64,000 bases of DNA from Trichoplax adhaerens (GCF_000150275.1 NW_002060943.1:7882066-7946065); one strand, 5' to 3'. Shown: positions 1-64,000, numbered from the stretch's first letter. Made by a program: numbers and translations. Notes: generated by a model not told the origin, from the letters alone.

Positions 1-3000
1 ATTAAGAGCTTAACTTTTGCTTTTACGTGGTATTTATCCGTTCGGGCAGGAGTACAAATTAGGTCGATGGCTTTGGCTTTAATATATAACAAGCTACTAA
101 AGTTAAAGTATACTAGCAAGAGTTCAATAGGCGAAGTAGGAAATAAATTTCTGTGCACGTAGTCATAGCCGGATTTATATCAGTACATTATAATTAACCG
201 TTTTGCTCCCCTTCTCTTATGTTAACCACCTTTTTATAACTACTTAGCTCACTAACCTTTATGCCAACGATGCACAAAGAATGTTTGAAGCCGTTTTATA
301 TTTTGCTTTTATATCAGGTAGGGAGATAAACCTAATATTGCTGCCAATAAACTACCATTAGCATAATTGGATAAATTGAATCGTCTCATTTACGGATAAT
401 AAATGTAAAGAAATATGATAATATTTCTTGATTTAATAGGTGCACCAATTATACCACTATGCGCACTAATTTATTTAACAAGCATTGTCGGCCCAGCTGC
501 TATTGTTGGCTGTGTAACCTTTGTGTTATTCTATCCAATTCTGGTAATGTTTAGCTACTGTTGACCGATAAAACAATTTCCTATATTATCTATTGTATTT
601 AGAAGCTATCGTTACAGTCTTTAAGTATTAGCTATGATGTAACTATTATTTTATATTTATTTTATTAGATTGGAGTAGCTCGGTATATAAGTAAACTAAG
701 GCGATCTACAATCGGTGTAACGGATAAAAGGGTATCAGCAATCTGTTCAGATTTTAATGTCATAAATATCCATTTATAGTACTGTGCATGTAAATCAAAG
801 AAAGAGAGAAAGCAGACTTAACCTGTTATTTAAAAAATTTTTAAACATAAAATATTTCAGTATCGGTACCTCCTAACTTGACTTTAAAACTAATATTTAC
901 ATCAGATTCGGTTAATGAACGAGATTTTGACCAATATCAAACTAATCAAGATGAATGTCTGGGAATCTCTATTAATCCAAAGGGTAAAAGGTATATGCAT
1001 AAGTAAATACTTTTAAGCATGCTCCTAGCAATGTTTTTAACATACTTAATGTTATCAGTAATACAATGCGGAATTAGTCCAAAACCTTTTCTGAACAAAC
1101 TTTATGCTTTAATCCTAGAAATTTAAGTTCGGTTAAGAATTTAAAAATGTGTTTTAAATGATTATTTTCTAATATCATGTAGAAGTTAGACAAACAGAAA
1201 CTGAGAGACTGTCCAAAGCGGCACTAACTCAAAGTCTGAGTATATCAGCAATGCCAATAGTACCGGTCATCGCTAGTATTATCACTATTATAACTGCTTT
1301 TGGTCTTGGAACAGGCTTAAAATCATCGCAGGTATGACATAGCATACCGCTATGAATTGGAAATTACCTCTACTATATATATATACATCTTCTACTTTCA
1401 ATTAATATCTGCAATCTATTGTTCGTTTAAAATCAAAGTCATTAGATAGGATTATAATAAACTACACATAAGTTATAATATTATCTCTTTCATATTGCAT
1501 ACTGTACTTAAATTAACAATTTTTCCTGACTAATGCTTTTATATAAAATACTGTAATATTGGGTTCTTATTTTAAATAATTTAAATAGGCATTTGCAGTA
1601 GTCTCTATGTTTAACGCAATGCGATTTACAATGACGACTCTACCGACTGGAATGAAAGCGGTTGCTGAAGCAAATATTGCACTAGGTCGAATCAAGGTTA
1701 TAACTAGCGATGCTTGTTTGATTTCTGTTTAGAGGCAAAGACAAGATTAGAATAATCATCTTGTGTTGACTTAAAATATTGTTAGAATCTACTAGTATTG
1801 AACGAGTACGAGAAATGCATAGAAAGATCAGGTGATGATGACACTGCAATACATATTACAGATGGAACATTTGCATGGACTAAGGTAATATTAGGCTTTC
1901 CTTTTGGTCTGATATGGTTTTGGTTCATTAATGGAATAAATCATTAGTTTAATTATGACACTATTTGAACTTATTGGTCCATACATATATTAATAGACAG
2001 AATCTGATAAAAAAGGCAGGCGACGATCTTCAGTCTGGGGAAGACCTGTAACAGGTAACCTTCTCGCGTTGAACTTTTCCGAAAGAATTTTAATTAATTT
2101 TAAACAAATTGTGACAAAATCTTGTATTACGTCTTTACAGTGCATGATGCAAAAAGACTACCAGTCCTATTCGATATTAATTTAGCAATCAAAAAGGTTA
2201 GAACAAGGTCTCAATATTGTGATTATACTAACTATTGTAATTTGCAAATAATAAATATATAATTTATCACTAAAAATTGTTATCGATCTAATGATAAATT
2301 TGATTCTATAGAATATAATTACCGGTATATGTGGCCATACAGGATCAGGAAAATCTTCCTTGATTGCAGCAATCTTAGGAGAGGTTAAATTCAGAAATTT
2401 AAATGGCTATATAGTATATGAAATCTAGATTAATTCGTACATCATTTTTGTAGATGCATGTTTGCTCTGGTGAATCTCATGTTACAGGCACAATTGGTTA
2501 CGTTCCGCAACAGGTTCCATTAATTTTAATATATGCATAACTTTAGCACACTATATAAATGTAATTGTTATAGATTTGAGATAACATCTATCGAGGTGAA
2601 ATATCATCGATAGTAAATCTTATAGTGGCAATTGCTTATATACATTTTACAGCCTTGGGTAATGAACGCCACAATAAAGGATAATATACTCTTTGGAGTA
2701 CCTTTAGACGAGCAAAGGTATAGTATTAATCATCTAAAATTTATATTGTGGTATTTTGTATTTGTTTTTTAATTTAATTAGATAGAAGAAATGGTACATT
2801 ATAGCTTACAGAATAGAATCTAAACATTGACTGTGATATCGCCGGTAAAATAAATCGCTAGCATTTACAGTATTAAATTTTGGGGATTTATTACGCTAGG
2901 TATGATCAAGTTCTATCTGATTGTTCCCTAGTCGACGATTTGCGCCTTTTACCTGAAGGAGATGAAACAATAGTAAGTTGGACGCCTTTTATTTAGTTTA

Positions 3001-6000
3001 GTTTTATATATTCATTAATCTCGATTGATGATAAGTTGAGAATTCGACATCTATGAAAGTTAGGAGATCGTGGTGTCAATCTAAGTGGCGGACAAAGGCA
3101 AAGAATTAGTTTAGCTAGGGCACTCTATGCTGATAAAGATATTTATTTGCTAGATGATCCACTGAGTGGTGTAGACTTAGATGTAGGCAATCATATTTTT
3201 GCAAGTTGCATTCAGCGATCGATGGCTGGCAAAACCGTCGTCTTAGTATCACACCAAATGCAGGTATTGAAGAATTCATTCTTATAATCAATTAATTGTA
3301 ATAACCAATTTAATATTTAGATTCAATAATTGTATTTATTATACATGAACTGTCCATAGAGGTAAAGTACAATCATCCAAAATCTAGAATAAGACCTATA
3401 CGTGTATAAAATGATGGACAAAAATACTGCCATCATCAGGATTTTTTTATACCAGGATATAGCTAGTTTGAGAGAATTTAAAAAATTATTTTTATTGCCA
3501 GTACATAAAGCAATGCGATCATATCTTAGTAATGGAAAATGGAATGATAGTTGAACAAGGAAAGGATTCCAATTTATTGGAAAAGCGAGGAGTAAGTTAC
3601 TTGCGATTAGCCGTTTGCCTCATGTTAATCATTAAGATCGATCTTTAACTACTTACAGGCTTACTACGACATGTTAACGCTGTTTGGGACTGATATAGAT
3701 AAAATAGAGAGGACTGATGAAGTAATTGCTACCAAAAAGCCAAGCTATCTAGAAACTGAAAGATTATCATTTAATACAGGACAGACTTTGCGAGCTAATC
3801 AAAAGAGAGGTAAAACATAGAGATACGATGAATCAATAAATTCGTTTGGTTATTAAGCAAAAATTTTATAATCGTTTACCGGTAAAATTAAGAAAGATAC
3901 CTAATTACTTTTGCTACACTTTTAGGACGGACTTTTACTGTCGAATCGAGGTTAAAAGGTCATGTTAGTGCGGCCAGCTATAGAATGTATATTAAGTGCG
4001 CTGGAGGTAATGTATGATGTATATATATATATTAGAATAATCTCATAAATTTACTGCAATCAACACATGCTAATATAAAACCTGTGTTTGTCCTGAGCAT
4101 AAATGTACTTTTAGATATTATTGGTATAATAACTTATTCTATTTCTATTGCTTACTTCAGGTTATTTTAAAAGCTTTATCGTCATTATGATGTTTGCCCT
4201 ATCAATAGGAGCCAAAGTATTTAACGATTATTGGCTTTCTGAGTGGATTCGATCTGGATTTACAGTATGCATAACCTTTTTCAATAAAATGATTTAGCAA
4301 TTGATGACAGTCATAACTGTTATGTCTTATATTTCATGAATAATTTCTATAATGTATAGGTGAATAATACCCTGCAAGAATCAGATAATGAGTTTTCCAA
4401 TGGTACATCCACAATTACCTTTCAGCAACCTCTTATGTATCTCCTTGTTTACTGCAGCGCTGCGGTCTTTATGATTATTCTACTCTGTTTCAAAGGATTG
4501 ACATTTACAAAAGTAACGCACACTTAAAGTATTTACACTAGGATCGAATGCATTAAGTGACAATTTAGTCAATTTTCGATTGTATCTTACTAATAGGCTA
4601 CACTACGGGCTTCGACAAGGATTCATAATCAAGTTCTAGAAGCGGTAAATAAGACTTATAGTACTCGTACGTCATAACAATTGCCAGTTCGGTCTAGAAT
4701 ATTTATTAACAATAAGCGTCTACTTTTTCTTGGCTAATACCCCGATATCGAAATAAAATATTCATTTATTTTTGATGTATAAACTCTTATGCATCTTTGA
4801 TATCTGTAGATTATGCAATCTTCAATGACATTTTTCACAAGTACACCTGGTGGTCGAATCCTGAATAGATTTTCTAGAGATATGGACGATGGTATGATAT
4901 AACTTCTGTAAAGAAGCCTAAGACATAACGGAATTTGTTATACTATGTTTAAAACTTTCTATATCTGGATAATGCTGTCATTCTTTCACTAGTGTTCAAT
5001 ATTATTCGATAGGTTATTTTTATATATATATTATTTATTCACTTACAGTTGACATTCGCTTACCAATGTTCACTGAATTGATACTGCAAAATATATTCCT
5101 GATCATCTTCTCCCTTGGCGTCATTATTTCTATCTTTCCATGGTTTCTCTTGGCATTAATACCACTCGTAGTTATATTCATCATTATTAATGTGATTTTT
5201 AAAGGCAGCCTACGAGAGGTAAAACGATTGGATAATAGAAGCCGGTCACCAGTCATTTCTCACCTCTCAGCAACTATAGCGGGTAAACATAGAATATTAT
5301 TAATTTTACTATCGTAAAATAATTAGTGAATATATATCCATACTGATTTAAAGATGGCCCTTTTAATATATCAAGGTATAACGACTATTCACGCTTTCGA
5401 TAAGACAGAAAACTTCTTAGACAGGTAAAAAGAATACAGTTAAGGTTTAGCTTATGAAATCGTCATTATTAATTTCAGTTAAGATTTTAGCCACACTAAT
5501 CATATTCAACTTTTTGCTTTGCTTTAATTGAAGATTTCGTAAATTAGTCGATAAAAATTCGACAACTTTTGTGACTTTTCATTGCTTACATCGATGGTTA
5601 GCCGTCAGATTAGACTTTGTGGTTACAACTTTCGTCACCATTACGGCTATTTTCGTTGTAGCTCAGCCAAATGATGCTACGCGTGCTGGATTAGCATTAT
5701 CGTATGCCTTTCAAGTAAGTAAAATGAGACAGTATTTGCACTGAGACATTAATCGCTCAATAAAGTAATAATTTCACTGTAATATTATTCGTTTATAATC
5801 TGTCCTAGTTTTATCATAGGAATTTAAGAATGGAAAAAAGCATGACTATCATTTTAATAAATAAAGCAAACAGTTCAATATAGTGATTTAAGTGTAGAAT
5901 TGTAAAGTGTTTTAGAGTTAATATACTATACTTTGTAAAAATGACATGGGCTCGTAAATTGTTTCCGATAGCCAAAAGTAAAGTTTAGCCTGTATGGCAT

Positions 6001-8229
6001 GGTTATTATGAATTGCGATGTAATTCCTAATAAATGTTAAATTAAAATTAAAATTAGCTAGTAGCACAAAATAATTAGATCATATAAATTTCAGGTAGCA
6101 AGCTTGGCGCAACTAAAGTTTTTAATGCAATTCCTGCTAATTTTTATGTACCCTTTTGCACTTTCAGTTGACCGGAATGTTTCAATATACTGTTCGCAAT
6201 GCAGCAGAAGCAGAAGCTAGATTTACTTCGGTTGAGCGCCTTCGCGATTATGTTGTGGTAAAAATGTATTTTCAATGTAAAACAGCTAATCGATATTATT
6301 ATGCTTGAATAATGCCATTTTATTATAACATTGCATTTTTTAAATCTAAATCCCGTATGCATAACTGAAAAGATTAAATTCATTATTGACTAAAACCGTT
6401 TTCTCCGGTAGAATACTGAAAACGAAGGAAAACGACATACGAAATTAATTCAACTTCCAAAGAAATGGCCATTTGAGGGCCAGGTTACATTTCATCAGGT
6501 TCAGGTAAGTTATGCGGTAATAAAATAAATTAAAGTTTAACTCTGTATTCTTTAATCAATAGTAACTACTGTGAAATAAAGATTAATGATTTTGATATTG
6601 ATAATAAAATTACATTATTTACATGATTCTAAAGATGCGATATCATCCGGATTTGCCGCTAGTTCTTCACGATATGGATTTCCATATCCGAGCGGGCGAG
6701 AAAGTAGGCATCATTGGTCGCACAGGAAGTGGTAAGACTAAAATCATAGAAAGATATTCTATGTTCGCATAAGCAATATATCGTTACAGCAAAAAGCTAT
6801 CCAGAATTTATGTTATTATTATCAGATTTTTTCCAATGTATTGTGGTACCTTGACTTATAGGCAAATCATCGATTGGCGCTTGTATGTACCGACTAGTCG
6901 AAGTAGAAAGTGGAAAAATTATCGTAGACGGCGTCAATATTTCTATGTTAGGTATTGAAAGACGACCGTACTGCCTTTCTCTCTATTATTTTATTGTAAA
7001 ATCTTGACCATGGTAGATTTATTCATTAGGTTTAGATGACCTTCGCTCAAACTTGTGTATTATACCTCAAGATCCACTTTTATTTTCTGGCACACTAAGG
7101 TAATTTAAATGACAATGATAATTTAGAAATCTCTTAGGATCGCGAGTTCCTAATTTTATAATAAAAAATAATGTTGATTATTTACTACTTCCGCTCGTTT
7201 ATGCTTAGAAAGAACCTCGATCCTTTCGATGAACATAGCGATGAAGAAGTTTGGGATGTTTTAGAAAAAGTGAATTTAAAAACCAAAGTATGAAACTGTT
7301 TTCTTTCTGTATTTCATCAGACGAGATGAGTATACGGACTGTACCTTTATCGGTCTGTTAAATATATCTACAAATTGGATCCTGATAATACAGATCACAG
7401 TGAGATTTAGCGAGTGTCGATTAATATATAGCTTAATTACATAATTAATTTACCATTATTTGATGTCGGAAGTAGGACTGAAATAAAAATCTGGGGTAGT
7501 TTTAATTCAAATTTATCTGTTTCTTACTATTATTTTATTGTCAAAACATTTTTAGTTTGAGAGGTTAACACATCGATTGTATACTGCAATTAAAGAAAAT
7601 GGTAATAACTTTTCAGTTGGAGAAAGACAGCTGCTGTGCTTAGCGAGGACGCTGCTTAGACGCGGCAAGGTACTGGACCATTACCTCTATATTCTAAAAT
7701 GTCTAATAGTATAGCTATATCTGCAATGTTAATCTGATGGTAAATTATGTTCTCTTATTGGAAGATTGTAATTCTGGATGAAGCTACGGCTTCTATGGAT
7801 AGTGAAACTGATAAATTAATCCAAGATACGATAAAGAACGAATTTCTTGATAGTACTTTGTTAATTGTTGCTCATCGATTGCAAACAGTTATGGCATGCG
7901 ATCGTATTTTAATCGTTCACGAAGGGAGGGTGTGTATATTACATTGATTAAAGTATAAATTATTAAACATAAATAAATCAATAGCAATATGAGTATTGTA
8001 TATAGAAAATTCATTGCATTAATTGTCAATTGATTAAACTATATTTTTCTTAACATTTCCGATTATCAAGGCGGTTGAATTTGATGAGCCACAAAAGCTA
8101 ATAGAAAATTCACAATTAAAATTGAATGAAATAATCGATAACCAAGAGACAGCCCCGATATTAAATGGCAATTTAGCAATGCAAACGATCCCGGTTCCTA
8201 ACCATAATGCTAATCATCCTGAAGCTTGA
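1..8229 (+). CDS. ABCC5: ABC transporter subfamily C (MRP5/ABCC5-like), 5'-truncated by window, about 34 exons
   Basis: Spliced translation gives TMD1 (…SIGE|[15 protein letters not shown]…), NBD1 Walker [10 protein letters not shown] (~2333-2360), signature [15 protein letters not shown] and Walker [13 protein letters not shown] (3060-3262). TMD2 includes [27 protein letters not shown] and [24 protein letters not shown]2 has [23 protein letters not shown] and [12 protein letters not shown]. Stop TGA at 8227-8229. NDAQRMFEA and EARFTSVER resemble the ABCC5/11/12 clade (recalled, not searched). Confidence 0.92.
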
Positions 8230-9638
8230 ATAAGGATAATTTTTATATGTGAAAATAAGTCATTTATTGGAAATTTCTGAAAGGAAATCGATAATAGGTG
8301 TTAAAAAGAATTACTGTATCATACTCTCTGATGCGAAATAGAACATATTGTATTAATACATGGATATGTCCTAATATTATTGTAGTAAGGAAATATAACT
8401 GTACGTGTGATTATGTTATTTATTAATGCGTGTGCTGCAGTAATAAGTATGACATCGAAGTTGAGAACGAACATACAGTAGCTGCGGCACTTTATAGTAT
8501 CTTCTATCTGTCTTATTGTCGTAAAAGAGCATTCATTTATCTATAAGAATTCGCAAAACAATGCTACAGTGTTCTATACATGTATATTGTGGTCTCAGAA
8601 CTTCTTTAATCATCGTATAATATTAATTATTTATAAACTAACTGAATTGCATATTTATTTCATATGGGAACTTAGAGTCATTTCCTGTTTCGTAGATCAT
8701 GAAAATATAGACTTTTAATTACTATAAGATTAGTTCAATCGTAAACGACGTAAAAATATTATTGTGTTCAATCTTCTGCATTCGTACTTGCAAATGATCA
8801 TATCCTTTTGATGTATACCAATAAATTTTCTCAAAAATTTCTAAGTAGAGGTTTGGTAATATAATTGATTACTTATTAGTACTTTTCAAATTCTGAATTG
8901 AGCTTGCTTCTACTAAGAAATTACTAATTTTTTCTCAATCAAAAATAATTGGTATATATTGTGGGTTTTGATGAAACATCTATTTGGGAAGTTCAGTAGC
9001 TTTTTCTGGTTTCAGAATTCTATTCTAAGCAATGATAGACTATAGTTCATTTTTGAGGGCCGCGAAGTTAGCAAGCTGACTAAAAAGATTACATCATACG
9101 GTATAATGCCTAAAGTACACAATTGTAACAAGTTTTTAAGATCTTATTTATGGTAAAGTATAGATTATATGTAATGTACAATTGTACATATGATGCCTGT
9201 AGCAGTCTGTTGAGTATTTTCGATGCAGTAGGAATGAATTTCAATTATTTTACTTTGTGTAAATTGTTCCTACCAGCCAGTGGCATGTTTGCCAAAAAAA
9301 GATTTTGTTATGGGATGAAAAAATGTAGTTGATATAGCTCATTGCTGAAATCGGTATTTCTGATTCTACGTCTTCTTGTAGGTTTTAACACTATTAGATA
9401 TAAGGAAAACACATTTTTGTAAATATTAAGTATTATTATTTATATACATGGACGTAAGCTGCTTTAAATATTTAAATCAATCCACATCATAGTTTACGAA
9501 ATAGGACGGAAAGTGAATTGACACTGGTATTCATTTTAGTTAGAAAAATATAGTAAAGATATTTTACTATGTTAATTAATAGCAATATAGTTCTGTATAC
9601 GTTTGGTGTACGTATATATTGTGGTCAAAACTCGAATT

Positions 9639-9660
9639 TAGTCAATCCTAGGATTGACTA
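9639..9660. repeat. Perfect 22-bp palindrome
   Basis: TAGTCAATCCT|AGGATTGACTA is an exact inverted repeat with no spacer. A degenerate half-copy (CCTAGAATTGACC) follows at ~9667-9679. Confidence 0.9.
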
Positions 9661-10149
9661 GAAAGGCCTAGAATTGACCAAATATCAATATTGTCTTCGA
9701 AAATATTGGAGTCTGAGCTGCGTATGACAGTGATAATTCAATTTTCCTGCCTATAATAAAAGATCACTTTTTCCCTTAAGTAGCAGAAAAATAACTTAAA
9801 CTAGTGGAGTGTAGACCATAAAATATTCATGAAATTTAATAATTACAATCCTTCTGTATGTTCACATTTCTGCACCAGTTAGATGTCTTCTTTCAATACC
9901 AATATTCACTTTTAAATCAATACAAATTATTAAAAAATCTGAATCTTCGAACTGGATTTAGATCAATTTGCTTTCTATAAATAATATACGAGTCAAAGGA
10001 AGAGAAGTTGCACAAAATACCGTAATTTTAATATACAAGAAGTGTGTTATCCATGCAGTTCCTAACATGGGATCTTAATGTAATCATTTTCTACTGGTGA
10101 TCCCTGACTGTAGAGTTTTAATGGATTGAATGGTTAATAATATTCTGGT

Positions 10150-10990
10150 AATTCAGTATTCTAGCATATTTTTTGCCAACATTCGCCTCTGTGCTAAAAA
10201 AAGTATCAATACATTGCATATTTTCTTCAGCATAGTACCAAATTAAAGATTATAGAGATTTTATTGTCCTGATCTCTTATAATTTAGCACTACAGCATCT
10301 TCGTTGACCAAAGTTCGTATTTGTACTAATGAAAAGTATCGATAGATCCTATTATTTCTTCGACATTAAAGCGTATAAAAGACTTCAAAAATTGATTACC
10401 GTCATAGAAACTTTATTGCATTAATCTCTTATAATTTAGCACTACAGCATCTTCTTTGCCCAAAGTTCTTCTGCATGCTAAGAAAAGTATGGATACATTT
10501 TTGTGTAATTTCTTTGACTTGAATCATAAAAGAGATTTAAGAAATTTTTATTACTGTCATAGAGATTCTATTGCTTTAATCTCTTATAATTTAGCACTAC
10601 AGAATCTTCGTTGTCCGAAATTCTTCTCTATGCTACAGAAAAGTCTCGATATATTGCATAAGTTCTTCAACTACAGTATGTACTATAATTAAAGATTTTA
10701 GAGATTTTATTACTCTTATTGAGATCTTATCGCGGTAATTTCTTATAATTTCATACTACAACATCTTCATTGCCCAAAGTTCATCTGTGTGCTAAAGAAA
10801 AGTATCGATAGATCGTATGATGTCTTCGAGTTTGTATCATATAGAAAACTTTCGAAATTGATCAGTATCATAGAGATTTCATTGCTTTAATCTCTTCTAA
10901 TTGTAATTTAGCAATGCAGCACTTTTTTGCCCAAAGTTCGTCTCTGAAAGATTTCAGAAATTCATTACCGTCAGAGAGTTTATTGCATTA
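10150..10990. repeat. Diverged tandem repeat, unit 152-159 bp, about 5.5 copies
   Basis: The motif ATCTCTTATAATTTAGCACTACAGCATCTTC…CCAAAGTTC…GAAAAGTATCGATA recurs at 10272, 10424, 10579, 10738 and 10890. Confidence 0.9.
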
Positions 10991-11654
10991 TATTAGTCTA
11001 CTTATTTACGATAAAAGCCATTGCATTATCCTAAATCAGGGGAAAAAATTTTTAAAACATCCTGTCGAGGCTTATTGACGACTGACTAGTATTATATTAC
11101 GACATTGTAATGTCGTGCATTGCCGTCATCCTTTTCAGTGGGCTGACGAGCAAATTGAATGACTGAATGTGGTCAGTTACTACAGCAATTCAACCCAACT
11201 TCTGTATTGCATGTTATCTACATGTTGATGGACCAATTAAAACCCATCGATCGTGCACTTTCAAGCGCCTATGAGGGTGACAGGCCAACATGACATGACA
11301 ATCATCCCTTTGAACGATTGAATGCCTTAACTGCTTATTTCAGCTAGCGTGCCTCACTAGTTTATCCTGGCATTTTCAACACGGAACGCTGGTTAAGAGT
11401 AGGGAAAAATCCTTCATTTAAAAGCCTATCGATTAAATTTCAAGTACTTATCCATATAACAGCGGTAAATTAATTATTATTTGCCCTATTATAACTACTT
11501 TGTCGACTAAATATGTACACTTTAAGTAGGAAGTAATGATAAAGATTATTTTCGTTCATATTCTATCAATGAATAGCTGATTTTTTCAAAGGATGATTTC
11601 ACATCCATTTCAGTGTCTTTAAAAATTTGTGATTTCTTTGATATTGAATAGAGA

Positions 11655-14480
11655 ATGAGTTGTGAACAGTGCCAATCTGACGAAGAAGAATTTGAGGTAA
11701 TCGCTGCTGTTGCAGAGCTGCATTAACATAGTTTGAACCAGCTATTCAATTTTATACTTATATAGGAATACTTTTTTCAAGACATCGAAGTACTACAAGA
11801 ACATGGCATTGTAGGCAATGATATTATTATGCATCTACATTGTAGAATCATTTACCAATGTCGGTATTTGCTTAATCCTTGATTTTTCGCTTGATAGAAT
11901 TCTGCAGATATTCAGAAAGTTAAAAAGGGCGGTATTTATACTATTGGAGTACGTAGAGAAAATGTACCATTTTTGCAATTGACAATTGAAATTAGCTGTT
12001 AAAATGCCTACAAATAAGTGTCTTTCAACGTTAGGGTGTGCTCACGAATACCAAAAAGCAGTTATGCACTATCAAAGGAATTAGTGAAGCCAAAGTAGAT
12101 AAATTAAAGGTATAAATTACCTATTAAAAGTGCTAAATTATAACTGAGAAATACTCCTAAATTCATTTCTATGTTTTTCTTCGTTAAGGAAGCGGCTATC
12201 AAACTCTGTGTAAGCATAATTAAGACACTTTGATCTACCTGGTAGTACTACGCTTATAATCACTATCAGGTGTAGATTTATGACAAAACTGTACTTTAAC
12301 TGCGTAAAAAAAGGGCAACGGGTTCCTAACTGCACTAGAATATGGTGAAAAAAGAAGGAGAGTTTTCAAGATTTCTACTGGTAGCAACGAATTAGAGTAT
12401 GTTTCAAGTTCATGCAGCTTAACATTAGACTGGATTAAAAACAAAATACATTTTAATTTTTTTAACCTGTTGCGACGATGCTGCTCACCAATAGTACTAT
12501 ATTAGGAGGTAGGTGTAAATCTATATAGTACGAAATAAATTAAACAACAGCCAAATTGCTCAATATTTTACAATTTTTTAATTTTAATTGATGCCTGCAA
12601 CTTTAGGAGGCATTGAAAGTATGTCAATAACAGAATTTTTTGGAGGTGAGAAATTGAATAAATAGCCGTAATTATATACAAATTAATTCATCAGCCTCTT
12701 TATTATTAATTCAGAATTTCGAACAGGAAAAACTCAGATAGTTCACACAATTTGCGGTTTGTCTACTATACTAGGCGAAATAAATAGTAGCTATACTAAT
12801 TAGTTGATACACAGTTCTCTTTCCTTGAACTATTAAATACATTTGATTTCAGCTACATGCCAGATTCCGGGAGAGGATTATGAGGGTGGTAAAGCTTTAG
12901 TGTTGGACACAGAAGTAAGAAACGTTATTACCTCAGCTTACAATTTAACCGATTTGTTTATAATACTTAATAATAAATATTCAATTTTTTAGGGAACGTT
13001 GTATCCTAATCAATCTGGGTCTTACACAATTTGAGAAAATTTATAAGTTATGTGTAGAAGCGATACAGTTAGGCCTCTCTTAAGCTTACATAGGTTCTTC
13101 AGGCTTAACTCATTAAATAGCCGGCCCGATCGTCTAAGAACGATTGCTAATAGATTTGACTTAGATGAAAACGAAGTTCTCACCAACATAGCCTACAGGA
13201 GAGTATATAATAGTGAGTGATGCTGAGTATAAAGCTATGTTATGCAATAATTCCACGTAATTTATCAAAGTCTGATATTGAAGATATCGATGGACTACCT
13301 TTTAAATTTTCGCTGTGACCCACTTTATTTTACTATGTAGGTGAGCATTTAGCAACCTCGATTATTGAAGCAGCTGGGGAATTTTACGAAGAACGCAAAA
13401 TTTATAAATTGTTGGTATGTCGTACATCTTTGTAAATCCAATACGCGAAGGATTGTTTGCTTTACAACAAATAGCAAAAAAAATTTTTATTTTAGGTTAC
13501 ACTGTAGTATACCTTGAAGCTGAATAGCATTTAAATATTTTAGATAATTGATTCTTTAACGCATCCATTTCGTACGGACTTTTGTGGAAGGGGAGAATTG
13601 GCTGATCGGCAGCAAAAACTCGGTCAAGTTTTATCTAAGCTACAAAAAGTAGCAGAAGGTTGGTACTAACATAGTATGGTATTGTGACTGCAGTTTGGCA
13701 AGTAGCGTAACATAGCATGGCATAGCAACAAAGTATAATCATGATGATCCAGTCAAAATGATATACGTAAAATACGACTTCATTATTTGAATCTAATCTT
13801 TTTCTGCCTGAACTTATTTTCTTATCACGTATCACAAAGAGTTCAATATGGCGATAGTAATAACTAACCAGGCGAGTTATAGCTTAAAACTATTTTCTTG
13901 GACGTTAACTAATGTTATCTAACCGTTATTCATGCTTACAGATGGTTTCGGATCCGGGCGGTAAGTCGAAATCTTTGGAACAGATGTTATAAAAAACACG
14001 ATTCTCAACATTAATTTGAACTGGTTCTTGTAACACCATTAAATATTTGTAGCAACAATGAGGTATTGCCATAATCACTTAATGATGTTGTGTAGATATA
14101 GTAACTTTAATTGTAATTGTTTTAATATAAAAATTTCACCCTATGAATGATCTTAAACAGTTTGTAATTTCGGCTATTGTGCGTGTGGGTTAAAATTTAC
14201 TTAAATGCGTAAAGCTTTCAGGTCGATCCAAAGAAGCCGGTAGGAGGCCATATACTTGCACACGCTTCCACAAATCGTATCAGTCTGAGAAAAGGCAGAG
14301 GAGAGACTAGAATCGCAAAAATTTATGATAGGTCTTCGTACTTTCCTCTAATATTGGCGTAACAAGATTTAATTTTCGTAAGCTAATGCTGAACTATTGC
14401 GTTGTTATAGTCCTGACAGAGCGGAAAATGAAGCAATGTTTGCAATAACAGAAGGGGGTGTCGCTGATGCTAAAGAATAA
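11655..14480 (+). CDS. DMC1: Meiotic recombinase DMC1, 19 coding exons
   Basis: Exons: 11655-11696, 11766-11810, 11898-11948, 12035-12109, 12189-12209, 12314-12396, 12495-12508, 12607-12645, 12715-12756, 12853-12914, 12993-13000, 13121-13212, 13341-13414, 13544-13658, 13840-13871, 13942-13960, 14053-14062, 14215-14331, 14411-14480. The joined frame is open: [22 protein letters not shown] (Walker A), [76 protein letters not shown]…DAKE*. RQQKL, DPGA-M-F and GGHILAH are DMC1- rather than RAD51-type. Confidence 0.96.
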
Positions 14481-15199
14481 GAGTTTTACATTGAAGACTG
14501 AGAAATACAAGGGATCACTGATAGAGGTTATCAGGGATTAAAGTTTTTTGAGTTTTGGTGTTAAGATCAAATACTGTTTATTTTCATATATGATGTGACG
14601 TTACTTAAGAGCAGGTGTGTTAAATTATGATTGATAGCTAAACACGTAGATATGTTACAATTACGATATTATCTTGCGAATTTAAGAATCTATTAAAATT
14701 CTTATACCACAATACTACAGAGCTATATGCCATTGATGTCACTTAAAGTAAAAATATTTAGATTACAAGTCTCCATGTAACAGGCATTCTTCAGTTATCA
14801 AGATGTTGGTACTCTACCCTTTAAAGTCAGCATAAATTTCAAAGAATAGATTATACAGCAGTAACGCTTCTTCATCAAACCGGTTTCATGCGATCTATAA
14901 GCTGACCATAGTTAATCAGCTTAACCAATTGCAACTGTACAATTTACAATTCACACTAGATTCGGTATAGTTTATCGGACATAGCTTATGCAATCAAGAA
15001 ATAGCAGAACCAGAAGTAATATAATATAAAAAATAAATTCATTTAAATTTACTATTATTCGACCTATAATTATTTTACTTACATTAATAAATTGCTAAAA
15101 TCTATATTAACAGTATCCTTTGTTACCACTCACTGCCAGAATTAATGCAGTAAAATTAAAATTAAAATGTCAATACTGCGTTCTATAATCTTATAGGAC

Positions 15200-16656
15200 C
15201 TAAAAATTGACCCAGCCTACACTCTCTGCAATGCCGCATACATTTTTTCCCATTTTTATATAAATATACCCATGATCGCCAAAATCTTCACCCCAGGAGT
15301 TTCTAACTATCCAGTATGGAACAGGTGCATCAAGTTTATAACCGACAACTTGCACAGCATGATTCAGTACTTTCCCATCGCAATGATGCTGTATGATTCC
15401 ACCGACGTAATCCCTCCAGCTAGTAGCATCTACGGCTATGGATAAAGGACCATTTTGATTTAGAGCGGCAATCATGCTACTTGATTCTTGGTAGATGAAA
15501 TTGCTAGTAGTAAACTTCTTTAAAATGATGCCTGTGTTGGTTGCATGCTTCACGCATTTGTCTCTTTTGCCTAAATACGGATTAGCTGATTCTGTTTCAA
15601 GGGGTACTCTATTCTTAGTTAGCCAGTTGCAGGCTAGGTAAAACGATCCTCCCCGACAACCACCATCCATATTATCACATGAAAGTAGCTGTTGAACACT
15701 AAGTTCTGTGAATGAATTTCCTAAGTATTGCGATAGAATACGTATTCCTTAAGATGCATCTTTAAACTGGTAAAGAAATGTTAAACTTTTAAGACTAGAA
15801 AATAAACTCAAATGAATAAGTTTTGAAATTTCTATTTTGTGCCACAACTTTCCTATTGCAATAATTCTATATTATCGATATAAGCTGGAACAACAACCAT
15901 GCTCTTCATTATACGTACGCATATTTGTAGCCATGCAAAATATAATCGTACGCGTATTTGTAGTCATGTAAAAATATAATCGTGCTGTACTATATAATCG
16001 AATTTACGGGCAACTAATGAAATTGACGTGTGTGCTCAAGTAAGTGAATTATATCCGTTTCAGAAACTTACTGACTCAGTAAATAAATTAGGAAATATGG
16101 GACTAAGTCATCTTAAATTTAGGAGCACAAGTTTATACTGTCAATAAAGTAGGCAATCCAAAGTACCATTCTTACCAGCTAATGCCCAGGCGCTTGCAAT
16201 TGTTTCGACTGTGCTGAAAGCCCAGCAGCATCCGCAGCGACCCTGATTCCTTACTGGGCCAACAATGTTACGCTTGTGTTCTCTCCAATCAAGGCTGGAG
16301 GGAAATTTAGCAGTAGACAGAGAGTGGTGTAGTTCAGAATTGACAATCTCTTGCGTAGGAACTTGTCGGTTGCCTAGTAGCTCTTTAAATTCTTCATCAG
16401 TCCAATCTGCGAATTTGTTGACGCCGTAAGTGGCACCATTGGCATTCGTTGAGGCGATACGACGAAAGTTTTTCTTGAAAGTCTGAAAGCGAAATTCATG
16501 TTCTTCCTTAGTAGTATAGTTTCTATTATAGTCTGTTATAAAACTTTTGAATCTTGCTAGGAGATCAGTAGGGCTGTGAACAGATTCAGACAAAACTAGG
16601 CTTGTAGAAATCAATATAAAAAGGGTCGCTTTTACAATAAAAACCTTGACGTCCAT
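15200..16656 (-). CDS. CTSO: Cathepsin O-like papain (C1A) cysteine protease, 2 exons (16656-16176, 15720-15200)
   Basis: Signal peptide [23 protein letters not shown]; ERFNIN- and GNFD-like propeptide motifs; [11 protein letters not shown] (catalytic Cys), NHAV (His) and YWIVRNSWG (Asn). [14 protein letters not shown] and [10 protein letters not shown] are cathepsin O-like. The GT-AG intron 16175-15721 joins in frame. Confidence 0.93.
15914..15983. repeat. 33-bp tandem duplication in the CTSO intron
   Basis: CGTACGCATATTTGTAGCCATGCAAAATATAAT is followed by CGTACGCGTATTTGTAGTCATGTAAAAATATAAT. Confidence 0.8.
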
Positions 16657-16710
16657 CTTTGTTGTTGTTATGTAAGCACTGAGCAGTACTGGATATGAGA
16701 TTGGATCGAA

Positions 16711-17006
16711 GTACAGCACTGTACAGTGTACAGTACCGTAAAATAAATGTACAGTACTGTACAGTACAGTATTATAGTTACTGCGTTTCTTTACGATGGC
16801 AAATTGGATCCAATTTGTTTTTTACTTTTGTACAGTAATCTACAATATCACGTGACTATGTTAACACGTATACTGTACGTTGTACAGTCATAAAGAACTA
16901 TTTTTATGAGAATTTTGGCCCACTGTGTAGTGTACTGTACTGTACGCTGTTCACTGTACAGTATGTAAAGACCAGGGTTTTACATGTACTGTACAGTAGT
17001 ACTGTA
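16711..17006. promoter_or_regulatory. CAGTA/TACTG pentamer cluster in the CTSO upstream (divergent promoter) region
   Basis: Dense TGTACAGTACTGTACAGTACAGT-type runs 55-350 bp upstream of the CTSO ATG. The regulatory role is inferred from position. Confidence 0.55.
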
Positions 17007-18871
17007 AATTATGGTCTTTATAAACTAAGCTATTAGAAATTTACTGCTTTTATCGCGTAGTATTTCAACTTCGAAGTAGTGTGATTGGCGCTAAAAGCGC
17101 CATTTTGCATATATCAAATTTATTTCAATCACATTACATACAGTATTGTAGTATGCTTCATGATAGAAAGAGTTCGTTCACAGTAACTTAGGTGTTACAA
17201 GCGAAGGAGTACTATCATAATTATGGGTAAGTACTTCAAAGTGAAAAAAAAATTACAAGTTATGACAATATTAAAATAATAAATAAATATCAAACTTAAA
17301 ATTATGAAATCAAACGAGATACCGTTGTTAGTAGATTGATTGGACTGAGCTTGCACACGTCCGTAACACTAGTGTTACACTACTATGACTAGACGATGAC
17401 TGAGTGACGATTGTTAAGTAGTGGTTTACCATAGTGTACTTGCCTAGACCTTGTACTAGCCAATCAGGCGTTCCGCTATACGTAAACTATTTATATTTTT
17501 ATTATTTTTATTTACAGGATATCATTCACTCTTTCTCTCTTTCATCTGGTCTCTCAATAAAGGATTAGAGACTCTAAGATCACTGGTTACATACTATAGA
17601 TTACTAAATTAGCATGGCAGCAAACTAAACTGATCAGCTCATTTCTCAGCTTACTGTACGTATGCTGAAACATCAAGAGATGATAACACTTGTTTCAAAA
17701 TAAACTCCATAACCGCAAATATTCATCCATCAAAAGGTATTTATACCGTGCGATAGTGAGATTGCGCTAGAGCTGTAGTTCATTTCCAACTCTGGCTAGA
17801 TTTCATTCAACCTAAGTGATTCAGAATAATTTTGGTAAGTCTTTTAGTACTATGGTTTATGAGAATCGTGATATGTGATATCTGCGATTTGTGCGGGCAG
17901 AAGGTAGACCCATCAGAGGCATACGAAATGGCGGGTATGATGTATTTTTGCTTATTTAGCCAATTATTAATTATAGTTTCACAGTACGCATTACTATTGC
18001 CTCACCTAACTTGGCCACTGCACAGTAGAAAGCGTACTATAGTTACACCTGTTTACGGTTACTATGGAGCCACTACATATCGTTTTACTAAAATCTGAGC
18101 TGTGGTAGCCTGTAGAGCTCAGCTCGCCGATTGAATGTTTTTCCGTATTTTCGATACTACAGTTATAAAGCGACTAACGAAGATAACAATGACGATCATT
18201 TAATTGATGCTAGAGAATAGGTGAATATTTGATAACATCCTGGCTTCTTTTTACCGATAGTTTCACAATTTGAACTGCTTTGTAGTATCAGCAGACTGTA
18301 TTCAAATCTAAATGTGAATCAACGAGTTTTAAACAAACTGTATTATATAATGAGATATAATAAATCAATCCAGATACGGTTGTTGTGATTGTTATGAAGA
18401 TTTTTAACTAATTAATTATTATTATCATAACAAACGAGATTTTGTCATATCACCGCCCAATAACCGCTATTTCATTCAGCTGCGGTAGCGAAAGACGATG
18501 TAAAACACAGTGTATCAGCGCATAGATGTGAGTTTTAGTAGTTCACAATGGGATCGTGATCGTGGGAGGAGTTTTTAGGTTCTCTAGTGAACCATGCTCC
18601 GACGTCTTGGCAGTACCGTACCATAGACTAAGTGACATTGGAATGTTACGCTGCAAAAAGCTACTTTAAGCCTAAGTAGTAAAAAATTATTAAAAGAATC
18701 AACTGCAGTATGGTTTAAAATTTTTTGTTCATTCTTTCTTCGTGGTACTTTCTGTTATGATATAACAGCAACGGCAACTGAATTAATCTCCTGGAACACC
18801 GTGCTCAATAAGTTTTATGCCGTAAATCAATCAGCGTAATTACAGTAATATTGAACTATCGTGCCTACCAA

Positions 18872-19045
18872 TACAGCATACTGTAGTAGTGTACACTGTA
18901 TAGTACTTACGCACTGTGTCAGTACGTCACAGTACTACACTGTAGAGTGCGTACTGTACACTGTACACTTTATACTGTACGTATTGTACTGTACCTGTAA
19001 TTGCAAACCGTACCGTACCGTACCGTACTGTACTGTACCAGTACA
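18872..19045. promoter_or_regulatory. CAGTA/TACTG/TACCG pentamer cluster upstream of a putative LHFPL 5'UTR exon
   Basis: TACTGTACACTGTACAC…CCGTACCGTACCGTACCGTACTGTACTGTACC, followed by a candidate non-coding exon ending at donor AAG|GTAATC (19307/19308). The matching acceptor is TTTCCAG at 20478. Confidence 0.5.
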
Positions 19046-20796
19046 TTGGCGTAGAGTACAATAACAGCAAAACAAACAAATTACAGAATAATAAGAGAAT
19101 TAAAGCGAGCGACCGATTGATATCACATTCAGTCGATCATTAATAATACGATAAAAGCATCCAGTTCTCTTAATCGTGTTGTCAGATAGAAATTACATAT
19201 TCTCACTCAATCGATAAATTTCCAAGCAGATCGAGGCAGTTAATAGCTGAATTATTGAATTAAGTTTGCAGTTGTAATACTAGCAATAATTCAAGAAGAG
19301 TCGAAAGGTAATCAAAACATTTGATTAATCTCTAGATACGCGTATTAGTGATTTAATGATGCTGTTAAGAATTATTATCTGTACTTAAATAAGCATAGTA
19401 TAGTTCATTAATTAATATATTTCCTTGTCCATTTTTTTACCCTATGATTGGCAAGAAAATCCTAAATTTACATTACTATATCCTTATATTATGATATACA
19501 GATAAAACTCTTTAAATTCTTAACTATGTTTGACTGTTTAGTCCATATTGTTTTTAATGTGGTAATGTGACACTATACCTAGTCGATAGTCTAAGTAGAG
19601 TTGTCATAGTATTAATTATAATTGGGATATTACAATACGCTTACGTATAGTACATATAATAAAAAAAATAAAAAAAGCATTAAACAAGTCATGGTATCAG
19701 TCAGTCTTGGTTGTTCTAAACCTTTTGCGGCATTATATGAGTAATTTTAAATAAAAAAAAGTTGTTTTGGATAGTTTCACATTGAAAGAGGATTAGTTAG
19801 TATACGTTAAGAGATTTAAAATATAGTATACCAGTAATATGCTACTGTTGCATGAGTACTAGCATCTGATAATTACTTCTTACTTTGTGATTGTTGAAAG
19901 GCATTATTTTTCGAAGTAGAAGAAGACTAAATTATTAGCTGAAATTGGTAAGGAACGAGTAAGTCGCTAGTTGTTGCTTTTATTATCAGAAAAGTAAATA
20001 TATATATACATATTTCACTGTGTGTAGATATTAGTTGTTACTTTAGGCTATATTATCAGTGGAAATTTTTAAAGGATGTAAAACTAAGAATAAAAATTTC
20101 AAAATAATATCGCCGCAAATATTAGTCTTTGCTATACGGTAGATGAGACGTTATTAATATATGTACATGTAATATTCATTGTGTAAAGAAGCGTAGGCAT
20201 AATTATTGGTAAGCAGCAGGAATCTTAGGGTAAACTAAAGCGGCTACTTACATTAGGTGAATCATATGGAAGATAGTAGTAAATCTAGCTTAATTTGTTA
20301 CTATGATTCTCGTAATATAAAAAAGCTATTTTCGGTAAATATATTTGTCATCGTATTCTCGTTTACAACCTCTTTTAATATTTAAGTAAGAGAATGATGA
20401 GTACATCCCATCGTTAGGTAAATCTTACTTTGTTTACTAAAATAAAAAAATCTAAGATTTTATCTTTCCTATTTCCAGTTTGAAAAAATAGAGAGGTACT
20501 CTGTTTGACCCCAGTTAAGATACTTAGATCTGCTGAATATATTTGCTTTAAATTGGAATTGACAAACCGAGAAACTGCCTCGATTCCAGTCCGGCTAATT
20601 CAAACAATGCTGATATGAACAAGAAATGATTCCAGAATATCACTTTAATCATTTATTTACATCGGCTTGCTAAATTTAAAATCGACGATTTTTGATAGCA
20701 ATCAAAGGATTCCAGAATTATAAGCTTCGATTGGGAAATTTAAAATTGTTGAGTGAACTATTACAAATTGGTGAAAATTTTTAATTTACTGATGCC

Positions 20797-23700
20797 ATGG
20801 ATAAATCAACGCCTCTTCGCTCATTAAAATTGTCTCGATTCGGTCATTTATGGATTTTAATGTCATCTTTAGCAGCTGGTGGCTGTTGTGTTTCATTCTA
20901 TTTACCCTACTGGTTAATTGGCTATTGGAATAAAACTACAGTTACATTTGGCACTTTTCGTGCTTGTAATTACCCAGGAATGGTTTATAATAGGACTACC
21001 GCTGCCTTAGGCACAACAACAATTCATATTTGTGCCCGTTATAATGACTTCAATGATATCCCAAGTATAGCCTGGAAAGCTTGCACTATTATGCAGGGTG
21101 CTTCATGTGGTATCTTACTGTTAATCGCTTTAATTGGTCTGTCTTTCATGTGTATTAAGGACGTATTAACTAAGAAAGCAATTAGGGTAGCTGCCATTTT
21201 ACAACTTCTTGCAGGTCAGTCAAAAATGTAAGACAATGCTACCGGAAACACAATTACTGTTGTCCTTTCGACAACGATCGGAATATAAGGACGTATAGAT
21301 GGAATAGTTATTTTTATAATGGAGAATAGCATTTTTAACATTAGAATCAAGTAATACTTTAGTAAATTTGAATCCTCAGGAGTAAAATCGTTAGGATCCG
21401 CTACGGTATAGTATTTAAAATTTTACTTCTTAAAATTGATCAAAATCATGCTAGATGATGAGTGAGTTTTAAATTAGTACAGGCCTCAACGATGTCTCCA
21501 ATAATTAATTATAATACTATAAATAATGAATCACTATTATTCCTCGTCTCTCTTCCCGTCTACTGTCTCGGTGAAATTATAATCAGTAAAGATCTAATTT
21601 CACTGTGCTAGCATATATTTTCACCGATTATAATAATTATTATATTTCGTCAAGGTAATCTTAATATTAACGGAGTGATAACATAAAAATGATCATGACA
21701 GTAATTGGTGTTGAACCTTTTGTGAGTTTATTTGAAAAGAGAATGGATTGATTACATCACCAGCCTAGAGAAATTGCTAAGTTAATTGAATTTGTTGTTT
21801 TGAACAACATGATTGCTAGACATATTGCATAATACGTTATACTCTGTGAATCGATTATTCTATTGCTAATGGCTTTGAGTATTTGTCTTTCAAATTAGAG
21901 GGTCAGTGCTACGGAGCAAAACCAATTAAAATCTCTTTTATTCCTGTTCTGATATTGTCTCTCTCATCGATTATACTTTCACGACAGCGGCGACACTAAA
22001 ATTATCCGAAAATAGATTATGGCTTCAACAATTTCATAGATAATAAATAGCACTAAAATAGCTTAACATGCATCGCACGACATTTTTTTTACATATTTTA
22101 CCCTTGTCTTCTACCAGGGTAGTCCAGCGCTATGCTATTATTAAAGCATATTGTCTTCCGCTACATTAGAAAGATTTCCGATCTCCACTAAATTGTTAAA
22201 AGTTGTCCCAACAGTTAGATTGGGTCTATACATTAAAGCCTATTCTTGTTCCGCTTCCATTCTTTTACTAACTATTAACAATCCTCATTTATTAATTAAG
22301 TAGGTAGTTATATTATTCTTTTGTATTTGCGCTTTTGTTAACGTGTAACCGACATTTTGACTGTAATCAGTAGTTTTTCCGTTCTCTAGTTAATCAATCA
22401 CGCCATGATAATGCGCCTATACTATATTATGCGTTTATAGCAACAATTACTGTGCTGTGCTTAGCTGTATGTTTACGCTGAGCGAATTCATGTATCACTG
22501 TTTACTTTAATACGCATTACAGTATTTGTTGATAGTGAAGAAAAATGAACTTATTAGCAGCTCGATGTGAAGTAACATGTGGATTGTGAAAAATCTTTCC
22601 TTGCATTATTATCAACCCAAATTTTATCATTACCCCTTAACGCTGTCATGCAATTAGTTGCGAAGCCATAGTAAAACTATTTCTAATTTAAATTCATATT
22701 GGCATAGCCTTTAACTAAACTGTTTATTAGGATTCTATTAAAATTCATACGGGATTACTAGGATTATGCTCATGACTACGAATTTCGAATTTCTTGACTT
22801 CACGCTGCGGTGCGACATCAAGAGTAGTTATGAAAAAGTTTAATTTACAACAGTAACAAAGTTTCGATATAAGCTTGAAATGATATCTTTATGAAGGTTA
22901 ATCCATGGACTCAATTTATACCCACAGTATTATTAATTGTGATAGGATCAATTTTCTACCGTCGGTAATTTTTGATTGATACTCCATATTAAGAAAATTT
23001 AGGTACAATAGCAGTAAATGGAAGGTGGTAATCAAGGAAAAAACAATGACATTATACAGAAAGAGTTGCATTGTAAAAAAAGAATGATACATTTATGAAG
23101 AAGCGGGCAATTTTTTGGACACCCTTGGGTTAGGATGTAGAGTACTGTACTGATCTGATTCTATTTTCCTAGCTAAATGATCATATTTAATTTTGATCGT
23201 TTCAGTAAATATCAATACCGTAGTTCATAGATAGCCATTTATTACCCAGTTATGAGCAGTGTCTAATGGTCTATTAATGTACACTTCGAAATATATAATG
23301 AACCATCTCAGTACATACTGTTGTAGTATCGCCGTATTAGCACATAAGCCTAAGTTATGTGTAGTCATGCTCTCACTCGGCTGTACTCGTTAACCTAAGC
23401 TCTTTTCCATATCTTTCTATAATTTAACAACTCAAAAAGATATCATCCTCTATCAATCTCCAGTAATTGCAGCATGCAGGCAGTATAGCTCTGTATCCGG
23501 CTTTTTGAGCCTTTGTCGGATCGTCATCCGTTGTGATTACATTTAAATAAATAACTGGCTATCATATCCTAGTCGGTATGTGAGTTCGCGTCAGAACCAC
23601 AAATAGCTGTTATCATTTTTGAAACGCTATCATCATTGTCCTTTCATTATTCAGCATTGTCGAAGTCTTCTTTATAGCTGTTGAATAGCTTAAAATATTA

Positions 23701-24837
23701 TTAAAATGTCTTCTGTACATACCCTGGGGATATATTTGCCTGAGGTATTGTTTGGCAGAAACCTGGCCGCCATTAACTGCTGCGCAGTGCGCAGTAGCAT
23801 GGACCTTTAGAACTCCAGAGGTCCATTATCCAAGCGAGTAATTATACAGTACAGTACAGTACAGTACAGTACTGTAAAAGCTAGCCAATCAGGTTACAGT
23901 ACAGTACTGTACAAGTGTACATACTGTTCTATGTGTACTGTACTACCGCTAAGCAAAGTCTTGTGCTACCAAATTGTAAGCAGTGACAGTTCTGAATCAG
24001 AGATATATAAAATAGTTTTAGCAGCACCATATCAAAATGTGTTAATAAATAAATAATTATATAATTGAAGTTTTATTTAAGGTCTCTATAGTGATAACTC
24101 GATCTCAGTCATATAAGGCAGTAGGCCTGCAATAGTCAGAGTACAGTATGTAAATTTGACGGTACTTTGGAACGTCCCTTGCAGTTACATACCGGTCTAC
24201 ACGTTCGTACTGGTCTTAATTTAAGGGAAAATTAACCATATGCCCAATTAATTTAATCCATTTAATCGGGTAATAGTCTCCTAGGTAATTTCTGTACTGA
24301 CAAAATGGACTGTGTAGCATCGGGAATGAACACATAGCTGGATGTATATGATTCGACTAGTCTTCAGTATTAAAATTAAGCGCGATTTACTGTAATTTAC
24401 TGTCATAACTTCAAAGAGTAAGTAGAAGTCAACTTACATACTAGTACTGTACATTGTACAATACAATATAACAACAGACTAAAATTCTATGAAATAGTTT
24501 ATCGTCTTAGATTTTCGTATTATCTTCTTTGCTTAATGATTTTTGAAATTTTTGTTATTATTTAGGATTAAGCTTCGGTTGCAGTTGTGCATTTTATCCT
24601 TTGGGTTGGGATAGTGCTTCGGTGCGAGTTATTTGTGGAGAACAGAGTGCTATTTATCGCCTAGGACGATGCACCATTGGATGGTGTTACTGGGCAGGAA
24701 TTGCCTCTTCGGCAATTTCTCTGCTGGCTGCAATACTGGCTTTTACCAGTTTTGCGATAACTGCTAATAGAGATCGACAGGTTAATCGGTCGAAATCATC
24801 TGATGCTAGAGAAACATCTCCTAATCATAATGTTTAA
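20797..24837 (+). CDS. LHFPL-family (TMHS/GARLH-like) tetraspan membrane protein, 2 coding exons (20797-21214, 24566-24837)
   Basis: Four hydrophobic segments with the family motifs PYWLIG, FGTFRACNYP, CARYNDFNDIPSIAWK and FYPLGWDSASVRVICGEQSAIYRLGRCTIGW. The phase-1 GT-AG intron 21215-24565 joins in frame. The specific paralog cannot be assigned. Confidence 0.9.
23846..23945. repeat. (CAGTA)5 microsatellite cluster with CCAAT box inside the LHFPL intron
   Basis: ACAGTACAGTACAGTACAGTACAGTACTGT, then AGCCAATCAG at 23883-23892, then ACAGTACAGTACTGTACA. Confidence 0.8.
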
Positions 24838-26891
24838 TCACACTATAATAATACGAGAAATCGCATCAAACCTTAGATTTCAATAGTAAATAATTAAAAT
24901 AATATATTTATTAATGCTAAAAAATATTAGTAAATTTAATCGTTTTGCTCGGAGTCAATGACTGTAGTATAAATTATAAATGACAGACATAAATTAGCTG
25001 TCTAATGCAATGATAAATCCCTGAAATGCTAAAATACGCACATCGATACTGAATGATTGATATACGAGTAGAATTAGATCAAAAATTTTATCAAATGCAT
25101 TTAAATTTTAGACAATAGCTCAATGAATGGAAGATTCAGTTCATGAAATCTATAGGAGTGATATTTCGATTTTATCATTAATTGATGCTTTCTTTGGTCC
25201 TCTTTAATCGCGGATAAACAGCTAGAAATTGAAAATGTTTCGAATTCACTATTCATATACATCATCAATGTCTTTACACTGTTATTAGGTTTCATCATTA
25301 GTTATACAGTAGAAGGCCATTGACATTAATTTAGATCTATTTCTGTTGCGTATCTATTACAATGTAAATAATATCGACTTCCATATCATTGTTAACTAAA
25401 TTATATAATACAACTAATAATCTAATCTAAAAAGCTCTAGATCTGCATTATGAGCAATGCAAATCTATGCTTGTATCATTTAGTTATATATTCCGATTAA
25501 TTATAAGTAGCGAAGCTTGAAGAGATAAAAATGTAAATTGAGTTAAAGAATTAAAAGAATCTGCAATCGAGGTACGCATTTATAGCGCAAATTTTATACC
25601 TCTATGACAACACTGTCGCTAGTTTATTAAGTATAAAATTTTCGATGTTTTTACTTATGCATTATTTAAAGCACTCTCTATGTCATATGTAACTGAACTG
25701 ATTACTGTAAAGCTTGTATTTATTGACATTTTTTCATTTATCAAATACAATCTTAAAATTAATTTCTGAAATAAATAACTGGATTTAAGCTATATTCGTT
25801 CGAGTAGATGTTAGTAGGATAGTGTATGATTATGGTATAAAATCATTTCAGCAAATTTTATTAATTCGCAACCTTCTTCCTTTAAGTTCTTTTATTATTT
25901 CTGATACCATGAACTACTCGATGCACCTAGTAGTCCATACTGATACCTAATTAGTATTTAAAATAGCGGTGACTCTTGTTGCTACTATCATACATTATTT
26001 GTATGACTTAACTTGCTATTATTGGGCAGTGAACATCCATTAGTAAGAATCAATTTTAAATTATCAAATTGATAATTATAATAATCAATTAATGTCGATA
26101 ACTGTGTACCTCAACTTGACATATGGTAAATGCGAACTATACAAAACTGGCAGTTAATTAATGATTAAAATATTTTCACTGCGGTATCGAACTTAAAAAA
26201 TATTCGTAATACGTATATCCTTCTTACCACAGTAATGACATACCGTGATTCGATACCATATTCTCAAAAGTCTTGCAAAAGTATATCTAACGATAATTAT
26301 CTTATTACAATTATATCCTAAATCTTATTAATGAAGTACGTTTGAAAGTGTATAATATACTGAGATCAATCACTATATAGGTTTCTTCCCTGATGCAAAC
26401 AATATGCTTACAATCGAAATTAAAAAATATTGCTAATAATTATTTTGGATGTCAATAGCTTACATAGTGTATTAAATAATATACTCGTACATATATACGT
26501 AACATGAGGTTTATGCTTTATTTGTATCGTAAACAGTGCATACTTCAAATTAAAGGCCAATTGATTATAATTAGTTACATGGGTATATTTCTCATTTTGG
26601 TAACAAATGAAAACAATGATAGAATTTATATCACAACACAACATAGGGCGAACAGTGAGTATCTAAAATGTATGCACGAAGCTATCAAAATTTTAATCAC
26701 ATATGTTAACGATATCAAATGTTATGCACAGTAAGTAAATTCACTCAGATATTTGCTTAAGAAATTGTCGGATATAGCTATTCGATAACGTCAGTATTTG
26801 AAGACAGTAACAATAATTATACATACAAAGATAAGAAAATAAAACCTTGCTTGTTAATATGACTTATGCGGTCAGCATGCTTTAATGTCGT

Positions 26892-29800
26892 CTACGACAA
26901 GTGAAATGATAGCTGTCCTTCATTTATTGCAGTTCTTAACTTAACAGACATTACTTCGATAGTAGAATAATCAGGTAGCTTTAAGTAATTTACACAACTC
27001 ATTACTGACGGGAGCAAATCATCCGTTTCCCTTTGTATGTCGAAAGCCTTACGAACAATTGTTAATGGAGGATTTAAGCTTTTAAGTCCTAGTAATTTAA
27101 GTATTTACACATAATTAATTCATATAGTATTTGTCAATCTATTATCGTGTATTATAATATTAAACAGATAAACCGAAATACCTCCTATCGGAAGTCTTGG
27201 ACTGCCAGTGACAAATTGCAGAAATTGGCGTTGCTCATCAGTCTCATACGATGACAATATTTCGAAAAGAAATTTCACGGCGCGACTAATATAATAAATA
27301 ATTCTCAGTGAAGACTTTAAATGCTATAAAATTGTGCTAATGTTACAAACCTGTCATGATTATAACCATGGTCGATACGGCAACAATCTATTAAATCTGT
27401 GAAATATAAGAAGTAAGTTTGATTGTAATCCTTTAGAAATTGTATAGCAAAACTAGCATATTTTTTTAACCTTTCATATTAAATTTTTCAAGTTCTTTTC
27501 CGGAAAATAAAAGATTTATCTAAGAGAAATGTCTAAAATTTAGCTTGAAAGTTTTAAATTATTACCTAAATCATGGTATTACTATGCTTACTTCATAAGG
27601 GTAAAAAATCTGTAACTTTGATAGTGGAAAGATACTTTCAAATCCTTCTTTAAAAGCAGTCATTTGCTTAGACACACCTTCAATAAGGGTCCAGTGTATT
27701 ACCAGCTAAAAAAGAAATTAAATCTTCCATATTGAATCAAGCGTAACCTTAACGTAAATTTCCATCGAGTCACGAACCTGCAAGTAGTCTTCCAAGTTTT
27801 CAAGCGATACAGACATATTTTTACTGTTTTTCTACAAGTGGGATAACAGTTTTAGTAGTAGTACTTGCAAGTAAGCATTTCAAAGAATTTTGAAAAAGCG
27901 TGATTACTTTTAACTCAAAATTAGGCTGGCCAGGTAACGTAAAATCTAAACAAAGGTCATCTACAGTTTCTTCAAGCTTTCGTAAATTAGCGACGTTTTC
28001 CTTCGACTACATTTGTTTAAATACATGATATTAGTAAGATGAAATAGTAAATTATTTCACTATTTCACTTGCAATAGAAATGCCAGGATGAAAAAACATT
28101 TATGATTTTATATTTAGTTCTTACATTGGAACTATCATTCTCAATTCGTGTTTTTTCTATTAGAATGCCATGGAGATCATTTAAAGACTTTGCAAAAACT
28201 GGATCAATAATCTAACGTTATAGATTTTAACCATTAGTAAAACAAGTTTATTAAAATTGGCAGTAAATAGGATACTAATTCAATACCTGGATATCCTTAA
28301 TATTTAAAGTTGATTCTAGGTTTAGAATCCATTTACAAAATGGTTGACTTAGCGGAAGATCGACCTAATGTAAGTATGGTATTTAATATATTTAGAAAAA
28401 ATATAAAAATATTCAGAAAATTTTACAGCAGATGTGCTAACCAATCTAAAATCCATCAAAGCTTTAGCAATGAACCGCCCAAGTAAATTAAACCTATTAC
28501 AAATCTGTTTTACGGTTGTCGATTTAGTTTTCTTGCCTATCGGATCTATCAGACAAAGCAGATTAGTTAATCTTGATAATTTAAGGAAAACGTCCAATCA
28601 GTTGCTTAAAATTCATATGTCAGTTTATTTTGTCATACTTGGATAGAGTCCATAAGAGGTACCAACGTAAGATTTCCCGTCAATATCACCTAAAATTGTA
28701 ATATATCAACATATGGAAAATAAAGCAATGATAATAGCTTAACTGATCATCAATTAATATATTGTACTTGTGCTTTTCGAGACGTCATTTCGCCACATAT
28801 TGAGATTACATCGTTGAAATTCTTGTGATACTTGCGTAAAAAATTCCATAGTAGGGCCTGATCCAAATCCAACCTGATTTATACGTCCAAATTCGTTCAT
28901 TTCAGCTCTCTGTAATTAATATTAGCTACTGTTATTTACTAACCTCTCCGTCATATTGTATTTCTAAAATTGACTTCGAGCAACTTCTATCCTGAAAGAT
29001 TGCTTCTGCTTCTTTTAGTATGTCATTACGAGAAATAACTTTCTGGAAAGAGAAAATGTATTTTTTCTAAGTATAACAAAACTAGAAATTGAATACTGCA
29101 ATCTCCACATACCTTCTTTTTATCAAGTCGACGATTTGAATTGCTACTATTGGAAGCGTCAGTGCGTGAACTAGTTGTTTTCTCCTAAAAAATTTACTTT
29201 ATAAATCATTCCACGTTCAAATTGAACTGTGATATATTATAATAAACCAACCTGTAACTTTATCATAGCACGTTCACGATCAAAGGCAGTATAATAGAAG
29301 AGTAACTGCCGATGTTCGAAAGATATCAGAAAGGGACTAAAAAATGTATAAAGATTGCATATAAATCTTTTATGAGGCGTTCGTGATACTGTATATACAA
29401 TTCTTTAATACCATTCGTGACAGATAGCTGTCAACCACGTTGGAAAAGTCGATGCCATAACAGCAATTGGATCTAGTAGTTTTTCAATGATAGGACTGAA
29501 TAAGTCATTACTAGAACAGATTTAAAAGTGTAATACTGTCAATAAATTATAATTAAAACCTTGTAAAAGTCTTGCTGCTTTGGTTGATAATTTATCGCTA
29601 GAGAAATTCTCTCTTTGAACGGTCTCAATTAAACTCTCCGGAATCTGAAGGTTACACATCGATAAATAACAGATACTATGTCACGCTTTCATAATTATCA
29701 GATAACTGCAATGAACGAAGTTCTTGAAACAGTTTTAAATTGAGACCTGATAAATTCTAAGATTATCTGTCATAAAGTAGATCTCTCTTAAGAGGCCAAT

Positions 29801-32800
29801 TATTTCTGCGGATGGATCACCTAATATGCAATAAAAAATATTTATTAATCATGGCTGTCTCTGGCTATACTAAAAACAATATTCTAATTGTGGTCACATA
29901 CCCAAGGAAATTTTTTTCTTAACCGCTAGATCAATCCTTGCAAGTATCTCCGCGTTTGAAATATAGTCTATTCGTAAGGGTTATCATGGGTATTAATTAT
30001 ACAAGAAAATAAGTATTGTATTTCCCAGGTTACAAGATCAGTAACATTACCTGATACTTTCCAATTTGATTTCGAAGATTTGCCGCTACTATTTTTTCTA
30101 TGTTTTCGGGTAGATTCGGTACTTTCTTCCGAATGAGCAGCGGCATCAGTGATTGGTCGGTACCTACGTAGAAAGTTTAATTTAATACTTGTAGTTTACG
30201 AACAATTGATTAGCGCAACGCCTACATACAGTACATTAAATATTTTTATATGCATTACCACACAGTATGAACATGGCTCCACAGGGCGGATGAACAATTT
30301 TCACGTCCGGAATTGTAAAATCCATATTTTGACTAAAAAATGAATAGGTGTAAGAAGTTTTCGAATAAAAATTAGCTGAAATTGTTAACTTTATGTGATC
30401 ATATAATTAAGAATACTTCGTAATGTCGGCAAACTGCTTCGTAAAAAGTCACATTGTATGTAAGAACGGTGTCTCCAATTAATAATTCTAATTGATGTCT
30501 AAAAAATAATTATTGCAATTATACATGAATAGAATTATGATCATATCAGCTAAATTTTAAAAGATATCACTAATATATATCTGTCTTTACCTGGCATTGC
30601 TAAAACCAAAGAATTGACCGGTTGCCTAATTTTGATTAAAGAGTTGGTTAATTGTCCCCGTTTACATTAACGTAGCGAAATATAGCATACCTTTACACTG
30701 CTACCGTCATCGGAACTGAGGGCAAGAAACGAGATATTGAAGACAAATTAAATTAAAATTTCATAGCAAATAATTATTAACGCAAATGACAAGGTTTAAC
30801 TTACTCTTCATCGCTGTCAAGATGGTCGGCTCCCTGTTTTAAAATCAACCTAATTTAAGATTATATTCATAATTAGAATTATAAAGATGCTCTACTTTAC
30901 CTTGCTTTGCGTCCCATAACCTCGCATTAATAGATAACGTTCTAATGCCTATAAAATAAGTACCATGATCATGAATTATGTCAAATCGCCATAATAAACT
31001 ATATCGATAAAAAAGTTATAGTCTTTTACCTCAATCTGTGCTAACGGATCGATTTTTAAAATGCCACCTCTCCATTGATCGAGATTATTGCAAGATGGGT
31101 GACGCTTAAGTTGGCACTATTATTAGGGCAGAACAGTTTTAATATCATCAAGGTAATGCAAACTTAAAGCAATTACACTAAAGATTTATAAAGACCGTAA
31201 GATTATACCTTCAATTGATGAGAAAGTAAATATCCAACAGAATAAGACCTAAAGCATATCCGAGATCAAGTAAACATATTATAACGATAAAGCTACATAC
31301 TTATATCGTCTTTTTTACATACCCGTCACCGGATATTGAATGATTCGTTGGGACTGAAAACTAGAATACACATAAAGCTATTAAAAATAGACAAGATAAT
31401 TGACGAAAATCAACGAGGAAAGAATTCATAATCAAGCTACTAAATACCTCTTCTTGTTGAGTGACACAGTTAATTAGTTTTTTTATTAACAGAATTAATG
31501 GGGAAGATGATTGTATCGCCTGAAATGAAAAGAAGGAATAAGTTAATACAAGTCTAACATCAATAAATTCTATGCTTATTGCCAGTTAGGCGTTCATTTA
31601 GAGCAAAGAGATACTATTTTACCTGAACCTGTTCGTTCGATAATAGTTCCTTGTCCATCGATAGCTATTAAATAATAAATACACTGGTTTTTATAATCCG
31701 ATCAAAACCAATGCTTGATCATTCGTATATCAAATTCAAGACTTACTGGAAAATTTAGAAATACGTTCAAAAATTGAATGTGGTGTTTCATTTTTAATTC
31801 AGAATTTAAATTAGTTCCGGAAAGAAATCTAAAGGATGATACAAAACAAGGTAGTTACAATACAAGGGTTAAACCGTTACATCATCAAAACTCTGACACA
31901 CTTTAATAAACTGGTAATAACACCGCTATGGATCATTTCAAAAGTTGTAATATTTTCATCGCCTCCTATAGTTACGGATTTTAATTCCTGATAAAAAATT
32001 GGTTAATTGTAAGTTAGTTCACATGTGTATTTTTCACAAGTGGACAAATATAATGCAATATACACCTTCAAATTCTTGATATTCCTGGGACTCTGAAATA
32101 GTGTAAACAAGATTGTGTAAAGCACACAATTGCGACTCATAGATTATGATTAAAACTCACAAAGATACTTACGTTTCCTTGCAGACTGCGAGCGATGTCA
32201 GATAATTTCGATAAAATATTGCTAGAATGTCTGACATTCGAATTGGATGCTTCGTTTTCATAATAATTGTCACAGAAACGTTGGGCTATAGGAAAGTAAT
32301 AAGTCTGGTGTTAAATCTACTTTAATACTATTTGTTTCCAATTAAAGGATATGATCGCAAACCTTGATCTTTAATCCATTGCCTTAATTTCGAGGTCCTT
32401 TCATTAGAAACATTTAAATTGGATTTCTAGATAAGCAATTATAAAAGATAATTTATATTTCCGGTACATGATTTGCTATTTCATCAATTATCGAAGTTTA
32501 CATATGATAAATCCACGAAATATAGATTATATGAGCTATTCTAGATACCTTTCGATCGGATGCTGATTCTATAGTAGATTTATGCTTTTCTCTTTTATTA
32601 CTTTTCCGCCTGATATAAAAATTACGTCAGTAATACTGATTTTTATATATAAATTTCTGTCTGGATAATTAGAGTATTACCTTTCCATGGGATTTGGCTT
32701 AATTGGTGCATGTTCAGCAAAGGAACTAGTAACAGGCTCTCGGATATCATCGTAACTCGTAATCTAGAGTAACATTTAAGATTTTATTACAAATTTCAGC

Positions 32801-35800
32801 AAATACCACAGACCAGATAACATATATACAGTTAGCAATATACATTATCAATTGATTTAGCCAGATTAGCCACAGCGTGGAATACTCCTATAAGGTTTAG
32901 ATAGAAAAAAATTTTAGTCAAACATAGATACATTTGGATGAAATATTACCGTCTTATTAGAGATATCATACCTTCTTTGATAAAATAGTTTCGAAAAACA
33001 TCTTCAAGCTTATGCATTAATACCTGTGCCATCAAGAGGCTAGAAGCTATAGTTCTAAGATTAATTGACATACTAGTTAGCAGTAATAACATAGAAAAAT
33101 ATATTTATTATCTAACATATATTGTAATTCCTACCTGATTTCTTTCGATGAGATCATGAGCGTTAAATAACTGTAATAAATTTTGAACATGTAGGTAAAT
33201 GCAGATATCAAGTACAACTAAAAAATGTTACTACTGTACTATTGAGAAAAAATCTCATATACCATGATATAGCATGATCACGAAGGATATCTCTTAAAAC
33301 TTCCGAACTATATCAAAGTAATAGACTGGTTTAGTATAGGGATAACAAATTTCAGTGTAGATAAATATCATACCTTGAGAAATAAATCATTTTAAGAATT
33401 GCATCTAGACAACGTAGTCGAACATCTAGCGCAGGCTGAAAAGCAGTTATCACAATTAAATGAAAGTGTATGATCCCAGAGCAAACTTGTTAATAAAGAT
33501 GGTAGTGGAGGAAAGAGAATTAGCTGTGTAAAGTAAATTGCAAAAACCTACCGTTGAAATATAAACTTCGTAAAATACAGCGAAAAGGCTCTAAAGAAAT
33601 ATATATACCATCAGCATTACATATTGAACTATTACACAATTCGAATTATATTTAAATCTATCGATTTCTGCAAAACCTTTATAAAGTCCACCGATAACTG
33701 AGAGTTTTGTTCGAAAAATGCCTTTAAAATCTCTTGATTCTACGATATAAATAGATAAGCACACACAAAGAAAAATCGTAGTTTAAACACAAAGGCCTCA
33801 GTAATCACAAAATTAACTTCAGAAGATATTATTTACCTGATTGATGACCTTTTTATCTGCAGATCGCTTTCTCGACAATCGACGTATTGGTCGCGACATG
33901 CGAGACAGTTCATTTGTCTGATGTATTTATAAACAAATACAAGCTTGAGGTATTTGCAAATTAATCGTGTAATTATAATAAATATGTAATTACTTGCTGC
34001 ATTGAGTTCAGGTCTATATTGTATGGACCTCCATCGATCTCAATACTGACTTCACCTTCACCCTGGCGGTATGCATGCTGGATAAACAGAGAAAATTTTT
34101 GTTCCGTCAATAATAAAATACGTTCTAAACTTAATAGTCCACTACGAACCTCTAACAGCATCCCATGATGGTTTAAATAAGGTCTCCAAAGCCCATTATC
34201 ATCTTGCCATTGCCATTGAATCTAAATTAAAGGAGCAGATCATAACTAAAATCATGAAGGAAAGTCGAGAAGAAAATTCTCTATTATAGTGCATTATCTT
34301 ACAGGATTTGAAATGTTACTATTTGATTCAAGATGTCTTCTTATCTCAAAGATTCCTAAGTATATTTAAAAGCGCGAAAACGAACACTCAAATCGTGAAT
34401 CTTTTTGCAAGGTTAGAATAAGCAATAAAGATCCTTTTGCTATTAGTTACCTGACTCCGGAAGTTCCGGTAATAGTTTGCTAAAAGTATTAAATGAAAGG
34501 TATTATTAATATATTAATAGTAGCTACAAATTACCTAAATATAATTGATGAAATGATTTCATAAATTACCAAACAAAAGAAGATATCGCGTGCAGTTCTT
34601 GAATACTCTTTGGAAGTAACTTCAATTTATAATTAGTCAATACATATAACAACATTAACGACATGATGTACTGGTCCGTTTTCAATATCCTATGGCTTAC
34701 CTTTAAATTGCCTGCAGTAATATCGACATCAGCCGAACCAATCAGCCAAAATCTAATACTATTGGCAATATCTAGGATAGAGAAGAGCTGCTTTAGAACT
34801 AATAAACTGAAATAATAGTAGCTCAAATATTATTTTACTTTGCCGGATTAGCTTCAATGCGGCCTCAGGTACAGTGTAACAGAGAATCGTCAACATTTTA
34901 ACACAGTCAATGAAAGAGTCCGTACTAATCAAAGGCGGAGACAGTGTAAGCTGTAAAATTTAATATTAACGTAAAATGTTAACCGCTTTATGGTATTAAG
35001 AACAGAATCATAACATAAAAAACATATCGTAAGTACGCATAACTCTTTAATAGATACTAACCAGCTGCTGTATCGATTTTAGTAGATTAAAATCAACAAT
35101 CTTCAATAGTAGCTCCTATAACGTAGCGATTATATGGGTAAAACCTTAGTATCTTCGCAATTATGTCTGGAAAAATATGTAGAAAATACCTCTTCCGCAT
35201 GCAAATTTCCAACAAGTCTACTGAAGCAAGTGCAGGAATTTTCGACGCATATCTTATCCTTAACGTAAATTCAAAGGTTAGTGAAAATACATTACTGAGA
35301 GGGACATAGCTGAAATATTATTACATTTTAATAAATATAACTCACTTGACATAGCAACTTTTCTAAGATAGTTGGTAAAACTTCCTTAACGTGATAAAAT
35401 TCTTTACTGGTGACATGATGGCAGCAATTTGCAGCAATAGTAAGTGCATATCGCTACATCAATTCGTAATATGGAAAGTATAAATGACATTTATAAGCAG
35501 AGAAAAAAGCCACAGTTGCTAATTACTGTTATCCGAAAATTTACCTGTGTATTTATAGGGAAAAAGTCAATGTACGTTAAGCAAATGTTGATACCATCGT
35601 GATCGAGAATAGCTTTTGCATGACGTTTGGATAACTCCTTTAATGTCATTAAAGACTGTTCAGCAACGTCCATAAATTCAATTGCTTTTAGCTACATTAT
35701 CAATCAGTAACAATCAAACAAAGAGTTCAATATGTTAATAGATGTACTATTAAAAATCAAGGTATTATGAAATATATAACTTCCACTTTAGCAACCTTAT

Positions 35801-38358
35801 TTAATAGCTGTGGGATAGCAGACGCAATTACAGGCGAAGTCCTTGGCAGAACTACTAATAGATTAGTTAAGCATCGACCAGCATGATTCATCTATCAGGT
35901 ATGATGAATTAGAATATTAGGGATATATCAGTACCTTGTTATGAAATATAATGGATAAGCCTCCAAATTTATGTTAGATTGAAGTTATTAGATATACTAA
36001 CAATTTCAAAGTTATGTTCCTTTTCAAGAAGTTTCACTAATGCCGGAACTATTTGCCTAACGGGAAATCCGGCTAAGGTGTCTTCATTTCCCATAAGAAT
36101 TTCCTAAAATTGATGCATGTTAACTTATTATCAACGTAATGATAGCTTTATGTTAGCCTAGTTGAAAGATGATGAGAGTGCCATACTTGTGAGAGATTCA
36201 TGACAGCTTCCGTCTGCCGCGGCTCACTATCGGATTGCAGTTCATCGAGGACCGGCTGATATTTCGAAGCTAATAATAATAAATTATAGCAAAGCACCTT
36301 ATAAAATAATATAATTAAGGCTCCAACTACACTAATTACGTTATTCAGTAATAAAATAGTAATACTACAGCATAAAATAAAATTAACGAACCACTTCCAA
36401 CGGTTTTTTGAATCAATTGCTGCACATGAGGTCGTAATGCTCCTAAAAGATGTGACGGCAGTCCTCGTGAAGCAAGCAAGGCTAGCGATTCAAAATTTAA
36501 GTAATGATATCAGTACGTGCAATGCGCTTGTTATGAATCTTTGGAATCAAGGCAAAACATTGTAGATATTTTAATGAGATTGCAACAACTTAAATATTCA
36601 AGTAACAGACTTTTTTGTACTGCATTGACTTTATTAAATATAATATATTACATAGAAACACTTGATAAATACAGTATTATACCTTGCAATCTCCCAAGTT
36701 CACCTTCATCCGGTGCACTAAGATCATCAATACTTCGGGGTGATGAATGTGCTAATAATGCATGTTAATAAATGATATGATACTGTTAAAGATATACAAG
36801 TACTAAATATACATTACCTTAATATAACTATGAAATCTAAGGTAATGTGATCGGAATGGTAACATTATCTTAACTGACAAGATATACATAATATATCAAC
36901 CTATAAGGGACGGAATACCACCAGAGGCGCCAACATTGGCATTAGCTGATTGACCTCCATCTCTCCCCGATAAACTTGCGGAATTCGAAGAACTATTTTG
37001 ATCGTCTGATGACATCGCCCGGCTACCTTCAACGTCACAATCGGGCTTCCGGGGGCTGCGCCCACGACAACTGGAAAAGGAAAAGGTGTCAATGTTGAAA
37101 ATATTGCCGAAGTTAAGTTATAAAAGTAAGACTAATCCGTCCAATCATGAGTTCAATATTATATACTGCATGCATATTTATGAAATGTAAAATTTGTATT
37201 ACAAATTGCGTTGTAGAAAGTAATAGAAACAATGGACTATTACTGTAGGATATCTTCTACAGTAATGTTACCTAGTACTGGAACAGGAACCCGTTGCTTC
37301 TGTGTGGGAATTACTCTTGTTGTCAAGATGATAATTCACACTTGTATCAACCAAGTTAGTGCTCTTTACTTTATCACCTAAAATGTGATAATCGCTCACA
37401 GGATCAATTTCAGACGAGCTTTTAGGAACTAGTAAAAATGAAAGTAATAAAATTTTAGATCAATTAAACGACATTTATTACTTTCAAATGCACTTTATAC
37501 AAAATATTTGATAACGAGTGTAAAACAAGATTTAAAATTTGAATATAATTTCATCATAATTGTAACTATTTGCGCAGACTCTTTAAGAAGTATCCATGAC
37601 TAAAGCTGACCTCGTTGCTCGTATTTACTGTAACCAAATCGAACAGGAGGGGTTGAATGGCGTTTAGAACGCCTTACGCTTTTGCTGGAGGAGGAATAGG
37701 AGTCTTTATTTGATAATCTATTCAAAAATTTATACAACACCAGTGAAATTAGAGAAAAACATTTCGTAATTGAATAGTAATTTATTCAAAAATGCTATTA
37801 CTTTATCTGCAATAGAAAAAGGTTGCAATCTCGTTACTAATCCACAAGGTGTACTCAAGCAAAGGGTAATACTGGACAATGTTTGAATTAGGCAATCTAT
37901 AGTATTGCTTACAAGGGTCAGCCACTCCATTTTTATTAAGGAAAGCTGATTTTAAAAGAATTATTGTCAACAACGTATATATTATGTATGCTTAGACTAT
38001 TTCTTGTGAGATATTTACGTCAATAAAATATTTCTGCAACATTGTTAATAGTTAACAACAATCATCAAGTTAACTTGATCAAGGCTAAGGTTGACGTTGC
38101 AAATGGCCATTACAGCGACTATAATATACGTCGTATAACGGTAAGCTATCTTTACAGAAAAAGTGGGCAAAGTCGCTAAGATATTAATATTGATTATCTA
38201 ATACAATTTCTACCTATACTGTAATTGATTATTACTGTATACTTTGTTTGAAAACTTTCTATAACAAAAATCAACCTCCAGACGGTACAGTACAGTACCA
38301 TACACTAGCGAACACTCGATGACGGTGACCTCCAGTATCACCTATTGTGACTTTTCAT
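26892..38358 (-). CDS. TRIP12: TRIP12 E3 ubiquitin ligase (disordered N-terminus, ARM repeats, WWE, HECT), roughly 65 exons
   Basis: Putative first exon 38358-38342 (MKSHN…) stays in frame through exons at 37717, 37378 and 37070 to [20 protein letters not shown]. Further motifs: [22 protein letters not shown]; [18 protein letters not shown]…[12 protein letters not shown] (34221-33994); [35 protein letters not shown] and [17 protein letters not shown] (catalytic Cys); end EGQLSFHLS* (TAG 26894-26892). The start exon is less certain than the body. Confidence 0.94.
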
Positions 38359-40215
38359 TCTAGGGTTTGCTGTTTGGTTGATTTTACTGTACAGTTGTAT
38401 AATTGTGAATGATGGTGCACACACGATCGGGTATTCAATCTTTCACATCTCGTATAGTTGATTTGTACGCTATCTCAATGAAAAAATTACTGTTCACTTT
38501 GACGTAAAACATCTGTGTAATTTTCATAGATGAAGACGATATTTAAGGAAAATGATGACACGTATAATTTTTAGCTACACTGGGTCAAACATTCTACCAA
38601 ATACTACAATAATCTTCTAATCATGTACTGATGTGCTGTACTGTATTGTACGTTTTTATTATTTTTATTTACTGTTGCTTTATTCCTAGAAAACTGCTTT
38701 ATTTTTTTTATATTTGTGGATGTGTGCGCGGTGTGTGCATGATCATAACAGATTTTGTAAATAAATTGAATGCTACGCTACAATATTCGTGATCTCTATT
38801 CCACAGCGGTGTAATATCACGGAATGAGAAAAGTGTCGATGAAGCGAGAATTGCAAAAATTTCAAAAGAATGGAAAAATTTTTTTCATGAACTTTCAATG
38901 AATAAATTTGTATTACCGACAGACGACTTTTTTCATCGAAATTACGTACAGTATGCCGTACCCTACAGTGCATGATATTATTATTTTTTGCACGTTAAGA
39001 CGTCCATTTAATCATCAATTAGTTTACTGTATACTCTTCTAAGTTGTAGCACAATACGGTACAGGCGGTGCTTCCCTAGAAGGAAAGCATCCAAACACGG
39101 CTTACAGGGCTTTTAAAGTCGCAAGATACAAAGTGTGAACGTGTACAGGCACAGTATTGTACTGCTGAACATGCACCTACAGTACAAGACCGAAAGTATG
39201 ACACTTGTCATACTGTACAGTAATACTGTGCTACATACTGAGATCTGAGGGAATGGAGAATTTGAGTAAAAGAAAGTTTTCTTTACCAAAGGTTCTAATA
39301 CAGTGAACCCATCTCATTTCAGTCATAGACTTGGTATATTAATTAATATCAGTATATAATGGTTCATGCAAAGCGGTAGGGCAGAGACAGTATCTACAAA
39401 AAAACAATCATAGTAGTAGTACTGTACCGTTGCTTTTTATAACTTGAGCAACCTTGCTGATTAATGTCTACTGGTGATGGGGATCTCTTGTGTGTCGACC
39501 TAAATTATAGTATACGCAAGGAATAAAAATAAAATCAATTTGAAAGAGCAAATGTTGAATCATTAACATCATTTTCGAACTTATTATAGCGTAACAATTA
39601 TAAAATACAGCACTGTATAGAAAGCAAAGTATAATTTTAACGCCACATCGTTACAGATAACTTGAGGAAAAAAAGTCATTACTATACCATAGCTATTATT
39701 ATTTATAGCTGAATTTCTCCGACACACAGACATGATTCTAACCTATTAACGGGTAGTTTCACACTATCTAGAACTTCATTGCTATGGTCCATCCGTCGTT
39801 AATCTTCACTAGTACAATGATAACTACGTCTAAGGTTTTCCATTCGCATATAGCGTGCTTCCTTTCTTTTTCTTACTTCAATAGACAACCAATGAAGAAA
39901 TGTATGGATAAAAATTATCAGTTTTTTATTTACATCTCTGAATTACTTGGAAATATAGCGGCTTACACAGGAATACGAGAGTCGTTTTATTGATTGATGA
40001 TGTCGAAAGTCGAAACGATGACTGGAATATTCAATCTTCAAAGATGATACTATCAATACTTCAATTACTGCCCTGCCGTTCGCTTAAAAATGCGCAGCTC
40101 TGGGTAATCAATAAATCATAATAAAATTAAAATTAAAATTAATAAAAAATTATTAATTCCCTGCCAGTTTTTAGCTGTAAGGTACTGTAGGCTGGTAATA
40201 GAGTATGAGGTAATT

Positions 40216-40520
40216 GTACAGTACAGTACCGTACAGTACTGTACGTCTTTTATAGTGTACTGTACACTGTACAGTACCGTACTGCACAGTGTAAAAGGAA
40301 CGTCTGGCGATTTCTATCAGTACAGTACAGTAGTACAGCGACAATAGGTAGAAATCTTCAAGATCTTTACTGAACTGTACAGTGTACAGTATGACTTTGC
40401 GTGTGAATCGAAAGTACTGTACTTTACAGTACTATTTACTGTGCACGGGTACACGGCACAGCTGATGCAGTGAACAACACTCATTATGCTGCATCATCTT
40501 TTTTTAGTACAGTACAGTAT
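40216..40520. promoter_or_regulatory. CAGTA/TACTG cluster upstream of PRDX5
   Basis: TGTACAGTACAGTACCGTACAGTACTGTAC and similar runs, with a second cluster at 40815-40850 just before the ATG. Confidence 0.55.
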
Positions 40521-40903
40521 ATAACAGTTTAGCCTAACCACGGCAGATGTGCCATGTTGCTGACAAGCTGTCATGTTGTTCGCTGGACTACACTGTACCA
40601 GTATACTTTTCAGTCATAATCGACATTTGTTTACAATTTGGCATGGAAAAGTACAGTGGACGTTCATTGCGGTACTTTTACTGGAACAATTTTGCCTTCA
40701 TCTTGTTGTCCGAGGTGGTAGTGCACTTGAGTACAGTACCGGCCGACAGGCGGTACTCTCATTATCGATAATTCATGACTGCATGCAGATTGCAGTATAG
40801 CCAGTATCACGGTACGTACAGACGGTATAGTACTGTACTGTACATACAGTAAAGTAATTTCAATTGCTGAAGATCGTGGCCATTGAGCGACTACTGTATA
40901 ATC

Positions 40904-41910
40904 ATGACTTCGGTGTCACTTGTAACTACATTTGCTCGAAGATTTTCTTCGACATCTCGCTTATTGCAGATTCAAGTTGGAGACAAATTACCATCAATAG
41001 CGTTACATCAAAATAGTCCTGGTAACAAGGTAGACATAAGGCAGCTATTTGCTAATAAGAAAGGAATATTATTTGCTGTACCTGGCGCTTTTACTCCAGG
41101 ATGTTCCAAGACCCATTTACCTGGTTATCTTCAACATTACGACAATTTTAAATCCAAAGGCATTGATGTTATTGCATGCGTGTCTGTCAATGATGCCTTT
41201 GTTGTGGATGCTTGGAGTAAAAGCAATAACGTAGATGATCGACTTGAAATGCTAGCTGATACATCTGCGCAATTTACCAAGTCTGTTGGACTCGATTTTG
41301 ATGCTACTCCAGTTTTAGGTAATAATCGTATACCTGGATATGCATTACTGTATGCTCTAGACCAGGGACGTGATAGGACTAGGCATAAAATACTATATAG
41401 CGTCCACGTATCTAGCTTTATCAAAGTTGATATTATCGCGTATAGTAAGTAGCAACTCTGCTCAATACGTTTACTTTTACTCTTTTTTAGTCTTATAGTA
41501 AAGAATCCTACTGCAATCTTAACTCTTTAAACATGAACCTCTATGACTGTACAGTACTGTACAGTGTACATTAGTGCTATGCATGTACCATTGTACCAGT
41601 CGGTTTAAAATTGAAGAAAATCAACGTAAATAAATAAAATTTAGGTAGATATTACTGTAAGAAGAAGAATCATAATTAAACCACTGGTAATTGTTATAAT
41701 TGTCAAAAAATAGAATGTTACAACTACAATTGAGCGAGAATTTTTTTAAATGTTTTAATTCATTTTACGTCATACGATATAGGCAACATTCGATCGAAAA
41801 GATATGCGATGATCATAGAAGACACAGTGGTAAAACAGATTAATGTTGAACCTGATGGCACGGGACTTAGTTGCAGTTTGGCTCAGAATATTTTAGAGCA
41901 ATTATCATAG
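40904..41910 (+). CDS. PRDX5: Peroxiredoxin 5 (atypical 2-Cys), 2 exons (40904-41318, 41783-41910)
   Basis: Arg/Ser-rich presequence-like N-terminus [21 protein letters not shown]; [17 protein letters not shown] (peroxidatic Cys); [10 protein letters not shown]. Exon 2 gives [14 protein letters not shown]…[14 protein letters not shown] (resolving Cys) and ends ILEQLS*. Confidence 0.96.
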
Positions 41911-43101
41911 AACTGATAAATGTTATTGGTAATAAACTGCAGTATATTGCTTGGCTCTAATTAATTGATATCAAGATTGCCAACCTGTTTGATAAAGCAA
42001 ATCATTTCGATCTCATTAAACTTATTCTTTCATTACGTGGTAAAGCAATTATACGTTGTTACTGTGTGAGGTGCATATTACATTCAATCCTTAAAAATCT
42101 GTTCATGCGCTATTAGAGCTGTTTAAGTTGATAACATACGAGTAGAATCGCTAGTACAATTTACAGCTCACTTAGTCATACTGTGCCTACTTTACTTGCA
42201 TAAGCAAGATATGATATACAGAAACATAAAGAGTCAATCTATGGTACTAAACTATTGTCGAGAATAGCTACCAAGAACTTACTTTGCAAACTTGATTGAA
42301 ACAAAATAAAATTAATAGATGAACAGGACATACGCGTATGTGATGAAATGACAATCTGATATACTGCAGTCGCTATAAATGGAACACAAAGATGAGGTTG
42401 TACTGTACGTTTCGTACGATTCTGGACTGAAGTTACTTAACCAAATTGATGAAGACGCGATATACATCTAGCTAAAGCAAAGTTGCTAGTTGAAGAGGTT
42501 AATAACATTTTATGTACAGCAAATTAACACTTGCGTCTTTGAAAAGACGCGCATAATTTCTCCATATCATGGATGTTAATATACATTACAGTACAATATG
42601 ATACAGGTAATACTTAAGAGATTTACTCTATATACAGCACTTTACAAATGTACATAATTTGCATGATTAATACTTACGACGAAATATTAATCATAGTTTA
42701 GATAATCTTACAGTATAAATGCATTACACAGTAGAATATGATCAAATGCGAATTTAATTTATGCAGTCTACATAGCATTATTATAACTGTGATACACTAT
42801 CCTGCAACCTACAACTGAAAAAATAGCGTGGATCCCGATCAGAAATAAGTTACAATGAAGTGTATCACGTTCATACTCGTAAACAATAATATACGCGTAT
42901 AAAAAAAGCATAAATGTACATATATAAGCGTACATACGTAACAGGAGATAATTAAATATGTAGAATGCTAAAGGATTAACAAGATAATATTATTATCGAA
43001 TCCCTATTAATCATTGATCCATCTCTTCCACGGAAATACAGATCTGCAATATGCTACTTACAACGTTAACCAATACGGAATAAATATCAATCAAAATAAT
43101 A

Positions 43102-43932
43102 TTATTCGTCTAAAAGAGAGTCTTGCGTCCATTGAGTAAATATTATCGGTGATGGAGGGTCTGTAACTTTTACAAAGTCATTGACGTCCTCATAATGCAA
43201 TTCAGATATCTGCAAATTGCTATCTCCAACAGGCGGCACTCGGGCACTGTCGGTAAAAATGTCTAAATTAATATCATTTTTGATAAACTCGACATCCTCT
43301 TCTCCACTGGGATAACTTGCCATAATATTTTTACTTTTATTGCAATTATCTGTAGAACTAAATCTGTCACTTGGAATATCGCTTTCGTTAGCAGTTAACT
43401 TATCATTATTTTTTAAAGTGGTCGAAGTTGCACTAGTATGCAAGCATTTGTTGATTTGATCCATGCTGCTATCCTCATCGTCATTACCTGGAAAAGTTGA
43501 TAAAATTACGCGCATATACTGTATAATTTTATGTTGATTCAATGAAGAAGAACTACTATTGTTACCTTCGTATGATCCATGAACAGGAAAGCTGTTCGAG
43601 GCATATTTAAAGAAGGAGGTTAACTTGGTCTGAGTAAGGCATGGTGTCGTAATTGGTTTGCCGCTGATTAGCAATTCGCTGTTAATATGGCGTCTAGTAT
43701 CAATAGGGTCTACACTATTTCTATCAGTATCAAGTTTTCGAAAGACCTGTCGATGAATCTGTGTCTGCTTTTTTCTTTTATTAACTTTTGGTGTATTTTG
43801 TGAATTCTTTTGCTTTTCACATGATAACCATTCTGTATTCTTGCAGTCATAGGGATAATTCTCTGACAACTTCGGGTGATAGAGTTCCAGATTTTGAAGA
43901 TTAAACTTTGATCCTAATTTGTTCACCGCCAT
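43102..43932 (-). CDS. Intronless 276-aa, largely disordered protein with a canonical PIP box; possibly AUNIP-like
   Basis: Uninterrupted 831-bp ORF from the ATG at 43932 (MAVNKL…) in AT-rich DNA, head-to-head with EIF4E2. Motifs: NKRKKQTQI, QTKLTSFF (43632-43609) and C-terminal IFTQWTQDS. Confidence 0.72.
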   Translation of the reverse strand: MAVNKLGSKFNLQNLELYHPKLSENYPYDCKNTEWLSCEKQKNSQNTPKVNKRKKQTQIHRQVFRKLDTDRNSVDPIDTRRHINSELLISGKPITTPCLTQTKLTSFFKYASNSFPVHGSYEGNNSSSSSLNQHKIIQYMRVILSTFPGNDDEDSSMDQINKCLHTSATSTTLKNNDKLTANESDIPSDRFSSTDNCNKSKNIMASYPSGEEDVEFIKNDINLDIFTDSARVPPVGDSNLQISELHYEDVNDFVKVTDPPSPIIFTQWTQDSLLDE

Positions 43933-44486
43933 GACTAAAAATCGAAACACATTAATTCAAAATATCCCGCGTACTCGACACCAACACATTACAGTACTGT
44001 ACTGTACTGGAGCTAGAGGTCTTCATGGTCTGGTCCGATCCGGACCCAAGTCTGTACTTCTAATTCTACAGTACTGTACTGTACTGTACTGTACACCTGT
44101 TGACGATATACAGTACTGTACTGTACTGTACAGTAGTACTGTAGTTCGCAAGTCTCTAGTAATAGTACGGTAGTGTGTACTGTACAGTACAGTGAGTGTA
44201 CAGTACAGTACAGTACAATGCAGTACAGTACAGTGGCGATGATTTCATAGTGACATTGCTTTTGCTAGAACACCAATATTCTAGTGGTTAACGCTAGTCC
44301 CCGAGTGCAGATTTGCAGTCACTCGAACGATCTTCTGCACACAGATATACAGACGTACGGAATACCCAAACATTATAGCTCGCTCTCATACCATTTCATA
44401 TCATATCATACTGTACAGTACTGTACCGTAGTGAGCTAGAAAATTTTAAAATTTCTCGAAAATTAGTGCCCTAAAAAAAGACAAAT
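43933..44486. promoter_or_regulatory. Bidirectional promoter region with the densest (TACTG)n/(CAGTA)n array in the window
   Basis: 554 bp between two divergent ATGs. TACTG runs at 43990-44140 face CAGTA runs at 44176-44234. A small inverted repeat GGTCCG-ATC-CGGACC lies at 44032-44046. Confidence 0.7.
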
Positions 44487-47220
44487 ATGAACAAGAACGC
44501 ATTTGAAGTGTAAGTTGAAGAAGCGAACTATCTTATAATTACGGTTGGTCTCATTTGCAATATGATTTCACCCATTTTGTTTTACTTATTTACAGTTTAT
44601 CACCAGACGCTGAAGATAGTGGAGATGTGAGTATACACGTAAGAAGTAGTTAGAAGGATCATTCTCAATAAGTGCATCTTTTCCATCTGTAATACGAATT
44701 GTATGTAATTTACAGATACTGTACTTTATGCATAATATACATTGCACAATACAGTATAAGGTAATTAAATCGCTATAGCACGAAAAATCTTACGTTGCTG
44801 TGTTGCAATGATCGCTTGCAGTTTCGAAAGATTGATTTAAGCATATTGTACACATATCGGTTAGCTTAGGACTCGACAATTTTTATACGTATTTTACTCC
44901 ATCAGACACGTATTGCTACAGCTTAATATATTCGATTTGATATCGATATTAGGAAGAAAGTAAAGCGCTTTCAGACGCCACTGTAGCCGTTGGAGAGCAT
45001 GCCTTGAATAGCAAGTTTACATTTTGGTTCTCGCGACGACCGCCTGGTAAACAACAGACACCAGTAAACTATGAAGAAAACATTAAACCCGTTGGCACTG
45101 TTGCCTCGGTAATAAGGAATGTTCAAAATTTCAATGTCAAACATCTGTTATTCAGTATTTATTGTATTGTACGTGCAAAGTACGATATCGAAGTTTAGTG
45201 ATCGTAGTTTGTAAACATGCTGAAATTAGGCTTCAGAAGGTCACTGTTTTATCTTTAATGGTGACCTTCAAAAACTATGCAATGTACTCTATCCTACTAC
45301 TGTACTGCATGTTTGTGCAAATATTCTTTATTCCCTTTCAAATTTGCTTTAATTCTTTGAAAGGTCGAACAATTCTGGAATTATTACAGTCATATGGCAC
45401 GGCCAGGGGATCTGACAGGACACAGTGATATACATTTATTCAAGGATGGCATCAAGCCCATTTGGGAGGTTGTTTGCATTTATGTTATAGTAATTGTGGA
45501 GACTTTGTATGACTATAATTGCAGTGGGTACGATAGTGTGTAGTACTACGAAGTCGCGATATTGTAACCAAGTGATACCAATTGAGTGCTATAGTATTAT
45601 AATGCTCTATCTATTCCCTACAGCTTAATCTATATAGCTATATGAATATTTTTAGTTATGGTTCGTGAACGTATAAATCGTATGAATGCTGTACTTGTAA
45701 ATACTTTCAAGCCCCGTTTGTATTTACATATAATTATAATAGTTTAACTTAAATAGATAGATAGATGTATATATTTACCATTAGTCCCTGATTTTTACAG
45801 CAGTATCGCAACTCTATTAACCAATTGTTTCCCTAGTACTTTACTAACATTTGACTACATGCATTTCTTAAAAGGACGAAGCCAATCGTGAAGGTGGCAA
45901 ATGGATTATAAGATTGCGAAAGGGCCTTGCTTCTAGATATTGGGAGAATTTGGTAAATTGAAAAAATTAAATATTTATGTTAAACCCGTTATTATTTTAT
46001 TATGTCTTACGCACAGGACCTACGATATAAAGTAATGATATAAGTTATCATATAATCCAATCAGCGACCGTTTTATGCCTTTAAAATAATTGATAGCGTT
46101 ATTTCATGTTCCATAAATCAGATGCTAATTATCTTATCCTTAATGGTCATTTGCTGTACCATTTCTGAAATAAATATTTATATTATACAACACCGAATAC
46201 AGATTTTAGCAATGATAGGAGAGCAGTTTGCAGTTGGAAACGAAATTTGCGGTGCTGTTGTATCTATCCGGTTTCAGGTATGTCTACAGAATTTAACGAT
46301 CATTAATCAAAATATATAATCAGAAATGCCTTAAATAAGTGAAGCTGCACCATTAGATCACGTATCACTTAGTGAAGTTGTTATACGAAAGTAATAGAGC
46401 CTGTTGTATTAGCCTCATCTAATATCTTCGTAAACATGCCTGAAAACTTGTTAAACCTGTAGGAAGATATTTTATCCCTGTGGAATAGATCTGCTACCGA
46501 GCAGCTAGTTACTGCTAGAATCAGGTAAAATAATGGTACTCTTAGTATTTCATACGTTGTTAATGTACATGATTCTGTTATTAATAAAAAGTAATGTAAT
46601 CGTCTGTATAGTATCAGTTGTAATATCAAATATATACATATCATAGTATACATACATTAATTATTAATTGATATATGTGTGTTTAAACGAAATTCGAATT
46701 TAAATCTTAGAATGTTAATTAAAGCATAACCTTATGCGCATATGCGATATCATGAGGTTTCTATTGCCGCGCCAACATCGAAACAAAAAATTACCACAAA
46801 TGCTAATATTTGAAGGTTTGAGCTAATAAAGCTATATTCTGTATGTTTTTCAATGATTGCAGGGATACACTGAAACGAGTTCTTGGACTACCGGCCAACA
46901 CCATTTTGGAATATAAATCACATAATGATAGCCTAAAGTACGTATATCACTTGATCTCTATCTTTTACTATTTGTCATCTTCTGTTATATTTTGTTACTA
47001 TATCTTCCGCAATCTCTGTGTAATATCTGACCTTTCCTTGTCTTCTACAGTAGAAAATACAAAAATACTAGTATGCATTTTTGCTATCTTATCATAAATA
47101 TTACACAAAAGATTGTACTGTAGATTTATGAAATGGAATTTTTTGTATTCATAGATTGTGCGCTTTTTTTCATTTAGAGATAACTCGAGTTATAGGAATA
47201 CTGATGTTTTCGTGAAGTAA
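44487..47220 (+). CDS. EIF4E2: eIF4E family class II cap-binding protein (4EHP), 9 exons
   Basis: Exons: 44487-44509, 44596-44626, 44953-45108, 45364-45468, 45875-45952, 46203-46277, 46463-46524, 46863-46937, 47178-47220. Translation includes FTFWFSRRPPG…NYEENIKPVGTVASVEQFWNYYSHMARPGDLTGHSDIHLFKDGIKPIWEDEANREGGKWIIRLRKGLASRYWENLILAMIGEQF…IRDTLKRVLGLPANTILEYKSHNDSLKDNSSYRNTDVFVK*. Tyr at the first cap-stacking position is the class II hallmark. Confidence 0.96.
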
Positions 47221-49744
47221 TGACATCCGGTATACATAACCAGCACAGCAATGTTGCTATCAACAAGATTTGAGTTATTCTTCTCGGCGAAAATTTGTAC
47301 AATAATATGTAATTAATCTACGCATGTATTTGTTGTAATTGTCTGTAAATTATAATAATTTGACCTTTGTTGACTTAACAATACTATGCAATATTATGAA
47401 TCCGATTGTACAATGTGAGTGAAAAGTTTCTGTATGGTAGCTATTTACATAACTAGATCGAATAGGTTTTAAACTGATTAAATGTATATTTATTTATATA
47501 CCCAAGTGCAGGCTTTGATAGCAGCAAGTACAATAATATCTCTAAGGGTTGCTAGTAGATTTCTGAACAATTTCTATATACTTGTTCTGATTTACCACCA
47601 AGTAGCAGTACTGCCCATTGGTAAAAGTTACATAACTTTATTATGGTGTCTGCCTAGCAAGAATATTACAATGTAGAACATCACCTGTTAACATGAATAG
47701 CTGCAGGCATAGGCAGCCGTATGCCTGTCCATATACATAATTTATTCTAATTCATAGATTCACGTATTAGCATTGATCATATTTTTAATTTGCATGGGGT
47801 CATTGATTTCATGACATCTCGCAATTGATAATACCTTATTATTACAACACTATCATATCGTAACTCCTGATGTAGTGGCCTGTAAAAATTTGGCACTTGG
47901 CAGAATCCTACAGTATTCGCTGTCATAATAATCATTACAGATGATACGGGATACGATACTATTAAGCATACAGTAGCATTCAAGTGTAATCCTGACTTAA
48001 CAAACGATTTTGAAGGTTGAAGCATTTGCAATATAACGTGCAAATCTTAATTACAGCTAATTTATTCTGTTTTTCATAATATATATATAGCGAAAGATTC
48101 ATTAAGTATACTAATTGATAATTACACAATTTATGCTACACAATGCCCATGTGTACCACGCTCCTAGTCAATTCCTAATTATTTTATCACTATATTCCTA
48201 AAAATACTGTATATTCGCATTTCTGTACCCAGCAAAATGTATGAAATTATAACATTTCATATCAGAATACTCGCTCCAATCTCAGACCAGACCTCACATG
48301 TACAGGTGTACCTGTTGTACCTTATTCTCATAACACATGAAACAAAAACTTTGGTAGCAAGTAACACTGAGTGTAGTAGGAATAGTGCAATTTATTAAAG
48401 ATTATTCTGGCCGAAATCTTGAGGGCAACTAGAAACTTTAATGGTAGCTTCGTCATATCATGTATGAATTTTTTATTCGCTACTCAAAGATACAAGTGCT
48501 ACTGTATTTATTCTTTCTTATTTTTATATGCCATAATTAGTTTCGTGGAAGGAAATCCAATTATGAATGTTTGCACAAACCAAAACAGCTGCTGCCAAAA
48601 TGGCAATTCTTTTTTTCTGTAACGTTGAAGTGCATAGGTATACTGTTAGAACTGTCATCATAATTGTTAACTATGCAATATCTTTAACTAGGCAAAGAAA
48701 AAGTAGACTCTGTAATAATAGCAGAAGATACATAAGAATCAAAAATATGCATAGAATAGCAATTATTCCATCATGTTGCATGTTTATGAGTTTACTCCAT
48801 GACTAATGTGTGGTAAGTTAACCAGTTTTGGACTTGATCCTACTGGGTTACATACGTACACTTACGGTAAATATGTATTTCATCGATGGATTCAGATCTT
48901 AATTTAAGATATAACAAGTTACATACTACTGTACTACGTTGTTGCAATACAATACGCCACACTCAGGTCTAAGCCACAGGCTATAGTTCTACATGTACGC
49001 TATTACAGAATAATACTTTTAGTTCTATTCTTCCAAATCATCAAATAGGATACCGGTAGATCTTTTAATTTACATATTCAGTACACGACAGTTACATTAT
49101 GCTGTAACGTTAATGTATCTCGTAAGTTGCAGTATACTGCACTACGCTTGCATATACATATCATCGCATCACCTGTAAATGTTACATGATATAGCAGTAT
49201 ACAATAATAATATTAATAGGTATACCTGCTTAGATAAAAAGCATAGGTGGCTTCGAGTATATGTAACCCCACAGCTACCTTAAAACTTCAAGATAGAATA
49301 AAATATCAGCACATTCACGATCTCGGAGATATTATTATTTTGTGGTTCTAATAGCTCATACGCGATGCAACATATATATTTATTCACTTTAATGAGATCA
49401 CTGTAATTATGTAATTGCATCTAATTAATTAAATATTACTGTGCACCATCGCATTCCTAATCAAGGCTGATCACTCACTGTAACTATACGATACATGTAG
49501 TACGATAAATTGCATAAGTCCTATCCAGCAAATCCAGCTGGCATGTCGCTTAAATCTAGCATTTATAATTGTCGTAAAAGGTAACAGGTTGTCCGTACGG
49601 TCGAGTATAGATAATAAATGACGACTGAAAGTCTTCAGAAAGTACACACTATGGTAACTATGACATGCCGTACATTCGAATAGTAGCAAAGTGTATCTTG
49701 TAAAGGCTAGATACTCTTTTTTAAATTAGGCCTACAGTATATTG

Positions 49745-49894
49745 GTATATAGTTGCATACAAACTGGTAAATGAACTAGCAGTGATGTTGCGTTGATCAT
49801 TCTATTACTTACCCAGTATATTCGTATATAGTTGTATACAAACTGGTAAATGAACTAGCAGTGATATTGCGTTGATCATTCTATTACTTACCCA
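49745..49894. repeat. Tandem duplication, period 79 bp, two near-identical copies
   Basis: GTATATAGTTG(C/T)ATACAAACTGGTAAATGAACTAGCAGTGAT(G/A)TTGCGTTGATCATTCTATTACTTACCCA at 49745 and 49824. Confidence 0.93.
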
Positions 49895-50403
49895 ATATCT
49901 AATGAGGTGAGATAATTTTCCCTTAGTTTTATTAAAGGATCACCCAGCGGTCCAAGAGATTTATACGGAATCAAGTCAGGTCTGTAAGTTTCCATCTGTT
50001 TCGTTGGTTAACGGTAAGTAAATATATATAATTAATTCATGTACCGTAGATAGTGACTCATAGAATGCAATGATATACTGTACGTACTTTTTACAAATTA
50101 CGGATTATAATTTTATATAACGCAGTGCTGTATGACAACGAATACATACATAAAAAAATGAAAGCCCAAACACTATCGTGACCGTCCAAAACATCGACGG
50201 AAATCGAATATATCCCTGACTTGCGTCTCTTTTTGGTGCCATTTTTGGTTATGTACGGGTTTTTTTATCACTGGAAACGTTCAAATCACCAAGGTGTACT
50301 GTACGTACAATGTGCCGTAGGCCTGTCACGAGTCATGACTCGGTCTACAGTACAGTATGTGACTGACGGACTTGACTGATGGACTGCAGCACAGTATTTA
50401 TTC

Positions 50404-51317
50404 TAATATCCACGAGTAGGCATGGTGCTGCACAGGTACAGTAGATGTACAGGGTGTCTCATAAGTATTTCCCACTGTTTGAAATTATATCACATTATAA
50501 CTTCAAGTCCTTATTAGACAAATTTGGTATTATTTGATATGATATCATGACTTCATGAGGATATTAGTAATATCACGAGTAGGCATGGTGCTGCACAGGT
50601 ACAGTAGATGTAAATTTAGTAAATTACTGCAGTAATCCATGCATGTAGCCGGTGTAGTGTACAGTATCTAGTCGTAGGTATCTACTTCTGAGACAAATAG
50701 AAATCGCGGATATCATCATGAAATCATACCATATGATATCATGACTTCATGAAGATATTAGTAATATCACGAGTAGGCATGGTGCTGCACAGGTACAGTA
50801 GATGTAAATTTAGTAAATTACTGCAGTAATCCATGCATGTAGCCGGTATAGTGTACAGTATCCAGTCGTAGGTATCTACTTCTGAGACAAATAGAAATCG
50901 CGGATATCGTCATGAAATCATACCATATGATATCATGACTTCATGAAGATATTAGTAATATCACGAGTAGGCATGGTGCTGCACAGGTACAGTAAATGTA
51001 AATTTAGTAAATTACTGCAGTAATCCATGCATGTAGCCGGTATAGTGTACAGTATCTAGTCGTAGGTATCTACTTCTGAGACAAATAGAAATCGCGGATA
51101 TCATCATGAAATCATACCGTACGATATCATGACTTCATGAAGATATTAGTATAGATGTAAATTTAGTAAATTATTGCAGTACTGTAATCCATGCATGTAT
51201 CTAGTGTAGTGTATAGTATCTAATCGTAGGTATCTACTTTTGAGACAAATAGAAATCGCGGATATCATCATGAAATCATACCATACGATATCATGACCTG
51301 ATGAAGATATTAGTATA
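50404..51317. repeat. 194-bp tandem array: three near-identical full units plus partial or deleted flanking units
   Basis: CACGAGTAGGCATGGTGCTGCACAGGTACAGTA starts at 50411 (partial), 50574, 50768 and 50962. The last unit (51150-51317) lacks the first ~40 bp. Confidence 0.95.
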
Positions 51318-52439
51318 GTATAGTATTGTAGTTCGGTATGTATGATGAATAATGATCAACTTCAATCATTATGCTGTACACACAGTGTACACTGCACACT
51401 ACCGTATATTTATTTATCATCATCAACATCATTAATGTAATGTCATGACTAATGTAGTCTACTCCAAAATATGGAGGCCGATTATTTTACCGATCATTTG
51501 CATCGCAAGTCATGTCTGCAACGGTGCTGTCCGCATTTAAATTTTCTGTTATCATTTCATGGTACCGTATGAAATAGAATGGCTGAAAAAATGACAAGCT
51601 TTCACATTATTTCCCACTATGAGGCCCTCGCTTTCTTTCTTTATTACTGTAGTCCATTAGTCCTGGTACGGTATTGCAAAAACACGAAAACTAAATATTT
51701 ACAGGACAGGAGCTTGCGTGGCGAATTACGGTAGTATTGTAGTAGTACGCTACTTTATCATGTTTGCTAAAATAGATGAGTATACTGTGCTTACGGTTGC
51801 AATATTTATTTATAAAGTGACTGTAATACAAATCACGTCAAAACGCTATTCAAAAGTGATTTACTGTACTCGTTTTCATTTGCAACTCGCAAATTTGATG
51901 AGATTATAACATAGATGAAGAAATCATACTATTGACATGTGATTTACTCATTGTCACTGACAGCTCTCCAATCTGTTGCAGTGAGTTGTGCCTGCATACT
52001 ATCATCGTACTGTACTGCAGAATGCATCTTTGACTGTAATGGAGATACTTGAAAAGTTTAAACACCAGATCCTTAAATGTATTTATCCTCCTTCACTTGA
52101 CTGCATTGTTTGTTGTTAGAATAATAATAATTGTTATGCACTCCATTTGAAAAATATTGATCAGTACCAGTAGCTGCGATTGCGGCCATGAGAAATACTT
52201 TAGGATGGTTACTCTGCTTTTTGCACAATCAGGATTCCTCATGGCCACGTGTACTCGTACACTTATGGCTTGCAGTCTCGTTTGCACTAAGTCCAGGCCT
52301 GGTCTAAACTGGAAAATCGACATTTTCCTAACTGAAAGCAAGACCAGTGTTAAGGTCTCATAACTGACAAACAAGACCTGATTTGTTTTCACTATCATGC
52401 ACAACAGCTTTCAGACCTGTGCACATGGTCAGCTGAAAA

Positions 52440-52590
52440 GGCGTACGTCATGCGCGTACGAGACACAGCGAGAGCCGCGTGGTATATAATAACGTAGGCA
52501 ATGCATAGTTGAGCTCTAGACCTGTGCTTCTAATTCATCGGTGGAGAACGTTTCCTCGACCATTTTTTCTCATTGCAATTGGATTTTCTG
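52440..52590 (+). promoter_or_regulatory. TATA-box promoter and short non-coding first exon of the 462-aa gene
   Basis: CRE-like TACGTCA at 52444 in a CpG-rich patch, TATATAA at 52483-52489, donor CTG|GTAAGC at 52590/52591, and acceptor CTTCTATTCAAAG| at 52905, 11 nt before the ATG. Confidence 0.65.
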
Positions 52591-52916
52591 GTAAGCTCGA
52601 TTGCATTAGCCATCTTTCAATACATTACCTGGAAATGCAGTGAATTTCACAATTACGCTAGGATTACCGACGATTTGAATAATACAGTGCATCAACGTTA
52701 CTGCTACATTTCTGCATATTTTCTGCAGTGCGGACTGGTTGGTTTAGTCGCTGCGTATCTTCAAATGATACTAACCGAAAATGTTGCATAACTTAGCATT
52801 TGCTACAATGTATTTTTGCTAAGCATGAGTTTCAGTGTTTTCTATACTTAATAATTGCAATTGAATTCAGAAGAAGTAATTTTATTGTTGTACTTCTATT
52901 CAAAGAATTGGTAACG

Positions 52917-54305
52917 ATGCCTTATTCATCGCGCGACGGAGATCGCCCACAGTGGAACGGAAGAGATGTCGACAGAAGAAGCGATTATTCTAGAGAGGAT
53001 GATAGACCCCCTCGGTATAACAAATTTGCTTCAGAAAATCGCTTTAATGATCGAGACAATTTTCGCCCAAGGAGACCTGGTATGCCTTCCAATAATGGTA
53101 GACCTATGCGTGGTCGAAACGGCAACGATAGGCGATTTGATCCAAGAAGTCAGCGTGGTGGGCGCCGTCAAGACGGCAATGGCAGACCTCGGGATGCTCG
53201 GCCACGTGAATATTACGTCAACCGATTTGTCATTTTCTGCAATGCAGCTGATCCTGATGAGAAACTTAGCGTTATACCCTACGAAGGCAATCATAACGAA
53301 GTCTACGACAACCAAGACAAAGTCTACATTCATGAACCTGCATTTGATAGAAAGCTCAATTATGCTGATTTGATGGCTGCCCTTTCCTACTGTATGAAGC
53401 GCACGGTGCAAACTTACAAAGCCGACCGACATGGCGAGTTATTTTTCATTGCAAGATACGGGAAAATCTTTTACACCAATGTCAATCAAGATCGTGACCG
53501 TTCAAAATGGACCGTTGCATCATTTATGAACAGCGTCAACACGCACAATTGGCCATTCGCTCAGGAATTGGAAACTAAAAGTGAAGCGAACCAACCAGAT
53601 ATTAGGCATTCGTTTTATCCTGTTAATGAAAATGTTCAACCTTCCGACTTTGAACGGGCGCTAGAACGAAAGAAATTTCAGAAGATTGATACCACGGAAG
53701 AATACTATGTTAGCTACGTATTAGAGGACAAAGAACGCGATAAACGGCGCAACGTCTTTATCTGCTATGATCAACACTTGAAATTCAAACGTATTCGTGT
53801 TCCGACTATCAAATGGTGCGATATCGATATCAGTCGCGACGATAACGTCGACTTAAGAATTAGCTTCAGAAGTGAAAGAGTATTAGAAAGGCGAGATCTG
53901 AACATGGATGATCGACTGGTTCAATCGTTGAAAGAGATTCCTTTGATGGATTTGATTACTTTTGACAAGAAGAATAACCTACAGGTATTGCAAGATAGGG
54001 AGAATGTGCAGTTGGTTAGACACAAGATCACCCATGCTTACATCATAACTCGCGAATTTTGCCAAAGCCGAAATTTAGAACCCTTTTGGCATTATTTAAC
54101 GGTGAACTGTACTGAAGTTACAGAGTACTCGCGCTTGGATAAAAATATTGGAGCATTCAAAACGGTTGAATCGAAGTGTGAAATAACTGCGACGGTCGAT
54201 CATGTTGGTAAACTAAAGATTCATAAAGAAGATAAGCTTGCTGAAGTTGTGAAAGCAATGCTAAAATTTTGGGGGCAACAATTGCCAGCCACCTTTAAGA
54301 ATTAA
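52917..54305 (+). CDS. Uncharacterised 462-aa protein: R/G/D/N-rich disordered N-terminus plus a globular beta-rich domain (possible degenerate Cet1/CYTH tunnel fold); single coding exon
   Basis: Longest ORF in the window, visibly higher GC than its flanks, starting MPYSSRDGDRPQW at ATG 52917. The ORF-track extension 52800-52905 lies in the predicted 5'UTR intron. The fold assignment is inference from motif order. Confidence 0.88.
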   Translation: MPYSSRDGDRPQWNGRDVDRRSDYSREDDRPPRYNKFASENRFNDRDNFRPRRPGMPSNNGRPMRGRNGNDRRFDPRSQRGGRRQDGNGRPRDARPREYYVNRFVIFCNAADPDEKLSVIPYEGNHNEVYDNQDKVYIHEPAFDRKLNYADLMAALSYCMKRTVQTYKADRHGELFFIARYGKIFYTNVNQDRDRSKWTVASFMNSVNTHNWPFAQELETKSEANQPDIRHSFYPVNENVQPSDFERALERKKFQKIDTTEEYYVSYVLEDKERDKRRNVFICYDQHLKFKRIRVPTIKWCDIDISRDDNVDLRISFRSERVLERRDLNMDDRLVQSLKEIPLMDLITFDKKNNLQVLQDRENVQLVRHKITHAYIITREFCQSRNLEPFWHYLTVNCTEVTEYSRLDKNIGAFKTVESKCEITATVDHVGKLKIHKEDKLAEVVKAMLKFWGQQLPATFKN

Positions 54306-55063
54306 GACAACATCGAAATATCCAATTTTTTCCACTTCGTAGATGATCACTTTTACTTTATTCGTTTATGAATTGCTTACGCGGTCTTTGTCTGTTCCTG
54401 GTAATTCATTGATTACACGGGTCGTTTGTTGGTAGTTTCAAATATTATTTTAAGCCGTTCTTGATGTGGTAAATTTGGAGTATTTAATTTTTAAGAAGAT
54501 AGAAATGCGGTAACTGAACTAGCTTATAGGATACAATTTTTTGTTATCTGACTTCATTTCGGTTGGCTTATTTCGATAGTATTAAGTTTAGAATTGATGA
54601 ATGAATATGGCCTATTCAATACCCGTACATCTGTAGAGTTTCACATGTGCAGTCGAATATATCGACGTTTTAGTATGGTTGTGTTCCTTCGAGTTTCTGT
54701 GCGCCACTGCATTACAGTAGGTTATAGGGCTTATTGCATTTTGTACAAGTCATCAGTCCGGATGTAAAATTAAAAATAAAAAGTATCGTATATTGGAATG
54801 TCCATGTGATAGAGGAGTTACTATGCTCAAAAGGAAAGTTCTAATCATTACAGCAAAACAGGACTTCGTAAACGGAATTCACTGAAACCTGAAGATTGAG
54901 ATAGAGTACTAATAAATCAATCAGTGACTCAGCAGAACGTTTCAACTTGTCCCATGAAGAAAGTGCAAGTTGTGATGAGTAAAAAAGGGACTAGTGTTGT
55001 GCAGATTAACGCTAAAAACTTGCAACTGGCGTTTGTGCAAGTTGCTGGCTATGCCATATCTAC

Positions 55064-55658
55064 AAGTGTGCCAATGCCATACGTGTGCACAAGACATTTT
55101 TCAATTTTGAACGCAGACGCTAAAATGCAATTCCATCTAAAGAAAGTAATCCAAAGTTTATATACATGAAATCCGTCAATTTAGATCCTAAATTAACTTT
55201 ATAGGTCTATACGGATGATTAGCGTAAAATTTCATGGAATGAAAAGTAATTGACTGAAAGTGTGCCAATACCATACGTGTGCACAAGACATTTTTTCAAT
55301 TTTGAACGCAGACGCTAAAATGCAATTCCATCTAAAGAAAGTAATCCAAAGTTTATATACATGAAATCCGTCAATTTAGATCCTAAATTAACTTTATAGG
55401 TCTTCTATACGGATGATTAGCGTAAAATTTCATGGAATGAAAAGTAATTGACTGAAAGTGTGCCAATACCATACGTGTACACAAGACATTTTTTCAATTT
55501 TGAACGCAGACGCTAAAATGCAATTCCATCTAAAGAAAGTAATCCTAAGTTTATATACATGAAATCCGTCAATTTAGATCCTAAATTAAGTTTATAGGTC
55601 TGTCTATACAGATGATTAGCGTAAAATATCATGGAATGAAAAGTAATTGACTGAAAGT
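55064..55658. repeat. Tandem triplication, units 194, 198 and 199 bp, near-identical
   Basis: AAGTGTGCCAAT(G/A)CCATACGTGT(G/A)CACAAGACATTTT starts at 55064, 55258 and 55456. Units differ mainly by small indels near TTTATAGGTCT. Confidence 0.96.
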
Positions 55659-55998
55659 TGAAAATTTATTTTTGGTTTTCATATCCAGTACAGCATCAAC
55701 CATTGCGGTCTTCAACGGATACAGTATGGTACGGTACTGAGCGTCAGGGGGTCGGGTTGGGTCCATGTTGAATATTGAACGATACAAAGGCGTGTTGGTC
55801 TAAAGAGCGTTTACAGTTAGTATACTGTCCTGTACTATACCTTACAGCATAGAGTACAGTATGGATTGAACACAGTAATCTACCGCATCGATGTCATTCA
55901 CTAAATTACAATTCTCATCCAGAGCACTCTGGGCCTGTTTTAAAAGCTAGAAACTTGCTCCTTCGTTGTGGTTATATTATAGCATTAAAGTGAAAAGA

Positions 55999-58900
55999 AT
56001 GTCTGTACTAGCCGATGCTAACTGTGCAATTTGTCGGCGAAAGTTTGATTCTAACGAAAAAGCGTTTACATCAAGCGGTAAAGTGTATCACGAGCAATGT
56101 TTCATGTAAGTTGAGCACTATTCGATGGAGATAGCTCCGGTACTGGATATCATTAGCATACAACATAGTCATTTTTAGCCCTACCTGCAATACAACGAGT
56201 TACGGTAAAAGGATTGATGCAATGGCATAATTGCCACAACTCTAGTGCATCAATACAGAGGATAGAGCCGATAGGGATGATTTCGAAAATTATATTCTCT
56301 AGCTATTGATAGCTTTGAAACGTTTCAACAGCATGGAGTACAGTGCAATACGGCAATGGTTGTAAAAAAAATAGTTAATCAGTGCTATCGTACAATATAA
56401 ACTACTGTATAGATAATTTACATGCTCAGGCATGGAGCCTAGGATACAACAGATTCTTATTTATAAACTGGACTTGTTGAATATTTAGATGCTGCCAGTG
56501 CTTGCAACCCTTCCCCGACGGAATCTTCTTTGAAGTAAGTTATTATCTTTCTTCCATGTTGGACAGTCAAAAACGATCCTACCGTACAGTATGCACTAGG
56601 ATCTTGTCAACAGACTGTATATCGAATAAAACACTTAACAGCATGGTATTTTAACTTGTTTTCGATCTCCAATATGATTTATCCAACATGGGTACGAAAT
56701 ACAGCATGAAGGCAGAAAATACTGCGATTACGATTTCCGTATCCTTTTCGCTCCAGTATGTGGCGATTGTGGTAAGTAGATTTGTTGGCTAATCACTCTT
56801 TGCCTTTTCTACAGTTATTTTATCTCATAACACTACTATACATAATGTAACAAGCCTATATAGACTGTTTTATGGGTATAATTGTATCCTGTAACAACAC
56901 TGATTGTGCCAGTTCGAACATGGCATTCGTATAGCTATGCCAAATGTGCAGATAGTAAATACTGATAATACGTTTACCTATGATACTGTATTATACATGG
57001 AAACAACTACAGTACTGGATATGAAAGTTGAAGAAATGTCTAAACATATTGTACTACTATTCAGAATCCATAACGATTCCATCGGCTTCTTGATTGATTT
57101 AAACAACATTTCTGATAATATATAATCCTTATAGGAGAGTTTATTTCTGGACGTGTTATTAAAGCTTTATCTCGAAATTGGCATCCTCAATGTTTCCGTT
57201 GCGAGATATGTAAGACCTCATTAGCAGACAGTGGATTTGTCAAAAGTGGAAATAGGTTAGCTGGTAACTATGAAACGGCATTTACAATATCCACCTAGAT
57301 AGCAAGGACTACCTATCCCCTTTCTCTAACAATTGCATAAATTACGTGTAATAGAGCTTTATGTCGAAAGTGTAACGCCGAAGAAAAGCAAAGAAAGTTA
57401 AATATGACTATCTGTAAGGAATGCAAGTAGGTTCAATGTTAATATCAATCGCAATATCTAAATTACGGTATCAATTTTTTATTGCTAATCCACTATTTTA
57501 TTATTTCTATCATAGTGGCATTATCGAAGGAAGTGATTTTATAACCATTAATGGACAGAAGGCTCACATTTTTCATTTTGACTGCTATGTGTGCGGGTGA
57601 GCTTTTGAGTTAAACCGAATTAGTTTATCATATTTTAGCCAGAAGAACTGAATAACCAAAACAGTTTAATATTGCTAACGAATTTGGTATGGATACAGTG
57701 CAAAACACAGTTTTATGGATGTACTTCGAGGACGATATACTATATGCTTTAACTAGATTACTTATTAATAAGTATATCGTATTATTATTCTTTGTAAGAA
57801 AATAGGCCTATTCATTTACATTGACGTAGATCTCGTATCATTTACTATTTCCATTAAAACTACATATCAAAATTTTTAACATGATAAACTAAGTGTAAGT
57901 TTGAGTTCATTGAATAACTTCTCTTAATCAATAGGAAACCGCTAACATCTCATGGTTTTGAAAAAGATGGGAAAACATACTGTTTACGCTGTTACGACAA
58001 AATGGGAGTACCAATTTGTGCGGCTTGCAAGTATGTTGACTGTATTCTATCGTCATTTTTCAGTAACATTGTACGCACGCAAAGTTATGTACCATCATAA
58101 ACTCATTTGACCTACAGAATATTACTATACTGTAACTAAGATCAATTAAAATTTTTATTATCGTCTAGACGACCAATTACTGATGTACATATTGTTGCGG
58201 CATTGGGGAAGAGCTGGCATGCTGATGTAATTTAGCATTTGATAAATAATGTAAAATAACTTCCGTAAGTGGCACGAACGTCATTAAAGGATGCAATAAT
58301 TTCTTTCGTATTAAGCATTTCGCGTGTGCCAAATGTGAAAAGCCATTCCATGGGCGGCCACATTATGAACATAATGGATTAGCTTATTGCGAAACTCATT
58401 ATAATCAGGTGATCGATATCACATTTATTAGAATGATTATGAAAGTTAATTTCACAGAATATTTTGAATGTTAAAGTGAATCGTAAATAAGGTCATTAAT
58501 TCAGAATCTACAAATTTATGATAGTTATTTGGAGAAATATGCTTCTATTGCAACCAAGCCATAAAGTCTGACAGTATGTAATGTATACTAGAGTTTTCCA
58601 CAATGAGAGTTAATTATCCTTAATCTTATTGCATAAAGTACATACAGCATATCTATTTTTCGGGCGTTTATCTGTAATTCCTCATTAGTTGGCATCAAAT
58701 ATCGGCGACCTGATTTAGAGCTGCTGTAAATAATTATCTTTCTTATAGAAATGATACGAGCTTTTCGCAAACATTGGTGCGAAGATCACTTTCGGTGTAG
58801 TTCTTGCGGAAGTCAGTTAACGCTCAAGTCAGTATTTAATCTGTATCATGTTGTTGCAGATACTAATCTAATTTTCTAGAGAAGTTACAATTTAATATTT

Positions 58901-59031
58901 TATACTGAATTTATTGCAGGAGTAAATTCTTTGAGCTCGATTTACGTCCTCTATGTAAAAAATGCTACGATCGTTTTCCTAGCAAGTTAAGAAAACACCT
59001 GAAAACCAGAATGGGAAAGTCTGGAAATTAA
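55999..59031 (+). CDS. LIMS1: PINCH (five-LIM-domain adaptor of the ILK-PINCH-parvin complex), 12 exons
   Basis: Exons: 55999-56105, 56489-56534, 56705-56771, 57135-57255, 57355-57426, 57516-57596, 57935-58030, 58169-58226, 58316-58408, 58524-58573, 58749-58827, 58920-59031. Five LIM motifs, with PINCH-type stretches [57 protein letters not shown]…[13 protein letters not shown] and [15 protein letters not shown]. Confidence 0.95.
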
Positions 59032-59442
59032 ACCGAATGCTAGTAATGTTTAAATGTTTACGGAGTCTATAAGTATGTTTGAATACAGCTATATGACCAC
59101 TAACAATCTAAGTTAATTTGAACTCCATCGAAATTTTGAAAAATTTATCACACATCAAACATGTACCAAATGAATTTTATTAATTGATTACGATATATCA
59201 TTAAAAGGATTAGTGTTTTTATGCGTTTTATCCTAGTACAATGCATTTTGATTTTTATATTGCTAATACCATGATTTACAGTTGACGTTCAATGATCTGA
59301 ACTGTGCCAACTAGCATAAATTTGCTAGCATGCATCTAGGTGTAAGCGAGAAAATAGCAAGCTAACAAAGAAATTAATCATTCCTTAAACATTGATTATT
59401 ACATTGGCATGCAATGCTGAGATCAAATAATTTTATGGACTA

Positions 59443-64000
<4,558 letters not shown>

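Follow-up and report, generated by a model that had tools for sequence, protein, structure and literature searches.

A stand-alone placozoan relative of the C-terminal domain of coral RdRP-nucleotidyltransferase proteins, with a predicted and probably inactive triphosphate-tunnel fold

Animals cap their mRNA with a cysteine-phosphatase triphosphatase (PMC2699512, accessible part), and Cet1-type RNA tunnels are described, in the accessible parts of two reports, as occurring only in fungi, protozoa and viruses (10.1101/2023.02.01.526499; PMC2699512). A preliminary description of a Trichoplax adhaerens locus nevertheless proposed that it encodes an RNA-handling protein in which an arginine-rich tail is joined to a degenerate tunnel of this kind. 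This raises the question of whether the protein has such a fold, whether it could act as an enzyme, and where it came from. We analysed a stretch of 64,000 nucleotides (the window), which is AT-rich, intron-rich animal sequence. A single open reading frame on the plus strand (52917-54305) encodes a protein of 462 aa (P0001) from an intronless CDS, and all 11 motifs quoted for it were found in the order given. The features of the transcript are as follows.

52444..52450, plus strand: CRE-like element, a pattern match only
52483..52489, plus strand: candidate TATA box (TATATAA), ~30 nt 5' of the farthest reach (~52514) of the spliced RNA contigs
52514..52590, plus strand: non-coding exon 1 of the 5' UTR, start approximate; splice joint 52589/52905 with a short side of 37-76 letters, in runs X12, X9 and X6
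52591..52905, plus strand: 5' UTR intron, GT..AG, 315 nt, from RNA-run contigs
52917..54305, plus strand: CDS of P0001, spanned by single RNA contigs 52905-54590 and 52905-54662; placozoan relatives are 76-78% identical
54306..54780, plus strand: 3' UTR with a putative 3' end; RNA contigs reach 54538-54662, and the AATAAA at 54775 is a candidate poly(A) signal

The 5' UTR intron was spliced in three of the four runs of the first set and in none of the four runs of the second, and the DNA-like runs X1 and X2 span it unspliced. Splicing of this intron in RNA runs, together with the intronless CDS, identifies the P0001 gene as a transcribed, spliced host gene, which is conserved in placozoans. 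The CDS had been called intronless, which is correct, but the gene itself has this intron in its 5' UTR. Contigs cannot show the true transcription start, and ~52514 is the position, 76 letters before the donor, that the longest spliced contig reaches; the TATATAA at 52483 fits this reach, in agreement with the TATA promoter proposed earlier. Eight polymorphisms were seen in the CDS (four silent, four missense, no stop and no frameshift), too few for a selection test.

The surroundings of the gene are ordinary. Upstream lies a spliced gene on the minus strand, with exons at 50150-50265, 49892-49995, 49226-49285 and up to 48616, so that the gap is ~2.3 kb and not the ~5 kb of gene-free sequence supposed before; the argument from an isolated locus falls with it. 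The downstream neighbour, a LIM-domain gene, starts ~1.6 kb past the P0001 stop. Tandem arrays do flank the gene (50537-51318 and 55064-55658), but they are mutually unrelated, and a third array is present at 10252-10902. We rejected the flanking arrays as mobile-element ends, as no sequence is common to both.

Where the protein came from was addressed through its relatives. The 90% cluster of P0001 includes a Trichoplax sp. H2 record that differs by one residue, which identifies the window as placozoan, and the close relatives are two proteins (76-78% identity) that we took to be from other placozoans. A phmmer search of 1.84 billion representatives (E<=0.001) gave five matches: one close relative, three remote relatives covering the full domain and one repeat protein (P0008, E 5e-4), which was dropped. 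The remote relatives, P0005 (9e-7), P0006 (4e-6) and the lancelet protein P0007 (4e-5), are ~20-27% identical to P0001, and P0007 is a 403-aa form of the P0001 domain. P0005 begins with half a KH-like stretch and may therefore be a fragment.

A metagenome scan with the family alignment confirmed three of 80 candidates, among them L001 and L002. Each of these is an open frame exceeding 2,050 aa, with a PH-like region, an RdRP (PF05183, E<1e-172), an MTPAP-like nucleotidyltransferase, a KH-like stretch and, at the C-terminus, the P0001 domain. The 2315-aa protein P0043 (CAH3112566.1) of the coral Pocillopora meandrina is a fusion with an added N-terminal DEAD/Helicase_C region, which we take to resemble the helicases of Dicer/RIG-I type. 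The fusion architecture is thus (DExD helicase)-eukaryotic RdRP-nucleotidyltransferase-KH-like-P0001 domain, over 2,000-2,300 aa, and the catalytic motifs of the RdRP (GGDLDGD) and the nucleotidyltransferase (GS..SDLDL) are intact in all three fusions. The KH-like stretch scores against KH_1 at an E of only 0.2-0.3, on the relatives P0021 and P0025.

Pairwise comparison of P0001 with the fusions gave weak matches (E 0.008 to 1.6e4). We therefore relied on a test profile made from the three placozoan cores, P0005 and P0007, which contains no RdRP-type sequence. This profile matched the C-termini of P0040 (E 7e-36), P0041 (E 1e-34) and P0043 (E 3e-17), and the best score among 306 shuffled or reversed controls was 3.9 bits. 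At the level of profile comparison, these matches establish the homology of P0001 with the 403-aa lancelet protein and with the C-terminal ~400 aa of the (helicase)-RdRP-nucleotidyltransferase-KH-like proteins. For the coral-type domain (P0043, L001 and L002) the profile E ranges from ~1e-17 to 1e-37. Overall identity across the 11 aligned sequences is ~20%, with 22 invariant columns. In Pfam, no family covers P0001 or the C-terminal domain of the fusions, P0001 giving sub-threshold matches only to DUF7390, DUF3408 and DUF4905; PADLOC recognised none of four proteins.

Fusion to the RdRP in coral-type proteins, together with the lancelet form, indicates that the P0001 domain family goes far back in animal evolution and is linked to RdRPs. 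A tree of the 11 sequences has long branches and a poorly supported backbone, and we draw no order of events from it. Of the two origins offered in the preliminary description, ancient with patchy retention fits these animal relatives, and the search for domain partners also lends weight to the suggested RNA-handling role, since the same domain is fused to an RdRP and a nucleotidyltransferase, with helicase and KH-like partners. The other origin, horizontal gain of a capping-enzyme gene of a giant virus or a protist that is now decaying or domesticated, could draw on the intronless CDS, on a GC3 of 0.41 where six neighbouring stretches have 0.27-0.38, and on the fold shared with NCLDV capping enzymes. 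Searches that reach close relatives best confirmed no relative among viral contigs (14 candidates) or, with a single-protein query, prokaryote genomes (57 candidates), and found none in phages. Given also the spliced 5' UTR, the intact reading frame, the placozoan identity and the lancelet and coral relatives, we consider horizontal gain very improbable indeed. A word-index search with alignment A3 was insensitive, because it returned only four known proteins and missed two of the alignment's own members.

Within the window, tblastn with the three RdRP fusions matched the P0001 frame only, with no similar helicase, RdRP or nucleotidyltransferase. P0001 thus differs from the fusions in having no fused or adjacent RdRP or nucleotidyltransferase in the window, and its Arg-rich tail occupies the place of their KH-like domain. 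The parts of the protein, with residue conservation given across the 11 aligned sequences and Cet1 counterparts in brackets, are listed below.

52917..53207, plus strand: low-complexity tail rich in Arg, Asp, Pro, Gly and Asn, aa 1-97, net charge +12
53208..53432, plus strand: family-specific N-terminal part, aa 98-172, with invariant P121, Y122, G124, D131 and H172; low model confidence
53436..53474, plus strand: proposed degenerate motif A strand ELFFIARYGKIFY; in the hand register E305 falls on F176, E307 on I178 and K309 on R180
53607..54302, plus strand: predicted CYTH/TTM barrel and C-terminal helix, aa 231-462, from the AlphaFold2 model and fold searches
53850..53876, plus strand: DLRISFRSE strand; D312 and R314 invariant in 11/11; E320 (~E433) is Glu in the three placozoans only
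54015..54041, plus strand: motif B strand VRHKITHAY; R368 (~R454) in 11/11, K370 (~K456) K/R in 9/11, T372 (~R458) basic in 0/11
54099..54134, plus strand: TVNCTEVTEYSR strand; E403, S405 and R406 invariant and family-specific
54174..54197, plus strand: degenerate motif C KCEITATV; E422 (~E492) invariant, with T424 (~E494) and T426 (~E496)

The tail is 72% R/G/D/N/P and 27% Arg. It contains only two RG dipeptides and one RGG, and is therefore an Arg/Asp/Pro-rich tail and not a classical RGG box; the compositional bias described earlier was borne out, but its RG character was not. We infer that aa 1-97 are disordered and bind RNA. The first strand motif, which had been placed at 53451, is present, but ELFFIARYGKIFY begins at 53436 and 53451 falls inside it. 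Five loose motif patterns, drawn up after the sequence had been seen, occurred in order in none of 20,000 shuffles.

We used structure prediction to determine whether the domain could form a tunnel. An AlphaFold2 model built on a 9-sequence alignment (pLDDT 63.5, pTM 0.62) is usable only from aa ~231-240 to 462. Confidence was low over residues 98-230, where the proposed motif A strand falls, and these residues lay outside the barrel, which is open in the model with its first strand unplaced. A single-sequence AlphaFold2 model of P0001 (pLDDT 32) was discarded. Foldseek against the PDB gave 13 matches at E<=0.001; the 11 listed were all Pct1 or RESC1/2, and Cet1 came next at 1.7e-3. Among viral structures, both matches at E<=0.001 were NCLDV capping enzymes. 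The TM-scores were only 0.2-0.3, a consequence of the open barrel and of the poorly modelled third of the structure.

VIA-align on the Foldseek matches ranked RESC2 first (Z 8.6, rmsd 5.5, 184 residues aligned), with TTM-superfamily proteins in 49 of 50 rows. An independent wide search gave RESC1 at Z 7.4 (rmsd 6.1, 187 aligned), Cet1 at 7.3 and Pct1 at 7.1; Z values of 7.3-7.4 are commonly reached also by models that have no clear match, and were equalled by two non-TTM KICSTOR-GATOR1 rows over 100-110 aligned residues. All 20 rows whose alignment exceeded 110 residues were TTM-superfamily proteins, to which we presume that Med18/20 and VTC belong. Mediator Med18/Med20 and thiamine triphosphatase are TTM-fold proteins known in animals. 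They have the superfamily fold predicted for P0001 (Z 5.6-6.7), but over a shorter aligned length than RESC and Cet1, with no sequence relation and with other partners.

In the ESM Atlas, aa 98-462 fell with PF02940/DUF7903 clusters (0.94, 195 shared features). The top look-alikes there were DUF7903 (PF25475) clusters, mainly of plants and partly co-annotated PF02940; P0001 had no Pfam match to DUF7903 at E<=10, and a search for papers on DUF7903 function found none. The L002 domain gave no usable Atlas match. For the lancelet relative the Atlas returned MACPF (0.91, 131 shared features), an identity that we rejected as weak, with few shared features. A homodimer prediction (two copies with GTP), made without an alignment, scored 0.00 and is evidence neither for nor against a dimer through a swapped hairpin, as in RESC1/2.

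Taken together, the model and fold searches suggest that aa ~231-462 of P0001 probably form a CYTH/TTM tunnel, an antiparallel tunnel with outer helices. Foldseek, VIA-align, the viral search and the ESM Atlas agree with the Cet1-like tunnel first proposed, and Pct1, RESC and Cet1 are the best matches, but the closed 8-strand tunnel was not built and the first strand stayed outside. Another long-stranded sheet or barrel, with motif likeness arising by chance, would account for the low TM-scores, the middling Z values tied with non-TTM proteins and the inconsistent Atlas votes. It would also account for the missing link at sequence level: a PDB sequence search with the protein and two profiles gave no TTM match at E<=10, and hhalign against E. 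coli YgiF was not significant (E 0.25-0.42), its best local pairing being YgiF motif C on KCEITATV. However, Cet1/RESC-type TTMs are the common outcome of Foldseek on two libraries, of VIA-align and of the Atlas, and the CYTH-like Pfam family of RESC1/2 (PF25477) matched the relative P0021, if weakly (E 0.15). In addition, R368 and E422, both kept in 11/11 sequences, fit the R454-E492 salt bridge that stabilises the Cet1 tunnel (PMC2699512, accessible part). A wrong fold call is therefore quite unlikely.

The active site was compared in a register set by hand over the 11 sequences, from Cet1 residue spacing (PMC2699512), the RESC preprint (10.1101/2023.02.01.526499), both as far as their accessible text goes, and E. 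coli YgiF. The position of E305 is Phe in the three placozoans, Arg in two sequences and Glu in the six RdRP-type ones. The positions of E307 and E494 are Glu in none of the 11, and that of E496 in two, both RdRP-type. P0001 has F176 and E320 where the fusions retain Glu (for E305) and carry Arg (for E433), respectively. In this register P0001 is without all four metal-binding glutamates (E305, E307, E494 and E496), most of which had been described as apparently lost. The putative assignment of motif A to ELFFIARYGKIFY is the weakest, because this strand lies outside the barrel of the model, and no alternative strand of P0001 offers an ExExK motif.

The motifs typical of Cet1 were likewise not found. 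The ExExK of motif A is replaced by F176/I178, and the sole ExExK/R match lies in a loop at 217; motif C reads E422-x-T424-x-T426, with no ExExE anywhere in P0001; and motif B has R368 and K370 but T372 at the position of R458. These results place P0001 outside the Cet1 enzymes and make it pseudo-enzyme-like. Loss of E305, E307 or E496 singly inactivates Cet1-type enzymes (10.1101/2023.02.01.526499, accessible part). With no canonical metal site discernible in the alignment, P0001 would probably lack Cet1-type hydrolysis.

An active but rearranged RNA 5'-triphosphatase or pyrophosphohydrolase, in which non-canonical acidic residues bind metal and 5'-ppp is stripped from RdRP products, has some residues in its favour: D131, D304, D312, E403 and E422 are invariant, the placozoans retain E320 (~E433, the general base), and the RdRP-type sequences keep the glutamates noted above. 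It would also explain why 5'-ppp secondary siRNAs are absent in Nematostella, according to the accessible part of PMC12768352. Against this, the E307 and E494 positions are without Glu in all 11 sequences, single losses inactivate Cet1-type enzymes as noted above, the placozoan protein has none of the four, and no barrel strand of P0001 carries ExExE or ExExK. We regard such an enzyme as unlikely.

The idea that the basic residues remain was upheld in part. R314 (~K427) is present in 11/11 sequences and R294 (~K409, a tentative pairing) is basic in 9/11, and with R368 and K370 they are among the tunnel basics that are kept; the R393 equivalent could not be placed in the hand register. However, the equivalent of R458, a gamma-phosphate ligand in Cet1, is non-basic in 11/11. 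Its loss speaks for an inert TTM scaffold for protein contacts, like RESC1 or Med18/Med20, that binds RNA through its Arg-rich tail or loops only. Med18/20 rank close in the fold searches, RESC1 is reported not to bind triphosphate (10.1101/2023.02.01.526499, accessible part), and the long Lys/Arg-rich loops of the RdRP-type relatives (19-24 K+R per 71-84 aa) could bind RNA. Yet invariance of R314, R368 and R406, and near-invariance of K370, at ~20% identity exceeds what a hollow scaffold needs, even if R368 may be purely structural, and we hold the scaffold to be unlikely.

The pseudo-enzyme reading has a precedent that the preliminary description did not name, the trypanosome proteins RESC1/RESC2 (GAP1/2; PDB 8cdp, 8fn6; PF25477), which are the best or tied-best fold match of P0001. 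Like the barrel predicted for P0001, their TTM barrel lacks metal glutamates and retains basic tunnel residues, and they act in a non-capping RNA pathway beside terminal transferases. As described in the accessible parts of the reports, RESC1/2 are without two of the three metal glutamates (10.1101/2023.02.01.526499), and the dead tunnel of RESC2 clamps the guide-RNA 5'-triphosphate (10.1101/2023.02.01.526499; PMC12936278). Identity to P0001 in structural alignments is 10-13%, however, and P0001 has no PF25477 match at E<=10. RESC1/2 form a kinetoplastid mitochondrial guide-RNA heterodimer, whereas the P0001 family is animal, encoded by a nuclear gene, and stand-alone or RdRP-fused; 5'-ppp binding is demonstrated for RESC2 and proposed for P0001. 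Cet1/Pct1 and the NCLDV RNA 5'-triphosphatases (PF02940) share with P0001 the predicted tunnel fold, the strand order and an insertion after the motif A glycine. P0001 keeps the equivalents of R454-E492, K427 and K456 and lacks those of the four glutamates and R458. No guanylyltransferase partner was seen.

Where a dead, basic tunnel closes an RdRP-nucleotidyltransferase chain, the simplest reading is a clamp for 5'-ppp ends. We tentatively propose that P0001 is such a clamp, catalytically dead and RESC2-like, for the 5'-triphosphate ends of uncapped RNA, a reading that we favour but hold at somewhat below even chances. P0001 would be a stand-alone copy of the domain that ends the coral fusions. 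Its tunnel basics R180, R294, R314, R368 and K370, and possibly R406, would hold the triphosphate end as RESC2 does with residues of its K311/R402 type, and the Arg-rich tail, standing in for the KH-like domain, would add general RNA affinity; this part of the proposal has at best even chances. Direct RdRP products carry 5'-ppp (PMC6396948, accessible part). In the fusions, the clamp may grip the 5'-ppp end of the RNA that the RdRP makes or copies, while the nucleotidyltransferase adds a tail at the 3' end. The free placozoan form may serve RNA surveillance by shielding 5'-ppp RNAs, sorting them or passing them on.

A domain that instead binds inorganic polyphosphate or free NTP, with no connection to RNA ends, would equally have a basic tunnel, and the fold searches did return TTMs of the VTC and YgiF types. 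The top-ranking matches, though, are RNA-specific members, and the domain partners found (helicase, RdRP, nucleotidyltransferase and KH-like) are all RNA enzymes, which makes this very unlikely. Several points count against the 5'-ppp clamp as well. One main gamma-phosphate ligand, the R458 equivalent, is lost, and the RESC1 tunnel shows that such folds can be inert. According to the accessible parts of the reports, Nematostella shows no response to 5'-triphosphate on injected dsRNA (PMC8476169) and no 5'-ppp secondary siRNAs (PMC12768352), and lancelet RdRPs apparently do not act in RNAi (PMC6396948). As this evidence speaks against a role with siRNAs, the substrate may be long RNA instead.

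The same sources, in the parts accessible, report that Placozoa are without RIG-I-like receptors (PMC8476169) and piRNAs (PMC6085071) and have up to five Dicers (PMC4791657), and the RdRP survey in PMC6396948 included no placozoan. A broader scenario, which we rate as rather unlikely, is that early animals had a one-chain RNA-defence machine made of helicase, RdRP, terminal nucleotidyltransferase, KH-like domain and dead triphosphate tunnel. The tunnel would read 5'-ppp RNA ends as the RIG-I C-terminal domain does, with an unrelated fold, and placozoans would have kept the tunnel and an Arg-rich tail alone as a 5'-ppp RNA sensor.

Trypanosomes already provide dead TTM clamps for RNA ends, and the kind is therefore known. 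What appears new, from the sequence comparisons, is an animal family of pseudo-TTMs that in corals is fused to helicase-RdRP-nucleotidyltransferase proteins; among openly accessible articles and preprint texts, no paper describing the P0001 domain or the RdRP fusion was found. The P0001 family would be a Cet1-type RNA tunnel family in animals. Its fusion to the RdRP bears on the open question of animal RdRP function: cnidarians and lancelets retain intact RdRPs and show no amplified siRNAs, as far as the accessible parts of two studies go (PMC12768352; PMC6396948), and a meeting report, likewise accessible in part, states that viral load is disturbed when one Nematostella RdRP is knocked out (PMC12172373). 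If the 5'-ppp sensor reading were true, it would give a lead on what animal RdRPs do apart from siRNAs, the function still missing. The unannotated domain of 400 aa that ends the coral RdRP-nucleotidyltransferase proteins offers a concrete handle on the RdRP role, and the small stand-alone placozoan protein would be the easiest member of the family to express and solve.

In two metagenome sequences with open frames of more than 2,050 aa (L001 and L002), and in a 2315-aa protein of the coral Pocillopora meandrina (P0043), a eukaryotic RdRP shares one chain with a nucleotidyltransferase of MTPAP/TUTase-like type, followed by a KH-like stretch and then the tunnel domain, with P0043 carrying an additional DExD helicase at its N-terminus. 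The catalytic motifs of these fusions all look intact.

L001, 3-6179: RdRP fusion
L002, 3-6224: RdRP fusion

Many records of the coral-type fusion (P0027-P0039) are only 361-387 aa long and stop just past the start of the tunnel domain. These are probably gene-calling fragments broken at an intron; a natural form of the fusion that lacks the tunnel domain is a possible alternative.

On tblastn comparison, the match to the KH-like region of the fusions runs on into the Arg-rich tail of the target protein (window 53013-53207), which may reflect either an alignment extended by chance or the remnant of a KH domain that has decayed.

The following genes and coding stretches were found in the window.

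15200-16656 (-): papain-family cathepsin, exons
20797-21231 (+): LHFPL-family protein, exons
40904-41452 (+): peroxiredoxin (Redoxin), exons
43102-43932 (-): 276-aa frame, no Pfam match
48400-50265 (-): spliced gene for a small membrane protein, oriented divergently to the target
55913-58100 (+): multi-exon LIM-domain gene, presumably PINCH/LIMS-like

We take the small membrane-protein gene to resemble TMEM254; the single exon of it that was scanned gave no Pfam match, and a skipped-exon form (joint 49285/50150) was seen in one run.

Three mutually unrelated tandem arrays were also present.

10252-10902: 152-nt unit
50537-51318: 194/164-nt units
55064-55658: 198-nt unit

In DNA-like runs, the 194-nt array region was covered at 5-10 times the local depth and showed loose ends near 50446-50537, and the 194-nt unit is therefore likely to be repeated elsewhere in the genome.
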